DNA of 64,000 bases from Callorhinchus milii. Its lineage: Eukaryota. Positions 1-64,000 of the stretch are shown here, in pieces. Within the stretch, counting starts at the first letter, position 1; every line of letters begins with the position of its first letter. The DNA lies in contig NW_024704742.1 in NCBI RefSeq assembly GCF_018977255.1, positions 46,006,001-46,070,000 on the forward strand, written 5' to 3'. Below the pieces are notes generated by a model, which did not search any database, was not told the DNA's origin, and saw only the letters and a program-made list of their open reading frames with translations. The position numbers and the translations under genes were made by a program.

Positions 1-333
1 TGATATAGCGCCTTATCACGTCTTCAAGACATCTCTAAGAGCTTCACGGAATGTATTGAAAAGTGAAATAACTATATTTTGTGGCCGAAACCTGGTAGCC
101 AATTGTGCACAGCAGTGTCCCACAAACAGTTGTGGATTAAGTGACCAATTTTTTTTAAGGTATTATTATCCCCAGAAAAGTGATCTGTCAATCAACTATG
201 GGTTCCTACTTACTGCTAGGTAAACAGAGAAGTGTGGAGTAAGGGAACTTGACAAACGTTTCGTCCTGCCGGAAATAGAACCCAGGTCTCTCGCTTGAGG
301 GGTGAGTGCTCTAACCACTGAGTTACAGGACTC
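1..333 (-). mobile_element. tRNA-derived SINE with L2-like tail (dominant young family)
   Basis: Reverse complement of the tRNA-like head (agtcctgtaactcagtggttagagcactc...ctgggttctattt) at about 265-333. The body and tail motifs (tgtcccacaaacag, gatatagcgccttatcacg) recur many times in the window. Confidence 0.9.
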
Positions 334-909
334 TGAAATCTGGCATAGATGGTGTCAAAGGATATAATAAATATAACAACTCACATTTATGCAGCACCCT
401 TCACATTCAATAATATGTCATAGCGCTTTACAATGAAGAGTTGAAATGAACTGAGTAAAGAAGAAGGGAGAGGGGGGAAAAGAGAGATGACTACAGGTAG
501 GTTTTAAGGTGGGATTTAAAGACAAATAGAAAGGAAGTGAGACAGAGATAGAGGAAAGGAGTTCCAGAGATTAGGGGCATAGTCGCTAAGAGTCTTCATA
601 CCTTAGGAATGTGTTGATTGCGATGCATCAGTACTTAGAAAACACGATGTACAGCCTGACACAACAGAAATGGCCCTCATAGACACAATGGCAGTCAATT
701 TGTTTATGATTAGATAAATAACAAGTAGCCAGTACATGGTAAAATGTTAAAGTTCATTCCTTTGTTCTGCTGCGTCAAACTAACTGAGCTTGATCAAGAT
801 AAATAGCCAAGTTAGGGAAATAAAAGCTTTAATCGATTCCAGATAAAACAAATCCATGTGTCGGGATGTTGCCGGGACATCTGAAGTCCAACCTGTTTTA
901 TTTAATTTA

Positions 910-1290
910 GGAGAAGGTCCTCATGTTCAAATCCCTCCATGGTCTTGCTGCACCCTACTTCTGTGACCTCAAGAAATCCTACTCTGAACTCTGAAAAAGT
1001 CATTCTTTCCTCTCACCAGTCTACTTCATGTCACCCACTCTCTCTGCCCTACCATCAGCTGGTGAGCCTTTAACCATTCTACATCCACTGTCTGGAACTC
1101 CATCCTGGAGACCTCTGCTTCTCGCTCTCTCTCCCTGCCCTCAAAGCGTGACTTAAGGCCAATCATTTACACCATGCTTTCAGACATCTTCCCCCCTCCT
1201 CTCACTTACCTCAGACTTGCAGTCAGATGTCTGACAAACTTTGAAACATCCTCCCAGTATGAAAGGCACTGTAACAAAGCGAATTATTTT
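910..1290 (+). mobile_element. Old L2 LINE 3' fragment
   Basis: Degenerate match to the L2 end seen at 24.8, 49 and 55 kb (ctggaactccatcc, accatgctttcag, gaaaggcactgt tail). Confidence 0.6.
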
Positions 1291-2159
1291 GTTTTTGTAA
1301 AGGTTTCTTTCAATAGAAGCTAACTACTGGAATTCCAACTTCTTTGCAAAGACAAAAACTGTTAACACCTCACTTAGATTATTCTGAAAGAGGGCTAGAT
1401 TTTGCCCATAATGACTGTCTCATACTAATGAAGTTATTGCACTCCTCTTAGAGGTGACAGTTCATTTATACCAGTCACATTAGGAATTGAAATGTTACTG
1501 TAAGTCAAGGACACCATTGCATTTTTATATTAAAATACATTGTTTGATTTTTATCCTTGAATGTTAAGAATCGTGCAAAGCAAGTTAGAGCATGTTGTCA
1601 TGGCAGTTATACATATTAGCATTATTTTGTTCTTCTCTGTAAACCCTAAGGAATCCTGAATTTACAGACATCAAAGAGCTCTAAATGGATTTCATTCCAC
1701 ATATATAGGTTTCATCAGCTCTGTGCAATTATTTATAGTATAAATTAATAATGCATTCAAATTAATATGCTGTTCATATATATGCTTGAAATTTTAAAAG
1801 CTGTTTAAAATAGCTCAAATAACATTGTAATTTTGTAACAGTGGATTTCTCCATCAAGAGATGCACAAGTGGCTCAGATTTCCATACTATTTTATTGCAC
1901 AAAAACGTGTTGAAATAAAAGATTTGTGTCTAGTGAAATGATACTTATGAAAGAGATTGAACTTTTTTTTCCAATTGCACCTATTCACATCAAACCTATT
2001 CTAAGAGCTCAACAGGTATTTACTGTGACTCCATTCACCTCCCCATGCGAGCAATCAACCTGCTGGTTACTACCCATCCTAATCACACAGAAGCCAGACA
2101 TTTTTGACTTCCCAGGTTAAAAAAAACAGCTGACCATCAGGTCCCAGCTGACATCATGT

Positions 2160-2760
2160 CCTATTCTATGCACAGCTGCGGCAACGGACAGATGGGACCT
2201 GACCCCAACTGGAGCCGCTCCTATGCTAGCCGCGCTAAATCCCAAAGAGTCAGGGTCCTAACCCCACGGAGGCCGACATCAGGGTAGGCTCGTCGTGTAG
2301 AAGAGCGTCCCCGCAAAAATGTAACGAGTAAGGAATATAATGTTTGTATCTGGATAAATGTATGTCTGTCTGGCCGACTCTCCTCATAAAGGGGGAGCTG
2401 CAGATAGCAAACCGGGTTGTTTGGCCTATTGTATATTTGTGGTGCAAATTGTTTGGGGAATTCAGGAGGAACACGTGCGTGTTCAATGCACGTGTTCCTC
2501 CTGAAACAATGGTGTGCGTGTGAAGTGCACACAGGTAGTGCACACAGGGGTGGCTCCCCCTCAGTGTAAAACGAGCGTTCCACAAACGGGTACACACTAC
2601 ATAGCCGGGTTCGTCGCTATTCTGTAATGGAAGATGTTGTGTTTTGTGTTTGTTGCACTGTTTCCAATATATAATATCTTCCAAATAAATATACATTTTC
2701 AAAAAAAAGCGATAAGAATTCTGTGGACCCAAACTTTACATTTATAATGGGGCTCCACTG
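2160..2760. mobile_element. Truncated pogo/Tigger-like (Tc1/mariner superfamily) DNA transposon remnant
   Basis: A CpG-richer block ends in ...ttataatggggctccactg|ta, which reads TA|CAGTGGAGCCCCATTATAA on the minus strand, the usual pogo/Tigger terminus shape. The second TIR was not found and no transposase was recognised. Confidence 0.5.
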
Positions 2761-3365
2761 TATACAGTCACCACACTTTATTCTGTGTAGTGATTTGACA
2801 TTTTTTTACCTGATAAAGGCACTATATCATGCACAGATTATTATTAGGGAAGAAACTCAGAAAGGGACATTATTATAATTGTAAAATATACATAGAGTCA
2901 CCTCAATTGCCTAACATAAGTGTGCAGTAAGCACAACTGAAAATTTAATACTAGAATCCAAACTGATCCAACGTTAAACAGATCTGCAAAATCAAATTTT
3001 GAAAAAATATGCAAAATAGGTTTGGGTTAATTTAAGATCATATAGATTTATTTCCCAAGTAACCTGCTGCCATCTATCTGTGACACCACTGCCTGGAATA
3101 TATTCAAGTAACTTGCATACTAAGTGGGTAATATCTTTCAAAAATGTACAGTACTTCTGTGCAGGTAATACAAAATAATAGCTCACAAGAGAGTGGTGGA
3201 TTAAGAAGGCCATTTCATCTCATCCTTTTATAATGTCCACCAATAGTTCAAAATTAATTTTCTGACTTTCATTTTTTAAATTATTTTTAGTTTAAAAAGT
3301 GACATTTGCATTCTGTAACAATTCTAACTGTGGCAGGACCAAGGTGTCATAAAATTATTAAGTCA

Positions 3366-3523
3366 GAGCAGTCATACAGACCAGTAGTAGTTCAGCTGCA
3401 GCAGTGATACAGGCTGAGCAGAAGTACAGTCCAGCAGTGATAGGGTCCCAGCAGTGATACAGCTGATAGGTGCTACATCCTCAACAGTGATAAAGCCCAA
3501 CAGATATTACAGCTCCAGCAATG
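3366..3523. repeat. Degenerate minisatellite, about 17-18 bp unit (CAGCAGTGATACAGCTC-like), about 9 copies
   Basis: Successive variants: gcagtcatacag, gcagtgatacag, gcagaagtacag, gcagtgataggg, gcagtgatacag, acagtgataaag. Confidence 0.75.
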
Positions 3524-3855
3524 CCATTGTGTTGCTTCAATGGCAGAGTCATATCAACATACACATTTTGTAATGAACTCATTGGGATGATAGAAAGGAG
3601 CTGTCACACTTACTGGTTCTAACCCTGAAACTGTGTTCTTTCCATTGAGAGAGCGCAAACAGAAGTCAGAGAAAGGAGGAACTTGGAGAAAGGAAGTGAG
3701 AGAGAGAGACAAAAACTAGAAGTAAGAAAAAATGCAACACAATAAAAATGTACAATTGTATGATATACCTTTCATGTTGGGAAGAAATCCCCAAACACTT
3801 AACAGTGCTGGCTGGATACCTGAACTGGGAGTTGGAGCGAAGGTGGGGTGTGTAA

Positions 3856-4517
3856 ATAATAATAATAGTAATCCTTGCATTTGATATAGCGCCTTATCAA
3901 ATCTCAAAGAGCTTCACAGAATATAGTGTAAAGTGAATTGACACCATTTCACCATGCCGGTAGTAGAACCCAAGTCTCTCATTTGCGATAGGAGTGCGCT
4001 AACCACTGAACTACAGGACTCCACCTGTAAAGATAAATAAACAAATAAGTAAGTAAATAAATATGTAGGTAAATAGATACATAAATAAATATTCAAGTAG
4101 ATAGACAGATGGAGGGAGGGAGGCACGGATGGATAGAAAGATACATGATAATAATCCTTGCATTTGATATAGCATCTTATCAAGTCATTGAGAGATCTCA
4201 AAACCCTTCACAGAATATTCTGTAAAGTGAATTGATTGTTTATTTTGTGGGTGAGACACAGCAGCCAATTGTGCACAGCAGTGTCCCACAAACAGTCGTG
4301 GATTGAGTGACCAAATTATTATTATTATTTTTTAATGGATTATTACTGCTGGGAAGTAAACAACTAGTAAAATAACAACCAAGGTTCTAATTTTTATTAA
4401 GTAAACAGAGGCTTGTGGATCGAGGAAACCTGCCTAAGGTTTCTCCTTGACCAGGAATCAAACCCGGGTTCTCTCACGTGCAAAGCGAGTGCTCTAACCA
4501 CTACATTACGGGACTCG
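3856..4517 (-). mobile_element. Two SINE copies (internally deleted 3856-4023; near full-length 4147-4517) separated by a simple repeat
   Basis: Each has the tail ataatccttgcatttgatatagc and a head ending in ggactc. Confidence 0.85.
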
Positions 4518-5774
4518 ATAGGCGGAACATTATATGTAAGGAAATAAGAATTATTAATATGCATATAAAATGGGAATAGTCTTGACCTAGTTTAGTCTTA
4601 AAATTGAAGCTCAAACACAACTGTGGAACATTGTCAAATTTCAATCTTAAGCCGGCTTTCCGCAGTTATAAACCGAATGTAACAATTTTTCTGCAACAAA
4701 ATAGTCTCGCAGGCTAAAAGAGTGTTCTATTTTATGCTTTTTTTTTTACGTTTTCCCACTCCCAACACACACAAACACACACCACACACAAGTCTAGTGC
4801 AGTAGGATTATGGTGGCTTTTAAAGGTTTCAGAAATATTTTTATTGTATAATTCTCACTGCTAGCACAGTGAGGAAGCTTTCATCCTGTCAGTCTGAACT
4901 GAGTTCCAAATCAGCTCTCAGAGGTGAAAGGACAAGTGCTTTATCAATTGCACCACCATGGCTCCCTTAGTCCTTTGCCTTGTAGATTAAAATTCAAAAA
5001 TTAGAATGCATTTAACTGGTTTGTCAGGAGATTTTTTAAGCAACCGCAAGGACAGCTAACTCTTAAAGGTTTATTACATTAAAATGCCTTACTCTAGTCA
5101 TAGCTGTCTGAGATTAATTAGATGTGTCTTAAGGGTTCAAGCTCTCCACAGGCACGGGGTCTATCCTGTTAAAGTAATTAATTTTACAGTTCTAGGTTTT
5201 CATCATGCAGCAATCCATTGGTGCATCATTACAATAAGTATTCTTTAATTAAACTGAAAAATGCTGCTCTTGTCATATTTAGTGTTGCACTGCAAAAGAA
5301 TCTTATATTCTCTAGGGGTTTAACATACACTTGCTTTAACATACATATCTAGACTATAAACTTTTACATATCCTTCAAAATCCATTTCCATTATCTTTCT
5401 GCAAAATAGGGTTATGCCAAATGTGAAAGTATAAAAGGGAAATAGCAAAACCTTTATCATAGTATTCCATTAATGGGAGCAAGGAAAGTCTAATGATCTC
5501 TCTAATTTTGTTCTTGCATGCCTTCAAGTATGTAGCAAACCTGAACATATTCACGTTGTAATGACCGCTGTGACTTGGTTCTCAAAGCACATTTGTTTCA
5601 AAGTAATTATTGTTCTTATGTAACATCATCTGAAAATTCAGATGTGAAGCAAAGTTTCACTGTAGGCTGAAATAAATGATGTATCCTCCAAAAGAAGGCT
5701 TCTTATTCTGAGTTTTAATTACGTCAGATTGGAAAGAATGTTTTCGCCAGAATAAACTTTGCAAAATATTTTCA

Positions 5775-6015
5775 TGCTCTATTGGTGGATTGCTTTTCTG
5801 GGGGTAATAATTCCTTCAAAAAATAATAATAATAAATTGGTCACTTTAATCCATGACTGTTGGTGGGAATCTGCTGTGTGCAATTCACTGCCACGTTTCA
5901 CCCACAAAATATACAGTCTATTCACTTTACAGTATATTCTGTGAAGTTCTTTGAGACGTCTAGAAGACGTGATAAGGCGCTATATCAAATGCAAGGATTA
6001 TTACTATTATTGTTA
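5775..6015 (+). mobile_element. 5'-truncated SINE
   Basis: Body and tail gtgataaggcgctatatcaaatgcaaggattattac. Confidence 0.85.
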
Positions 6016-6651
6016 TTAACAAAGATGGGATTATAAGAATATATAGGTGAATCTTGCCAGTCCTGACTTTTTTTACATTGGAACATTGATGGCAATTATT
6101 AACATTTTGTAATTGGACATGTGTGAATGGTACAAGTTGGAACACAGCTTGAACTTACTTCAGGAAAGGATTCGCATCCTCAGCATCAATCCATCAATCA
6201 GATTACAACAACAGCAACAACAAAGTTACATTTCTAAAGAGCCTTTCACGTCGGGAGGATGTCCCAAGACGCTTGACCCAAGATTAGATTATGAATTCCA
6301 TGCCATACAATATGAGTATGCAGCCTTCCTGTCGGGGATATGTTGACAGATCACAACCAGATTGTTTTTAGTAATTTTATTATAATAATCCTTGCAATTT
6401 ATATAGTGATTCACTCAGCAGGAAGACTTCTCAAAGTGCTTCACAGGATACACTTCAAAGGGCAATGACAGTGTAATTTGTAGGCTTTGAGGTGATGGGA
6501 AACTGTTTGAGAGGGAGGAGGGAGAAAACAATTTTTTACACTGCTCAAGCAGGCCTCCTGGTGGATAACTAGAAGCCCAGTGTAAATAACATGCTGTATA
6601 TGAGGATTGACAAGCATTTCACTATCTCCACAGCTCTAGCCAATAAACTGT

Positions 6652-7030
6652 GGAGGCCTGTCACATATTGGTTAGAGCACTCGCCTCACAAGTGAGAGGA
6701 CAACGGTTCAATTTCCGGGAGGGGCGAAACATGAGGCAAGTTTCCTTACTCCATACACCTCTGTTTACCTTGCATTAAGTAAGAACCCGGTTGTTAGTGG
6801 ATTGGCAGATCACTTTTCTGGAGGTAATAATCCATTCAAAAAATAATAATAATAATTTATTCATTCAATCCACAACTGTTTGTGGGACACTGCTGTGCGC
6901 AATTAACTGCCATGTTTCGTCCACAAAATATTTAGTCAATTCACATATTCTGTGAAGCGCTTTAAGACGTCTCAAATACATGATAAGGAGCTTTATCAAT
7001 TGTAAGGATAATTATTATTATTATTGTTAT
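6652..7030 (+). mobile_element. Full-length tRNA-derived SINE
   Basis: Head with A/B-box-like tggttagagcactcgcc...ggttcaatttcc, followed by body and (TTA)n tail. Confidence 0.9.
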
Positions 7031-7831
7031 TACTATATTATTATCTTCCTGAATGAGGATAGCAGCATTATTACCCAGTATATGGAGAAAGGAGCGAGGG
7101 GAGAGAAAATGACAACTTGCAGAAGCAATAGGATTTGAAAACGTAACTTTAAACATTTCCCAGATGCTTTTGTTTCTGAGGTCTTTTTCTCTCATGCTTA
7201 AATCTCTTGGTCTTTCGGATAATTAGAACCAATTAAAAATCTACAGGATCTGTTTTTCAACAATCTGTTCATGTTAACGTCAGGTTTATGAAATAGATTC
7301 ATATTGAAAAGATCACTGGCCTTTATGTAATAAGGCAGCCTTACAATGGAGCTGTTTTCCATTAGGTTTCTGCATTAATATTTAAATAGCTTTTGAAAGA
7401 AAAATAATTCAGGACAAGGTAATTAAACAGAATAATCTAAGATGTAGATTTATCACTTTTTGAATACAGATACGTGAAATATTTTAAAATATTAATCAGA
7501 AGCTTTGAAAGTGCTTGAAACTACAAGATGAAGTCTACTATAAAGCATAATGGCTACCAGCCTTACACAGTATGTATTTTTACAATTCTTCCCGTGGGAC
7601 TCGAAAGGATTGCTGTTTGTCTAATAGGCGGCAATTTCCAACAGAATTCAGAGTGGATACTCCTTAATAAAAACAATTATCTTTGCATTTGGTATCATAC
7701 CTTATCATATTGAAAAGTCTCAAAGCACTTCACACTTTAGTGCAGTTACTGTTTTTATTGGCAAATGTTGTAGCCAATTTGTGCACAGTAATTTCCCATA
7801 AACAGCCATGAAATGATAGACCATTTTTTTA

Positions 7832-7975
7832 ATAGAAACATAGGAGTAGGCCATTCAACCCATTGAGCCTGTTCCGACATTCTGTAAGATCATGGCTGAA
7901 CTGTATCTCAAATCCAATTACCTGCCCTTGCCCTATATCCCTTAATATCCTGACCTAACAAATATCTGGCTAATC
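7832..7975 (-). mobile_element. CR1-type LINE 3' UTR fragment
   Basis: atagaaacataggagtaggccattc is the reverse complement of the CR1-type end gaatggcctactcct...tctat (compare 63728-63760). Confidence 0.65.
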
Positions 7976-8716
7976 TATCAATGTAATATTTTGGCTAGGT
8001 CATCGGAGGAACTGTCTTCTCTTTTTGAATAGTATCCTGAGGTCTTTGATGGGATCCGCCTGAAAATGGGGATGGAACGTTGATTTAACATCTCATCCGG
8101 AGAATCGCATCTCTGACAATGCAGAGCTCGCCAGATCTGCATTGGATTGTCTGCATGTGAATGCAAAGTCAATAGCCAGAAGTATGTTATATATTTCATA
8201 CCATGTTCAGGGGTTCCAAGATTCCAGTGTTCCAGTTACTTTAAAAGGAAATCCATCTGAAATCTTTGCATATCATTTGCTTTATCAAGTGTCCAAAGGG
8301 GTTTGGACATTAAACAATTTCTTCTACTATGTTTTTTATTGTCAGTAATATTTCTGATGGTTCCAGTGATGTATATTGAATCAGGCAACACTGAGGATAG
8401 AGGTTACCATTTTCTAACATAAGTTTACAATGTCTACAAGAGTTTACAATGAGTTTGGAATCTTTTTGAGGGAAAACACAAACAAAGCTCATCAAGTTTG
8501 TGAAGGAGAAGAGGGTAAATGACAGTTAAATCAGACCACATTGAATCTAAATAAGGTTCACGTATATCGTAATGTAAATCCTCCTCAAAGATCAAAGATG
8601 TATTATCCGATCAAGTATGAATACAGAAATCTAGCCTTTGCTCCTATTATGGTTGCCTTTCGTCTTTAGGATGAACAGGGTCAATGAAAAGATTTGGGTG
8701 TCACAAGACCAAAAAT

Positions 8717-8962
8717 CTCAGGAGAAGATTACATACGAAAAGGAACATCAACAGGCCCAACATTTACCTGGAACTAACAGGGAAGCAGTAAGGAAGGGGG
8801 TTAAGGCTTTCCAAGGAGTTTATTGTTGAATGTGTTAAATTACACCATATGACTGGAATGGATTTTCTAGGATTACAAGTGTTCTGTCTGCGATGGTGAA
8901 GATCACGACTGCCCTCAATTATTTTGTCACTGGGTTATTTTAATGACCTGGGGGACATCACA
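8717..8962 (+). pseudogene. Decayed PIF/Harbinger transposase (N-terminal part)
   Basis: Translation with a stop and a frameshift gives IYLELTGKQ*GRGLRLSKEFIVECVKL ... VLSAMVKITTALNYFVTGLF* ..LGDIT. This resembles the Harbinger pattern FLDLSEEQCLRRLRLSR...LPVAVKVTAALNFFATGSFQ...GD, recalled from memory and not searched. Confidence 0.6.
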
Positions 8963-10589
8963 GACAGACGCTTAATTAGGACACTGGTGCTTGGCATCTG
9001 CTCATGTTTACTAGTGATCTGTCTGAAAGCAAACCCCTGTACTTCCTTCCATAAGTTCAGAGAAACCTAATTTCATGGTTGAGCAAATTCTCTCTCCCAA
9101 ACTGCCCAACCTTGACCAAAGGGCTCTTGGATAGTAGACCACTACTGCAGGTTAGATCATTTTAAAATTACATCACATGTTGCTTAATACTGACGTATAA
9201 ATAATTGTATTGTAGCTATCACGTTGCTTTCCATGTTGTGTGGTGGACCATAATGTGTATTTTTCTGCACCTTAGTTTGAAGGCTAGTACCTGATTTCAC
9301 TGATTTTTGTTGCTACATCCTCTTTTGGTCTCTCGGATACATCTCTTTCTCGTGCAGATATGACTTGTTCCACACTTATCAAGATACAAGTGTCCTTTCA
9401 TCTCTACAGGTGTCTAGGATAATAATAAAGTGGTTACATTCAGCTATTTCAGTCTTCAGGCATTAGTTATCTTTCTCCTAAACCAAGTCAGTGTTGTGTG
9501 CAGTGATATGCAACAAATTATCTGTAACCAGCCTCTGCTGTTTAGCATTGACACAGTAGTGTGTATTCTCATGGCTTCAAGCCAACAGGAGAACGTAGAA
9601 GAGCAGGAGCATTCAAGAATTGATTTTAAAAAATCCTGAGCAGAGAATGAAAATTCAGGACATGCACAGACTACCAGGTCACATTTCCTACACATTCTAG
9701 GGTGGGGGTTGCTTTTCCTCATTTTCAGTCAATGTTTAAAAGCAGCCATGTTATAAAATAACGTGTTCACTAAACAGCTCATCCGCTGCTTCCAGAAAAG
9801 GCTCCAAAAGATTTGTCCACACAACGTACATCCTCAGGATGTCTCAACAACCTCTCAGTTCATATTTATTGACCTGGTGGGCTTCCAGTTAGAAGCACGA
9901 GCATGGAGAATTGGTTCTTGTGAGTAATTTGACAGTTTTTCCAATGATATATAAAGTTGTTCAGTTGCTGAAGGTTACATTCTAATATTAGCTGTCAGAT
10001 GCTACCCATGTATGTGCTGAACCAGTGGAACCACATTGAATGGCCCTCAATGCCTGATAAATAAAGAACATGAGGATAATCAAAGGCCTACTTTCTTCAA
10101 GAAGCCCAATTCACATTTGCTGAGCCAGCACTCCAACCAGGTCTGACTGACCCCGGGTGATTGGAACTGTTTCCTTCCCTCCCCCCATAAACTATTCTTG
10201 TGCTTTTTCCTAGTGCACCAAACAACAATGGTACTCAAAGTAAGCAGTCTTCCATTGAAGATGGGGGAAGCGGTAGGCATGTTCTCCAGCCAGCATGAAG
10301 GGAATTATGGCATGCATTGCTTTATTCTTGGCAAACATCTGCAAAAACAGCCGTTTGCCACCTTTTTAATTGCATGCTGCAATATGAAGCTGGCCAGGAA
10401 TATAAACTGACTCAATTGACACCTTCCTCTTGGCTACTGTAGCTTTAAATTTGAGATGCAACTGTTTTCAGTTTTTAATGATATGAAAAATGCTATGACA
10501 CATCTGTGTGGATTATGGAAAGGTTACATTGTGTGAAAGATCACCCCTCAGTCATGTATGAAATCAAAGGACAACAGGAGAAGCTCTCT

Positions 10590-10815
10590 TCTCTTTTCAA
10601 ACAGTGCCACAAGTTCTTTAACCTTAACAAGTAGATGGGACCTTGGTTTAACATCTCATGCAAAGGACTGCATCTCCAACAATGTGGCACATTTGCAGCA
10701 CTGCAGTGGAATGTCAGTTTAGATATGAGTTCAAAGGCCTGATGTGGGGCTAGAAGTCACAACCTTTGGACACTGGTCTCAGAGGTGTGCATGCTACCAA
10801 CTGAGCCAAGTTGAT
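10590..10815 (-). mobile_element. Older Deu-core SINE
   Basis: Reverse complement of the core (ttggtttaacatctcat...gcatctccaacaatg) and tRNA-like head (gctaccaactgagccaag). Confidence 0.7.
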
Positions 10816-12593
10816 GTGTCATTCATATAGAAACATACTTTTGGATGATGTTGAGATACTTAATGTCACTGGAATGTTACATTCACAAACAATGGGTTGA
10901 ACATTTAAGCATAAAGTACAACAACAACAACTTGCACTTATATAGCACCATCCACACAGGGTAGCATCTCAGAGCACTTAGTACAGCAAGAACCAGCAGA
11001 GAATATATCTCAGATAAAGATAAATCTTTCTCTTTCCCTTCCCCTTTTACACTCTTGCTTTGAATTAAGTTTCACGGATTAACCATTTATTTACTTATGA
11101 ATTTGACAAAGAGGATTTTTGTCAGGAGATCATTGTTATCCATTATATAAAAAAACTCATAGAACTTTCTTGGTTTGTTTACTCTTATTTTTAGTTTAGA
11201 ACTACAACTACCAAGGAATAGGAGCTGGTGCAAACAGGAAAGAGACACACGTTTTGAGTTAATAAAAGACAAGAGGCTAAAGTAATTCACAAAAATATCT
11301 GTCATTCTCCAATGACAGGTCACCAGGTTACCAAACTGGACCTTACACAGCTTGTATAGCATTTGCAAAAAATACTGATTCAAAAATTAACTATGTGAAT
11401 GATGGATTCACACATCACTTGCATCATAAATCCCTTATTCTCTCAGAAAGCAGGCACATACTTCAAACATTTTCAGAATTTACCCAAGGACAATGAAAAT
11501 AACTACGCCATGGCTGGGTATAAGGTAGCATGGTGCATGCATCACTGCAAAGATAGAACACTAGTTAAAATATGTATTTTTCAGCCGTCTATCAAAACTG
11601 TTGGAGTGGGAGAAAAGTAATGAACATGACCCCAACTCCTCCACCAACACAAATATACACAAACATACTCCAGAATTATTTGGAGTCAACAATTTTTTTC
11701 TGAAACAATATTGGAATTCAGATCTGGATGGATTTGCTGACTGTAACTTACAGTTTGTAAACTTTGTGGAACATGAATCTTCACACTGATGGATTTTACA
11801 GATGATCTTTTGCAAATATTGATAGGACTACAAAGGAAGGGGCATTTCAATCAACAGGAAAGCTTCATAGTTTCTTAGATCTGTGAGGTTGAGTGTGCTG
11901 ATGTAAATGTTGGTTAAATGCCAGGAAAGAGATTAATTTTATTGTTCCCCAGGCTATCGAGGACACATATTCATTGACTAACATGCTCCTAGATGTATGA
12001 TCAGATTGCTAAATGTCTCTTTTTACTTGTTTCTATGTGTAGTCTGTGGGGAGCCAAGGGCAACCTGGATCAATATATTTGAACATACTCTTGCCACCAT
12101 ATCAATATTCTATCACCATCAGGATCGGAGCTTGAACACCTGCCTGGCTCATAATTCCAGGACTTCTGACCAAGAAAGTGTGAGGAGTCGGAAGATGAGC
12201 ATCTTAGGATTTTCAGTGCTATTGGAGATGACAAAGAATGACCCTTGTCACCTTGAAGGTAGGTTGAAAAAATAAACATCCCTTGAAGATGAAAGTCATG
12301 GGAGAAGAGCTTGTGTTGTTATCTGAAACAAAATCTGTAATACTCACAGTTCTCCAGGGATTGATGCAAAGTTAGAATCACAACAGTTACATCGAATGAT
12401 ACAGCATGAAAACAGGCTACTCGACTCAAATCATTTATACTGGTATTTATACTCCACACAAACCTTTGATTCTCTCGAGTCCCTTCTCTCCCTCATGACT
12501 TCTTTAAAATTCTTAATTAATGCTTCATAATTGATTAAAAAACATAGCATCAATTCTCCATTCTCAAGACCAAATATGGTGGGCGAAAGGTCA

Positions 12594-12817
12594 ATGATTC
12601 ATAACCAATTTGATGTGATATTTCTTATAGGAATATTCTTAAATTCAGTCTGAATTTGGAAGCCTTTTTTCCCATAGTTCATAAAAAAAAGTGACTTCCA
12701 AAATAATACTGAGTTTATGAATTATCCACAATCTGTGCAATCTCACACTTTTAGAGAAAATGATCTTATAAAAACTTTTCCTTTAAGAACCATCGCCTCA
12801 AATTGGTTATGAATCAT
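12594..12817. mobile_element. MITE-like element with 26-bp inverted termini
   Basis: atgattcataaccaatttgatgtgat (12594-12619) versus atcgcctcaaattggttatgaatcat (12792-12817), with 24/26 complementary positions. Confidence 0.6.
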
Positions 12818-13179
12818 GGAGTACTGTGGCTTAGTGGTTAAAGCAATCGCCTCGCAAGCGAGAGGATCTGGGTTTGATTCCCAGCAGGGAGAAACGTTTG
12901 GCAAATTTCCTTACTCCATACATCTCTGTTCACCTAGCAGTAAGTAGGAGACCAGTTGTTAGTCAATTGGAGGATTGCTTTTCAGGTGGTAATAATCGGA
13001 AAAACACGACTCTTTGTGGGATACTGCTGTGTGCAGTTGGCTGCTGTGTTTTTCGCACAAAATATACAGTGAATTCGTTTTACAGTATATTCTGTGAAGT
13101 GCTTGGAGGCATCTCAAAGACGTGTTAAGGGCTATATCAAATGCAAGGATTTTTATAATTATTGTTATTATTATTATTA
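12818..13179 (+). mobile_element. Full-length tRNA-derived SINE
   Basis: Head ggagtactgtggcttagtggttaaagcaatcgcctcgcaagcgag...ggtttgattcc and (TTA)n tail. Confidence 0.9.
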
Positions 13180-14758
13180 TGGGCTGAGACTCATTAGAAT
13201 TCCAGGCTTCATAAAGATAGCCAAAGAAGTTATGGATCTCTTACTACATTTTTGTTGGTGCTCTACTGGAAGTCATGGTTGGAGAAATAATGCCTTTCTC
13301 TTACTAATCTCCCTCTTCTCCATAAATATATTCCAGAGTGTCCAGAACCATAGACATTTACAGCACAGAAGGAACCCATTATGCCTATGAGCCACCAGCT
13401 TTGTGCAATTCTTCTGCCCTTTCTTTGTATCCTTCCTGACAACTTATCTTGCCAACATATCCTTTGAACAATCTGAACGTTCACAGTTAGAAGAGCCATC
13501 TTCATCAGTAACAGTAGTTATCACAAGGGGAGCATATGTGTCATCATGAGTACCTGTGGATTCAGCAAGAGATCCAGGAGGCACATTTTCAAGGCTGCAG
13601 CCCAAATTACCTCACATCAGCCCAGCAGTCTGTCAACTCATTCAAATGCTGCTGCCATGAACAACTGGCTGAGGATAAAGGAGTCATGTGTTGATCCTGT
13701 GAAGGCTGCTTTCACATGTCAGAAGATCCTTTGTTGTGAATTTCAGACTATCTGCAACGTTTTGGAATGAAAGACTTTCTGGCAGAGATTCAAAATCTTG
13801 GTTTTCAGCTCCTAGCTGATGCCACCCATTTTTTATTCTGTAAGATCACTTTTTCTTCAAATTTAAGGTCATACAGAATTGTGTAATATTTTAAAATTCA
13901 GTCTTAATTTCAAAGTTGGACTTCCACAGTCTTTAAGCAAGCAACTGCTTCCAAATTAAGATTGCTTTTTAAACAATCGCAATTCCGCACATTTAAGTTA
14001 AATGGTCTTACACGCTAAGACTAGGTGAATACGCAGGCTTCAAGACTATTCCAGATTTGTCCAACTATCAGTGGTTAGTTTATTATCTATTCTAATGGGA
14101 GGGAAAATATTAGTCAGCGCTCCATTTTCTCTATATTACAAATGATCTGCTTCCTATTGACTTCATGTCACCTATCTCCTCCTCCCAATTCTCCTGCCAT
14201 TGTTCCTCCTCTTTGGAACTCTCTCCCAGGGTCCCTCTGCTTTGCACCCTCTTTCTCTGCTTTTGAAACCCTTTTAAACACCTATCTATTTGACTGTGCA
14301 TTTGGTCACCTCCCTTCTTACCCACAATCAGCTGACGAGAAAAAACAGTATAAATTCCATCCTCAAATTTAACATCATACAACATTTTTAGGAAATTCTT
14401 ATTTCAATCTTAATTCAGAAAGCATTTTTTCTGCAGCTCTTAAAAAGAAACAGCTTTCAAATTCAGACTGAATTGAAGAATTTTCCACAATTCATTCTAA
14501 GCAAAATGATCTTACAGGCAAAAACTACATAGAATATCAGGCCTCTAGGTAAGGACAAGATCAAGCTCAGCTGTTTTCACTCCACATAGTAGGAACCGTT
14601 TGCTGACAATCACTGTCTGCACTCACAAGGGAAGAATGCCTAGTTGGACAAGATGCTGGAGGGCTGCCAACACCTGTCAACCATACCCTAGCATGAGACA
14701 GCATCTTGTGGAGGGAAGTAGAAAATGTTTTTCAAAATATTCCACTGTTCCATAACTT

Positions 14759-14975
14759 TAATAATAATAATAATAATAATCCTTGCATTTGATATAGCGC
14801 TTTTCATGTCGGGAGGACATCCCAAAGCGCTTCACAGAACACACTGTAAAGTGAATTGACTGTATATTTGTGGGTGAACGCGGCAGCCAATTGCGCACAG
14901 CAATGTCCCACAAACAGTCGTAGATTGAAAATGACCAATTTATTATTGTTTTTGGTTTTGGAGGGATTATTATAC
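14759..14975 (-). mobile_element. 5'-truncated SINE
   Basis: (TAA)n ccttgcatttgatatagcgc tail plus body. Confidence 0.85.
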
Positions 14976-17222
14976 TATTATTATCATAGTATATTTAAAT
15001 ACTTTTACTCAAAAGGCAATTAACAAGCAATTTGGCAATTTTATTACTTGTTCCAACAAATGTAAATTGAATCCTGCGTCATTTTAATAAAGCGTTTGAA
15101 GAACTGTACCGAGTTAACATGGCTGTAAGTAAACCTTAATCTCAGGTTGCATCTAGCTTTCTGTGTGCACGTTTGACGGAATGCTGCATGTTTTGAATTG
15201 CTTATCTCTAGTTGATGAATACACAGTATTTTCTGCCTTAAAAGGCCTAAGAAGTGCCCTGTCATGAGAAACAGTCTCAAAGGGGCAATCCTTCAATGTT
15301 ACCAGCATTTTGCTTCAGGTGTAATGGTGAGAGACAGGCATCTGTGGAACCCAAGCAGAAAATATATCACAGGAGTAATCAGTTATAGAAGTGACAGCCC
15401 AAACTAAGTCTCTCAGCAACCTTGAATCATTCTCCATTGGAGATTTGGGATCAGCATATGAAGTCTCAGATATAAACCAGCATTGAACTATTTAATAATA
15501 TAACTTGTTGGACAACAATTTTGTGTTTGTTCACTTTGTCAAAGGCAGCTGGATTCCAAGAGAAGTGCTGAATGTGCAATATGCTGACCCATTTCCTGGT
15601 TCCCAGTAGACTGCACCAGCTGGTTCTGTATACTCCCTTTATATAAGATCGCATACTTTTTTTTGTCTTCTGAATTATAAAGACTCCAAACAGAAATTGA
15701 GAAGCTGGATTGAAAGTGTTTTTTTCTTCAGAAAGTAAATTGAGAATTTAATTGAAATTCTGAATAGTAATTTTGGATTTCTCAAGTATTACATCCTCAA
15801 TTCCTCGCCAGTGTTTTGAGAGCGCTCTGAGACGCCGTCCAGCGTGGAGGGCACTATATAAATCCAAGTTATTGTTGTTGTTGTTTTGAGAGGATTCACA
15901 TTACATTAATTATTTTGACACCAATGTCAGAAGGAAATCAAAAGGTTTTCTTATGTATGCACTGAATAGTACATGTCAACACTGATGTTTAACATGAAGG
16001 ACATGTCAATTCATTGCAAAGATCTGTTTTGAAAAAGAGCTGCATCTCTGGCATGAGAACTGCATAACGTTTTACCTTGGTTCAAAAACAAACGGGACAT
16101 TTCCAGTTACTGTACATCTTATGCAAGTATTATTGTAAAGTCAAACAACAGTAGGCTGAGCATTATATATTCTGATTGTTTGAGTGGGACACTATACACC
16201 ATAGGAAGGTTGAGAGGCTACAATCAGATACTCTCACTTCATAAAGTAAACACATAAAGTAAAACCATTTTATGTAATATTTGCAGACACACTGCTAGAC
16301 TCATTAATATAGGACATTTATTATCCCATACAGTGTGCACTCAAGCTACAGAGTTTACAATGTTCTGTTAAAGTTCCTTTAAGTGATGTTTTATGGATTT
16401 ATTCTGCAAAACTATTTAAAGAAATCATCAAATCTGCCCTGTACTAACCTTTCTTTTACTGCAGCAGGAGTTTTGGAGCTTAATGTACAACTTGGGCAAA
16501 ATGCACTGGTAATTTGCCCTGAACTACCAGCCCTCTGTCTCTTGTAGATGCTGAATCTAGTCCTTAATCTACACAGACATGTTGCAGAACAGCGTAATGA
16601 GAATTTCTGTGATGTATACCATACTCTGCTTCCTGCCATTGCTTAAATCAGGAATGACCTGCACACAGGTTTGTTTACGTATAATGAGGTTTTGACAAAA
16701 AAATGAAGTTTTTTTTGGAAAAGTATGATATTTGTTACTAACATTGCATTTCCAGTTTATTATTGTGAACCCATAGGGCACTGTTTTCTGTCTTCAAGTG
16801 AAGGGCGTTGAAAACCAACCGATTTAAGTTATTTTCAAATGAATGTACTATACTTTTGCTCCAACTATTTCTACATGGTGTGCAAGTAGTGCATGAGCAA
16901 AATTATATATTGCAGGGAAAGTCAAGAACTGTAACACTTAATATTTCAGCTGCAAGTACTTTTTTCACAATCTTGACTCTGTAGCTGAATCATTTTAACC
17001 TACAGCCTCCGGTAGGTCCACAGAAATGCCTGCCTCTGTAGCTGACCGGTTTTGAACATTGTCAAATCAGGCTGTTTGATGCTGAAAAAGTATACTCATT
17101 TTACAATGTTCAAGTTACTCAAACATCAGGACTGCTGTGATACTAAAATATCTACAAGAACCTACTCAAATAATGCAAAAAATACAAATGAAATAAAATT
17201 AAAATAATATATTTATTGGTAC

Positions 17223-17300
17223 AAGGTCATTGGTGCAAGACTAAATGGATTGTTGGTACAAGAGTACCAACAATCCATTTAGTCTTGTACCAGTGACCTT
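17223..17300. repeat. 37-bp inverted repeat with 4-nt loop
   Basis: aaggtcattggtgcaagactaaatggattgttggtac / aaga / gtaccaacaatccatttagtcttgtaccagtgacctt; 35/37 Watson-Crick pairs. Confidence 0.95.
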
Positions 17301-19089
17301 CCTCTTTGACCATGCCTTCAGTCATCTTCCCACCAACACCAGCCCTTGCCCTCTACCCCTATTGACTCCAGCCTGCAGCTCAGATGTGCAATTCCTTGAC
17401 TGCCCAGTGCCATGGTATATCCTCCCGACGTGAAATACGCTATATAAATGCAATTTGTTGTTGGTGGTGGTTGTGGTGGTCTTAAAGTTTTTTAGGAGTT
17501 TCAGGAATTTCAGTCCTGTTCCCACTAGATGCAAGCTTATGGCACAAAGATGTGTACAATTTGATACAAATTGATAATTTCATTCAGATAAGTAATAAGC
17601 ATTGCTGATGTGAGAAATGGAAGAATTCACACATTTCCAGTAAATTGTGTTCTTCTGAGGTGTGGGGATTAATGCGTACTGTTACAGAGGAGCAAAGGGC
17701 AATTTGTTCTCTATCTAGCTGTGCCCTACCTGATTTGGAAGTGCTCAGTTCTGAGACTCGGCTCAACCAGGAAAAAAAAACTAAAGTTCTCCAACCTGCT
17801 ATCTCTCGATGAGTAATGCTGAACTAATCAGCAAACATTACACAAGATGAACATTTGCCTTAAAATGGTCACATATTTTCAATTTTTCGAGTGGGAATGA
17901 AGTGCACAACATACTCATATGCCGTGTATTTCATTATAATGATTAATGTGGTATGGCATTTGAGGCAATTTGCAAATTGGAACACTGATAATGAAAAAGA
18001 AACAGAACAACAAATTGCATCTATATAGCACCTTTCTTGTCCAGAAGTAGTCCTAAGGCCAATTCAAGGGGGTTTGCAACAGAGCTGAGTTTAGATTCAG
18101 GAGATGTGGGTCCAAGAGATTGGGGGTTGAGGGCAAGATGACCGAAGGTGGTCAAAGAGGTAAGTCTTGAGATGGATCTTTAAGGAGGCAAGGGATAAAT
18201 GCAGCACCAGTGTTCAAAATTGCCAGTAGGTTGTTTCTAGATAGCTCGAAATGGATACGTTTATGAAATTCCATTTTGTGCAACAACCATTAGCTCCCTT
18301 CCCTACGGGTTAAGAATATTCTGCATTGTCAAGCTCCAGAACCAATAGATATGTGTCTTTCTTAATGCAACCTCGTTTTATGGTTAGAACTGTCATTCAA
18401 GAAACAATCTGATATCTCTGTAGATAATTGCAATGCAAGTATGCAGTATTTAATTTGTTTGCTTTTCGAAGGAAGAAAATTGCTAAGACTAAAACTCTGC
18501 AGCATAAATTATCAGGTTAACAGTCAGAAAAGGAGGAGGTAAAAAAAATGCCCAATTTACATTGTACTTTTTATTTAAGCAGTTGCTCACCATTTTCTAT
18601 TTCAACTTTACTTTCCTGCACATTTTAGTTCAGATTGGTAAAAGAATGTCTCAGACCCATTGATCTGCTAAACTGGTGTGAAATATTATCAATTGGCATT
18701 TTGACTGTAGAATGTTTGCATTCAGTTGCATTCCCTCTGCTATTCTCAGAGGGAATGTATGTCTTATGGAAGCAGGCAACAGATCTTTATTTTAGCTCTG
18801 TACTCTCTTTTGATAATTGAATTGCTGAGTGCAGGGATTACATTTCACATCTCCCCAATAGAGCTATCACCTTTCCTACTGTTGCCCATTTTGTTTCGAC
18901 TTACATGCAGCCTGCATTCTCTGAATGCCCAATCTGGCCTACCCTTCAACCCTCTGCACATTATTGTAACTCTCAGTAACTCTTGCCCTCACTCCTTTTC
19001 CTCTAAACCCACTCTTCAGGCATCGTCCTCAATTGTGTCAAACTCACATGTGTTTTTTCCTTTCACTCACCATTCAAATTTTACTTAAT

Positions 19090-19900
19090 ATAGAAAGTTA
19101 CAGCACAGAAACCAGCTGAGCTACCCAGCTAGTCTGTGCTGATCTACTGCACATGAGCCTCCACCCCTCCTTTCCTCTTTCCCACAATCATATTCCCAAA
19201 TACTCACATCTCACTCCTCTATCTGCTGTCTCCATTTAGATGGTTTAGATCTTCTGCACACCTCCTCATTCCCTCTGCTCCATAATTCCCACAATGCCCC
19301 AAATCTCTGGAACTCCCAGCCTCAATTCCTTTGCCTTTCTCCCTCTCTGCCCATCTTCAAATCACAACTGAAGGTCTTCCTCTTCGACCGTGCTTCTGGT
19401 CACCTCCCCTCTCTTTCCAGCTCAGTGTCAAGCCATGCCACTGTTAAGCACTCCAATATGCTACCTGCATGAAGGCAGCTGTATAAATGCAAGTTGTTGT
19501 TGCCATATATCCCACTATCTTCTTCTACCTAATGTATGTATCATGTTCCCTTAGAAACATTGATGCTTTTCGCTTTCACCACAGTTTTCTGTAGTGAATT
19601 CCACATTCTCACCATCCTCTGCCTGAAAACATTGCACTGAACTCTCTCTTAGACCTTCTGTCATATATTGGTTTGAATTCACCAGCCTGCCAATGTCTAT
19701 CTTAAACATCTCAACCAGGTCCCCATTCTCATTCTTATCATCAGAGAGAGAAAAGCTCTAACCCATCCAATCTTTCCTAATAACTGTATTCACTCATCCC
19801 TGTTAATAACCTTGTAAATCCACGTGGCATTCTCTGCAATTCTAAAATATGGCAATCAGAACTGCACAAACTGCACTCTAAATGTAGTCTTGTTAATACA
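19090..19900. mobile_element. Old CR1 fragments (minus) interrupted by an L2 3' end (plus, about 19250-19502)
   Basis: CR1-like gtgaattccacattctcacc and aaatatggcaatcagaactgcaca; L2-like ctcttcgaccgtgcttctggtcacct...tataaatgcaagttgttgttg. Confidence 0.6.
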
Positions 19901-22486
19901 CTGGAAGTGGCGGCCACCCAAGTAAATTCAATATAGTCACTTACTCTTGCAAACCCAAATGGATGGATTGATCAATCATCCTTAGTACCTTCAATGAATC
20001 TGTCCCATTCTTTGGACAAAATATTTAAACCATTGCACAGCTGAATCAAGTCCCACAATTGTGTGTGAACATTTTTGTGTGTTTTATTTATAAAAGGAAA
20101 GAATATGGCATTCTTACGATTATGCATGTAATGTTTTGCAGACACCACAGAGATTTAGTTAAAAATCTGCAGGATATGCATTGTGTGAATAATAATAAAC
20201 TGTATTAATTGGTACTTGTTCGCCAGTGAAATAGTTATGAGCCCTATATTCTGTGTCACTATTTTGTAGACTTACCTTGTGGTAGCAAGAAAATAGCACT
20301 CATGGATTTAAAACTTGTATCAATGTTTTTAATATAGAAAGCGTCTTCCAATTTTGGTTTAACTCAGCAGTAAATGCTTACTTATAGTGAATTACAACCA
20401 CTTATTGAGCCAATTATTTGAAAATAGACCTTGTAAAAATGCAGAGTTGCTTCTTTGGTCGTCTCTAAATGTACCAACCTCAAAGAGGGAAGTTGATTTA
20501 TTCTCTGCTTGTTAGTGAATTCAGTGATCTTCCCCTTTATAAACTCACATCAAGCCAGGTCTGGCAAGACAGGATTGTTAAGCTCTTTGGGATGGCTTCC
20601 TAATTGAAGGGCACTATATAAATGAAAATTTAATTCATATTGCTTTAAATTTTGCAGAATGAAATACGTTTAGTCATCAAGGATGGAAAATTTAAAGACA
20701 AACAGAGAATTAGTCGAGGAATCTATACATTGTGCATCACAGTACTTATTTACTGGCTTTATACACATCACATTAAAAATATGGGTTGTCTCAGGTTGAT
20801 GCCCAAAGAGACACGTGACTTGCTAATGCATATCCTGAGTGCAGTCTTATTCTGAGTCAAAGTGCATTTTCAAAGCACATTGGATATGTGTTCTTTGTTG
20901 CATCTTTTCTTCAAAGATAGACGTATTCATATTTTTTTAGAGTGAAATGCATTAGATAAAATTCAATTGACAGTGACAACAATTATTATGTTAACCCTTT
21001 AATTGACCTAGCTGATGCAGTTCTGGGTGTGGATTCCTCCGGAGAGACAAGAGGATTTTTCTTCCTCTATATGTATCTGTCATTTAAATCTCCCTAAATC
21101 TAAACCTAATCACTCTGCCTCTTCTTGTTCTAATTGGCATCTGATAGCAGATTTCATTTATATGTACTGTCAATGTTAGTCACCATAGAGTGCTTATTCC
21201 TTTAAAGATGTGCTTTCTGCACTGTCTGCACTGTTTTATTACAACTTCATTCCAGTCCTTCTACAGCCTCTTGAGTCCAGGTCATGCGATTATTACGATG
21301 AAAGCCAGCAAAGCTCTTACAGGCAAACAATTAGTTTCTACCTTCAGGTTATAATACATAGTCAATCCACTTTACAGGATATCCTGTGAAGCGCTTTGAT
21401 ACATCTTAATGACATGATAAGGCGCTATATCGATTGCAAGGATTATTATTATTATTACTATTATTATTATTTTGTCTATTCATTTGGTCCAAATTCCCAA
21501 ATTTGAAATTGTATATTGTATAAGACTAGGGCATCTCTAGCATTTGTTTCACAACTCCTGGCTATCATCCTTGTACAGTTAATTCCCTAACATTGTCTTT
21601 TAGTTTCAAAGAGGTTATGATTCTGCTGTGTATTTACAGTGCAGTTATTTGTTGATTCCTCTGCTACTTCAAGCCCTATAGACTAGGCTCTAACAAGCTG
21701 TTAGAAGTTGACATCAAAGTTTTGGAAACTGGAAGTCACAAGCTGTAAGTTACAATTAATTCAGTTACACTATAATTTGTGATTAATCTATTTTAGGCTC
21801 AATATTGATTTGAATGTAATCATTTTTATCTAAAATCTATTATTTTCCAAATAATTCAGTAATAGGAATGTTTTGGGGGTGAATCCTGATTGATTGGTGA
21901 ATTCCCATTTGGTGAATTCCCAATTGTGGATATTATGATATTTTGCAAAATCATACCTTTCCATTTGGTTGTGCCTCTTCCCCTTCCACATTTATTCTCC
22001 CAACTCTGAAGCTCCCAATTTTAAAAATCCATGGTTCTTGTATTTCACATATTAATGTATTATTGTTTGTTTCTACCCATGTAACACTATGAGATCTAAT
22101 GACATTATAATGATGATGCTTACAATATCCCTTAATGCTTCATTTCCTATCATCTCATGCTCACTGCAAATATTGCATTCATTATATCCTCTTTCCTATT
22201 TCTTCCTGCAGCATGTCATGTAAATTCCTTGGACATTACTATGGATTATAACAGCAAATGGAGGCAGCAGTAATCCTAAATCACAATTGAACATCTCCTG
22301 TTGACTTGAATCTCTTCCCATGTAGTTTGGGCTCATTTTAGTTGCACAAATCAAAATGCACCAAAAATTGCTTTGGAAATCATCAAACTGAAATCCAAGA
22401 AACTTTGAAAAAAGGAATTATGTAGAATACATTCTAGACAATATACTTCCCCTTTTTATTTAAAAAATAAATGCAACAACGATACA

Positions 22487-22845
22487 TGTAACAGAAATAT
22501 ACTACCAGATAAGCAGTCTTGTCTGATGGAGAGCACTTGGCTCAGCGACCTGTAATTCTTATTCTGTGGAGCTCAACTTTTCTTTTGTGTGTCTGTTGTA
22601 TTTATACCCAGCTAGTTGGTGTACTCATGATCCGCTCGTGATGGTACTTTTCCACTAGCCTATGTGCCCTCGTGTATGTCCCTCTTGCTTGCTGAGACAA
22701 CTTTTCCTCCTTATCCGTACTACCTGTTCTTCCTCAATCAGTATGTTTTCCTAATCTTGCATTCCCGTGGTCTCTAGTCGGGCGCCCTACTCACAGCTAG
22801 CTGTGTATGAGCCATCTATGCTGTTAACCCTTTCTTATATTAACA
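22487..22845 (-). mobile_element. LTR (putative 3' LTR of retroviral element 1)
   Basis: 359 bp bounded by TGT..ACA. On the minus strand it is preceded by a purine-rich tract (AAGGTGGAGAC) and contains GGTATAAATA (about 22599-22608). Its minus-strand start is repeated at 24725-24762 (34/38 identical). Confidence 0.7.
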
Positions 22846-23769
22846 GTCTCCACCTTGAGAGTGAGAAAGTAAGATTTTCCATCTCTCATTTTATCTATGA
22901 TTTATTACGCTAGCTAACTGGTCAGATTGCACCTGTATAGCCCTTAATAGAAGTACAAATAATATAAAGACACTATCATTGTGAATAAAATTATGGCTTC
23001 GGTAATCACAAAAGCATAAGACATGAGTAATATAGTTCAATGCAATTAATTAGATTGATACAGCGGCTATGATTAGGAATCGACTTGTTAAGTCGACTTG
23101 GTTGATTGACAATGTTGATTGTAGAATATCTCTTCGTAAAATGGGTTAGACTTGTCTTTCTTCATTCCCAAACTTAGACTTTTTTAGTCACGTACACCAA
23201 GTTGTCAGTGAGATCTTCAACAGCTTGTTTTTACCATTAATTTAGGGTTAAAAACATATCCTTCAAGGTCGGTATACTCCTTTTGTTCTTGACAACCTTT
23301 ATGTACTGATGTTACCAATGTCCTTGAGAGTCCATAAAATCAGTTTTATTTCAACCAAACAAGTCCATGAGTCTTCATGATATCCTTTTTGGTCAACTTA
23401 AGATAAACCAGAATGCTGGGTTTGCGAAATGTTCAGTCCCCACTTCGAGTGGGTCAAGCTAACAACACAGCCCACTATCACCATCAGAATCTTCACGATT
23501 CCCTTTTACCTCAGCCACCACATCAATCCTTTCAGGCTAATATTAGCATCTGTAATTACAGCACATCATTATCAATAATATCATGATTAACAAATAGTAT
23601 GACCACAGAAATTTGAAATATTATTTGAGTGGATGTTCTCCCTATCCTTGTCTGCTAACTTTGAGCATTACTGAAATACTGGAATGGGCAAGGTAAATGT
23701 TACATAAAATAAATCAGAACAATGATATTCTTAATACCATCACTTCTCCTTCTTGAACTGTCACAGTGT

Positions 23770-24045
23770 TTACCTATCGACCCCGTCACCGCGCGCTCTA
23801 CCACACCCGATGCATACAAAATCCACGCAGTTGTCAATGTAGGCCCTGTCCTCTGTGCAGGTATTGGCCGCTGTTGTGATGTAGACGATTGATTGGGTTG
23901 TACTTGCCCACTCATCTCCCCCCCCAGACGGTCGAGCTGAAATTGAACATGAAGACCAGCTTTGTGGGTGGGAGGATAAGGGAAGTATAAGTTGTCCCCG
24001 AAGAAGTCGCTGGAAGGAAAGCGACCACCTTAGGATGTTAGCCAT
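23770..24045 (-). CDS. Short 91-codon ORF inside element 1 (MANILRW...CIGCGRARGDGVDR), unknown product
   Basis: Open frame whose ATG lies 9 nt after an acceptor-like ttttgtttctacag (24056/24055). A homologous, stop-interrupted frame is present in element 2. Confidence 0.3.
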   Translation of the reverse strand: MANILRWSLSFQRLLRGQLILPLSSHPQSWSSCSISARPSGGGDEWASTTQSIVYITTAANTCTEDRAYIDNCVDFVCIGCGRARGDGVDR

Positions 24046-24796
24046 TGTTAGTATCTGTAGAAACAAAATTACGAAGTGAAATCTCCCGTTTCTTTAAACA
24101 CTTTAGTTGGTTAATATGATTGCAGTAAAGTTGGTGATCATCATGTGAAGTGGGAAAAGAAATTTGGTCTATTAGTGCTACTGCCTCAAAATACTTGCAC
24201 TACTGGCTTTACCAGGTATTCAATTGTAGCTTGGACATGATCATTAGCTGCAAAAACAGTTTCACTTTATGCAAACACAAGGTCATGTCTCTGAGCAGCC
24301 TGTGCTGATCAGCCTGAAGCAGTGAGTTTTCATTTGTTTACACAAGCCAGAGTGTGAGCAGTCAGTGAATTTAAACTGCTTACAGTCAGTGGCTACAGTT
24401 ATGGATTTTTAAAGTTGCTGTGCTGTGTAATTTTCTTTTCTCTTGTTTTTTTCAATGAACCCATCCTCTCTCTCTCTCAACTTTTGTTAATCTCTTTATT
24501 TGAGAGAACAGCATTTTGACCTTTCCTGTTCCAACTCTTCCCAGTCCGGTTCCCCACAATCGTCTCCCCTTGTTCCTGCCCACACAAAAGCCTGTTTCTC
24601 GCGCAGCTGTGCCTTTAACGCAGCAATTTGTTCCCTGCAAACCTGATGGTCCAGCTGCTGTCCAGGTACCTGCTGAGACTACTTTCCTCCTTATCTAGCG
24701 CCTTGTCCATATGGTAGTTGACCATGAGTCATCTATTCTGTTAACTCTTTCTTATACTAACAACTGGGAATAGGGATTCTTCCCTCTTGACCTCTG

Positions 24797-25240
24797 TTAC
24801 AACAACAACAACAAGATTTCATTTATAGAGCGCCTTTCACGTCGGGAGGACATCCCAAGGCGCTGTACAGTTGGGTCAGAACCTGAGCATTGGGGGGAAA
24901 TGGTCAGGGTGAGGGGAGGGAAGGGAGGGAGCGAGGAGGGGTAGAGAGTCGAGAGGGGAGCTGAAGGCACGGTCAAAGAGAAAGGTCTTGAGACCGGCCT
25001 TGAAGGAGGAAAGGGAGGAGGCGGCGAAGGCACTGGGGGATGGAGTTCCAGAGCCTCGGGGCTGAGAGGCTGAAGGCCCGGCCACTGATGGTAGGGCAGT
25101 TGGGGCGGGGGATGTGGAGCAGACCGGAGCCAGAGGAACGGAGGGTACGGGCAGGTAAGTAGGGGGATAGTAGGTCAGAGAGGTAGGAGGGAGCAAGGCC
25201 GTGAATGGCTTTGTAGGTGAGGATGAGGATCTTGAATTCG
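24797..25240 (-). mobile_element. Young L2 LINE 3' end
   Basis: ORF2 C-terminus (..ASSLSSFKAGLKTFLFDRAF) followed by a 3' UTR and (TTG)n tail; CpGs are retained. Confidence 0.9.
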
Positions 25241-25921
25241 AATCCTTGAATTAATCCTACAAGCCAATGTCCAAATGGGGTATTGTGGCCCTAATTCAAT
25301 AAAGCAGTGGGGTGCTTGCTAGAATGGCAGTCGCAATTGCAGGCTATGCAATTTTAGCTGGTTAAACTAGCCGTGATCCATTGCACATGCTGGGAGCCTC
25401 AAGCCTCGTCAAACTGCACCTAATACTACATTAAATTAGTTGAACAGGACACATTCCTCCAGGGAGTGAGTATGCACTCTATTCTACATAAATATAAATT
25501 TGCCATGTATATGTGGAGTGCTCAATAGTTTAGCTTTGATACTTTTAAGCATAGTGATGCATTTCTAAATGTGTCAGAAACAATACCAATTACATTTATA
25601 CAGCACCTTTCACGTTGGGAGGACATCCCCAGTGAGCAAACAAAATCCAGTTTCCATATAGTTTCAACCTCAATCTGCTCTGCACAAGCTTCAATAAATC
25701 AGGCCTTACCCCAATATTAAAGCCTCACTTAGTGAAGCTTCTACATAATTATAATATTAATATTATATAATAATGATAACAGTACTAGCATTTGATATAA
25801 GACATTATCACGTCATTGAGCCATCTTAAAGTAATTCACAGTTTTATATTAAAGTGGTGTGACTGTGTATTTTGCAGGTGAACATTACCAAGCATTCAAC
25901 CATAACATCAAATTTGTGTTT

Positions 25922-26213
25922 ATAATAATATATAATAATAATCCTTGCATTTGATATAGCGCCTTATCACGTCGCGGCAGTCAATGGAGCACAACAGTGT
26001 CCCACAAACTGTTGTGGTTTGAGCAACTAAATAATTTTTTTAAGGGATTATTATCCCCTGGAAAAGCGATCCGCCAATTATCTAATAACCAACTTACTGC
26101 CAGTTAAATAAAGGCATATGGAGTAAGGAAACTTGCTTGACGTTTCACCCTGTCAGGAATAAAACCCAGGTCCTCTCGCTTGCAAAGTGAGTGCTCTAAC
26201 CACTGAGCTACAG
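25922..26213 (-). mobile_element. tRNA-derived SINE, internally deleted
   Basis: Tail at 25922-25972 and head gtgctctaaccactgagctacag. Confidence 0.85.
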
Positions 26214-26289
26214 TGGTTGCCCATTTTTTTGGGGGGGACACCAGCGAGGCTACAGGAGTTTACCACCGCCTGCCTCTCTGGGCCGGCAC

Positions 26290-26640
26290 TACACACACAC
26301 ACAGAAAAACACACACTTACAAACACAGAGACACATACATTCACAGATTCAGAGACACACACACAGACACAGAGACACACACACTCACAGACACAGACAT
26401 GCACACTCACAGAGAGACACACACACACACTCATAGACAGAGAGGAAGACACACACACACACTCATAGACAGAGAGGAAGATACACACACACACTCATAG
26501 ACAGAGAGGGAGACACACACTCACAGAGAGAGAAACACACTCACAGACAGAGAGAGGGACACTCACAGACAGAGAGAGACACACTCACAGACAGAGAGAG
26601 AGACACACTCACAGACACAGAGAGAAACACAAACACACAC
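26290..26640. repeat. Compound (CA)/(GA) microsatellite
   Basis: acacactcacagacagagag variants; this explains ORFs 26153-26500. Confidence 0.95.
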
Positions 26641-26648
26641 TCTTGTGC

Positions 26649-27090
26649 TCAAACCAGAGTGTAGAGTTGTCGTTTAACCCAGCAACAGAGAGCCAGCATA
26701 ACATGGCCATTACCACTTGTACACACACCAGTACCACCACCGGATGTATCACCATGTTTTAAGATTCTAGTGGATGTCGGATACCAGCAAGTACTCCCAC
26801 CAGGAATGTTTGACATCATGCTCAATCTTTACCTGCAATAACTTGATCTTATCTAAGGCATCCGTAGTTTCAACGCTCAATTTCCAGTCTGCCTCTTTCA
26901 ATTTGATCAGTTGTTTCTTGAGTTCTTTATTGTCTGTCAATTGTTTAATTTTCTCAAAATTAAATCCCAGATTCATTTTTGTTATGTATAGTTAAATTTT
27001 TCTATCGTCTTATCCCATCTATACCATTCAGGAACAGTCATATCCTGCCCTTCACAAATCCTTACATTGCGGGCTCCATTAATACAAGAT
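26649..27090 (-). pseudogene. env: Retroviral env C-terminal remnant (heptad repeat, Trp-rich membrane-proximal region, TM)
   Basis: With frameshifts: CINGARNVRICEGQD...MNLGFNFEKIKQLTDNKELKKQLIKLKEADWKLSVETTDALDKIKLLQVKIEHDVKHSWWEYL / WYPTSTRIL / MVIHPVVVLVCVQVVMAM / MLALCCWVKRQLYTLV*. It lies downstream of LTR-PBS-SD on the same strand. Confidence 0.8.
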
Positions 27091-28299
27091 AATATAACAT
27101 TACTACATTTGTTCTATAACACAACATACCTAAAACCCACATAAAACCAAAATGTTCACAACCATTAGCCTTCTGAAGCCTTTGTCAAAAGTACATGATG
27201 TTGTACAGTTCCACTTCAGGCTTCCCTCTCGATTCCCTTTCATATCGATCCCGTCACCTCGGCTCACATCACATGTCCAGAATTACTCAGCCTTTGCTTT
27301 TCCATTTGGTTGTTTTGTTCTGGAGTGACAATTGGTCTCTGGTGCTGTATGGATCTGAGCACAGACAGCGGACATATTCCCAGCACCAGCAGCCATTTTG
27401 TTAGCATCTTCCACAGCTGTGAGAGCTAAACATCCAGACTTCACATCCACTTTTAACTAATTCATGTGATACCATCGATCTCTGTATTTGTCTCTGCTGA
27501 GCTCAATGAGCAGTTGGTAAACACAGAGACTCGCCTTATCTTAGAAAGATTCCTAAAAATACACAAAAGAGACTGAAATGAAAACCAAATTCTCTCCAAG
27601 CAGCCTTGCTGGCCAGCATTAAAAACAGTGTTGTGCTCCTTTTGTTTTTTTAAACACTCCTTTATCTGTCGCTTGCTTGCTACTCAAGATTACACAAACC
27701 AAAAAAAGTGCTCGCAGTCAGTGATTCTAAAAGCTGCGCAGTCAGTGGCTGCAGTTAGTGATTTTAAAGCTGTTCGCAGTCAAGTGATTTTAATTTCAGA
27801 GTGAAAAGGAATAAACATGAAATAACGTTATTGTACTAGCCAAGGGAAGTTGAGGATAAAGAACAAATTGATATCAATTAAGAACATACAAACCAAATCA
27901 TGTTCATTGTTCGCAATAAGCTCTAGAACCATAAGTCTGAGAAGTTAAGGTCAGGGATACGGGGAGGAAAGACAGGGTAGAGTTGAAGAACAAAGAGGGT
28001 GAGGGCATTCATGACAGTCGTTTTAACCCATGCTGCTCTCTCGCGCTCTCTTTCTTTCAGCTTGTCACATTCTCTGCTGTATAGCCTTTCTTTCCCTTTT
28101 CTTTACCTTATTATTATCCAGTTGTTTCTTTAAAAGCTTCCTTTAGTTTGTATGATACCTCATTGTCTAGACACAATCCCTGTAGTAAGTACATCTCCAA
28201 TTTACTATCCTTAATTTTTTGATTAATGAAGTCTCCCATTGTCTTCTCTATGTCTACCCATGTAGCCCCAACTAGTTAATCCATTCATCCGCTAATAAT

Positions 28300-28437
28300 A
28301 GATAATTGTCTGTGGAGGACAAGGTTGCAGGGCTACGGTGAGAGAGGAGGGGAGTGAGATTGATTTGGATAGTTATTTTCAATGAGCCGGCGCAGACACA
28401 ATGGGCCAAATGCTATATAATTCTATGATTCTATGAT
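28300..28437 (+). mobile_element. CR1 3' end inserted in the leader of element 2
   Basis: gcagggctacggtgagagagg...attctatgattctatga; matches the CR1 end at 63640-63760. Confidence 0.8.
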
Positions 28438-28591
28438 CTAGATTTTTGGGCACAACCATAGTGTCGAATCTTTCTAATCTACCTGAATCCATCCCTTGTA
28501 ACTCGATTGCAATTCTTGACTAACAGGTATACTCACATCTCCTCAGGTTGGTCCACCAAACTGAGAAATGTCTCTTCAGGTTGTTTCACGA

Positions 28592-28609
28592 ATCCGGGTC
28601 ACGGCACCA
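28592..28609 (-). promoter_or_regulatory. Primer-binding site complementary to the tRNA-His 3' end
   Basis: Minus strand TGGTGCCGTGACCCGGAT(TCG), 3 nt from the LTR-terminal CA. The plus strand reads as the tRNA-His end ..CGAATCCG(G/A)GTCACGGCACCA including CCA. Confidence 0.9.
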
Positions 28610-28612
28610 ATA

Positions 28613-28964
28613 TGTTAACCTCGTCCCCCAAGGTTTTATTACAAATGGTGCAGGTGATCAAGCTATACAAATTGTAAGGATCATGTCAGGATTCTTTGAC
28701 TGTTCCGCTCCCTTCTGACTTCCATCTTGTCGCTTTATTCCTACGTTCTCAGCTTGTCCTGCTCCCCCCCCCTCTCTCTCTTCTTCTACATTCTCCTACA
28801 TTCTCCCTTCATCTCCCACAATCTCCCAACAGCTCCTACATTCTCGGATTATTCTGCTCCCCTCAGGTCCCAACAATTACTGGAAAAAACTCTTCCTTAT
28901 ATCCTAAACTATCCCAAACTTGCTTTCTGCAGAACCCTGAGAACCTTGTGATGTGATTCCTACA
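28613..28964 (-). mobile_element. 5' LTR of element 2
   Basis: Minus strand TGTAGG...TTAACA, TATAAG at about 28896-28901, AATAAA at 28734-28739 and 28635-28640, directly adjacent to the PBS. The outer boundary is inferred from TG..CA only. Confidence 0.75.
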
Positions 28965-28989
28965 AGGCACCAAATTATCAATGTCAGCT

Positions 28990-29520
28990 TTTTGGCAAGG
29001 ACCTCTTTATCTTTTTCCTTGAGCTTCCATAACTAAGTCTCTCTACAATCTCTTTCACAGAGTCCCCTGGGTACCTTGTATGAATGTTACGGTCAGCAAG
29101 CATGGCCTTTCCTCTGTGTCCACTGTGGTTAATTTGTGCAGCACCGGTATATCGTTTATAGCGGAGGGAAATGTGGGAAAGGTGCAGCCACACTTTTCTA
29201 TTGGCCCAGGATATAGGTAATAATTTTCATATTCCTATTCATATTTCCCTTAAGTTAAAATTGATTTAATAAGGCCTACAAGGAAGGCGTCTCTGTAAAT
29301 GCCTTTCTCTCTGAATATTCTATGCATTGGGCAATTTTACCTTGTAAAATGTTCATAAAAAACCTGTCAGCATCACTTTAGTTTGGGAAGAGTGGCAATA
29401 GCCAGATCAATCTATTTCTGCAAAAGATCGGTGCATTGAGTTTTGACCAGTGTTCTGAGGGGAGCTGAGGGAGGTTTAACTTATGAAAAAAAATTGATCC
29501 ATTTCAGTATTTGGAGAGCT
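28990..29520 (-). pseudogene. Decayed PIF/Harbinger transposase fragment
   Basis: ORF 28984-29193 HLSHISLRYKRYTGAAQINHSGHRG...IHTRYPGDS resembles Harbinger DCTHVAIRAP...FINRKGYHS...ARYPGS. Confidence 0.5.
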
Positions 29521-32500
29521 GAACAGCCAAGGAGGTTTTGAAAGAGTAGCCTGTGCACATTTGTTTTGCGTCAGAGGTTGAAAAATGGCATATGTGAAAC
29601 AATATAAAGCTTTGGCCCTTGTCAAAGGCTATCCATCAGCACCACCTTCAATGGGTAGGGCGTATACACAGAAAGTCAAATTCCTTTACACCAGTCCAGC
29701 ACAAAGTAGATTAATGATAAAAACAGCTAGGTTGACATCTGAAGTGCTGCCCACAGCCGTGCCAATAGAAAAGAATTGGTGACTATCTGCAGTTGACAGA
29801 GAGAAATACATCACAAGCACAAATCCACTACAGGTTCCACTACATTTTTCCATTTTAAAATTCCTCATAAAATGGGTTGGTCATTGTAACATGTTATTGC
29901 TGTGCCTTATTCTTAATGAGCTAGACTAATAAGTAGGAAAAGGAAATGGATAGAAATAGTACATATATTAAAACAAATTACTGGACTGTATTTGAAAGAA
30001 AAAAAAGAATGTAAGCCTGAAAGAAAGTTACAGATGGCAACAACAACAACTTGAACAGGCATGAAGCTCATAGTACGTGGGCAACTGAATAGCTCGGGTC
30101 TTATATGTAGAAATTCATAACAGGATTTCTTAGAAATGAAACTGAAGTTAACCCATGAGAACTCTGCTCCAGAAATACAGAATGATGTAAATGCCTTTCT
30201 CTCGGAAGGAGTGCCTATTTGCATGACTCAAATTTCTTATTATAAATTATAATTATCTTTACATTTGATATAGCCCTCATCATGTCGTTGAGATATTTGA
30301 AACTGCTTCAAAGAACTTTACTGTAAAGTGCAGTGATTGTGCATTTTGTAGGCAAACATGGCAGCCAATTTGCATACAGCAATCTCCCACAAACAGCCAT
30401 GAAGTAAATAAAAAACTGTCTTCTCTTTCCAAGTAAAGCCATGGAATCTTTATGGTCCAACTGAACAGGCAGATGGGATCTCTGTTTAATATCTAATGGA
30501 GGACAGATTATTAATGAATCCGGTTAAGAAATATTGCAAATTAGACCTCAATATCAAGCATTAGTAAAAGTGCATCATTTCCATACTTTTGTCGTTGATG
30601 AAAACAATGCTCACAGAATATGACCCAACCCATGCAGGTTTCTGAAAGCTTCCATGTTAAACTTTGTACAGATTGCCCTGCAGCATTCCAGAAATGCTCT
30701 ACTGGGACCGACTGAGGAGAAAAAATAATACATTTAAATATATAAATAATAGAGATGGTGTTCTTTTAAACACAGGGAAAAGGCATTAGGCAAAGATGGC
30801 CAGGCGTGTGAGGGGTGGAAGAAAGGGGGACTTTTGTGTTTATAAATACATGCGACTAACATCAGTGAATTTATCGACCAGCAAAAATCCTTCCTAGCAT
30901 TTATAAATGTTAGTATTTGCTTGGGGGAGTGCATTTCCAACTTATTAGTAAATTCATCCTTGGAGGCACAAGCATAGTACTTTCCACTTGTCGGTAGATT
31001 TAATAACCTTACCAGTGAGTACGTACAGTGAAAATATCACATTAAGCCACCGTTCACTCACAACTACATTGTCACCTGGATTAGCCAACAGAGCAGTGTT
31101 AGCCTATAGCAGTTTAACAAATAATATTCAACAGATACTTCAGTTGAACTTCCTAACAATTTGTGCAGGCAGCAGGTTTGCATTCTGCTGAAATGTCATC
31201 TTGTTATATTTGTGCTGTGGTGCAATTGAGCACTTAGGTTTCTGAGTCAGTGAAGAAGCATTAGTGCATTTCTCGAAGAGTTTCAAGAACATTCACATCG
31301 CTTCTTTGCTTTAGTGTTTTTTATATTAAATATTAAATTGCTGATAAGCAGCTCTTTTTGTTCTTTATTTAAAAAATCAAACTTTCTATCTTTTGCATAG
31401 TTTATACTTTGCAGTGTAGAACAGTTGGGCTAAATTCATTTGCTACTTTGGCAATTTAATCTCTCCTTTACCTGGCAACATGATGACTTCCTCCCTTGGG
31501 CATCTAGTCACAGAGCAATTTCACACCTGGCAGCTAACTATAAACGTGGATTAAACTGGTCTGCAGCAACTTCAGTCAACTTTTTATACTCCATCGAGCA
31601 ATCTAAAAATAACGTTCAATTAACTCGGCAGGTAACAGCTGTTTGAGAACATTTATGTTAATAGGCAATTGAACCCACAATATTTTTTTTCCACATTACC
31701 CACAATAGGAGGCTTGAAAAATAAATGTATCTTAAAAACTGTTAAGAAGCTGTCTAAGATGATGGATAAGGTTAGAGCATGCGTATAGTGTATAGGAGGA
31801 CCTGAAGAAAGTGAAAAATAAACAATGACTTTGAGAATGTTGTAAGGTATGAATTGCAATAGTAAAGTTCAAAGCATTTACAACACAACAACGATTTACA
31901 TTTATATAGGACCATTCACGTTGAGAGGATGTTGCAAAGTGCTTTACACAACTAGTTAAAGCTATTTACACACTCATCCAAACCCTGAGTGTCCTCACTC
32001 ACATTTATTTTTTATACAATAATACAGTTGTTCTGTTTCCTTTTTAACCTTTTCTAAGCATTCTCATTAGAGATTCAATCAGGATACCATCTTATATTTC
32101 TGCTGTGAACACTAACCTCTGCCAGAATAGTGGTTGAATGCAGCCTCCAGTAAGATGGCACAAGTCCCCATTTTAGCCTCTCAGCAGTTCTGTTATTGTG
32201 CTAAATGCCACTTGATTATTGAGACAAAGAGGAGAAGGTTTCCGTGAACATAGGTAGGCTTTCAGTCATACTGCCCCCATCCAGGAGTCACTCTGACTCT
32301 CTTCCCTCACCTCATTCAAGGCATGTCTCAAAACATACCTCTTTGAGAGCGTTTTTGGTCAATCTCCTCGGCTCCCATCAACAGTTCAGGTATCCATCCA
32401 GCATTATTCAGCCCTTCCTGACATCTTCCCAATGGGAAAGGTACTATATATACACACTATATACAAATTTCATTGTATTTGTTAATAGGAAAATTAATTG

Positions 32501-33301
32501 GCTCCAATGGCTCGTAACCATTTTTTTCTAAAGAATCAGTGTCTGAGAAAACCTTTGCCTTCTCAATTTGGAGAACTAAAAAGTTATCCTCCTGCAACCA
32601 TAATGTTTCTCTCCCCTCACACATCATTCTGAGACTGTTACAGATCCATCATTAGCAATTGTTTATTTGTTAACTAAGACATAATGCAAATGCAAACACA
32701 TGCTGAAAAAACATCTTAATTCTGTTTGAATGTGACAACCACCTTCATGAAATAACACAAATTCTTTGGGCTCAGCTGCCTCATCAAACAAATCCAATAA
32801 AGAAATGACATGGAGTTTTGATGAAGATGATGTCCCTCAGTGGCTTTTTAATCTTCTCTTGTACTCCAATTATGCATCAGAAATCGATTCCTCTGAGCTC
32901 TTGTGGGCATGATCACCTGGTCAAGAGAATACATGTAATGGTAAATCTTGGAATCTGATACTTACCTAAGTGAATGCTGCATATTGTATTCAACAATAAT
33001 AATTATTACCATTATGTGGAGTTGCTGAAATAATTAAAAAGAGGAGTCAGACATAGTTATGTGTAAATGTGGACAAATCAGATTAAAGGAAAGGCAAATT
33101 TAAAGGGAATACTTATATTAGAAAATGTCATTCAAAAACATACAGTATTTATGGAAGATTTCCAGTACTAACAGTTTTTCTTTCATCTGTATTTATAAAA
33201 TTATTGCTTCCCTGTAGTAAACCTTTACAGTCTGTGTCCACCTCCTGTATTCTCAGCTGTTTCAGTTACAATATTTAATAGAACCTGAGCCTACACACTC
33301 T

Positions 33302-33316
33302 GGTTGCATAGCAACC
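33302..33316. promoter_or_regulatory. Palindromic RFX X-box-like motif
   Basis: GGTTGC-ATA-GCAACC in unique sequence; it resembles the GTTRC..GYAAC X-box. Confidence 0.45.
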
Positions 33317-33764
33317 CAAAAGTTTCATGTTTTCTTTTAGCGATCTTCAATTAATGTCCAATCCTTCATGAGTGCAAGTGCTTCTGAGCCTCCGAAAAGC
33401 CTCATTGTTCATTTGAGCTCATATAGATTCCCAGAACATTTTGCAGCATAACACAATTGTGTACCACCAAGTCTTTCAACCATAATAACAAAGAAGTTTA
33501 CAGCACAATAGGAGATCATTTGGCTCATCATATTTGTCCTGGTTCTCTAAAAGAGCTGTTTAACCTTCAGTTCACTTCAGTTCATCAGTTATTGCTTCAG
33601 GATGGTTGCACATGTAATGCATTATATTTATTTTGATTGAACACACCCTTAATGCACTGGTTCCATTTCACGAAATTCAGAAGCTGTATTTAAAGCCGTA
33701 GAATTTTTTTTAAATCATGTTTATTTTTTCTTCCAATCCCCTCTTCCTTTCATAACTTTCTGTC

Positions 33765-33990
33765 TCACCTGCTTGTTTAGGTGAACGTTAAAGATCCCAT
33801 GGCACTATTCAAAAAGAGAAGGGAGTTTCTCCAGGTTTCCTGGCCAACAATCCCCCAGATAAAATTGACCATTCACTTCATAGCTGTTTATGAGTCTTTG
33901 CACAAATTAACTCCCATATTTACTCACAAAAAACTGTACTTTATAGTATGAAGGACTTTTAGACATTTTGTTACTCAATTACTATTATTA
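33765..33990 (+). mobile_element. Deu-core SINE fragment
   Basis: Core aaagatcccatggcactattcaaaagagaagggagtttctcc..ctggccaacaatcccc. Similar copies lie at about 36345-36590, 37290-37565, 40750-40962 and 47495-47660. Confidence 0.8.
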
Positions 33991-35765
33991 TTATTTTTAT
34001 TATTATTAATGTGCCAGCACCTTAGGATGTCCTTCTGATGTGAAAGGTGCTATACAAATGTAATTTGTTATTATTATCCTCATCACAAAATGTTCTTCAT
34101 GTTGATAGATCTGTTATGGGCTACACTGGGTAAACACCAGAAAATACATGAGCAAATTTGCATTTATTTTAAACAAGTTTCTCAAGGTTCAAATTTCTCA
34201 AGTGAGAATTTATACTTGACTACAGAGACTTAATAGGGTAGGTATGAAATAGCAATTATTGCCATTTGAGGAATGTAAAAATCTTTAGCTTTTGTCATCA
34301 ATATGCTAAACAACATGGTCTATAACAGCAAAACAGTGCAGTCTGCTTTAATTGTACATTTCCATGTTGTTTCAACAAAAATACATTTATAAATGTCTAG
34401 AGTTTAAATATTTTTCCCTTCTCGTGACAGGTTCAATATTCCTAATTCACTGAATTTTTTTTGTTATTGTAGCATGATATATTTTCTCTGTAACCTCTTT
34501 TAATTAAAATCACCCGTACTATGCAGAATAAAACATACTTATTGTTTGCTTGATGACTAAAGGGGAAATGAGAAGCTTCAATGTTGCTCTGCTTCATTAT
34601 TTATTCCAATTGAAAAATGGCCAGCTATCCACATTAGTCAAATGAATGCTGTGACTAATATTTTACTATTAATTAGTATTACCATTGAAAATCAGCCTAT
34701 CTTGTCATTAACCTTAACAGTGTTCTGCAATAACCTTTTTCCTTCTTTGATTATTAGACTCTAAAGCCACTTGGGCTTTGAAGCCACACATCATTGATTG
34801 CAATGTTTCAAAGCCCAGATGTCAAAGGAATCCCATAAATCCCTCTGCTGTGCTTTCATGACTATATGTGATTGCAAAATTGTGCAAGTACTGTTCAAAT
34901 GCATTTTCACTTCAGCAGTCAAAACGTATTTTTTTTTACATTTTCTTCCAGTCACTATTATCGTTAATTTGGTTTAATGACCAGAAACGATAGTGCTCAT
35001 TCGGAATATTTTTTAAATCAGTTTCAAAATATGTCAACAAAACAGAAACAAATTGAACACATTAAACAAACTGTTCACGTTACCAATACTTGTTGTGCAA
35101 TCTAACTAAATCTGCACTTTGGCACTATTCTTTATTCACCCCAGAGTAGTTTGATTTATTTGTGCCTGAACACAGCCAGACATGAATACATTTATCAGCA
35201 CAAATCAGCAATAAGGTGGAAAAAACAGTTGTTGGGTGAATTGGGATGTACGCAGTTAATCATGTCTCTTTCAACCATTTGTAAACCATTCCTATCCTGT
35301 CTATTCAAAATAACTTAAGAAGTTGTGTATTTCATTTTAGAAGGAAGTCTATGTTCTGCTTTGTGATCAGTTACAGGAATTTGGCCTGGTTTTCTGCCTC
35401 TCCTGTGGTTCTATGGTTTCTAATGGTAAGAACAAATATTTTGTTATTTTGGGGAAGGGATCAGCCAGGAGTCTGGCACATGCGGTAGATGCATTTGTCA
35501 CCTCCTGTCTCGACTATTCCAATAGTCTCCTCGCCTGTCTCCCCACCTTCACCATTCATAACACACAATTAATTCAACACTTTGCCGCCTGTATCCTCAC
35601 CATAGTGGCCACTTAGAAACACTAGTTTAGAATTTTAAAAAATCAGCTTACAGGGAAAAATGTTAAGCGGATATCCATATCTACTTATGTTGAAAAAGAG
35701 TCTGCACCAAATTTCCTTGATCTACAATTAATGGTGAGTGAACTTCCTGAAGTTTATTCCACTGT

Positions 35766-36075
35766 GGAGTCTTGTAGCTCAGTGGTAAGAGCACTCACCT
35801 TGCAAGCGAGACACCTGGGTTCAATTTCAGGTAGGGTAAAACCTTGGCCAAGTTTTCTTATTCCACACGCCTTATAATAATCCCTTCAAAACAAAACAAT
35901 AATAAATTGGTTATTTTCAATTCACGATTGTTTGTGTGGCACTGCTGTGTGCAATTGGTTGCTGTGTTTCGCCCACAAATATACAGTCAATTCACTTTAC
36001 AGCATATTCTGTGAAGCGCTTTGAGACGTCTAGAAGATGTGGAAAGCGCTATATCAAATGCAAGGATTATTATTA
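35766..36075 (+). mobile_element. tRNA-derived SINE
   Basis: Head ggagtcttgtagctcagtggtaagagcactcaccttgcaag...ggttcaattt and (TTA)n tail. Confidence 0.9.
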
Positions 36076-39000
36076 ATTGTAAAAACAGAGTAACTCTTCT
36101 CTCCTGCAGGTGCATAAATCACCAAAAACCTCTGACTCCCAGCCCTAACAACATATTATCAATTGTCATGTTTGATATAGTGCTATTTACATTGTGAGGA
36201 GATCTCAAAGCGCCTCACAGAATTTAGTGTTCTTCCATAGTCCAACCCCCATCTCAGGAGCAACCCTTGACTCTCCAGTGCTTTGGGACATCCTCTGAAC
36301 ATGAAAGGTATTATATACATGCAAATTGTTGTTGGTGTTAAGACAGATGCTGTCTTGGATGAGATGTTAAAACCGAGGTCTGTCTACCTGTTCAGATGGA
36401 TGTTAAAGTTCCCATGGCACTACTTGAAAAGAGAAGGGAGTTTCTCTCAGTGCCGTTGCCAATGATCCCCTAGACAAATAAAACTCATTCACTTCATGAA
36501 TGTTTATGGGAAATTGCTGTGCGCAAATGGGCTGCCTCGTTCACCTCCAAAATGCATTCACTGTATTCAGTCAATCCTGTGAAGTGCTTTTAACCAGCTG
36601 GTATCCCACTGAACAACAATCATAGATTATAATACAAGAGCTGACAGCCTCTAAGGCCTCACATAAATCACTATCGAGAACTTGGGGATGTGCATGCATG
36701 TGTGTAGAGCGGCTCTGCCTCTGCCACGTACAAGTATTTTCAAAGTAATAAATATATAATGCCCTGTTAAAGTTATCAGATAGACTTTTTTGCTGTGTAG
36801 AAGTTTTGTTAGTATTCAGATAGTTAAAATCTGGTCAAGGTTTCTCTTAAAAGGCAAAACTAAAAATTTCAATTACCTTTGTCCCAGCTTGTGTAACTTG
36901 ACTCCTAGCAGCCTGGTAAAACTATTCTTATAGAAAAAAAGCAGAGTTGACAGCAACAAGCTTGCTTAATTATTGGGAAATTAAAATAAAAATGACTCTT
37001 CATGTTCTGCTCCCCAAACAGCTCGCTTCCTTTTATTATTCATTACATTTCTTTAGAATTAACCATCTGTTGTAGATTGATGAGGTGATTTGTTTTCTTT
37101 TGACTTCAGTTTATAACTTTCAGAAACAAAAGATTTCTTAACAAGAAGAGAAAACAAAGAATATTTCTGGAATACTTCTGAAAGGAACCTGATAATGTGT
37201 GCAGTGCCTCCATAACAAGCAGAGTATTAGTTCCAGACTCTAATGTGATTCATCACTCAAGCTCCTTCTCTTTCATTTAAATTAGACATTTAAACCGAGG
37301 CTCATTTACTTACTCAGGTGGAGGTTAAAGATCCCATGGCAATATTTGAAAAGAGAAAGGAGCTTCTCCTGCTATCATGCCAGCACATCCCCTAATAAAA
37401 TTGACCATTCACTTCATGGTTGATTGTGGGACATTGCTGTGGCAAATTGAATGCCGTGTTTGTCTACCAATACACAGTCACTGCACTTTTTAGTGAATCC
37501 TGTGAAACACTTTGAAATGTCTCCCTGACGTGAAAGGCCCTATACCAAATGTAAGGATTATTATTCATATCTTATTATAGTACGTTTCTATAAAATTGTA
37601 GTAAGCTATGAGATAGAGGGTCATGCAGACTCAAGGTATTTTTTTCCTGAGAGCACAAAACTAACCTCGCTTGTCCTTCAATTTGAAGGGATTCTCCTGT
37701 CAGTTGACCATAGAATACCAGAAGACAAAGTCCTAGCATCATCCATTCTCTGCTTGAACTATATCTCTTGAGAGACAAAGAGATTCATCCTGTTTACCTA
37801 ATCCCAGTGAGTTTTGGCAAAAATTGGTGAGAGTTCAAAGAGTATTTGGGGTAATCCTGGAGTTTAATCTACTGAAGTCACAACATGATTTGCCATTTCA
37901 TACAAAGATTGATAAGCTTCCCATTGCATTTCCAGCTGGGACCGCCGTAACCATTAGGGGTTTAGTTTGCAGGTTTAACACAGGCTAAATGGAAGAATCC
38001 TGCCACAATGATTGGTCTGCTCCTTTAAGTCCTACCGAGGAGCCTTGCTGGCTGGTCAGTTATCAGCAATATCTTGGAGTACTGCAGCCCTACATGTCCC
38101 AGGAATTGGATTGCCAAGACCCCGATTAACTTGATTACTGTACTATATTGCCACATGAGTATGCTTTGAGTAAGCTCAGATAGTGTTAAGGGCTCTTTAA
38201 CAGTAAGATGAACAGTAGACAGGACCCCAATTTACTGTTTCATCCACAATAGAGCCCACCACTGTTTTGCCCTGAGTGCAACAATCAATTCTGGTGAAGT
38301 GACAAATTAATATAAAAACAAATAGTACTTGATTTTGTTGTTCATAAAAGAAAAGGAAAATTAACCTTCTAAAATTCTGTGACTATATTAATGCAATTGT
38401 GAAAACAAAGTGTGGCTGGAAAGCATAAATAAATTCATTCATGCATTAACACATCTATTAACAATGTCAGAGTAACAGTGCAGAATTGATGGTGCTGTAG
38501 TGCATAAAGGTCTGGAATTTTTTTTTATCAATAACAATAAAGAATAACCTATTATGAACAGGACTTCAATAGTTTTAGTCTATGTTCAGAAATACTGCAT
38601 TGCAAATCACAGATGTTTAGAAATAGTTACATGTACTTAACCAGAGTTAAATATTCTGACCCTATAAGCATTCTAAATAAATCTTTAGAAAAAATGCACA
38701 AGTAAACATGCGACCAAATACAACTTAATAATAATAAATGACATCCATTTAATTTGTTATTCATCATTATCATGTTGTCAAAATGTCTCAAAGCATTTCA
38801 CAGAAAAAGTGTGATGACTTACTGAATGACAAACCTGAATGAAGTCATCCCTCTTGTTTTGTGGGGATGAAACATATCTCCTGGGTTTTGCTCCTCAATA
38901 ATATTATTAATAATAATGCTTGCATTTGATATAGTGCCTTATCACGTCTTACTGTAAAGTGAATTGACTGTATTTTTGTGGGTGAAACGGAGCAGCCAAT

Positions 39001-39764
39001 TGCACACAACTCAAACCACAATGGCATGATATGTGCTATGTATGTACCACAGTATGTGAAGAGAATGACAATGTCATATTAAAAACTTGCGATCCATAAT
39101 CATTAACTGAAATGCATTAAATCGATTAAAAGTAATATTTCGGTCACAAAACAGAATCACTCCGCTTCACAGTATATCCTGTGAAACACTTTGAGATATC
39201 CTCTTGTCATGAAAGGCCCCCACACCAAGTGTTGTTATTATTATTATTATTATTTATCATCTTATCAATAGAAGTGAAGATGTTGTGCTTTGTTGTCGGA
39301 AGGCAGTTCTGTGGTTGCAATGTTCTGGTTCCTGGAGGGAGATCACACCTGCAGATTGTAGTGCACTGCTTACGACATTGTTCCCTATTAATTATGTGCT
39401 GGGACTATGGGCTAAAGTAACACTTTGCATGCAGAAATGAAAATAAATTTCAGGCTTAACATTTCAATAATAAGCAATTGAACACTCTGTGACTAAAATG
39501 TCACTCGGGCTATTTCAATTTTCTGTCAATAAAGTTCTTTAAAACCAATATGTAATATTCTGTTGCAATTATCTCAGCTTTGTGAATATGAGGTGTTTTT
39601 TGATAACATTAGCAGAACAAGATGAACATTTTTTGACCAAAATCAAATCAATTACTGCAATTGTCTACAGAACCTTGTAAGATTGCTTGTAGTATAACAA
39701 AGAACTCATTTTGTTTAGTGTTAGTGTGTTCCTGAAGAACTTGAAATTCAAAGATAAAATGCAG

Positions 39765-40025
39765 GAGCAAAAAACACACTGTGAACAACTGGTTTGGGCA
39801 GTAGTCAATAAATGATAAGATATTGCTGGGAGTTAACAATAGGAATAGGTTTGTGTTTATGCTCTAAATGCTATCATCAATAGTTTTGATGCAATAGTTT
39901 TGAGCAAAAAACACACTGTGAACAACTGGTTTGGGCAGTAGTCAATAAATGATAAGATATTGCTGGGAGTTAACAATAGGAATAGGTTTTGTTTATGCTC
40001 TAAATGCTATCATCAATAGTTTTGA
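39765..40025. repeat. Near-perfect tandem duplication (about 125 bp units, period 137)
   Basis: 39765-39889 is repeated at 39902-40025 with a single 1-nt indel; a 12-nt junction insert separates them. Confidence 0.95.
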
Positions 40026-41924
40026 CACTGTTTTTCAGGATTGCATTTTAAACAAATTTTATTTTTGCTAGCGCTGGTTGGGTTTGTGATACAGTAGAGA
40101 GCCTGTGTTTGCAGTAATTGTGACCAGCGCCATTCTGGTTAAGCAAACAGTGCAGATAATGAGTCATCGAACAAAATACAAATTGACAAATACCAAAAGA
40201 CATCTTCCATCAGGAATTATACTGTCACTGTAATACCATTCATTACTCTGATGCTCTATTTCTTTGATTCACTCGCCTATTTATCTTTGTTTCTCTAATT
40301 GTCTCTGAATATTTGTGTCTTTTACTTTCTCTATTTCTCTCTTTGACTTTCTGTTAATTTCTCTTTTTCTTTTTTATTGCCAGCTTGGCACTTCCACACC
40401 AGAGCTGAAAGCGAATAACCCAGCAGGTGATTTCTCAGTGAGGGTACAAGTAGATTGCTTCTGTATTCACAACCTAGGTTTCCTAAGTAAATTATGACTT
40501 CCAGTTTGTGATTGTTGGACGGTGAATCCCAAGTTACTAAAACCTGAAGGAAGACAGCAAGCAAAACAATGACAGGAAGTGACTGCAAATTGCTCCCTGT
40601 TCTTTAGCGGACTTTGCTGACTTGGGATTAATGATTTGAGAACAAGTGTAACAATCCGATATTGGTAAAAGTGATTATCACAATGAATGCAACAAGTCTG
40701 GTTTAAGACTAACTCAAATTAGTCAAATTAACTATCCCATGTCACAATTTGAAAAAAGAAAGGAGTTTCTCCTGGTGTCCTGGCCAATAAATACTCCAAT
40801 TAAAATTGGTCACTCATTCCATGGCTGCTTGTGGGACATTGCTGTGTATAAACTGGCTCATACTTTGCCCACAATGTACACTTTACAATATATCCTGTGA
40901 AGCTCTTTGAGGATTCTCAGCGATGTGAAAGGCACTACAACAAATGTAAGGATTAGTATTATGTTACTATGGGCCCATGGAAGATCAGTCAGAAATGGTG
41001 GTGTAGTTTGGTTGTATAAGCTTTGAACCAAGCAGGATTGAAAATCAATCTGTACTGATGTGGTTATAAAGCTATTCTCAAAGCTTATCTTCCATGCTAA
41101 TAGAACACCTTTGCATTCACAATATACCACATATCTCTTTAAAGACTGCTAAAGCATTTTGCAACAGCATAAAATAAATGGTTTTGTTTTTGCATTTACT
41201 TGGAGATTACAGTGGAAATGTGTTCCTCATTGGAGTCCAAAACCTGGCTTTCCCCACAGATGGCGACCACTTTTAACTGAATTGTATTGAACATCAGGCT
41301 TCACTAATAGTCATAGGATAGACAATAATCCAATTCCAATCAAGAGATTCATACCTTTTTCTGATGAATGATCAAATTACCGTCAAAATTTAAAGGATAC
41401 AATAATAATATGCCTTGCATTTGCTATAATGCCTTTCAGATAAGGATTTCTCAAAGCACTTCAAAAGATTAACTGTACAGTGCAGTGACTATATGTTCTA
41501 AGCAAACATGGCAACAACATTATCCCATAAAAAAGCATAAAGTGAATGCCCTTCACTTTTAGAATAGTGCCAGGCGATCTTTAAATGCTCTGGGACAGTG
41601 AGGGGCGCTATGTAAATCCAAGTTGTTGTTGTTTTTAAGTCCACCTAAGAAGGCAAATAGGACCTTCCTTTATTATTTCATCCAAAGGATGGCACTTCAT
41701 ATTCCTCAGAGACAGGACATATCATACAGATGATAAGCAGCCAGAGCCAATTAAAGTATCACAGAATTAACATTCAGTACATCAAAGGTGCAGAAATGAA
41801 CCTTATTGAAATGAAAATAGGATAGTATAAACATGTTCGAAAGACAACCATAAGCAATGTTATATTTGCACACAGATTCCACACAAATTGTGCCAGGGGG
41901 TGTGATGTAAAGACGAGTCAGAGG

Positions 41925-42450
41925 ATGTTGAAATCGATCTGTTCTGTGATAGCGAGGACTGGTGTGATGGGGTATAGAGTTTAGTGTGGGTGAGTATACG
42001 GAAGGCGGAGTACTGATTCAATTGTAGTTTGTGGGTAGTGGAGCTGGGGAGATCAGCGAAGAGGGTACTGGAATAGTTGAGGCGGGACATGACAAAGGCG
42101 TGGATGAGAGTTTCAGTTGTGTTGGGTGTGAAGTATTGTTGGACGTGGGCAATGTGACAGAAGTGGAGGAAATCGATCTTACTTAGGAACTGAATATGAG
42201 GCAGGAAGGATAGTTGGGGATTGAAATCTGGTGTCTAGGTTACATACAGCCTCGGTAAATCTTAGGGAAAGGCCGGGAAGATTGAGGAGCTCAGAGCCAC
42301 AGGAGAGAAGATGTTGACGGGAGCCAAGGAATATGGATTTCATCTTGTCAATGTTCAGCTGCAGGAAGTTTGCGCTCATTCAGACCTTGATGTTTGATAG
42401 ACAAGGTGACAGAACATCTGTGGACCTGGAGTCACAGCTGGTTGAAGTAG
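41925..42450 (-). mobile_element. L2 LINE reverse-transcriptase fragment (degraded)
   Basis: MSANFLQLNIDKMKSIFLGSRQHL and SRLNYSSTLFADLP..HKLQL, typical L2 ORF2 motifs. Confidence 0.85.
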
Positions 42451-42521
42451 ATTTGTGTGTCATCACAACAGTATCTGGTTGGTCCTTGTGCTTTTAACAT
42501 TGCAGCAAGTTTGAATCAGTG

Positions 42522-42752
42522 TGCATTTTGCCCACAAATATATAGTCAATTCACTTTACAGTCTATTCTGTGAAGTGCTTTGAGACGTCTAGAAGACGTG
42601 AAAAGCGCTATATCAAATGCAAGGAATATTATTATTATTATATTTCGCTCACAAAGTACACAGTCACTTCAATTTACAGCATATTCTGTAAAGCACTTTG
42701 AGACATCTTGAAGATGTGATAAGGTGCTATATCAAATGCAAGGATTATTATT
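42522..42752 (+). mobile_element. Two tandem SINE 3' ends
   Basis: Two consecutive copies ending gctatatcaaatgcaagga(tta)n. Confidence 0.85.
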
Positions 42753-44071
42753 AAATGTCTTTTCACTGCCACTGAAATAGTCTTTAACATTTTCTTTGAA
42801 GAAAGGTTAGTAGAGTGCTCCTTTGCAAACCGTTTTTAATTGTGTAACCTGGAATCTTGCAATGATGTTACTTTTCATCTTTTTTTAAAGTTATCCTTGG
42901 AAAATATCTCGACTAATGGAGAAGCAGTAATGAACCCACGCTTGTGTGAAATCCAATGAATCATGCAGCAGATATCTGGGCTGCTTTAGCACAAATAATA
43001 GCAGGTGCTGATGGAGCATGAATTTATTGAAAAACCAGGTCATATGACATTTCAAAGCGACGTCTGTAGTTCAAAGGAAAATTATTGACACCAGACTTTG
43101 CATATACTATGAAGTCATCAAGAACAAATCCTAAAATGCCGGAATGTGCCAAGCAACTATTAAGACCCACGTAACATGTTAAAAATTGACACAGATTTTA
43201 GCAAAGAAAATACATTTTATCTATATGATCTTTTTTGTAACTGCATGAGTATATTTATGCTGGCTTCAGCACATACTTTGCAACTTACACCTAGCATGTT
43301 CTCAGACATCAAATAAGCACTTTTTATGAGGATAAATGGCTCCCATGTTGAAACACAATTTACTGCTGTAGCTTTTATTTTGAAATCTAAATAATTGTGT
43401 GAAAATAGGAATAAGAATGACAGGCATATGAACAAGAGGGGCTTGAAGAAGTATGATAAAAGAAGTATGAGGATCAGGGTTGGTGGTGGGATTGAATTGA
43501 TCTCCTAGCCGATGCAGACTCAATGGGTTGGATGGCCTCCTTCTGCACTTTAAATGTCTGTGTTTCTATGATACTTCATCATTAAACTTACACGTGACAT
43601 AGACCATAAGTAGAAGGGAAAGAGTGCATTACCAGAATTATTTCACTATTGAAAATAAATATCTCTGAATTTAAGATGCTTAACAGGGTAGTGAAAGTAT
43701 CCTCAGAATAACACTTTCAGATACTCAAAACTAGCAGGATAAAGGGCGTAGGTTCAAGCTTCTGAAAGTAATACAAAGACGGCAACAGGAAAGTGCAGGA
43801 GAGCCCCGTGGATTTGCTAAGAATATGAGTACCCTGTGGATCATTTTGCCGTGCATTGACCGGATTATCGCATGTTAAAAAGTAATCCCAGACACCACAT
43901 TGCAGAGTATAATAAATGATTTGGGCACCAATCTGCTAAATGTGGAAGTCAGTCATTCATTTGTGTAGGAAGCCAGATGTCTTTCTTTGCACACATGCAG
44001 TGACATTGCCAGTCATGAGACATCATGGTACTACCCAGTAATCACACCCTGTTATAAGGTTGGTTGGATGC

Positions 44072-44527
44072 CAGGCTGGCTATGTTGGTAGCACTCTTGT
44101 CTGTGAGTCAGCAGGTTGTGGGTTCAGACCCCATCCTGAAAAGTTGAATTGACATAAAGTAGACTCATTACATTACATGATTACAGTGATTACACTCATT
44201 ACAGTGTTGAGATGGATTGGATTGTCGGACGTGCCGTAGTTCAAATGACGTTAAACCAAAATCGCCTTTGCCTGCTCAGGTGGATGTTAAAGTTTCCAGG
44301 GCATTATTCAAAAGAAAAAGGATTTTTTCCTGGTGTCCTGACCAACAATCCCCAGCAAAATTTGTTATTGACTTGATGGCTGACTGATAGTGGGATTGCT
44401 GTGTGCAAATTGGTGGCCACATTCGCCTACAAAATACACAGTAACTTTTCAGTATATCCTGTGAAGCATTTTGATACATCCTCCCAACATGAAAGGTGCT
44501 ATTTCAAGTGCAAGGATTATTATTATT
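44072..44527 (+). mobile_element. Near full-length Deu-core SINE
   Basis: Head ttggtagcactcttgtctgtgagtcag..gggttcagacccc, Deu core and L2-like tail. Confidence 0.8.
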
Positions 44528-44896
44528 TTTCGGTTGGAATTTTATGGAATCCTTCTATCAAGTAATAACAGGAGCCCTACTGTACTTCTGTACACAAGTG
44601 GCAGTCAGCAACTTCAAAGGGTTATTTACCAGGAAAGGGTAGGAGAGCCAAGTTCACTGCAATTATTTAGGAAACAGCTTGATGCTGCAATGAGTTGATG
44701 GTAAAATTGGTGTTCTGGAAGGATGAAATCAAATGTCCCAATTGAACTTTTTTTCATTCAAAACTCTATAGTGATGAAAACAGGTTTAAAACAGTTTAAC
44801 ATTACATTTAACATCCAATCAATCTCCACCAATAGAAAAGCACTTAGGCAAAGGGGACAAAGAAATAAAGTTCAGCAATTTTTATTTTCTTCTTGT

Positions 44897-45175
44897 TCAT
44901 ACTGCAGTTGCTGAATCAGTCTTGTCTTTTTCTATCCTTGTTATTCTGAGTAATTGTGAATCTGATACTGAACTTGCCTGTGTTGAATGATGATAACTAA
45001 ACCAACCTTTTAATTGATAATTTAGCACATCTTCTGGTCTTTGTTCATCAGTGCAAAAAATTCTCCTACAATTTGCTTTCCTTTGTGTGTCTTCCGCTGA
45101 ATGCCCTGAGTCCTTTTTCCTTATTATCTCATCATTGATCTCCAGCGTGGACCTCATTGTGGAACAAAATACTGC
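44897..45175 (-). CDS. Candidate coding exon, unidentified gene
   Basis: Acceptor ttttgatttttatattag| is followed in phase 0 by an open frame of 92 codons (AVFCSTMRSTLEINDEIIRKKDSG...). No homology was recognised. Confidence 0.25.
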   Translation of the reverse strand, partial: AVFCSTMRSTLEINDEIIRKKDSGHSAEDTQRKANCRRIFCTDEQRPEDVLNYQLKGWFSYHHSTQASSVSDSQLLRITRIEKDKTDSATAV

Positions 45176-46144
45176 CTAATATAAAAATCAAAATGTTTCC
45201 CTTCTCCCCCATGGCAGTAATATCTTTGAAAAGCTTCAGCACTTTGGTTAAGGGTGCTAATAATAATCATCATCCATGCATTTGGGAGCATCTTTCATGG
45301 TAGGAGGATGTCTCAAAGTGCTTTGGAGGATTTACTGTGAAGTGGAGTGTGTATTTTGTAAGTGAATGCAGCAGCCAATTTGTGGACAGAAATGTCCCAC
45401 AAACAGCCATTATCCACCTTGGGAAGGAGGTGTGTGGGAGATAAGTGAGATCTTCTTGGAACTGAACTGACTCCAAGGTGACGTTTGGCAATGGAATGTC
45501 AGAAGCTGGTTCCTGAGCCAGATGGATAAATATGATGGCAGGCCCACTGTTGATGATAGCACAACGAAGCTAGCCCATCGGCAGGACTTGAAAGAGCAGA
45601 CCAGTTGCTTCCACTCAGCTCGTGTTAACCCTGCAAGCCAAAGCCCTGGGTAGGGCTTTAGCTTGGGTAGGGTAGTCCTACTCAAACAGAGGGGAAAGCT
45701 TACCAGACATTGCTATCAATCTATGCAGTTTTAGCTGGTCAGATTCAAGCAGTAGCCAAACATACACTCTGGGGTATCCAAACCTTGGCTCTTGCCAACC
45801 TATGCTAATGCTTTCCGGAATTAGGTAAGCAGGATGCATCCCGAGAGAGAGAGAGAGAGAGAGAGTGCACATTTCATTCCAACTATCTATCTCTGGAACT
45901 TCCATGTTTAGGTGGGATACATAGGATTCTCAGCTTGGTTTGGCTACTCTTAAGCATGTTGATGGGTTTTCACATGTGTCAGACATCCAGCTGACTAAAA
46001 AAAAAGCCATGAAGTGAATAACAATTTTTATTTGTGGGATTGTTGGCCAGTACATTGGAAAATCTCTTTTTGACTAGTGCCAAGGGATCTTTAACATCTA
46101 GCTGAACAGACAGATGTTCTCCCCTTTCAGAATGTAAAAGATGA

Positions 46145-46433
46145 CTTGGCAGGTTTCCTTACTCTGCACGCCTCTGTAAGTAGGAACCCGGTTGTTAGTT
46201 GATTGGCAGCTCACTTTTCCGGGGGTAATATTCCCTTTAAAAAATTATTTTAAAAAAAATAATAATTTGGTCACTCAATCCACGGCTGTTTGTGGGACAC
46301 TGCTGTGTGAAATTGGCTACTGCATTTTGCCCTCAAAATATCCTGGCAATTCACTTTTCAGTATATTCTGTGAAGTTCATTGAGACGTCTCGAACACACG
46401 ATAAGGCGCTATATGAAATGTAAGGATTATTAT
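46145..46433 (+). mobile_element. 5'-truncated SINE
   Basis: Body and tail of the dominant family. Confidence 0.85.
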
Positions 46434-48224
46434 TTAATCAGCGCAAGATGTGTGTGGAGAGTGGTCCATGGTATTAACTGTGAGATTTCCATAGGTAAGT
46501 GTTTGTTCCACGTGTTAAGTTATTGAAATGTAAGCGTTCTAATGGGATTTCTTAATAAGAAATTTGAGTAACACAAATGGGAATCCTTCCGGCATCTGGA
46601 AGAATATCATGTTAACCAATTTGTACTTTGCTCCCACACACTCTATTTCTGGAGCAGAATTCCTGAAACACATTTTCCCTTCAGTTTTCATCCCTCCTCT
46701 CCTGAAGGCCTTGACTCATTTTTTTCATTCTACTTATCTGACCGATAACTATTACTATTAATCTCAAGAGTGAAACCTTGCCAAATGCTTTATGGTAGAA
46801 TATATAGTGGGGTTTCAGACCCCATTAACATCTTATGAAGTACTGTGGTGCTTCTGTCAGAACATAAGCACTTTCAGGTGTTAACATAGCTTCTTCTAAG
46901 TCAGCTCATTAATTTAAACTATCTCCTTCAACATGGTATTTTAAAATCATATATAAACAGTTTTTATTGATTTTATATTTCCTTTGTCAGTTTCTCCAGT
47001 GTTAGAGTCATAGAATAAACCTTATATATAAAAGTCCTCCACTCGAGCAGCTTTGACCCATATAGAACTCAAGGCACATTGCAGCCAAGACAATGTGGTG
47101 ACAGTCATAATCAACAAATAGAGGCCTTTAAAAACAAAGATTCAAATTGACTAGGACTTATTTTCAGAACCACTTTCTATAAAATACATTGGGACATCCC
47201 TTCCATGTGAAAGATGCAATATAATTCTCAATTGCATTGTAGAGTGAAAGAGTGAAAGAGCCAAAGAGAAAAGGACTTCCTGCTGTTTAGGGTTTTCCTG
47301 ACACAGGTTCAATCTTACCCAAACGATAACAACATTTATACCCTGATTGACAAGTATTGGACTGAACTGGAAATATCACTTTCCCTTGTTCGGGGAAATT
47401 AAATGCACAACAAGCTACACACGGAATGAACAAATGCCTTACATACAGATGGTCACCTGATGTGGCCTCAATTTGAGGAAGCACCAGATTGTCAGAGGTG
47501 CCATTCCTTCAGATGAGATATTATACCAAGGTCCCATCTGCCTGTACAGATTGATGTTAAAGACCCATGACACAATTTGTAAAAAGAAGGGGGTTTCTTC
47601 TTGTGCTCTGGCCAACAATCCTCTGGAAAAATCAATAATTCACCAGTTGTTTGTTGAATATGGCTATGTATAATACTGACTGCTGTTAGCCTATAAATAC
47701 GTAACAATCTGCACTTTTATATGGCACTTTTCACATAGGAGATATCCGAGTTCTTTAGAGAGCCAGAGTGGGAGCCCATGCTGGGTGGAGAAGTGGAGGG
47801 AGGGATGTATGTGCAAGGTGTCCAAAGGTGCAATCAAAGAGGTTGGGTTGGAAAGCAGAGAGGAAGGGAGTCAAAGACAGAAAGAGAGTTAGAAAGACAA
47901 ATGGAGTTAGGCGGAAGGATTTTGGAAGAGAGTTCTGGAAAATAGCCACTACACTTGACAGCTACCTGTGAAGCTTTAAGATGCTGAGCTGTTATACATG
48001 CTACATAAAATACAAGGATAACTATTATTGTATTGAGTCCTGTACATTATTTTGTATAAATGGAAATGTCACTCTCCCTCATTTTGTATCATTAAGTACA
48101 AGTTGAATGAGCAAATGTCTGGAATGTGGAAGGTTATGAATGAATCCAGCCTATTACCACAGCTAATTATTGTGTTTATGGCAATTTCTTGAATATATTA
48201 TGGAGCTCATACTGCTTATAATAA

Positions 48225-48533
48225 TATATAATAATCCTTGCATTTGCTATAGCACTTTTCACATCTTCTCAACCTCTCAAAGCGCTTCACAGAATAGACT
48301 GTAAAGTGAATTGACCGTATATCTGTGGGCGAAACGCGGCAACCAATTACGCACAGCAGTCCACATCCAGTCGTGGATTGAAAATGACCAATTTTTATTA
48401 TTGCTTTGTTTTGGAGGGATTATTATCAGACATGTAAAGTAAGGAAACTTGCCCAAGATTTCGCCCTGCCGGGAATTGAACCCAGGTGTCTCGCTTGCAA
48501 GGCGAGTGCTCTAACCACTGAGTTACATGACTC
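48225..48533 (-). mobile_element. tRNA-derived SINE
   Basis: Tail, body and head (ggaattgaacccagg..cgcttgcaaggcgagtgctctaaccactgag). Confidence 0.9.
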
Positions 48534-49089
48534 AACTACTTGGAAGACTGGAGAAAATAACCACACTTCTTCTGCAATCTTATATCAAGACTTATTATAA
48601 ATATGTAACTTCAACACAATACATTTTCGGCTGGCAAATAATCAATCTATTCTGCCACACAGTTTTCACTATGGGATCTCTAAGATTGCTGAAGACTCAT
48701 CTTAAACATTCAAGAAATTTAAGAGTTAGTGTATTATTTTTTTCTTTTCTCTTCCTTTCATTTTCTTATTCTTCGATTGTATTTTCATTTTTGTTTGTGG
48801 GTGATGCAAGAGCAGGTTAGTTGCTGTGTCTGCCTATATCATAACATTTTATATGAAATACAGTTTGCAAATCACCATCTTATTATTAAGATTGGTTGCT
48901 ACATTTGTCTACATAACACTATTCATTCCAATGTCAGCCTGGCTCAGATCGTAGCACTCTTACCTCTGAGTCTGAAGGAAGCGGGACCAAAACCCACATC
49001 GGGATTTTGAACTCCCAAAGTGCTCCAAGACATGAAAGATGTTACATACCCAAATGAAGAGTATAAGCAAGTTGTTGTGGAACTCACAC

Positions 49090-50070
49090 AGTCCAGCCTC
49101 GCCGAAGGCACGATCGAAGAGGAGGGGCTTGAGGCACGCCTTGAAGGAGGCAAGGGAGGGAGCGAGGCAACGGGAATGTGGAATGGAGCTCCAGTGGGTA
49201 AAGGAAGAGAGGCTGAAGGCACGACCACCAATAGTGGTGTGGGCCGGGCAGGGGACATGGAGCAGGCTGGAGCCTGCTGAGCAGAGGGAGCGGAGAGGTT
49301 GATATGGGGTTAGCAGGTTGGAGAGGTAGGAGGAGGCAAGGCTATGGAGGGCCTTGAAGGTGAGAACACGAGTTTTGAATTCGCTCCTCTGAGGGATGTT
49401 GAGCCAGTGGAGCTGGGCGAGGGTGAGTGTGATGGGGTCATAGAGCCTGGTGGGGGAAAGGACACAAGCTGCAAAGTTTTGGATGATCTACTGCTGGTGG
49501 AGGGAAGAGTTGGGAAGGCCGACAAGCAGGGTGTCAAGCCTGGTTGTAGTCAACAAGCAAGCATAGTCAAGCCTGGTTGTAATGAAGGCATATATGAAGG
49601 TTTCAGCGTCCTGAGGGGTGAGGCAGTGGTGGTGTTGGGCGAGGTTGCGGAGGTTGGGGAGGCAGAGCAGGTCACGGGGTGGATGTGGGGGAGAAAGGAA
49701 AGTTGAGGTTCGAACAAGAGGCCTAGATTCTTGACTGGCTTGATGAGGTGTTCTGTGCATCCATGGATGCTGATGATCCCAGTGCCTGAGGTGTGGAGGT
49801 GCTGGCGCGAGCCAATCAGGAGAACCTCAGTCTTGCTGACGTTCAACTGTAGAAAGTTGGCTCTCATCCAGAACTTGGCAGTCTGTCAGGAAAATAATGT
49901 TGGGGTTGAGGGTTGAGGCAGAGAGGTAGAGTTGGATGTCACCCGCGTACATGTGGAAGTTGACCCCATGTCTGCGGATGATGTCACCAAGAGGAAGGAT
50001 GTACAAGTTGAAGAGAAGAGGACTGAGGACAGAGCCCTAAGTAACAATGCACAAGATTGTGCAGGGGCTA
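49090..50070 (-). mobile_element. L2 LINE ORF2 (RT C-terminal half), frameshifted
   Basis: [57 protein letters not shown], and a YADD-like remnant (acatgtacgcgggtgacatccaactctac). Confidence 0.92.
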
Positions 50071-53000
50071 GAAGGAAAGCGAGTTTGACTTCCGAATGCA
50101 AGGTATTGTACAAAATACAAGGATTATTATTATTATTTTTCCATCCCTTCCTGAAGTAGTTGCCTCCCCTTGGCATACTGGAATTTCTACCACCAAACAT
50201 GGAAATGTCTCTGCTGGAAAGATGTACTCTACTAACTTTGTTGGGGTAGTGCTAGAGTTTAAGCAATTAATACCACAGAGCTTGCCATTTACAATAATGT
50301 CTGGCAAGCTTCTTGCTGCTTGTTTAGCTGTTTAGATAGGACCATTGTGTCTGCTATAGCTTTGGCTTGCAGGGTTAACTTCAGCCATATGGGAAAAATT
50401 CATACTCCCAAACTGCCAATGAGCCAGGCCTACCTTTCCAAGTCTTGTCAATGAGCCACGCTGACTATTTTATCATCAGCAGTGCCCTGGAGTAATATAG
50501 ACCCACCTGATTAAAGAACCAGAATAAAGATACCGTCGCAGAGGACTGAATCAATTTCAACATTCCATTGAGAAGTATGCTACCGAAGCCAGCTCAACTC
50601 CAAGGAGACCTCGCTTACCTCACCCACCCGGAGGAAAGTTGGTCATTTGTCATCTGGCAAGCGCAGATTTGAGCCCTCACTAGATGGATGGCAGGTACCA
50701 GGAACATCCTGACAGCTTCTGTTGGACAGCGCAGCTCTGCATAAAACGTTTGAAAACATCTTCCTGTCCACAGCTCGAACACACCCACTATCCATTGAGT
50801 GATAGTTTAATCAGTTGGAGATATAAAGATTGAGTAATAGCTGCTTAAATCTCTGGATACCAATCGAGATGGATTTCAAACTCTGTATATATGATGGTGT
50901 ATTCATGAACTCGGACTCGAGGTAACGTCTTCCAGCAGCTATCATCCCAAGTCTCAGAGTTTCCTCATCAGCTATTTAACTGACATCTGCCAGGAGTGTG
51001 GTGGTAGGACCGTTACAGGATAGCTTGTGGACATATCAGCATTCCTGTTGTTCTAGAGGTCTAAGGCGAATGCAGTGTACCAAGCGTACCCAACACCTAA
51101 GTGCTTGATGCGTTTGCTTATAATAATAATAATCCTTGCATTTCATACAGGGTCTTGTCACGTCTTCACGTCAATGTGCTTCACAGAATATACTGCAAAA
51201 TGAATTGACTGTGTAATTTGTGGGAAAAACAAAATTATTATGTGAGAGGCTTTGGCAAGTAGATGTGCCAAACTTAAAACATTAACATACTGATACTAGT
51301 ATTGTTTTTATGTCTTCTGTTACCACCATCTAAGTGAAGGAGATGGAAATGTGTAAACCAGATAGAGTCAGAGTAGCTTTTTCGGTAAATTTATATGGCA
51401 ATGCTGTATCTTTAGGTCTACTTTGGAGCTGTAAACATGCTTCTCAGCAAAGGGTATTGGCATCTCACAGAGAGTAAACATTCCTCATATTGTAAGCTGC
51501 AGGGAAACCCATGTTGGTCACACAGACTTGCAAAACCTCAGCTCGGACCAGAGTTCTCTTTGTAGTCAAAATCTTGTCAGTCAACATGAAGCACATAGGA
51601 TTTGGCTGTGAGATGCCAGTAATGCTATAATTTTACTGAAGAACACTTTTCAATCCCACAGTGACACAACATGTACATTCTAAAATCACGCTGTACAACA
51701 TCTCGTACCTCTCTGGCACGAGGAACTGCAGTAAGAATATTGCTCAAAGGCATTCTGAGCAGCATACAAGTTAACAGGGACAGACAATGAATGCTTTCTG
51801 CCTTTACTAATGCTGTACAGGTAAATCTTTCTCACTGCCACTAGCCTGGTGACCCAGGCAAAATACAGATGATTAAAGTCAAGATCAGGACAATTGCTAA
51901 TTATTGGTGAGGTTTGATTGACAATGAAGAACTGCTGGGAAGTATTGCTATTGTAGAATCACTTTAGGATCTTTGCTGAAAGGGTCATAGGTTTCTGAAC
52001 TCTGTCACCAAGAGCAGACTTCACTGCAAGATGATGGACATGTTATTAACAAAAACAGCACCAGGTCCTAAATGTGTTTATCTTCACCTGACTGCTGTCC
52101 ATCCCGAGATGAGATGAGTGGTTCAGTCATTGCTATTCTGGCATGTGTCAGGGTTGCATGTACAGAGCAGTTAAGCCAGCAGTTAGAACCATTTATTTCT
52201 CTCTTCATTTCCCCTTGATTATTTTCATCCTGAACTGTAATCCTTTCCCTGTCAATCAAGGTAAAATATTCACTCTGTGAAATCCTGGAACCTGAATCTG
52301 GGGTAAAAGATCCGAAATAGTTGATGTAGGACTCTCACTCTAACCTTTAACACGGAGTTAAATGAGTACGTTACTATTAACTACTCATAAATACGATTCC
52401 TCTTGATCGGAGACAACAAATCAAGCACAGAAATCCTCAGAAACCTGTTCAATGTCACTGGGTCTAACTTGCTATTGTTTAATTACCTGCAATGGAGGCC
52501 AAAGTTACAGAAGACAGTTTATCCTGAAATAAATCTGATTTTGAAAGCTGCTTTCGACCAAGTCCTTGTAGTTTGTATAGCAAATTAGTCACTGGCTTTG
52601 CATAATATTAACCAAAGACCCTACTCTCATCCTATGCTACAGCTGTGGCTTTGAGGGATACTTGAGTATGTGAGAACCAATGAATAAACAAATATTCTGA
52701 ATAATCTGTGCATACTGAGAGGCAATATAATGGCTGCATTATGTTCAAGACAAAGTACAACATAACCCTTCTGCATCTTTCAAAGCTTTTCCATCAGGTT
52801 TTAGTATTCACAGATGAAATATCTTCCCACTGAAGGGCTCTTGTATATCATGTTTTCACCTGTCATTAACATTATATCGGTCTTCTCTCACTCTCACACA
52901 CTGTGCCATTGTGTGGAACGGTTATCGAAAATAATACAATTAATTTACATTCCAGAGGGATTTAATGTCAAATTCTATTAATGATTCAAATCAAACAAAA

Positions 53001-55254
53001 AAGACAATGTTTTAAAGTTATGTATATTGTACCGACATTGTCTGCTGAGCTGATTCAGTTGACATCTATTTGTCAAATGTGATGTGAAGCCATCAGAATG
53101 GGTTTAGCCAGCAATGGATGAGTTATCTGTACAAATACAAACAACTGTGAGCACATTCCAAAGCTGTGTGTGGCTGTCAATCCCAGTTTGACATGAATAT
53201 TCCATAATTTTAGCCCTCGGAGTGCTTCTGTGTTTACAAAGACTGAAGAAAACAAATGCAACATAATAATCCTGAATTCAGTGCAGTCTGCTGAAAGCAC
53301 ATAATTTAAAGGGGAGATGTTCATCATTCAGTGATGCTTTAACAAACATCTAAAGCAGAGAATATTTCTCTGGTGGGTTTTATATTAGAATTCTTCTCCA
53401 GAGTAAACTGAAGTTGCAAGTTCAACGTTGCCTGTGCTGAGCTAACTGTCTCAGTCATGCGGCTACAAGATTAGAATGTACAGACCAGAAAAAAATATGC
53501 AAGCACACCTGGTTGGTATCAGAGTCTGCAAATTACTATGGACGGCTTATCTGTCATGTCCCTCCATCATATCCAAGGGACAGTACAAGTGATCATGATC
53601 TAGAGAAGGGAAAATTTGGCCAGCATATTCAGACAGTCCCCATTGCTGGAAAGTATGAGTTGAATGACTTGGCTTTGATAGCTCCATTAATAAGTAGTTC
53701 ATTGACTCTTTTATAGCGATAATTCATTATTTTCTTGACTGGATTTGAAGGTGGGAAGGGAAGAGGCAAGACAGAAGGATTGAGGGAGAGAGTTCCAGAG
53801 TTTTGCGGTGTAGTGGCTGAAGGTACAGCCATCGATGGTGGAACGAGGGGACGAGAGGCAAACAAAGCCAGTAACATCCCAGTTAGTAGAATTATTTTAT
53901 TTTAAATGTGCTTACAGAGTGAGGGGATGATAGCACTGAGGTATAAAATGCTTTCCAGCATCAGAGGGTATCCAACATTTTATTTAACCAGCCTCAGGTT
54001 ATTTGGAGCATGGTTAATGCAGAGCAAAGCTCCCTCTGTTTTGCATCCCAAAATGTTCATCAGAAGAGCCAAGATTTATACGTATCCTGGGGACAATGTG
54101 AGACTTTCAAAACCTGCAAAGTCATATCCATTTTTCGAAAGGATAAGGTGCAGCAAATGTCTACAATAGAGTTCTGCATTTCACACTACAAACGTGCACT
54201 CACTTATGTCCTGCAACCGTATTGCCAAGAAGAACTTATTGTTGACAATTTACCAGATCTTGCTGCTATTAAGACAAGTGCATGTATCCTGCAACACTTA
54301 AACATGGTACCTCTGTGAACTGCTCTATACAATGGCAATGGCAAGCCAGGGATTGGCTCACCTCAGATACATCTCCAGTTGATGTTTGGAATGGATTGTG
54401 TTGTATAATAGTTTAATGCTGTGATAATTTTGAAGTGTACTGGTAGTCACGACTGAATACATTTTGATTTCTAAGTGGGTAGCAATTAACTTTTAAAGTG
54501 CTACTAATTAACGGAGGAGAAGTAGGATGGTGGGGGAGGGGGAAATGAAAAATGAGAGTGTTATAAATAAGTACATTTTTCATTTTGATGAGTATGTTTT
54601 GGCTGAGTACAACTAGACTTGGCTGCAGTGTAATTGTCCATGACAGATGCATGAGCCACAACACAGATTTTATTTCTGTTGCTGAATCAGATTAGACCAT
54701 GATTCATCAATGCCAGATGTAGAAGCCAAATCATTTAAATAAATTAACAATATGAGATGGCTGTCACTACCAGTATAGCCAGAAAGCTGAATTAGAAACT
54801 ATCATCATCATTTTAGCAAAATAAAATTCCTCTCCTGAGGACAAGTCCATTATTTCTTTCTTACATGTTTGAATGTACAAAACCTTACAATATTAAATGC
54901 TTGTCTTTTTTTATTTCTTCATACATCTTTACTATGACTTCAAATCACTATGTTTGTACCACAACATAAATGTTGATAGAGGAAGAAAGAAAGCATATTC
55001 TACTTATTATTTCTATACATGTGGATCTCAGAAACAGCTCCAGTGAAACCAATGTGAATATCTGCATTTTCCCCCATGGTAGATCATATCGTTGGTAAAT
55101 TTAGCAACCTCGGCAGATTGAGTTTATAAAGAATATTGGCAAATACACCAAAATACAAAGGCTCAATTATTGTTGTTGTAAAATCTGTCACATTTTACAA
55201 CAATACAGAATTACAGAATAGACATCAGAGAAGTGAACTACAAATTTATAGACA

Positions 55255-55612
55255 CTACAACAACAACAACTTGCATTTAAATAGTGCCCCTCATTCAGGG
55301 TAGTGTCCCAGAGTGCAAGGCATTAGCGAAACACAATAACGAATCGGGGGGAAGAGGAGATGATTGTAGGCATGGTCGAAGAGGAAGGACTTCAAGCACA
55401 ATCTGAATATGGGGAAGGAAGGGGCGAGGCAGAAGAATAGAGGAAGAGTGTTCCAGAGTTTCGGGACGTAGTGGCTGAAAGCGCGGCCGCCAATGGTGGA
55501 ACAGAGGGATGTACTCAAAGTGTAGTGAGCGGGGACGGGAAGAGGAACTGTTTGAAGAGATAAAGTGAAGGCCGTTTGTTGGGTAGGACTCGATCTTAGG
55601 TAGGACACTAAT
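55255..55612 (-). mobile_element. L2 LINE 3' end
   Basis: STIGGRAFSHYVPKLWNTLP...LKSFLFDHAY followed by a (TTG)n tail. Confidence 0.9.
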
Positions 55613-55752
55613 GTCTTGTTGTTCTATAACCAATGACCAATCTGGAGTACTGTATACAATTCATCAATATACAATTCATCACATCTTGAGAGAAATACAA
55701 TTACTCTCAAATAAAAAGTCAAGTAACCAAGCTGATTCTGGATATCATAGTA

Positions 55753-56610
55753 CTAATAATAATAATACATTTGATATAACGCATTAGCGTGTTGTCAAGT
55801 TGGCACAAAGCACTTCACCAGATGTTACTGTAAAGTGCAACGATTGTGTATTTTATAGGTGAATGTGGCAGCCAATTTATGGACAGCAATGTTTCACAAA
55901 TAGCCAAGGAGGGAATGATCAATGTTGTCTGGGGAATTGTTGGCCAGCACACCAAGGGAAACTCCCTTCTCTTTTTTGACCAGTGCCCATCGGAAAAGGC
56001 AGACAGGTTTAATATCTTGTCTGAAGGACAGCTTCCAAAAATGCAGTGATCCTGCATTAGTGTACTGAATGTTAGCCTAGACTGGGAGTTTGGAGCCCTG
56101 ATGTAAGGCTTCAACCCACAGTTTTCTGTATAATTGTGCTACAGTGTTAGCAATTGAATTGAGATTGTTCACATCACTTTGGTTCATTTAATTCTGTACC
56201 CACCTCAGCTAGTACTGTTGCTGACATATTAAAATACTAAAGAAACAATCCTTGCATTTGGTATAGCTCCTTTCACGCTGGTATTCCCAAATCACTTTAC
56301 ATGATTTACTGCAGGATGGTGTGGCTGTATATTCGCAGGCAAATGTGGTAGCCCAGTTGCGCACAGCAATGTCCCACAAACAGCCATGAAACATGTGACC
56401 AATTTTATTTGGGGGATTATTGGTCAGCAAACTGGGAAAAACTTCCTTCTATTTTCGAACAGTGTGATCTTTAATGTCCACCTGGACAGGTAGAAGAGAA
56501 CTTGGTTTAACCTGTCATCTTAGACGCTGTGAGTTTAAGTCCTGACATGGGTCTTGAACCGACAACCTTCTGACTCAGAAGTGAGAGTGCTACCACTGAA
56601 CTTGGCTGAC
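55753..56610 (-). mobile_element. Two tandem Deu-core SINEs
   Basis: Tail, core and head motifs at 55753-56160 and 56245-56610 (acaaccttctgactcagaagtgagagtgctacc). Confidence 0.8.
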
Positions 56611-59094
56611 ATGCAGAAAAGAAAACACATACCAATCAAATCATTTTATTATAGATACTGATGATGATCTGAAAGCAATCTATTCATGGAACAAGAGAAT
56701 CATTAGTAGCAGCCAAAAGCTCCATTGGGAACTAACATACTAATGTGACATCCCATTGTGCTTGATGAAGAATGAAATCATGTAATGAAGAAATGGGGAA
56801 ATTGATCAGTTGTCATTTAATGTATTCATGACAATGGTAAAGCTGACGGCATTATTCTTATGTTGGCAAGTTTCAGTTTAAGAAACACAACAAATTTCTC
56901 TGTTTAAAACAAAAATTGTCATTCAGCTTTTCACTGGTTCAATGTGACAAAAAATATGTGTACAAAATAAATGATCCTAAACATAATGCTTCAAAGGTAA
57001 CTTGTACAAACAGATTTCTGGGGACATTTCCTCCATCGGTGAAGTGTAAAATCAGAAGTGTAGGGTTAAAATTATGTGCAATTCTCTATCAAGAATTCTG
57101 TATCAGAATTGTCCTTTATTTGATATTGCCTTGATCTTATTTGCTCTATTCTAGTTCTCTGTGGCTTATTTGGCCTTCTGTAAATTTTGTGTCATACGCA
57201 TTTCCTCCTGGGTTCCTCTGCCATAGCTCCTTACATGTTTTTTTTAAAAATTAATTGTTATTAATTGGACCTTATTTACTTAAGTGGTATCCAACATCAT
57301 TAACAAGTCAATTTTCATCCCAAATAATCTTTTAATACCAGTGTTAATGTATGACAAGTTTATCTTGGAGATAACAAGCTATGGGTTACATTCCAAGCTG
57401 TCTAAAGGGATAAGATACCTTAGCTGGCCACCCTGCTCATGGTTACTGTCGATTCAACATCTTTTGTTTTATATGGCCCCAGAGAATATTTCATAAATCA
57501 AGGCTGGCCCTTCGGCCTCACAGAGAACTGACAGATGGAATCTTCTTAGTTTAGCATCTCATTTCGAAGGATGGCACCTCTGACAATACAATATTCTGCC
57601 ACAGGTTTATCATAACCTTGTTTATCACGACCTTGCGAGCTGACATTTAGCATGAACTTACAAATCTGATCCAAAGGAGAATAGGGGAGAATAAAAGAAA
57701 GGCATTCTATCATTTCTGAATGAGGTTGAAAATGCAACAATTATTGTCTGGGTTTGCTAAAAAGTTTTGGTTTAAATGGAGTCTCTTATCATTAATTATA
57801 AATCCACTGCAACACAATCTACTTCCAGAGTCGATTTCCACTTGGTCAGTGTGACATCCCTGCAGTTACCGAAAGCAGTCATTCACTTGTGTCTCCCTGT
57901 TTATCAAATGCAGATTGCAAATAAGGTACTCAATTACTCCTGACATTCAATGAATATCTGTAAGGATTTGCATTTAGGCTTGATAATACCCCCAAAGTAG
58001 GTAGTTAACAAAGTAAATCTAATCTGGTCATGAGACACATGATTCAATTTTGTTTGATCACTTATTGTCAAATTCCTTGTAATGGTGGTTAACAAAAATG
58101 AGCCAAACAGACAAGCTATTTATTGGTACTTTCTCACTTTGAACAGACTCACATGTAGGTGTGAACAGCTTGACATTGCTATCAGAGTCTTTGGAATCTT
58201 CTTAAAATATTGTCATAGTATCTGTTGACTGTTGGCAAGTCAGTGATGCTCCATGGAGATTGAATTGCATTTGATTTATTGAAGCCATCTGTGAATTAGA
58301 TGATGGCATGTGTTGTGCAATGCCTTTACTGTAGTTTGCAAGAAAGTCCCCACTCACTAAATTGTCTTCTGGCAGTTGTATAAAGGAATACATGTTATGT
58401 TGGCTTACAGATTTATAACTTCCTTTAAAGTGAAACTTTCAGCATCCTGGCAAGTCATTTGATAACAGAGCAGATGTTTCATTTTCCATTATTGGTAGCT
58501 CAATACAGAATTGTATGTATGCATCTGTGTGTTTATTTGCATTTGTGCGTAATGGAATACAAAGGCACTTGCGTCTGTTTATGGAAGTATCTCAGCATAC
58601 GAAGATCATGAAGCATAACTCATTGGAACTGACTGAAAGAACTGTTTGATTTTTTCTTATCAATTTAAGTACTTGTGTCTGAAAGTGATGAATAGAAAAA
58701 TTATCAATAGCATGCTAGGGGGACTATAAAGCACATTTGCTGTATGCAGTATATTTCTTATTGCTAAATTGATTCAATAGAATAAAAATATATTGCACCT
58801 TCCAGTTAATTGTATGAATTTCAAATGCATAACCCATTTATTTTACAAAGTTAATGGTCAATAAATTCCTCCATTATTCCCTTCTCAAACATAAAAATAA
58901 TTGTATACGGAACAGAGGTTCACTTGGATGATACTGGGTATGAGACAATGTACATACGAAGGGCATGTTCCACTAGAGCAGAGAAGATTGCACACCAACA
59001 GCAAATTACATTTATATCATGCCCTTCATGTAGGATATCATTTTGGAACATTTTGCAGGGATGGGGTTGGACGTTGAGTAATGGAGCAGAGGGA

Positions 59095-59270
59095 ACGGAG
59101 AGGTAGTCATAGGTGTATTGGAAGAGATGGAGTTGAAGTGGGATTTAAAGACAGAAAGAGAAGGGGTGAGACAAAGTGTTAGAGAGATGGAATTCCAGAA
59201 GTTAGGGCATAGAAACTGAAAGCTCATCCCACAATGGTGTCTCAGAGAGATCGGAGGATGCACAGGATGA
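59095..59270 (-). mobile_element. L2 3' fragment
   Basis: FWNSISLTLCLTPSLSVFKSH resembles the L2 ORF2 end. Confidence 0.7.
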
Positions 59271-61756
59271 AGGGGCATAATAGGGTGGATAGGGGCAAAA
59301 AACTACTTCCTTTATTTGGGAAATCAGTGACTACGGAAGAAGAATGGGATAGAGGTAAGAAGGAATTTATTCACTCGGGTTTGAAATTTATTGTCAAAGT
59401 AGCTGTTGAGTCTGGATCAATAGAATCATTCAATCAGGAACTGGATAAGCACCCGAGCTTATGCTGAGCAGTTTGTAGTAAAATCCTTTGAAACATTTTG
59501 AGCTGTCCTCACAGTGTGAAAGCAATATATGAAATATAAAGATTAATATTATTTTTACTACTGGGCAGTAAAACTATTAAGGATATAATGGCAAGATAGG
59601 TGGGAAGTGGCATAAATAGAAGCAGTGATGGTTTGGAAATAAAGAGATAGCAGTTGCACAGACATATTAGGCCAAATGGCTCCCTTCTGTGCAGTAAATT
59701 TAGATGATTTCATGTTTAGTTGCATATATCTAATATAATGCTTAAACTATTATACTGTCAATTGATTGCTATGTTCTTAATATATTTCACTGCAGTATCA
59801 TCCTTCAGCTAACATCTTTGAAAATCCCTAATGATTTGACAAACAGAAAGCAGAATGTTTAAAGTAATATTTTTCCTCCAGTTTTCTCCACTGACACCTT
59901 ACACAGGCTGACTCAAACTGTGCTACAATTCAATGAGCACCCAAAGGCTTCCAGTACCCCACCCACGTGATTATTTCTCATGCTTGAACCATGACAATTT
60001 AGGTATCACAGCCAAACCCAATACTGTAGTAATCCAATGCCCAATGGGGCTCTCAGGAAATGATCAGGAATGGCAACCACGGCTAGTTCTCTCTTTCTGC
60101 ACCATTAAGTATTAAGGCCAAATTTTGTGTCTCCATCATTGGCCTGAATGAGACCAAATAACTCAGCACCTTCAGCTTTCTCCTATTTACAGATCAATTA
60201 ATTTACCAGGAAGAAATACATTTACATACTTTACAGAATGGAGGAAACTAGCACTTAAAACATATGAGCCAATTTGCTAATTGGAAGATACAAGAGACAT
60301 CAGTCTAAATTGCTTGAATCTGAATAATAATTATTCTTGTATTTGATATATGGCCTTATCAGTTACCTAATCATGTCTCAAGATGCTTCACAGGATTTAT
60401 AGTAAAGTGTAGTAACTGTGTATTTTGTAGGCGAATGCTGCAGCCAATTTTCATACAGCAATGTCCTACAACAGCGAATGAAGTGAGTGACTAATTTTAT
60501 TTTAAGGATTGTTGGCCAGAAATCTATTTAATATTGTTTAATTTCAATACAACAGGATGATGTGATTGCATTTGTTTTCCTTTCATACCTAATTGTTCAT
60601 ATATTTGGTGCTATGAGTTTACCAGATAGTGCAGTGCCACACTGATTATTTTAGTATTCTCTATGTTTACAATTTTTTTCATTTAAGCAATGGGCATCAA
60701 AATACATCTTCACTTTTTCAAAATGAAAATATGGGAATTGACAGGTTCAGCATTGCTCATTCAGTAGACATTTTGTGCAATCAAGTTGGTAAATCTCATT
60801 TGGTTTCCTCATCCCCAGAATAGTGGCAGCCTCAGCTGATGTGTTGTCAGCCCAGATCATTCAGAAGACAACATAACAGCACTGAGTGGAACTGACTCCA
60901 ACTGAACAAAGTGAAATTCTGTAGCTTTCTGGGGTGGGCTGGTGGTTGTTTTGCAAACCATTCAAAGATCCATTAAATCTTTCAAATGCAAATCAAATAG
61001 TTTGCATATATTTTCTATGAAAAATGTAATGATGCTTCCAGAAAATATTTTACAGTCCTTTTTAATTTAATGTCTCTTTAAACTTGTTTATTAAATAAAT
61101 GTAGAATAGATTCAAGTAAATAAAATGTTCCATTTGAAATAATTACTGAATCCTCCACAGTTATTATTTCACTGGCATCATGGTTTTATCCAAAAGAGAT
61201 CTAGAACACCAGTTCACATTTTCTGCGCATGGGGTGGGTACGGGGGTGGGGGGGGGGGTGGAATGTTGTGGAGAATCTTCTATCCTCATAATAATATGCC
61301 TAATATCTGAAATAGGTCATTTTCAAGATTGTTTGGATTAAAAAGCTCTTCTGCTTCCACAAAAGACCAGGTGTAGATATTCTGTTTCAACACAAAGCAT
61401 CCCTTCAGAATGCCTGAGAAACAAACTTCTTAAATCCCGTTTCTAAATCTGGTGGTCTTCTTGCTAGAATCACTAGAAAAGATATTTGGTTCTCATGAAG
61501 AGGTTGAGAATTTCCTTCAAGATGTGAACAGTCACTTGGCTGGTAATGATTACTCTGCCATGTGCTGGACAAGTTGAATATCCCCAAACACCAGATGGAT
61601 AAAGAACTTATTTGTGGACTCAACATGATATAATAGGTTTCATCCAGATTGTAGAAAGAGCAGCTCAAATGGAATAAATAGTTGTTATTATTCCTTCCCC
61701 AATACAGTAGCAACATTGCTTTAAGCCTGAAGTGGAAATGATGAAATTCTCTGTAC

Positions 61757-61881
61757 CTTGCTTTTTGCCTTGCATTCTCTAATTGCTCTGTTGCTGCACT
61801 CAAATGAGTTCTATAATTTGCACACTTGCGCTTTTCATTAGCAAATTTAGCTTCATTGTCCATAGTTCTGCTAATTTCTAT
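61757..61881 (-). CDS. Candidate coding exon of an unidentified coiled-coil protein
   Basis: tttctgaatag|IEISRTMDNEAKFANEKRKCANYRTHLSAATEQLENARQKA|gtacag; 125 nt, phase 0 to 2, helical charged composition. Confidence 0.5.
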
Positions 61882-62040
61882 CTATTCAGAAAGTAGCATG
61901 AAATTAAGTATATTGAGCATGATTGCATTAGGTATAGGATAGGTAATGCAACATCTACTACGTTGTCTTTCTTGCATGTAACTCTCTATATATCTCCAGA
62001 ATTTCAATTGTTTCTAAATAAAGTGCAAACAAACAAGTAC

Positions 62041-62057
62041 CTGTTCCAGTTCGAGCT
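62041..62057 (-). CDS. Candidate 17-nt micro-exon, (E)LELEQ
   Basis: ttttgttttgatcctcttgaaag|AGCTCGAACTGGAACAG|gtactt; splices in frame to 61881. Confidence 0.35.
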
Positions 62058-62477
62058 CTTTCAAGAGGATCAAAACAAAATCAAAATAAAATGACTGAAT
62101 TTAAACACTCGGTAAATAAATGCACACCACTTCATGGAGATTTTTTTGAAGTGAGATCCTGTTTCTGGGAGAATAAAAAAAGTAAAACTTCAAAGCCTAA
62201 ATATTAATCCATCACAAAGTGAATGCATTTTATTTACATTCATCTATTTTCATTTGATATCTATAAGTCCCTTAATGAGAGCTTTTCACTTAATAACACA
62301 GACATTAAATTTCAGTCAGAAATAGACTACTGAATTATTTGCACAATATAGTTACGTAGAACAGGAAAAGCAATCCTGTGTAATACTTGGCAAACCATAA
62401 AATAATTTTGTGCAGAACAACATTCACCACTTTTACAAATTTAACTAAACTATTCTAAACTACTGTATACAAAGTAA

Positions 62478-62784
62478 TCATCCTTCGGATGAGACTTGAA
62501 TCCAAGGTTCCGTCTGTCTATTCAGATGGACTTCTGAAAAAAATCCCTTGGCACTATTTGAAAAGAGAATGAAGTTTCTCCTGCTGTCCTGGCCAACATT
62601 CTTCCCCCAAAAAATTGGTCACGCAATTCATGGCTGTTTGTGGGACACTGCTGTGTGCAACTGACTTCAGGTTTCACCCCTAACATATACATTCACTTCA
62701 CTTTACAGTATATCCTGTGAAGTGCTTTGAGACATCTTCCCGATGTGAAAAGCGCGATACAAATGTAATTTGTTGTTGTTGTTG
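62478..62784 (+). mobile_element. Deu-core SINE (5'-truncated)
   Basis: tccttcggatgagac...cccttggcactatttgaaaagag...tcctggccaacatt and (TTG)n tail. Confidence 0.85.
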
Positions 62785-63011
62785 AAACACTTGCTGACTT
62801 CTCAAGGAGGAATGTATCATATTGGGATTGAAATTCCATTATAGGAACACAGCTGTCATAAAGGGGTCTGGACCCTGGGATGTTTTAATGCCAAAATCTT
62901 AATACACGAACACTAATTTTTGTGACCGTTAATCTTTGGAAGGTTTCAAATGTTAGATCCAAACTTCAGGGCCTGATTTACCATCCAAACAGCAATAATA
63001 ACTGCATTTAA

Positions 63012-63762
63012 TGTAAGCTGATGGTACAATCTTAAAGGGGGTGAAGGAACAGAGAGACCTGGGGGTTCATATAAGCAAATCTTTGAAGGTGGCAGGACAG
63101 GCAGATAAAGCTGTTAAAAAGCATATGGGATACAAGGCTTTATAAATAGGGGCATAGAATACAAAGGTCAGGAAGTTATGGTGAACCTTTATAAAACATT
63201 GGTTAGGCCTCAATTAGAGTACTGTGTTCAGTTTTGGGCACCACACTTTAGGAAGGATGTCAAGGCATTGGAAAGGGTGCAAAGGAGATCTACCAGGATG
63301 GTACCAGGAATGAGGGACTTCAGTTATCAGGAGAGGCTAGAGAAGCTGGGATTAATCTCCTTGAGGCAGAGAAGGTTAAGAGGAGACTTAATAGAAGTTT
63401 TCAAAATTATGAGGGGTTTGATAGCCTGAATAAGGAGAAACTATTTCCACTGGTGGGTGGGTCGGTAACCCGAGGACACCGATTTAAAATAGTCGTTAAA
63501 AGAAACGGAGGGGAGGTGAGAAGAAATGTTTTCATACAACGAGTTGTTTGGATCTGGAATGCATTGCCTGAAAGGGTGGTGGAAGCTGATTCATTAACAA
63601 ATTTTAAAAGAGAAGTAGATAATTATTTGGGAAGGAAAAGTTTGCAGGGCTATGAGGAGAGAGCCGGGGAGTGGGATTGAATTGGATAGCTTTTTTTTGA
63701 AAGAACTGGCACAGACAAAATGTGCCGAATGGCCTCCTTCTGTGCTGTACAATTCTATGATT
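63012..63762 (+). mobile_element. CR1 LINE 3' end (ORF2 C-terminus and 3' UTR)
   Basis: EQRDLGV, LYKTLVRPQLEYCVQFWAP, LERVQRR, RRLRGDLIEVFK, TRGH, WNALPERVVEA; the end reads gaatggcctccttctgtgctgt..attctatg. Confidence 0.97.
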
Positions 63763-64000
63763 TATATAGTGTCCTTCACATGGGATGGTATTTCAGAGCA
63801 CTTAAATATGGATGAATGCTGGATGGGTCTGTCATCTAAATACACCTATTTCAAAGGGAAATTACATAAAATCTTCAGTCCATGTTCATTCATCCTTCCA
63901 GAAAATCCACCCTATCATCTTCCCATCACAGCATCAAACTGCTTTATAAATGAGTCCAGTGTTCTGTGGTCAACTATTCTTCACCCTGTACCCACCCCCA

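Follow-up and report, generated by a model that had tools for sequence, protein, structure and literature searches.

Does the minus strand of this locus carry a retroviral remnant, and to which retroviruses does its envelope belong? The sequence-only reading of the 64-kb stretch of Callorhinchus milii DNA analysed here (hereafter the window) had proposed a tRNA-His-primed endogenous retrovirus (ERV) remnant without pol, bearing an env of the lokiretrovirus lineage. The first part of this proposal is borne out by the match of the primer-binding site (PBS) and by the lack of any Pfam pol domain: positions 26649–29158 of the minus strand are a degraded, internally deleted ERV, a dead provirus copy that has no function at the locus now. 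Most probably, this remnant is what is left of an ancient class-I-like (epsilon/Ovex1-like) ERV or a non-autonomous derivative thereof, the label "class-I-like" being based on the PBS, the published relatives of the Env family and the fusion in one gene model, from a swallow. The second part was not supported, as the env tail (26649–27096) is assigned by its sequence to the Env family of the bird gene Ovex1 and not to lokiretroviruses.

In order along the minus strand, the remnant holds a 546-nt 5' LTR, a tRNA-His PBS and a leader, followed by non-coding sequence (about 1.1 kb), a possible env start and roughly the final 150 env codons. Missing from it are gag, pol and the bulk of env, together with the polypurine tract and 3' LTR. 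The features are as follows.

28613..29158, minus strand: 5' LTR, 546 nt (alignment with three other genomic LTR copies; BLAST)
28589..28609, minus strand: PBS, complementary to the tRNA-His(GTG) 3' end plus CCA at 20/21 bases (genome pattern search, ARAGORN)
28531..28539, minus strand: candidate splice-donor-like GAT/GTGAGT in the leader (sequence reading)
28299..28437, minus strand: high-copy short repeat inside the leader (matches at about 80% identity)
27181..28289, minus strand: non-coding internal region, no gag/pol (colinear overlap with other partial copies)
27264..27425, minus strand: acceptor-like AG (27418–27417), then an ATG (27407) opening a signal-peptide-like ORF (sequence reading)
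26649..27096, minus strand: frameshifted env 3' end, approximately the last 150 codons (tetrapod-only HMM, exhaustive profile search, BLAST to L021)
26265..26648, no strand assigned: GT/CT-rich microsatellite-like array at the expected place of the polypurine tract and 3' LTR (repeat family, sequence)
26000..26240, minus strand: tRNA-derived SINE copy, outside the provirus and marking its end (Rfam tRNA at 26146–26217, 38.4 bits)

Copies of this SINE were present in most of the related loci fetched.

LTR, primer-binding site and internal region

The minus-strand LTR noticed in the sequence-only reading proved to be real, since three other genomic copies align with it from about position 29158 in a multiple alignment. 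Its start had been placed at a TG at 28964, a position that falls inside the LTR, the true start lying at about 29158. The other copies open with TGTCAG, and the first bases of the window LTR are degenerate; the 3' end is AACA at 28613. The LTR contains a conserved TATAAGG (28901–28895) and an AATAAA (28640–28635). By BLAST, positions 29152–28629 are 78% identical to copy L023, and about 69 nt of U5 kept by L023 and L027 are missing from the window. The K2P distance of the window LTR was 0.275 to L023 and 0.158 to L026, within a range among copies of 0.135–0.275, and the copies compared are not an LTR pair. No second LTR was found in the whole 64-kb window.

The PBS, TGGTGCCGTGACCCGGATTCG (28609–28589), lies 3 nt past the LTR end; 20/21 of its bases fit the 3' end of the host tRNA-His, in agreement with the primer first proposed. 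Its complement without CCA has an exact match in the window alone and, at one mismatch, 21 identical genomic sites; all 11 of these sites submitted to ARAGORN were tRNA-His(GTG) genes whose 3' end carries the match. With up to two mismatches, the pattern search yielded 42 genomic sites, versus 10 for the reversed control. Minus-strand DNA synthesis would have been primed by host tRNA-His. Walleye dermal sarcoma virus (WDSV) uses tRNA-His priming, and in its PBS the window element resembles the epsilonretroviruses.

The candidate splice donor GAT/GTGAGT (28537/28536) is present in the leader as read, but its GT is absent from L023, the only other copy spanning that site in the alignment; by simple arithmetic, GTRAGT is expected by chance about once per 2 kb. 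Most of the 45 matches listed for the leader repeat fell on query positions 525–672, at about 80% identity and on many contigs. The two acceptor-like AGs, which would give exon starts at 27552 and 27416, were also found where they had been proposed, as a motif-level reading. The ORF opened by the ATG at 27407 begins MLTKWLLVLGICPLSVLRS and is signal-peptide-like; it is possibly the 5' end of env, and hhalign placed it on the N-terminal signal-peptide columns of the Env family with a probability of 0.3%, which is not significant.

Other copies in the genome tile colinearly with the internal region down to 27181. L023 extends to 27753, L025 covers 28120–27588 and a copy on C2 (106.69 Mb) covers 28110–27313, with further copies on C15 (27541–27181) and C4 at 26.85 Mb (27541–27298). 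The region contains no Pfam domain and its ORFs are not conserved between copies; a candidate gag-like ORF that begins with MGD near 28240 was rejected, as it is not conserved in L023, L025 or L062. For the nine ORF pieces of the window, Pfam returned coiled-coil noise alone, with no match to TLV_coat or any other env family. Searching the genome with the LTR, PBS and env, the check proposed for finding full-length copies, yielded partial copies, but none with gag/pol among the loci examined. No gag or pol was found within 10–20 kb of nine related loci (121 + 97 flank ORFs scanned, covering ORFs of at least 75–85 aa and, for L024, which is open in all frames beyond about 6000, the part up to that point); the RVT_1 matches in these flanks were all accompanied by a LINE-type endonuclease or were short fragments. 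Neither gag, pol nor a 3' LTR was present in the window ERV or adjoining any related copy examined. The window is the only place in the whole genome where LTR/leader and env tail occur on one copy, and the 85 nt at 27181–27096 are common to no other genomic copy.

The env tail and its family

The frameshifted env end described in the sequence-only reading was confirmed in all its parts at 27096–26649: a Cys-containing stretch, a heptad repeat, a membrane-proximal HSWWE..W-x-PT region (HSWWEY and WYPTSTRIL in the window), HPVVVL plus the TM helix, and a short tail that closes with YTLV-stop at 26649. Its reading frame shifts four or more times and is broken by an internal stop. The statement that the retained part lacks a gamma-type ISD/CX6CC also stands, none being visible. 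A family HMM built from 20 tetrapod proteins matched nt 26988–26785 (i-E 1.4e-8; profile positions 659–726 of 785) and, secondarily, nt 26758–26693 (i-E 0.21). The family profile positions kept in the window run from 659 to about 778 of 785, corresponding to approximately 120–150 of about 800 residues, in broken form. The 43-aa Cys piece (27113–26982) was not significant alone when compared with the family by hhalign, and a phmmer search of two pieces against PDB sequences returned nothing significant, the best match being the Ebola GP2 MPER-TM peptide (E 0.062). The full Env architecture (signal peptide, SU, furin-type site, fusion peptide and an anchored subunit of about 430 aa) was not found in the window, where the upstream part is deleted. 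The window env tail is a remnant and not a gene.

The sole paralogue of the tail, L021 (C5, 53.79 Mb), matched the tetrapod-only HMM at 8.7e-15, and the window tail is 78.5% identical by BLAST to its positions 5711–5241. Both tail copies share one starting point, and the DNA preceding it is unrelated (no homology upstream of 27096 even at word size 7). No longer relatives of the L021 ORF were recovered by word-indexed protein search. Downstream of the env tail, L021 has a purine run and, beyond it, sequence aligning with the first 55 or so nucleotides of the LTR copies; the LTR and env would therefore belong to one family.

Built from the pieces of both tail copies (window and L021), a profile matched 32 proteins at E ≤ 1e-3 in an exhaustive HMMER search, the best genuine match being an alligator protein (1.6e-9). 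The named matches are "uncharacterized" proteins of 409–874 aa from birds, alligator, frog, squamates and turtle; the hosts are mostly birds, and all named members encountered are sauropsid or frog. Profile matches are significant in both directions. The tail is about 39–44% identical to family members in the best 44–64 residues, and L021 is 39% identical to chicken LOC422926 (873 aa) over 44 aa (E 6e-9). When family proteins were compared with the genome, P0007 matched only the C5 tail (9.6e-7) and the frog protein had no match. The top-scoring protein of the profile search (P0001, 5.8e-10) was discarded as spurious: this 974-aa protein is repetitive and was hit in 15 stretches, by the TM part of the profile only.

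The H-x-WW..W-x-PT..HPVVVL signature taken to mark a lokiretrovirus env is genuine, but it is the mark of another family, as H-x-WWE..W-x-PT..HP-V-V is printed for the Env of Ovex1 ORF3 from chicken and from zebra finch, and of TERV and GGLTR11 (PMC2717909, supplementary files 4 and 5). The translations of both the window and L021 fit the family signature H-x-WWE..(G)W-S-P-T-A-T..HP-V/I-V before the TM helix. The tail shares with these Envs the heptad repeat, (E/K)H-x-WWE-x-(L/F)-x-x-W-S/Y-P-T-A/S-T, HP-V/I-V, a TM helix and a short tail. Ovex1-type Envs are described as lacking CWLC, CKS17 and CX6CC (PMC2717909); the family has a long membrane-anchored subunit (about 430 aa) and lacks the gamma-type ISD and CX6CC. 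The family has no Pfam family, and its profile had no match among PDB sequences. Intact, conserved env-derived genes of this family are present in birds and squamates.

The Ovex1 RT has been described as nearest to SpeV, and crocodilian ERVs as clustering with Ovex1. In a swallow gene model, the same Env type lies behind an RT that matches the XMRV/MLV RT at 1.7e-145, a gamma-like linkage close to what the sequence-only reading had itself set against its proposal. The window copy differs from known Ovex1-type members in its non-tetrapod host, with a genome of about 0.99 Gb, and from Ovex1, for which no PBS could be found, in its readable tRNA-His PBS. With it, a known Env family gains a fragmentary member from a host class new to it, a modest widening of the known host range, and the first member here with an assignable primer.

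Fold of the Ovex1-type Env

The fold comparisons were made on a bird member of the family, not on the window fragment, and suggest, with moderate strength, that Ovex1-type Env is F-like. ESM features of the family were nearest to the Gypsy/Baculo_F clusters (0.96–0.94), followed by the Fusion_gly clusters (0.93). Two AlphaFold models of the family member had pLDDT values of 56.5 and 70.7. Among the Foldseek matches listed, paramyxovirus/pneumovirus F proteins occupied every row to rank 36 for the first model and rank 24 for the second, with foamy-virus Env at ranks 43 and 25. The description of the env as non-gamma holds, and the family models match almost only these F proteins, plus foamy-virus Env. 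A BFVD search returned mononegaviral glycoproteins, F0 and baculovirus F, and also the Envs of WDSV and WEHV (E 1.3e-3, probabilities 0.54 and 0.85). The WDSV and WEHV matches are weak; they suggest that the modelled Ovex1-type Env is near the epsilonretrovirus Envs, which have been described as structurally distinct from the gamma and beta types (PMC3758190).

Like the F-type class I fusion proteins (paramyxovirus/pneumovirus F, baculovirus F, gypsy Env and foamy Env), the family Env has a cleavage site, a fusion peptide, a long HRA-like helix and beta-rich domains, among them an Ig-like sandwich that immediately precedes the C-terminal heptad repeat, followed by the TM helix. However, no significant sequence-profile match links the F-type proteins to the Ovex1-type family. 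TM-scores to the F-type matches were low (0.12–0.26), and VIA Z values for F proteins were no greater than 5.5, tied with small Ig-like domains. In a wide VIA search with the first model, carried out without Foldseek, long helices dominated, and NDV F ranked 13 (Z 6.5, rmsd 19, 297 residues aligned). Pfam detected Baculo_F in one of the 29 family members (E 0.03) and PF00523 in none. No joint mention of Ovex1 and paramyxo* was found in the literature searched.

A singly spliced mRNA would have given rise to Env, with cleavage at a furin-type site, and the protein would have acted in membrane fusion as a class I fusion protein of the F-like kind. In the tail, the retained heptad repeat may correspond to an HRB-like helix, the Trp-rich HSWWE..W-x-PT to a membrane-proximal region and HPVVVL to the start of the anchor, and the Y-x-x-V of the tail may be a sorting signal.

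Alternative origins and significance

A cartilaginous-fish lokiretrovirus remnant, with an env tail derived from lokiretrovirus Env and akin to the F proteins of Mononegavirales, is highly improbable. Lokiretrovirus Env, as reported in PMC7947760, does resemble the Ovex1-type Env in being non-gamma, with a furin-type site, fusion peptide, coiled coil and TM segment, and in its F-like character, which the Ovex1-type family also appears to have in fold; in both an H-P directly precedes the TM helix, although this last resemblance is trivial. The host range published for lokiretroviruses (PMC7947760) and the linked RTs nevertheless differ, and no signature is shared: SWWE and WSPTA have no occurrence in the part of the lokiretrovirus supplement examined, and the C-terminus of the Loki-Bsp Env, compared by reading and not by alignment, is different. 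Lokiretrovirus Env matches PF00523 (Fusion_gly) according to PMC7947760, whereas this model was matched by 0/9 window pieces and, at E ≤ 10, by none of the 29 family members mentioned above. The predominance of birds among the named hosts and the gamma-like RT linked to the family Env in one bird gene model also argue against a lokiretrovirus. A bird ERV survey uses lokiretroviruses solely as an outgroup, and "cartilaginous" does not occur in the main text of PMC7947760.

The two halves of the remnant could also be unrelated fragments lying side by side by chance, with the LTR, PBS and leader from one element family and the env tail from another. The joining of LTR/leader and tail in the window alone, the private 27181–27096 segment, and the sharp 5' and 3' limits of both tail copies amid unrelated flanks are consistent with such an origin, which we consider unlikely given that strand and order fit a provirus and that the purine run after the L021 tail leads into the LTR start of the same LTR family. 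This arrangement in L021 also counts against a host-gene origin of the tail, in which an exon of a domesticated env comparable to Ovex1 would have been duplicated once and have decayed. A pyrimidine-rich run ending in AG at the 5' homology limit of both tail copies, and the intact env-derived genes of birds and squamates, would agree with an exon; yet both copies contain several frame changes and stops, and the family HMM found no upstream env exons in the 64-kb window or in 20 kb around L021, which makes this origin extremely improbable.

We retain the reading of an ancient epsilon/Ovex1-like ERV. From 2001–2009 onwards, envelopes of the Ovex1/TERV type have been orphans, with no Pfam family, no solved relative by sequence and no primer for Ovex1; through the window fragment, the family gains a non-tetrapod host and a link to a tRNA-His PBS. 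It is conceivable, though rather doubtful, that the Ovex1-type Env is the F-type-fold envelope of an old tRNA-His-primed epsilon/Ovex1-like lineage already present in cartilaginous fishes, and that the F type is ancestral to retroviral Env, the gamma type (ISD/CX6CC) being a later replacement; this argument also draws on foamy viruses and lokiretroviruses, with their F-like Envs. An F-like fold of the family would bear on how frequently retroviruses have swapped envelope types, and on the role of the conserved bird gene Ovex1 and of the squamate gene that bears the annotation of a PPARD isoform.

Structure and priming of the element

The element lies on the minus strand (29158–26649), within a host assembly of 991.5 Mb, and follows proviral order: LTR, primer-binding site (PBS), leader, non-coding internal sequence and env 3' end.

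Features of the element and of the sequence beyond env
29158–28613, minus strand: LTR of 546 nt ending in ...AACA, from alignment with three genomic copies
28609–28589, minus strand: PBS TGGTGCCGTGACCCGGATTCG, three bases past the terminal ...AACA
28437–28299: high-copy short repeat inside the leader (genome DNA search)
28289–27181, minus strand: internal region, tiled by overlapping, colinear partial copies
27096–26649, minus strand: env 3' end, in which the frame changes four or more times; a stop codon lies in frame immediately before it
26265–26648: GT/CT-rich imperfect tandem repeats (~400 nt), directly abutting the env stop codon
26000–26240: tRNA-derived SINE (Rfam tRNA at 26146–26217, 38.4 bits)

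A genome DNA search, followed by BLAST against the fetched loci, identified three other LTR copies: L023 (C1:97.63 Mb), L026 (C4:16.22 Mb) and L027 (C2:69.15 Mb). These copies start with TGTCAG..., at a point equivalent to window position 29158 in the joint alignment, so the TG at 28964, taken as the LTR start in the sequence-only reading, is internal to an LTR of 546 nt. TATAAGG and AATAAA are conserved across the aligned copies, and the U5 of the window LTR has lost about 69 nt. No second LTR was found within 16 kb or across the whole 64-kb window. The K2P divergence between copies is large (0.135–0.275), so the element family is judged to be old.

The complement of TGGTGCCGTGACCCGGATTCG without CCA occurs exactly in the window only, and at 21 identical genomic sites elsewhere with one mismatch. 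Allowing up to two mismatches, the search yielded 42 genomic sites, versus 10 for the reversed control. ARAGORN called tRNA-His(GTG) at all 11 one-mismatch loci scanned, the PBS match corresponding to the 3' end of the gene, and L023 carries the same PBS with mismatches differing from those of the window. Priming by tRNA-His, as previously proposed for this element, is therefore well supported. No tRNA genes were found in the element region of the window.

The leader repeat recurs dozens of times over many contigs, its copies showing about 80% identity. L026 holds a copy similarly distant from its own LTR, and the element may already have carried the repeat when it spread. Partial copies tiling the internal region were found at C1:97.63 Mb, C3:92.48 Mb, C2:106.69 Mb, C15:0.17 Mb and C4:26.85 Mb; the region has no Pfam domain and no ORF conserved between copies. 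The flanks retrieved for nine related loci contained neither gag nor pol. A donor-like GAT/GTGAGT (28537/28536) is present in the window and not conserved in L023. Nine bases downstream of an acceptor-like AG (27418/27417), an ATG opens a signal-peptide-like ORF, recalling the Ovex1 ORF3 start, which lies 11 bp past its splice site according to the part of the Ovex1 paper available (PMC2717909). The similarity of this ORF to the N-terminus of the Ovex1-type Env family (Ovex1 ORF3, TERV and GGLTR11) was not significant. The donor, acceptor and env start are putative sites, read from sequence motifs.

The env tail and its affiliation

Translation of 27096–26649 gave a Cys-containing stretch, a heptad repeat, ...VKHSWWEYL, WYPTSTRILKH and HPVVVLVCVQVVM..., and a short tail ending in YTLV-stop, in agreement with the frameshifted env end (HSWWEY/WYPTSTRIL) reported earlier. 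Only one other copy was found in the genome, L021 (C5:53.79 Mb), with 78.5% identity and its last 93 codons open. The two tails share start and end points and have unrelated flanks. Both begin at the identical base (L021 5711, window 27096), directly past a pyrimidine-rich run ending in AG; the DNA upstream is unrelated. Beyond its tail, L021 has a purine run, after which comes sequence aligning with the first ~55 nt of the LTR copies; this ties the env tail to the LTR family of the window's 5' LTR. The GT/CT-rich array and the SINE sit at this place in the window, the array occupying the expected position of a polypurine tract and 3' LTR. The SINE has an inverted partner at 35773–35811, and most fetched loci contain at least one copy. 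At another fetched locus (L024, ~6000–9800; C1:97.649–97.653 Mb), very long ORFs open in all six frames suggest masked or very low-complexity sequence.

The env tail matched nothing in Pfam, PDB sequences or a word-indexed protein search. A profile of two overlapping natural pieces (window and L021), searched exhaustively with HMMER, recovered 32 proteins at E<=1e-3. One, a repeat protein, was regarded as spurious; the remaining matches were to the C-termini of proteins of 400–870 aa from owls, cranes, a sandpiper, an alligator and a frog, annotated only as uncharacterized and with no Pfam domains. Additional searches brought in proteins of squamates, a turtle and songbirds, plus about 190 others; among the 120 matches listed, all the named ones are from birds. 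These proteins share the motif ...H-x-WWE-x-(L/F)-F-G-W-S-P-T-A-T...L-H-P-I/V-V..., also printed for chicken and zebra-finch Ovex1 ORF3, GGLTR11 and TERV (PMC2717909, supplementary files 4 and 5); the chicken line is contained in LOC422926 (P0082, 873 aa). In the reverse direction, an HMM built solely from 20 tetrapod proteins matched the window (1.4e-8, nt 26988–26785) and L021 (8.7e-15), spanning profile positions 659–778 of 785, and the family protein P0007 had the C5 tail as its sole match in the whole genome (9.6e-7). These two-way matches and the printed motif place the env tail, on sequence grounds, within the Ovex1-ORF3/TERV/GGLTR11 Env family. That family is described, in the part of the paper available, as being without CWLC, CKS17 and CX6CC (PMC2717909), consistent with the non-gamma env previously suggested.

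Lokiretroviruses, pol partners and predicted fold

The sequence-only reading tentatively assigned the tail to lokiretroviruses, the Env of which is similar to PF00523 and the hosts of which range from lampreys to reptiles, according to the portion of the source available (PMC7947760). However, PF00523 was matched by no window piece and by none of 29 Ovex1-type family members, the Loki-Bsp Env printed in the supplement has a quite different end, and neither SWWE nor WSPTA was found in the available part of that supplement. The word "Cartilaginous" is absent from the main text of the paper. These comparisons speak strongly against a lokiretrovirus identity for the tail. In the accessible part of a bird survey, lokiretroviruses serve as an outgroup only (PMC12287698).

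Two bird gene models (swallow and stork) with Ovex1-type Env fused behind pol show this Env riding with ordinary retroviral pols, although the fusions may be chimeric. The swallow RT matched XMRV/MLV RT (1.7e-145) and the stork RT was roughly equidistant from foamy and MLV RT. In the excerpts available, crocodilian ERVs group with Ovex1 and SpeV by RT (PMC4299795), and a paper on a holocephalan genome describes no ERV lineages there other than SnRV-like and epsilon-like ones (PMC4422223).

Ovex1-type Env members have a furin-type site with a hydrophobic stretch after it; their membrane-anchored subunit, at ~430 aa, is much longer than a gamma-type TM subunit. By ESM features, a 478-aa sandpiper protein was nearest to Gypsy/Baculo_F clusters (0.96–0.94) and Fusion_gly clusters (0.93). 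A first AlphaFold model (29 sequences) was poor (pLDDT 56.5) and a second (137 sequences) better (pLDDT 70.7, pTM 0.54). In Foldseek against PDB, paramyxo/pneumovirus F occupied all rows listed to rank 36 (first model; best E-value 3.4e-5) or 24 (second; 4.4e-5), with foamy-virus Env at ranks 43 and 25, respectively, and low TM-scores (0.12–0.26). In a second look with VIA, Langya F (Z 5.5, 259 aligned, rmsd 19.6) scored level with small Ig-like domains; the latter align to model residues 277–341, just ahead of the C-terminal heptad. In a wide VIA search with the first model, long helices dominated the matches, and NDV F stood at rank 13 (Z 6.5, rmsd 19, 297 residues aligned). Among predicted viral structures (BFVD), by far the best match was A0A384ZVF2, an unnamed 928-aa protein (E 1.9e-11, 19% identity) that is possibly a virus-labelled family member. 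Below it came mononegaviral glycoproteins, F0 proteins and baculovirus F, with the Env of walleye dermal sarcoma virus and walleye epidermal hyperplasia virus 1 at ranks 14–15 (both E 1.3e-3). Taken together, these results give moderate support to an F-type fold and hint at a kinship with epsilonretrovirus Env, which Henzy and Johnson set apart from gamma and beta types in the part of their paper available (PMC3758190). Our literature search found no paper pairing "Ovex1" with "paramyxo*".

Squamate relatives and significance of the locus

Intact family members of 787–821 aa (P0053–P0057) occur in five squamates. Four (agamid, colubrid, anguid and phrynosomatid) are named at source as a "peroxisome proliferator-activated receptor delta" isoform; for the lacertid one the annotation says only hypothetical or uncharacterized. 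Between lizard and snake, identity is 79% over 776 aa, gap-free. The squamate gene appears to be a domesticated env, separate from the bird gene Ovex1, whose location is between CD8 and SMYD1.

The window locus is a dead fragment. Its initial description was mostly right, apart from the LTR start and with the splice sites only putative. The interpretation holds regarding tRNA-His and a non-gamma env, but not regarding lokiretroviruses. Its value lies in the primer assignment and in providing the first non-tetrapod record found of an Ovex1-type envelope.
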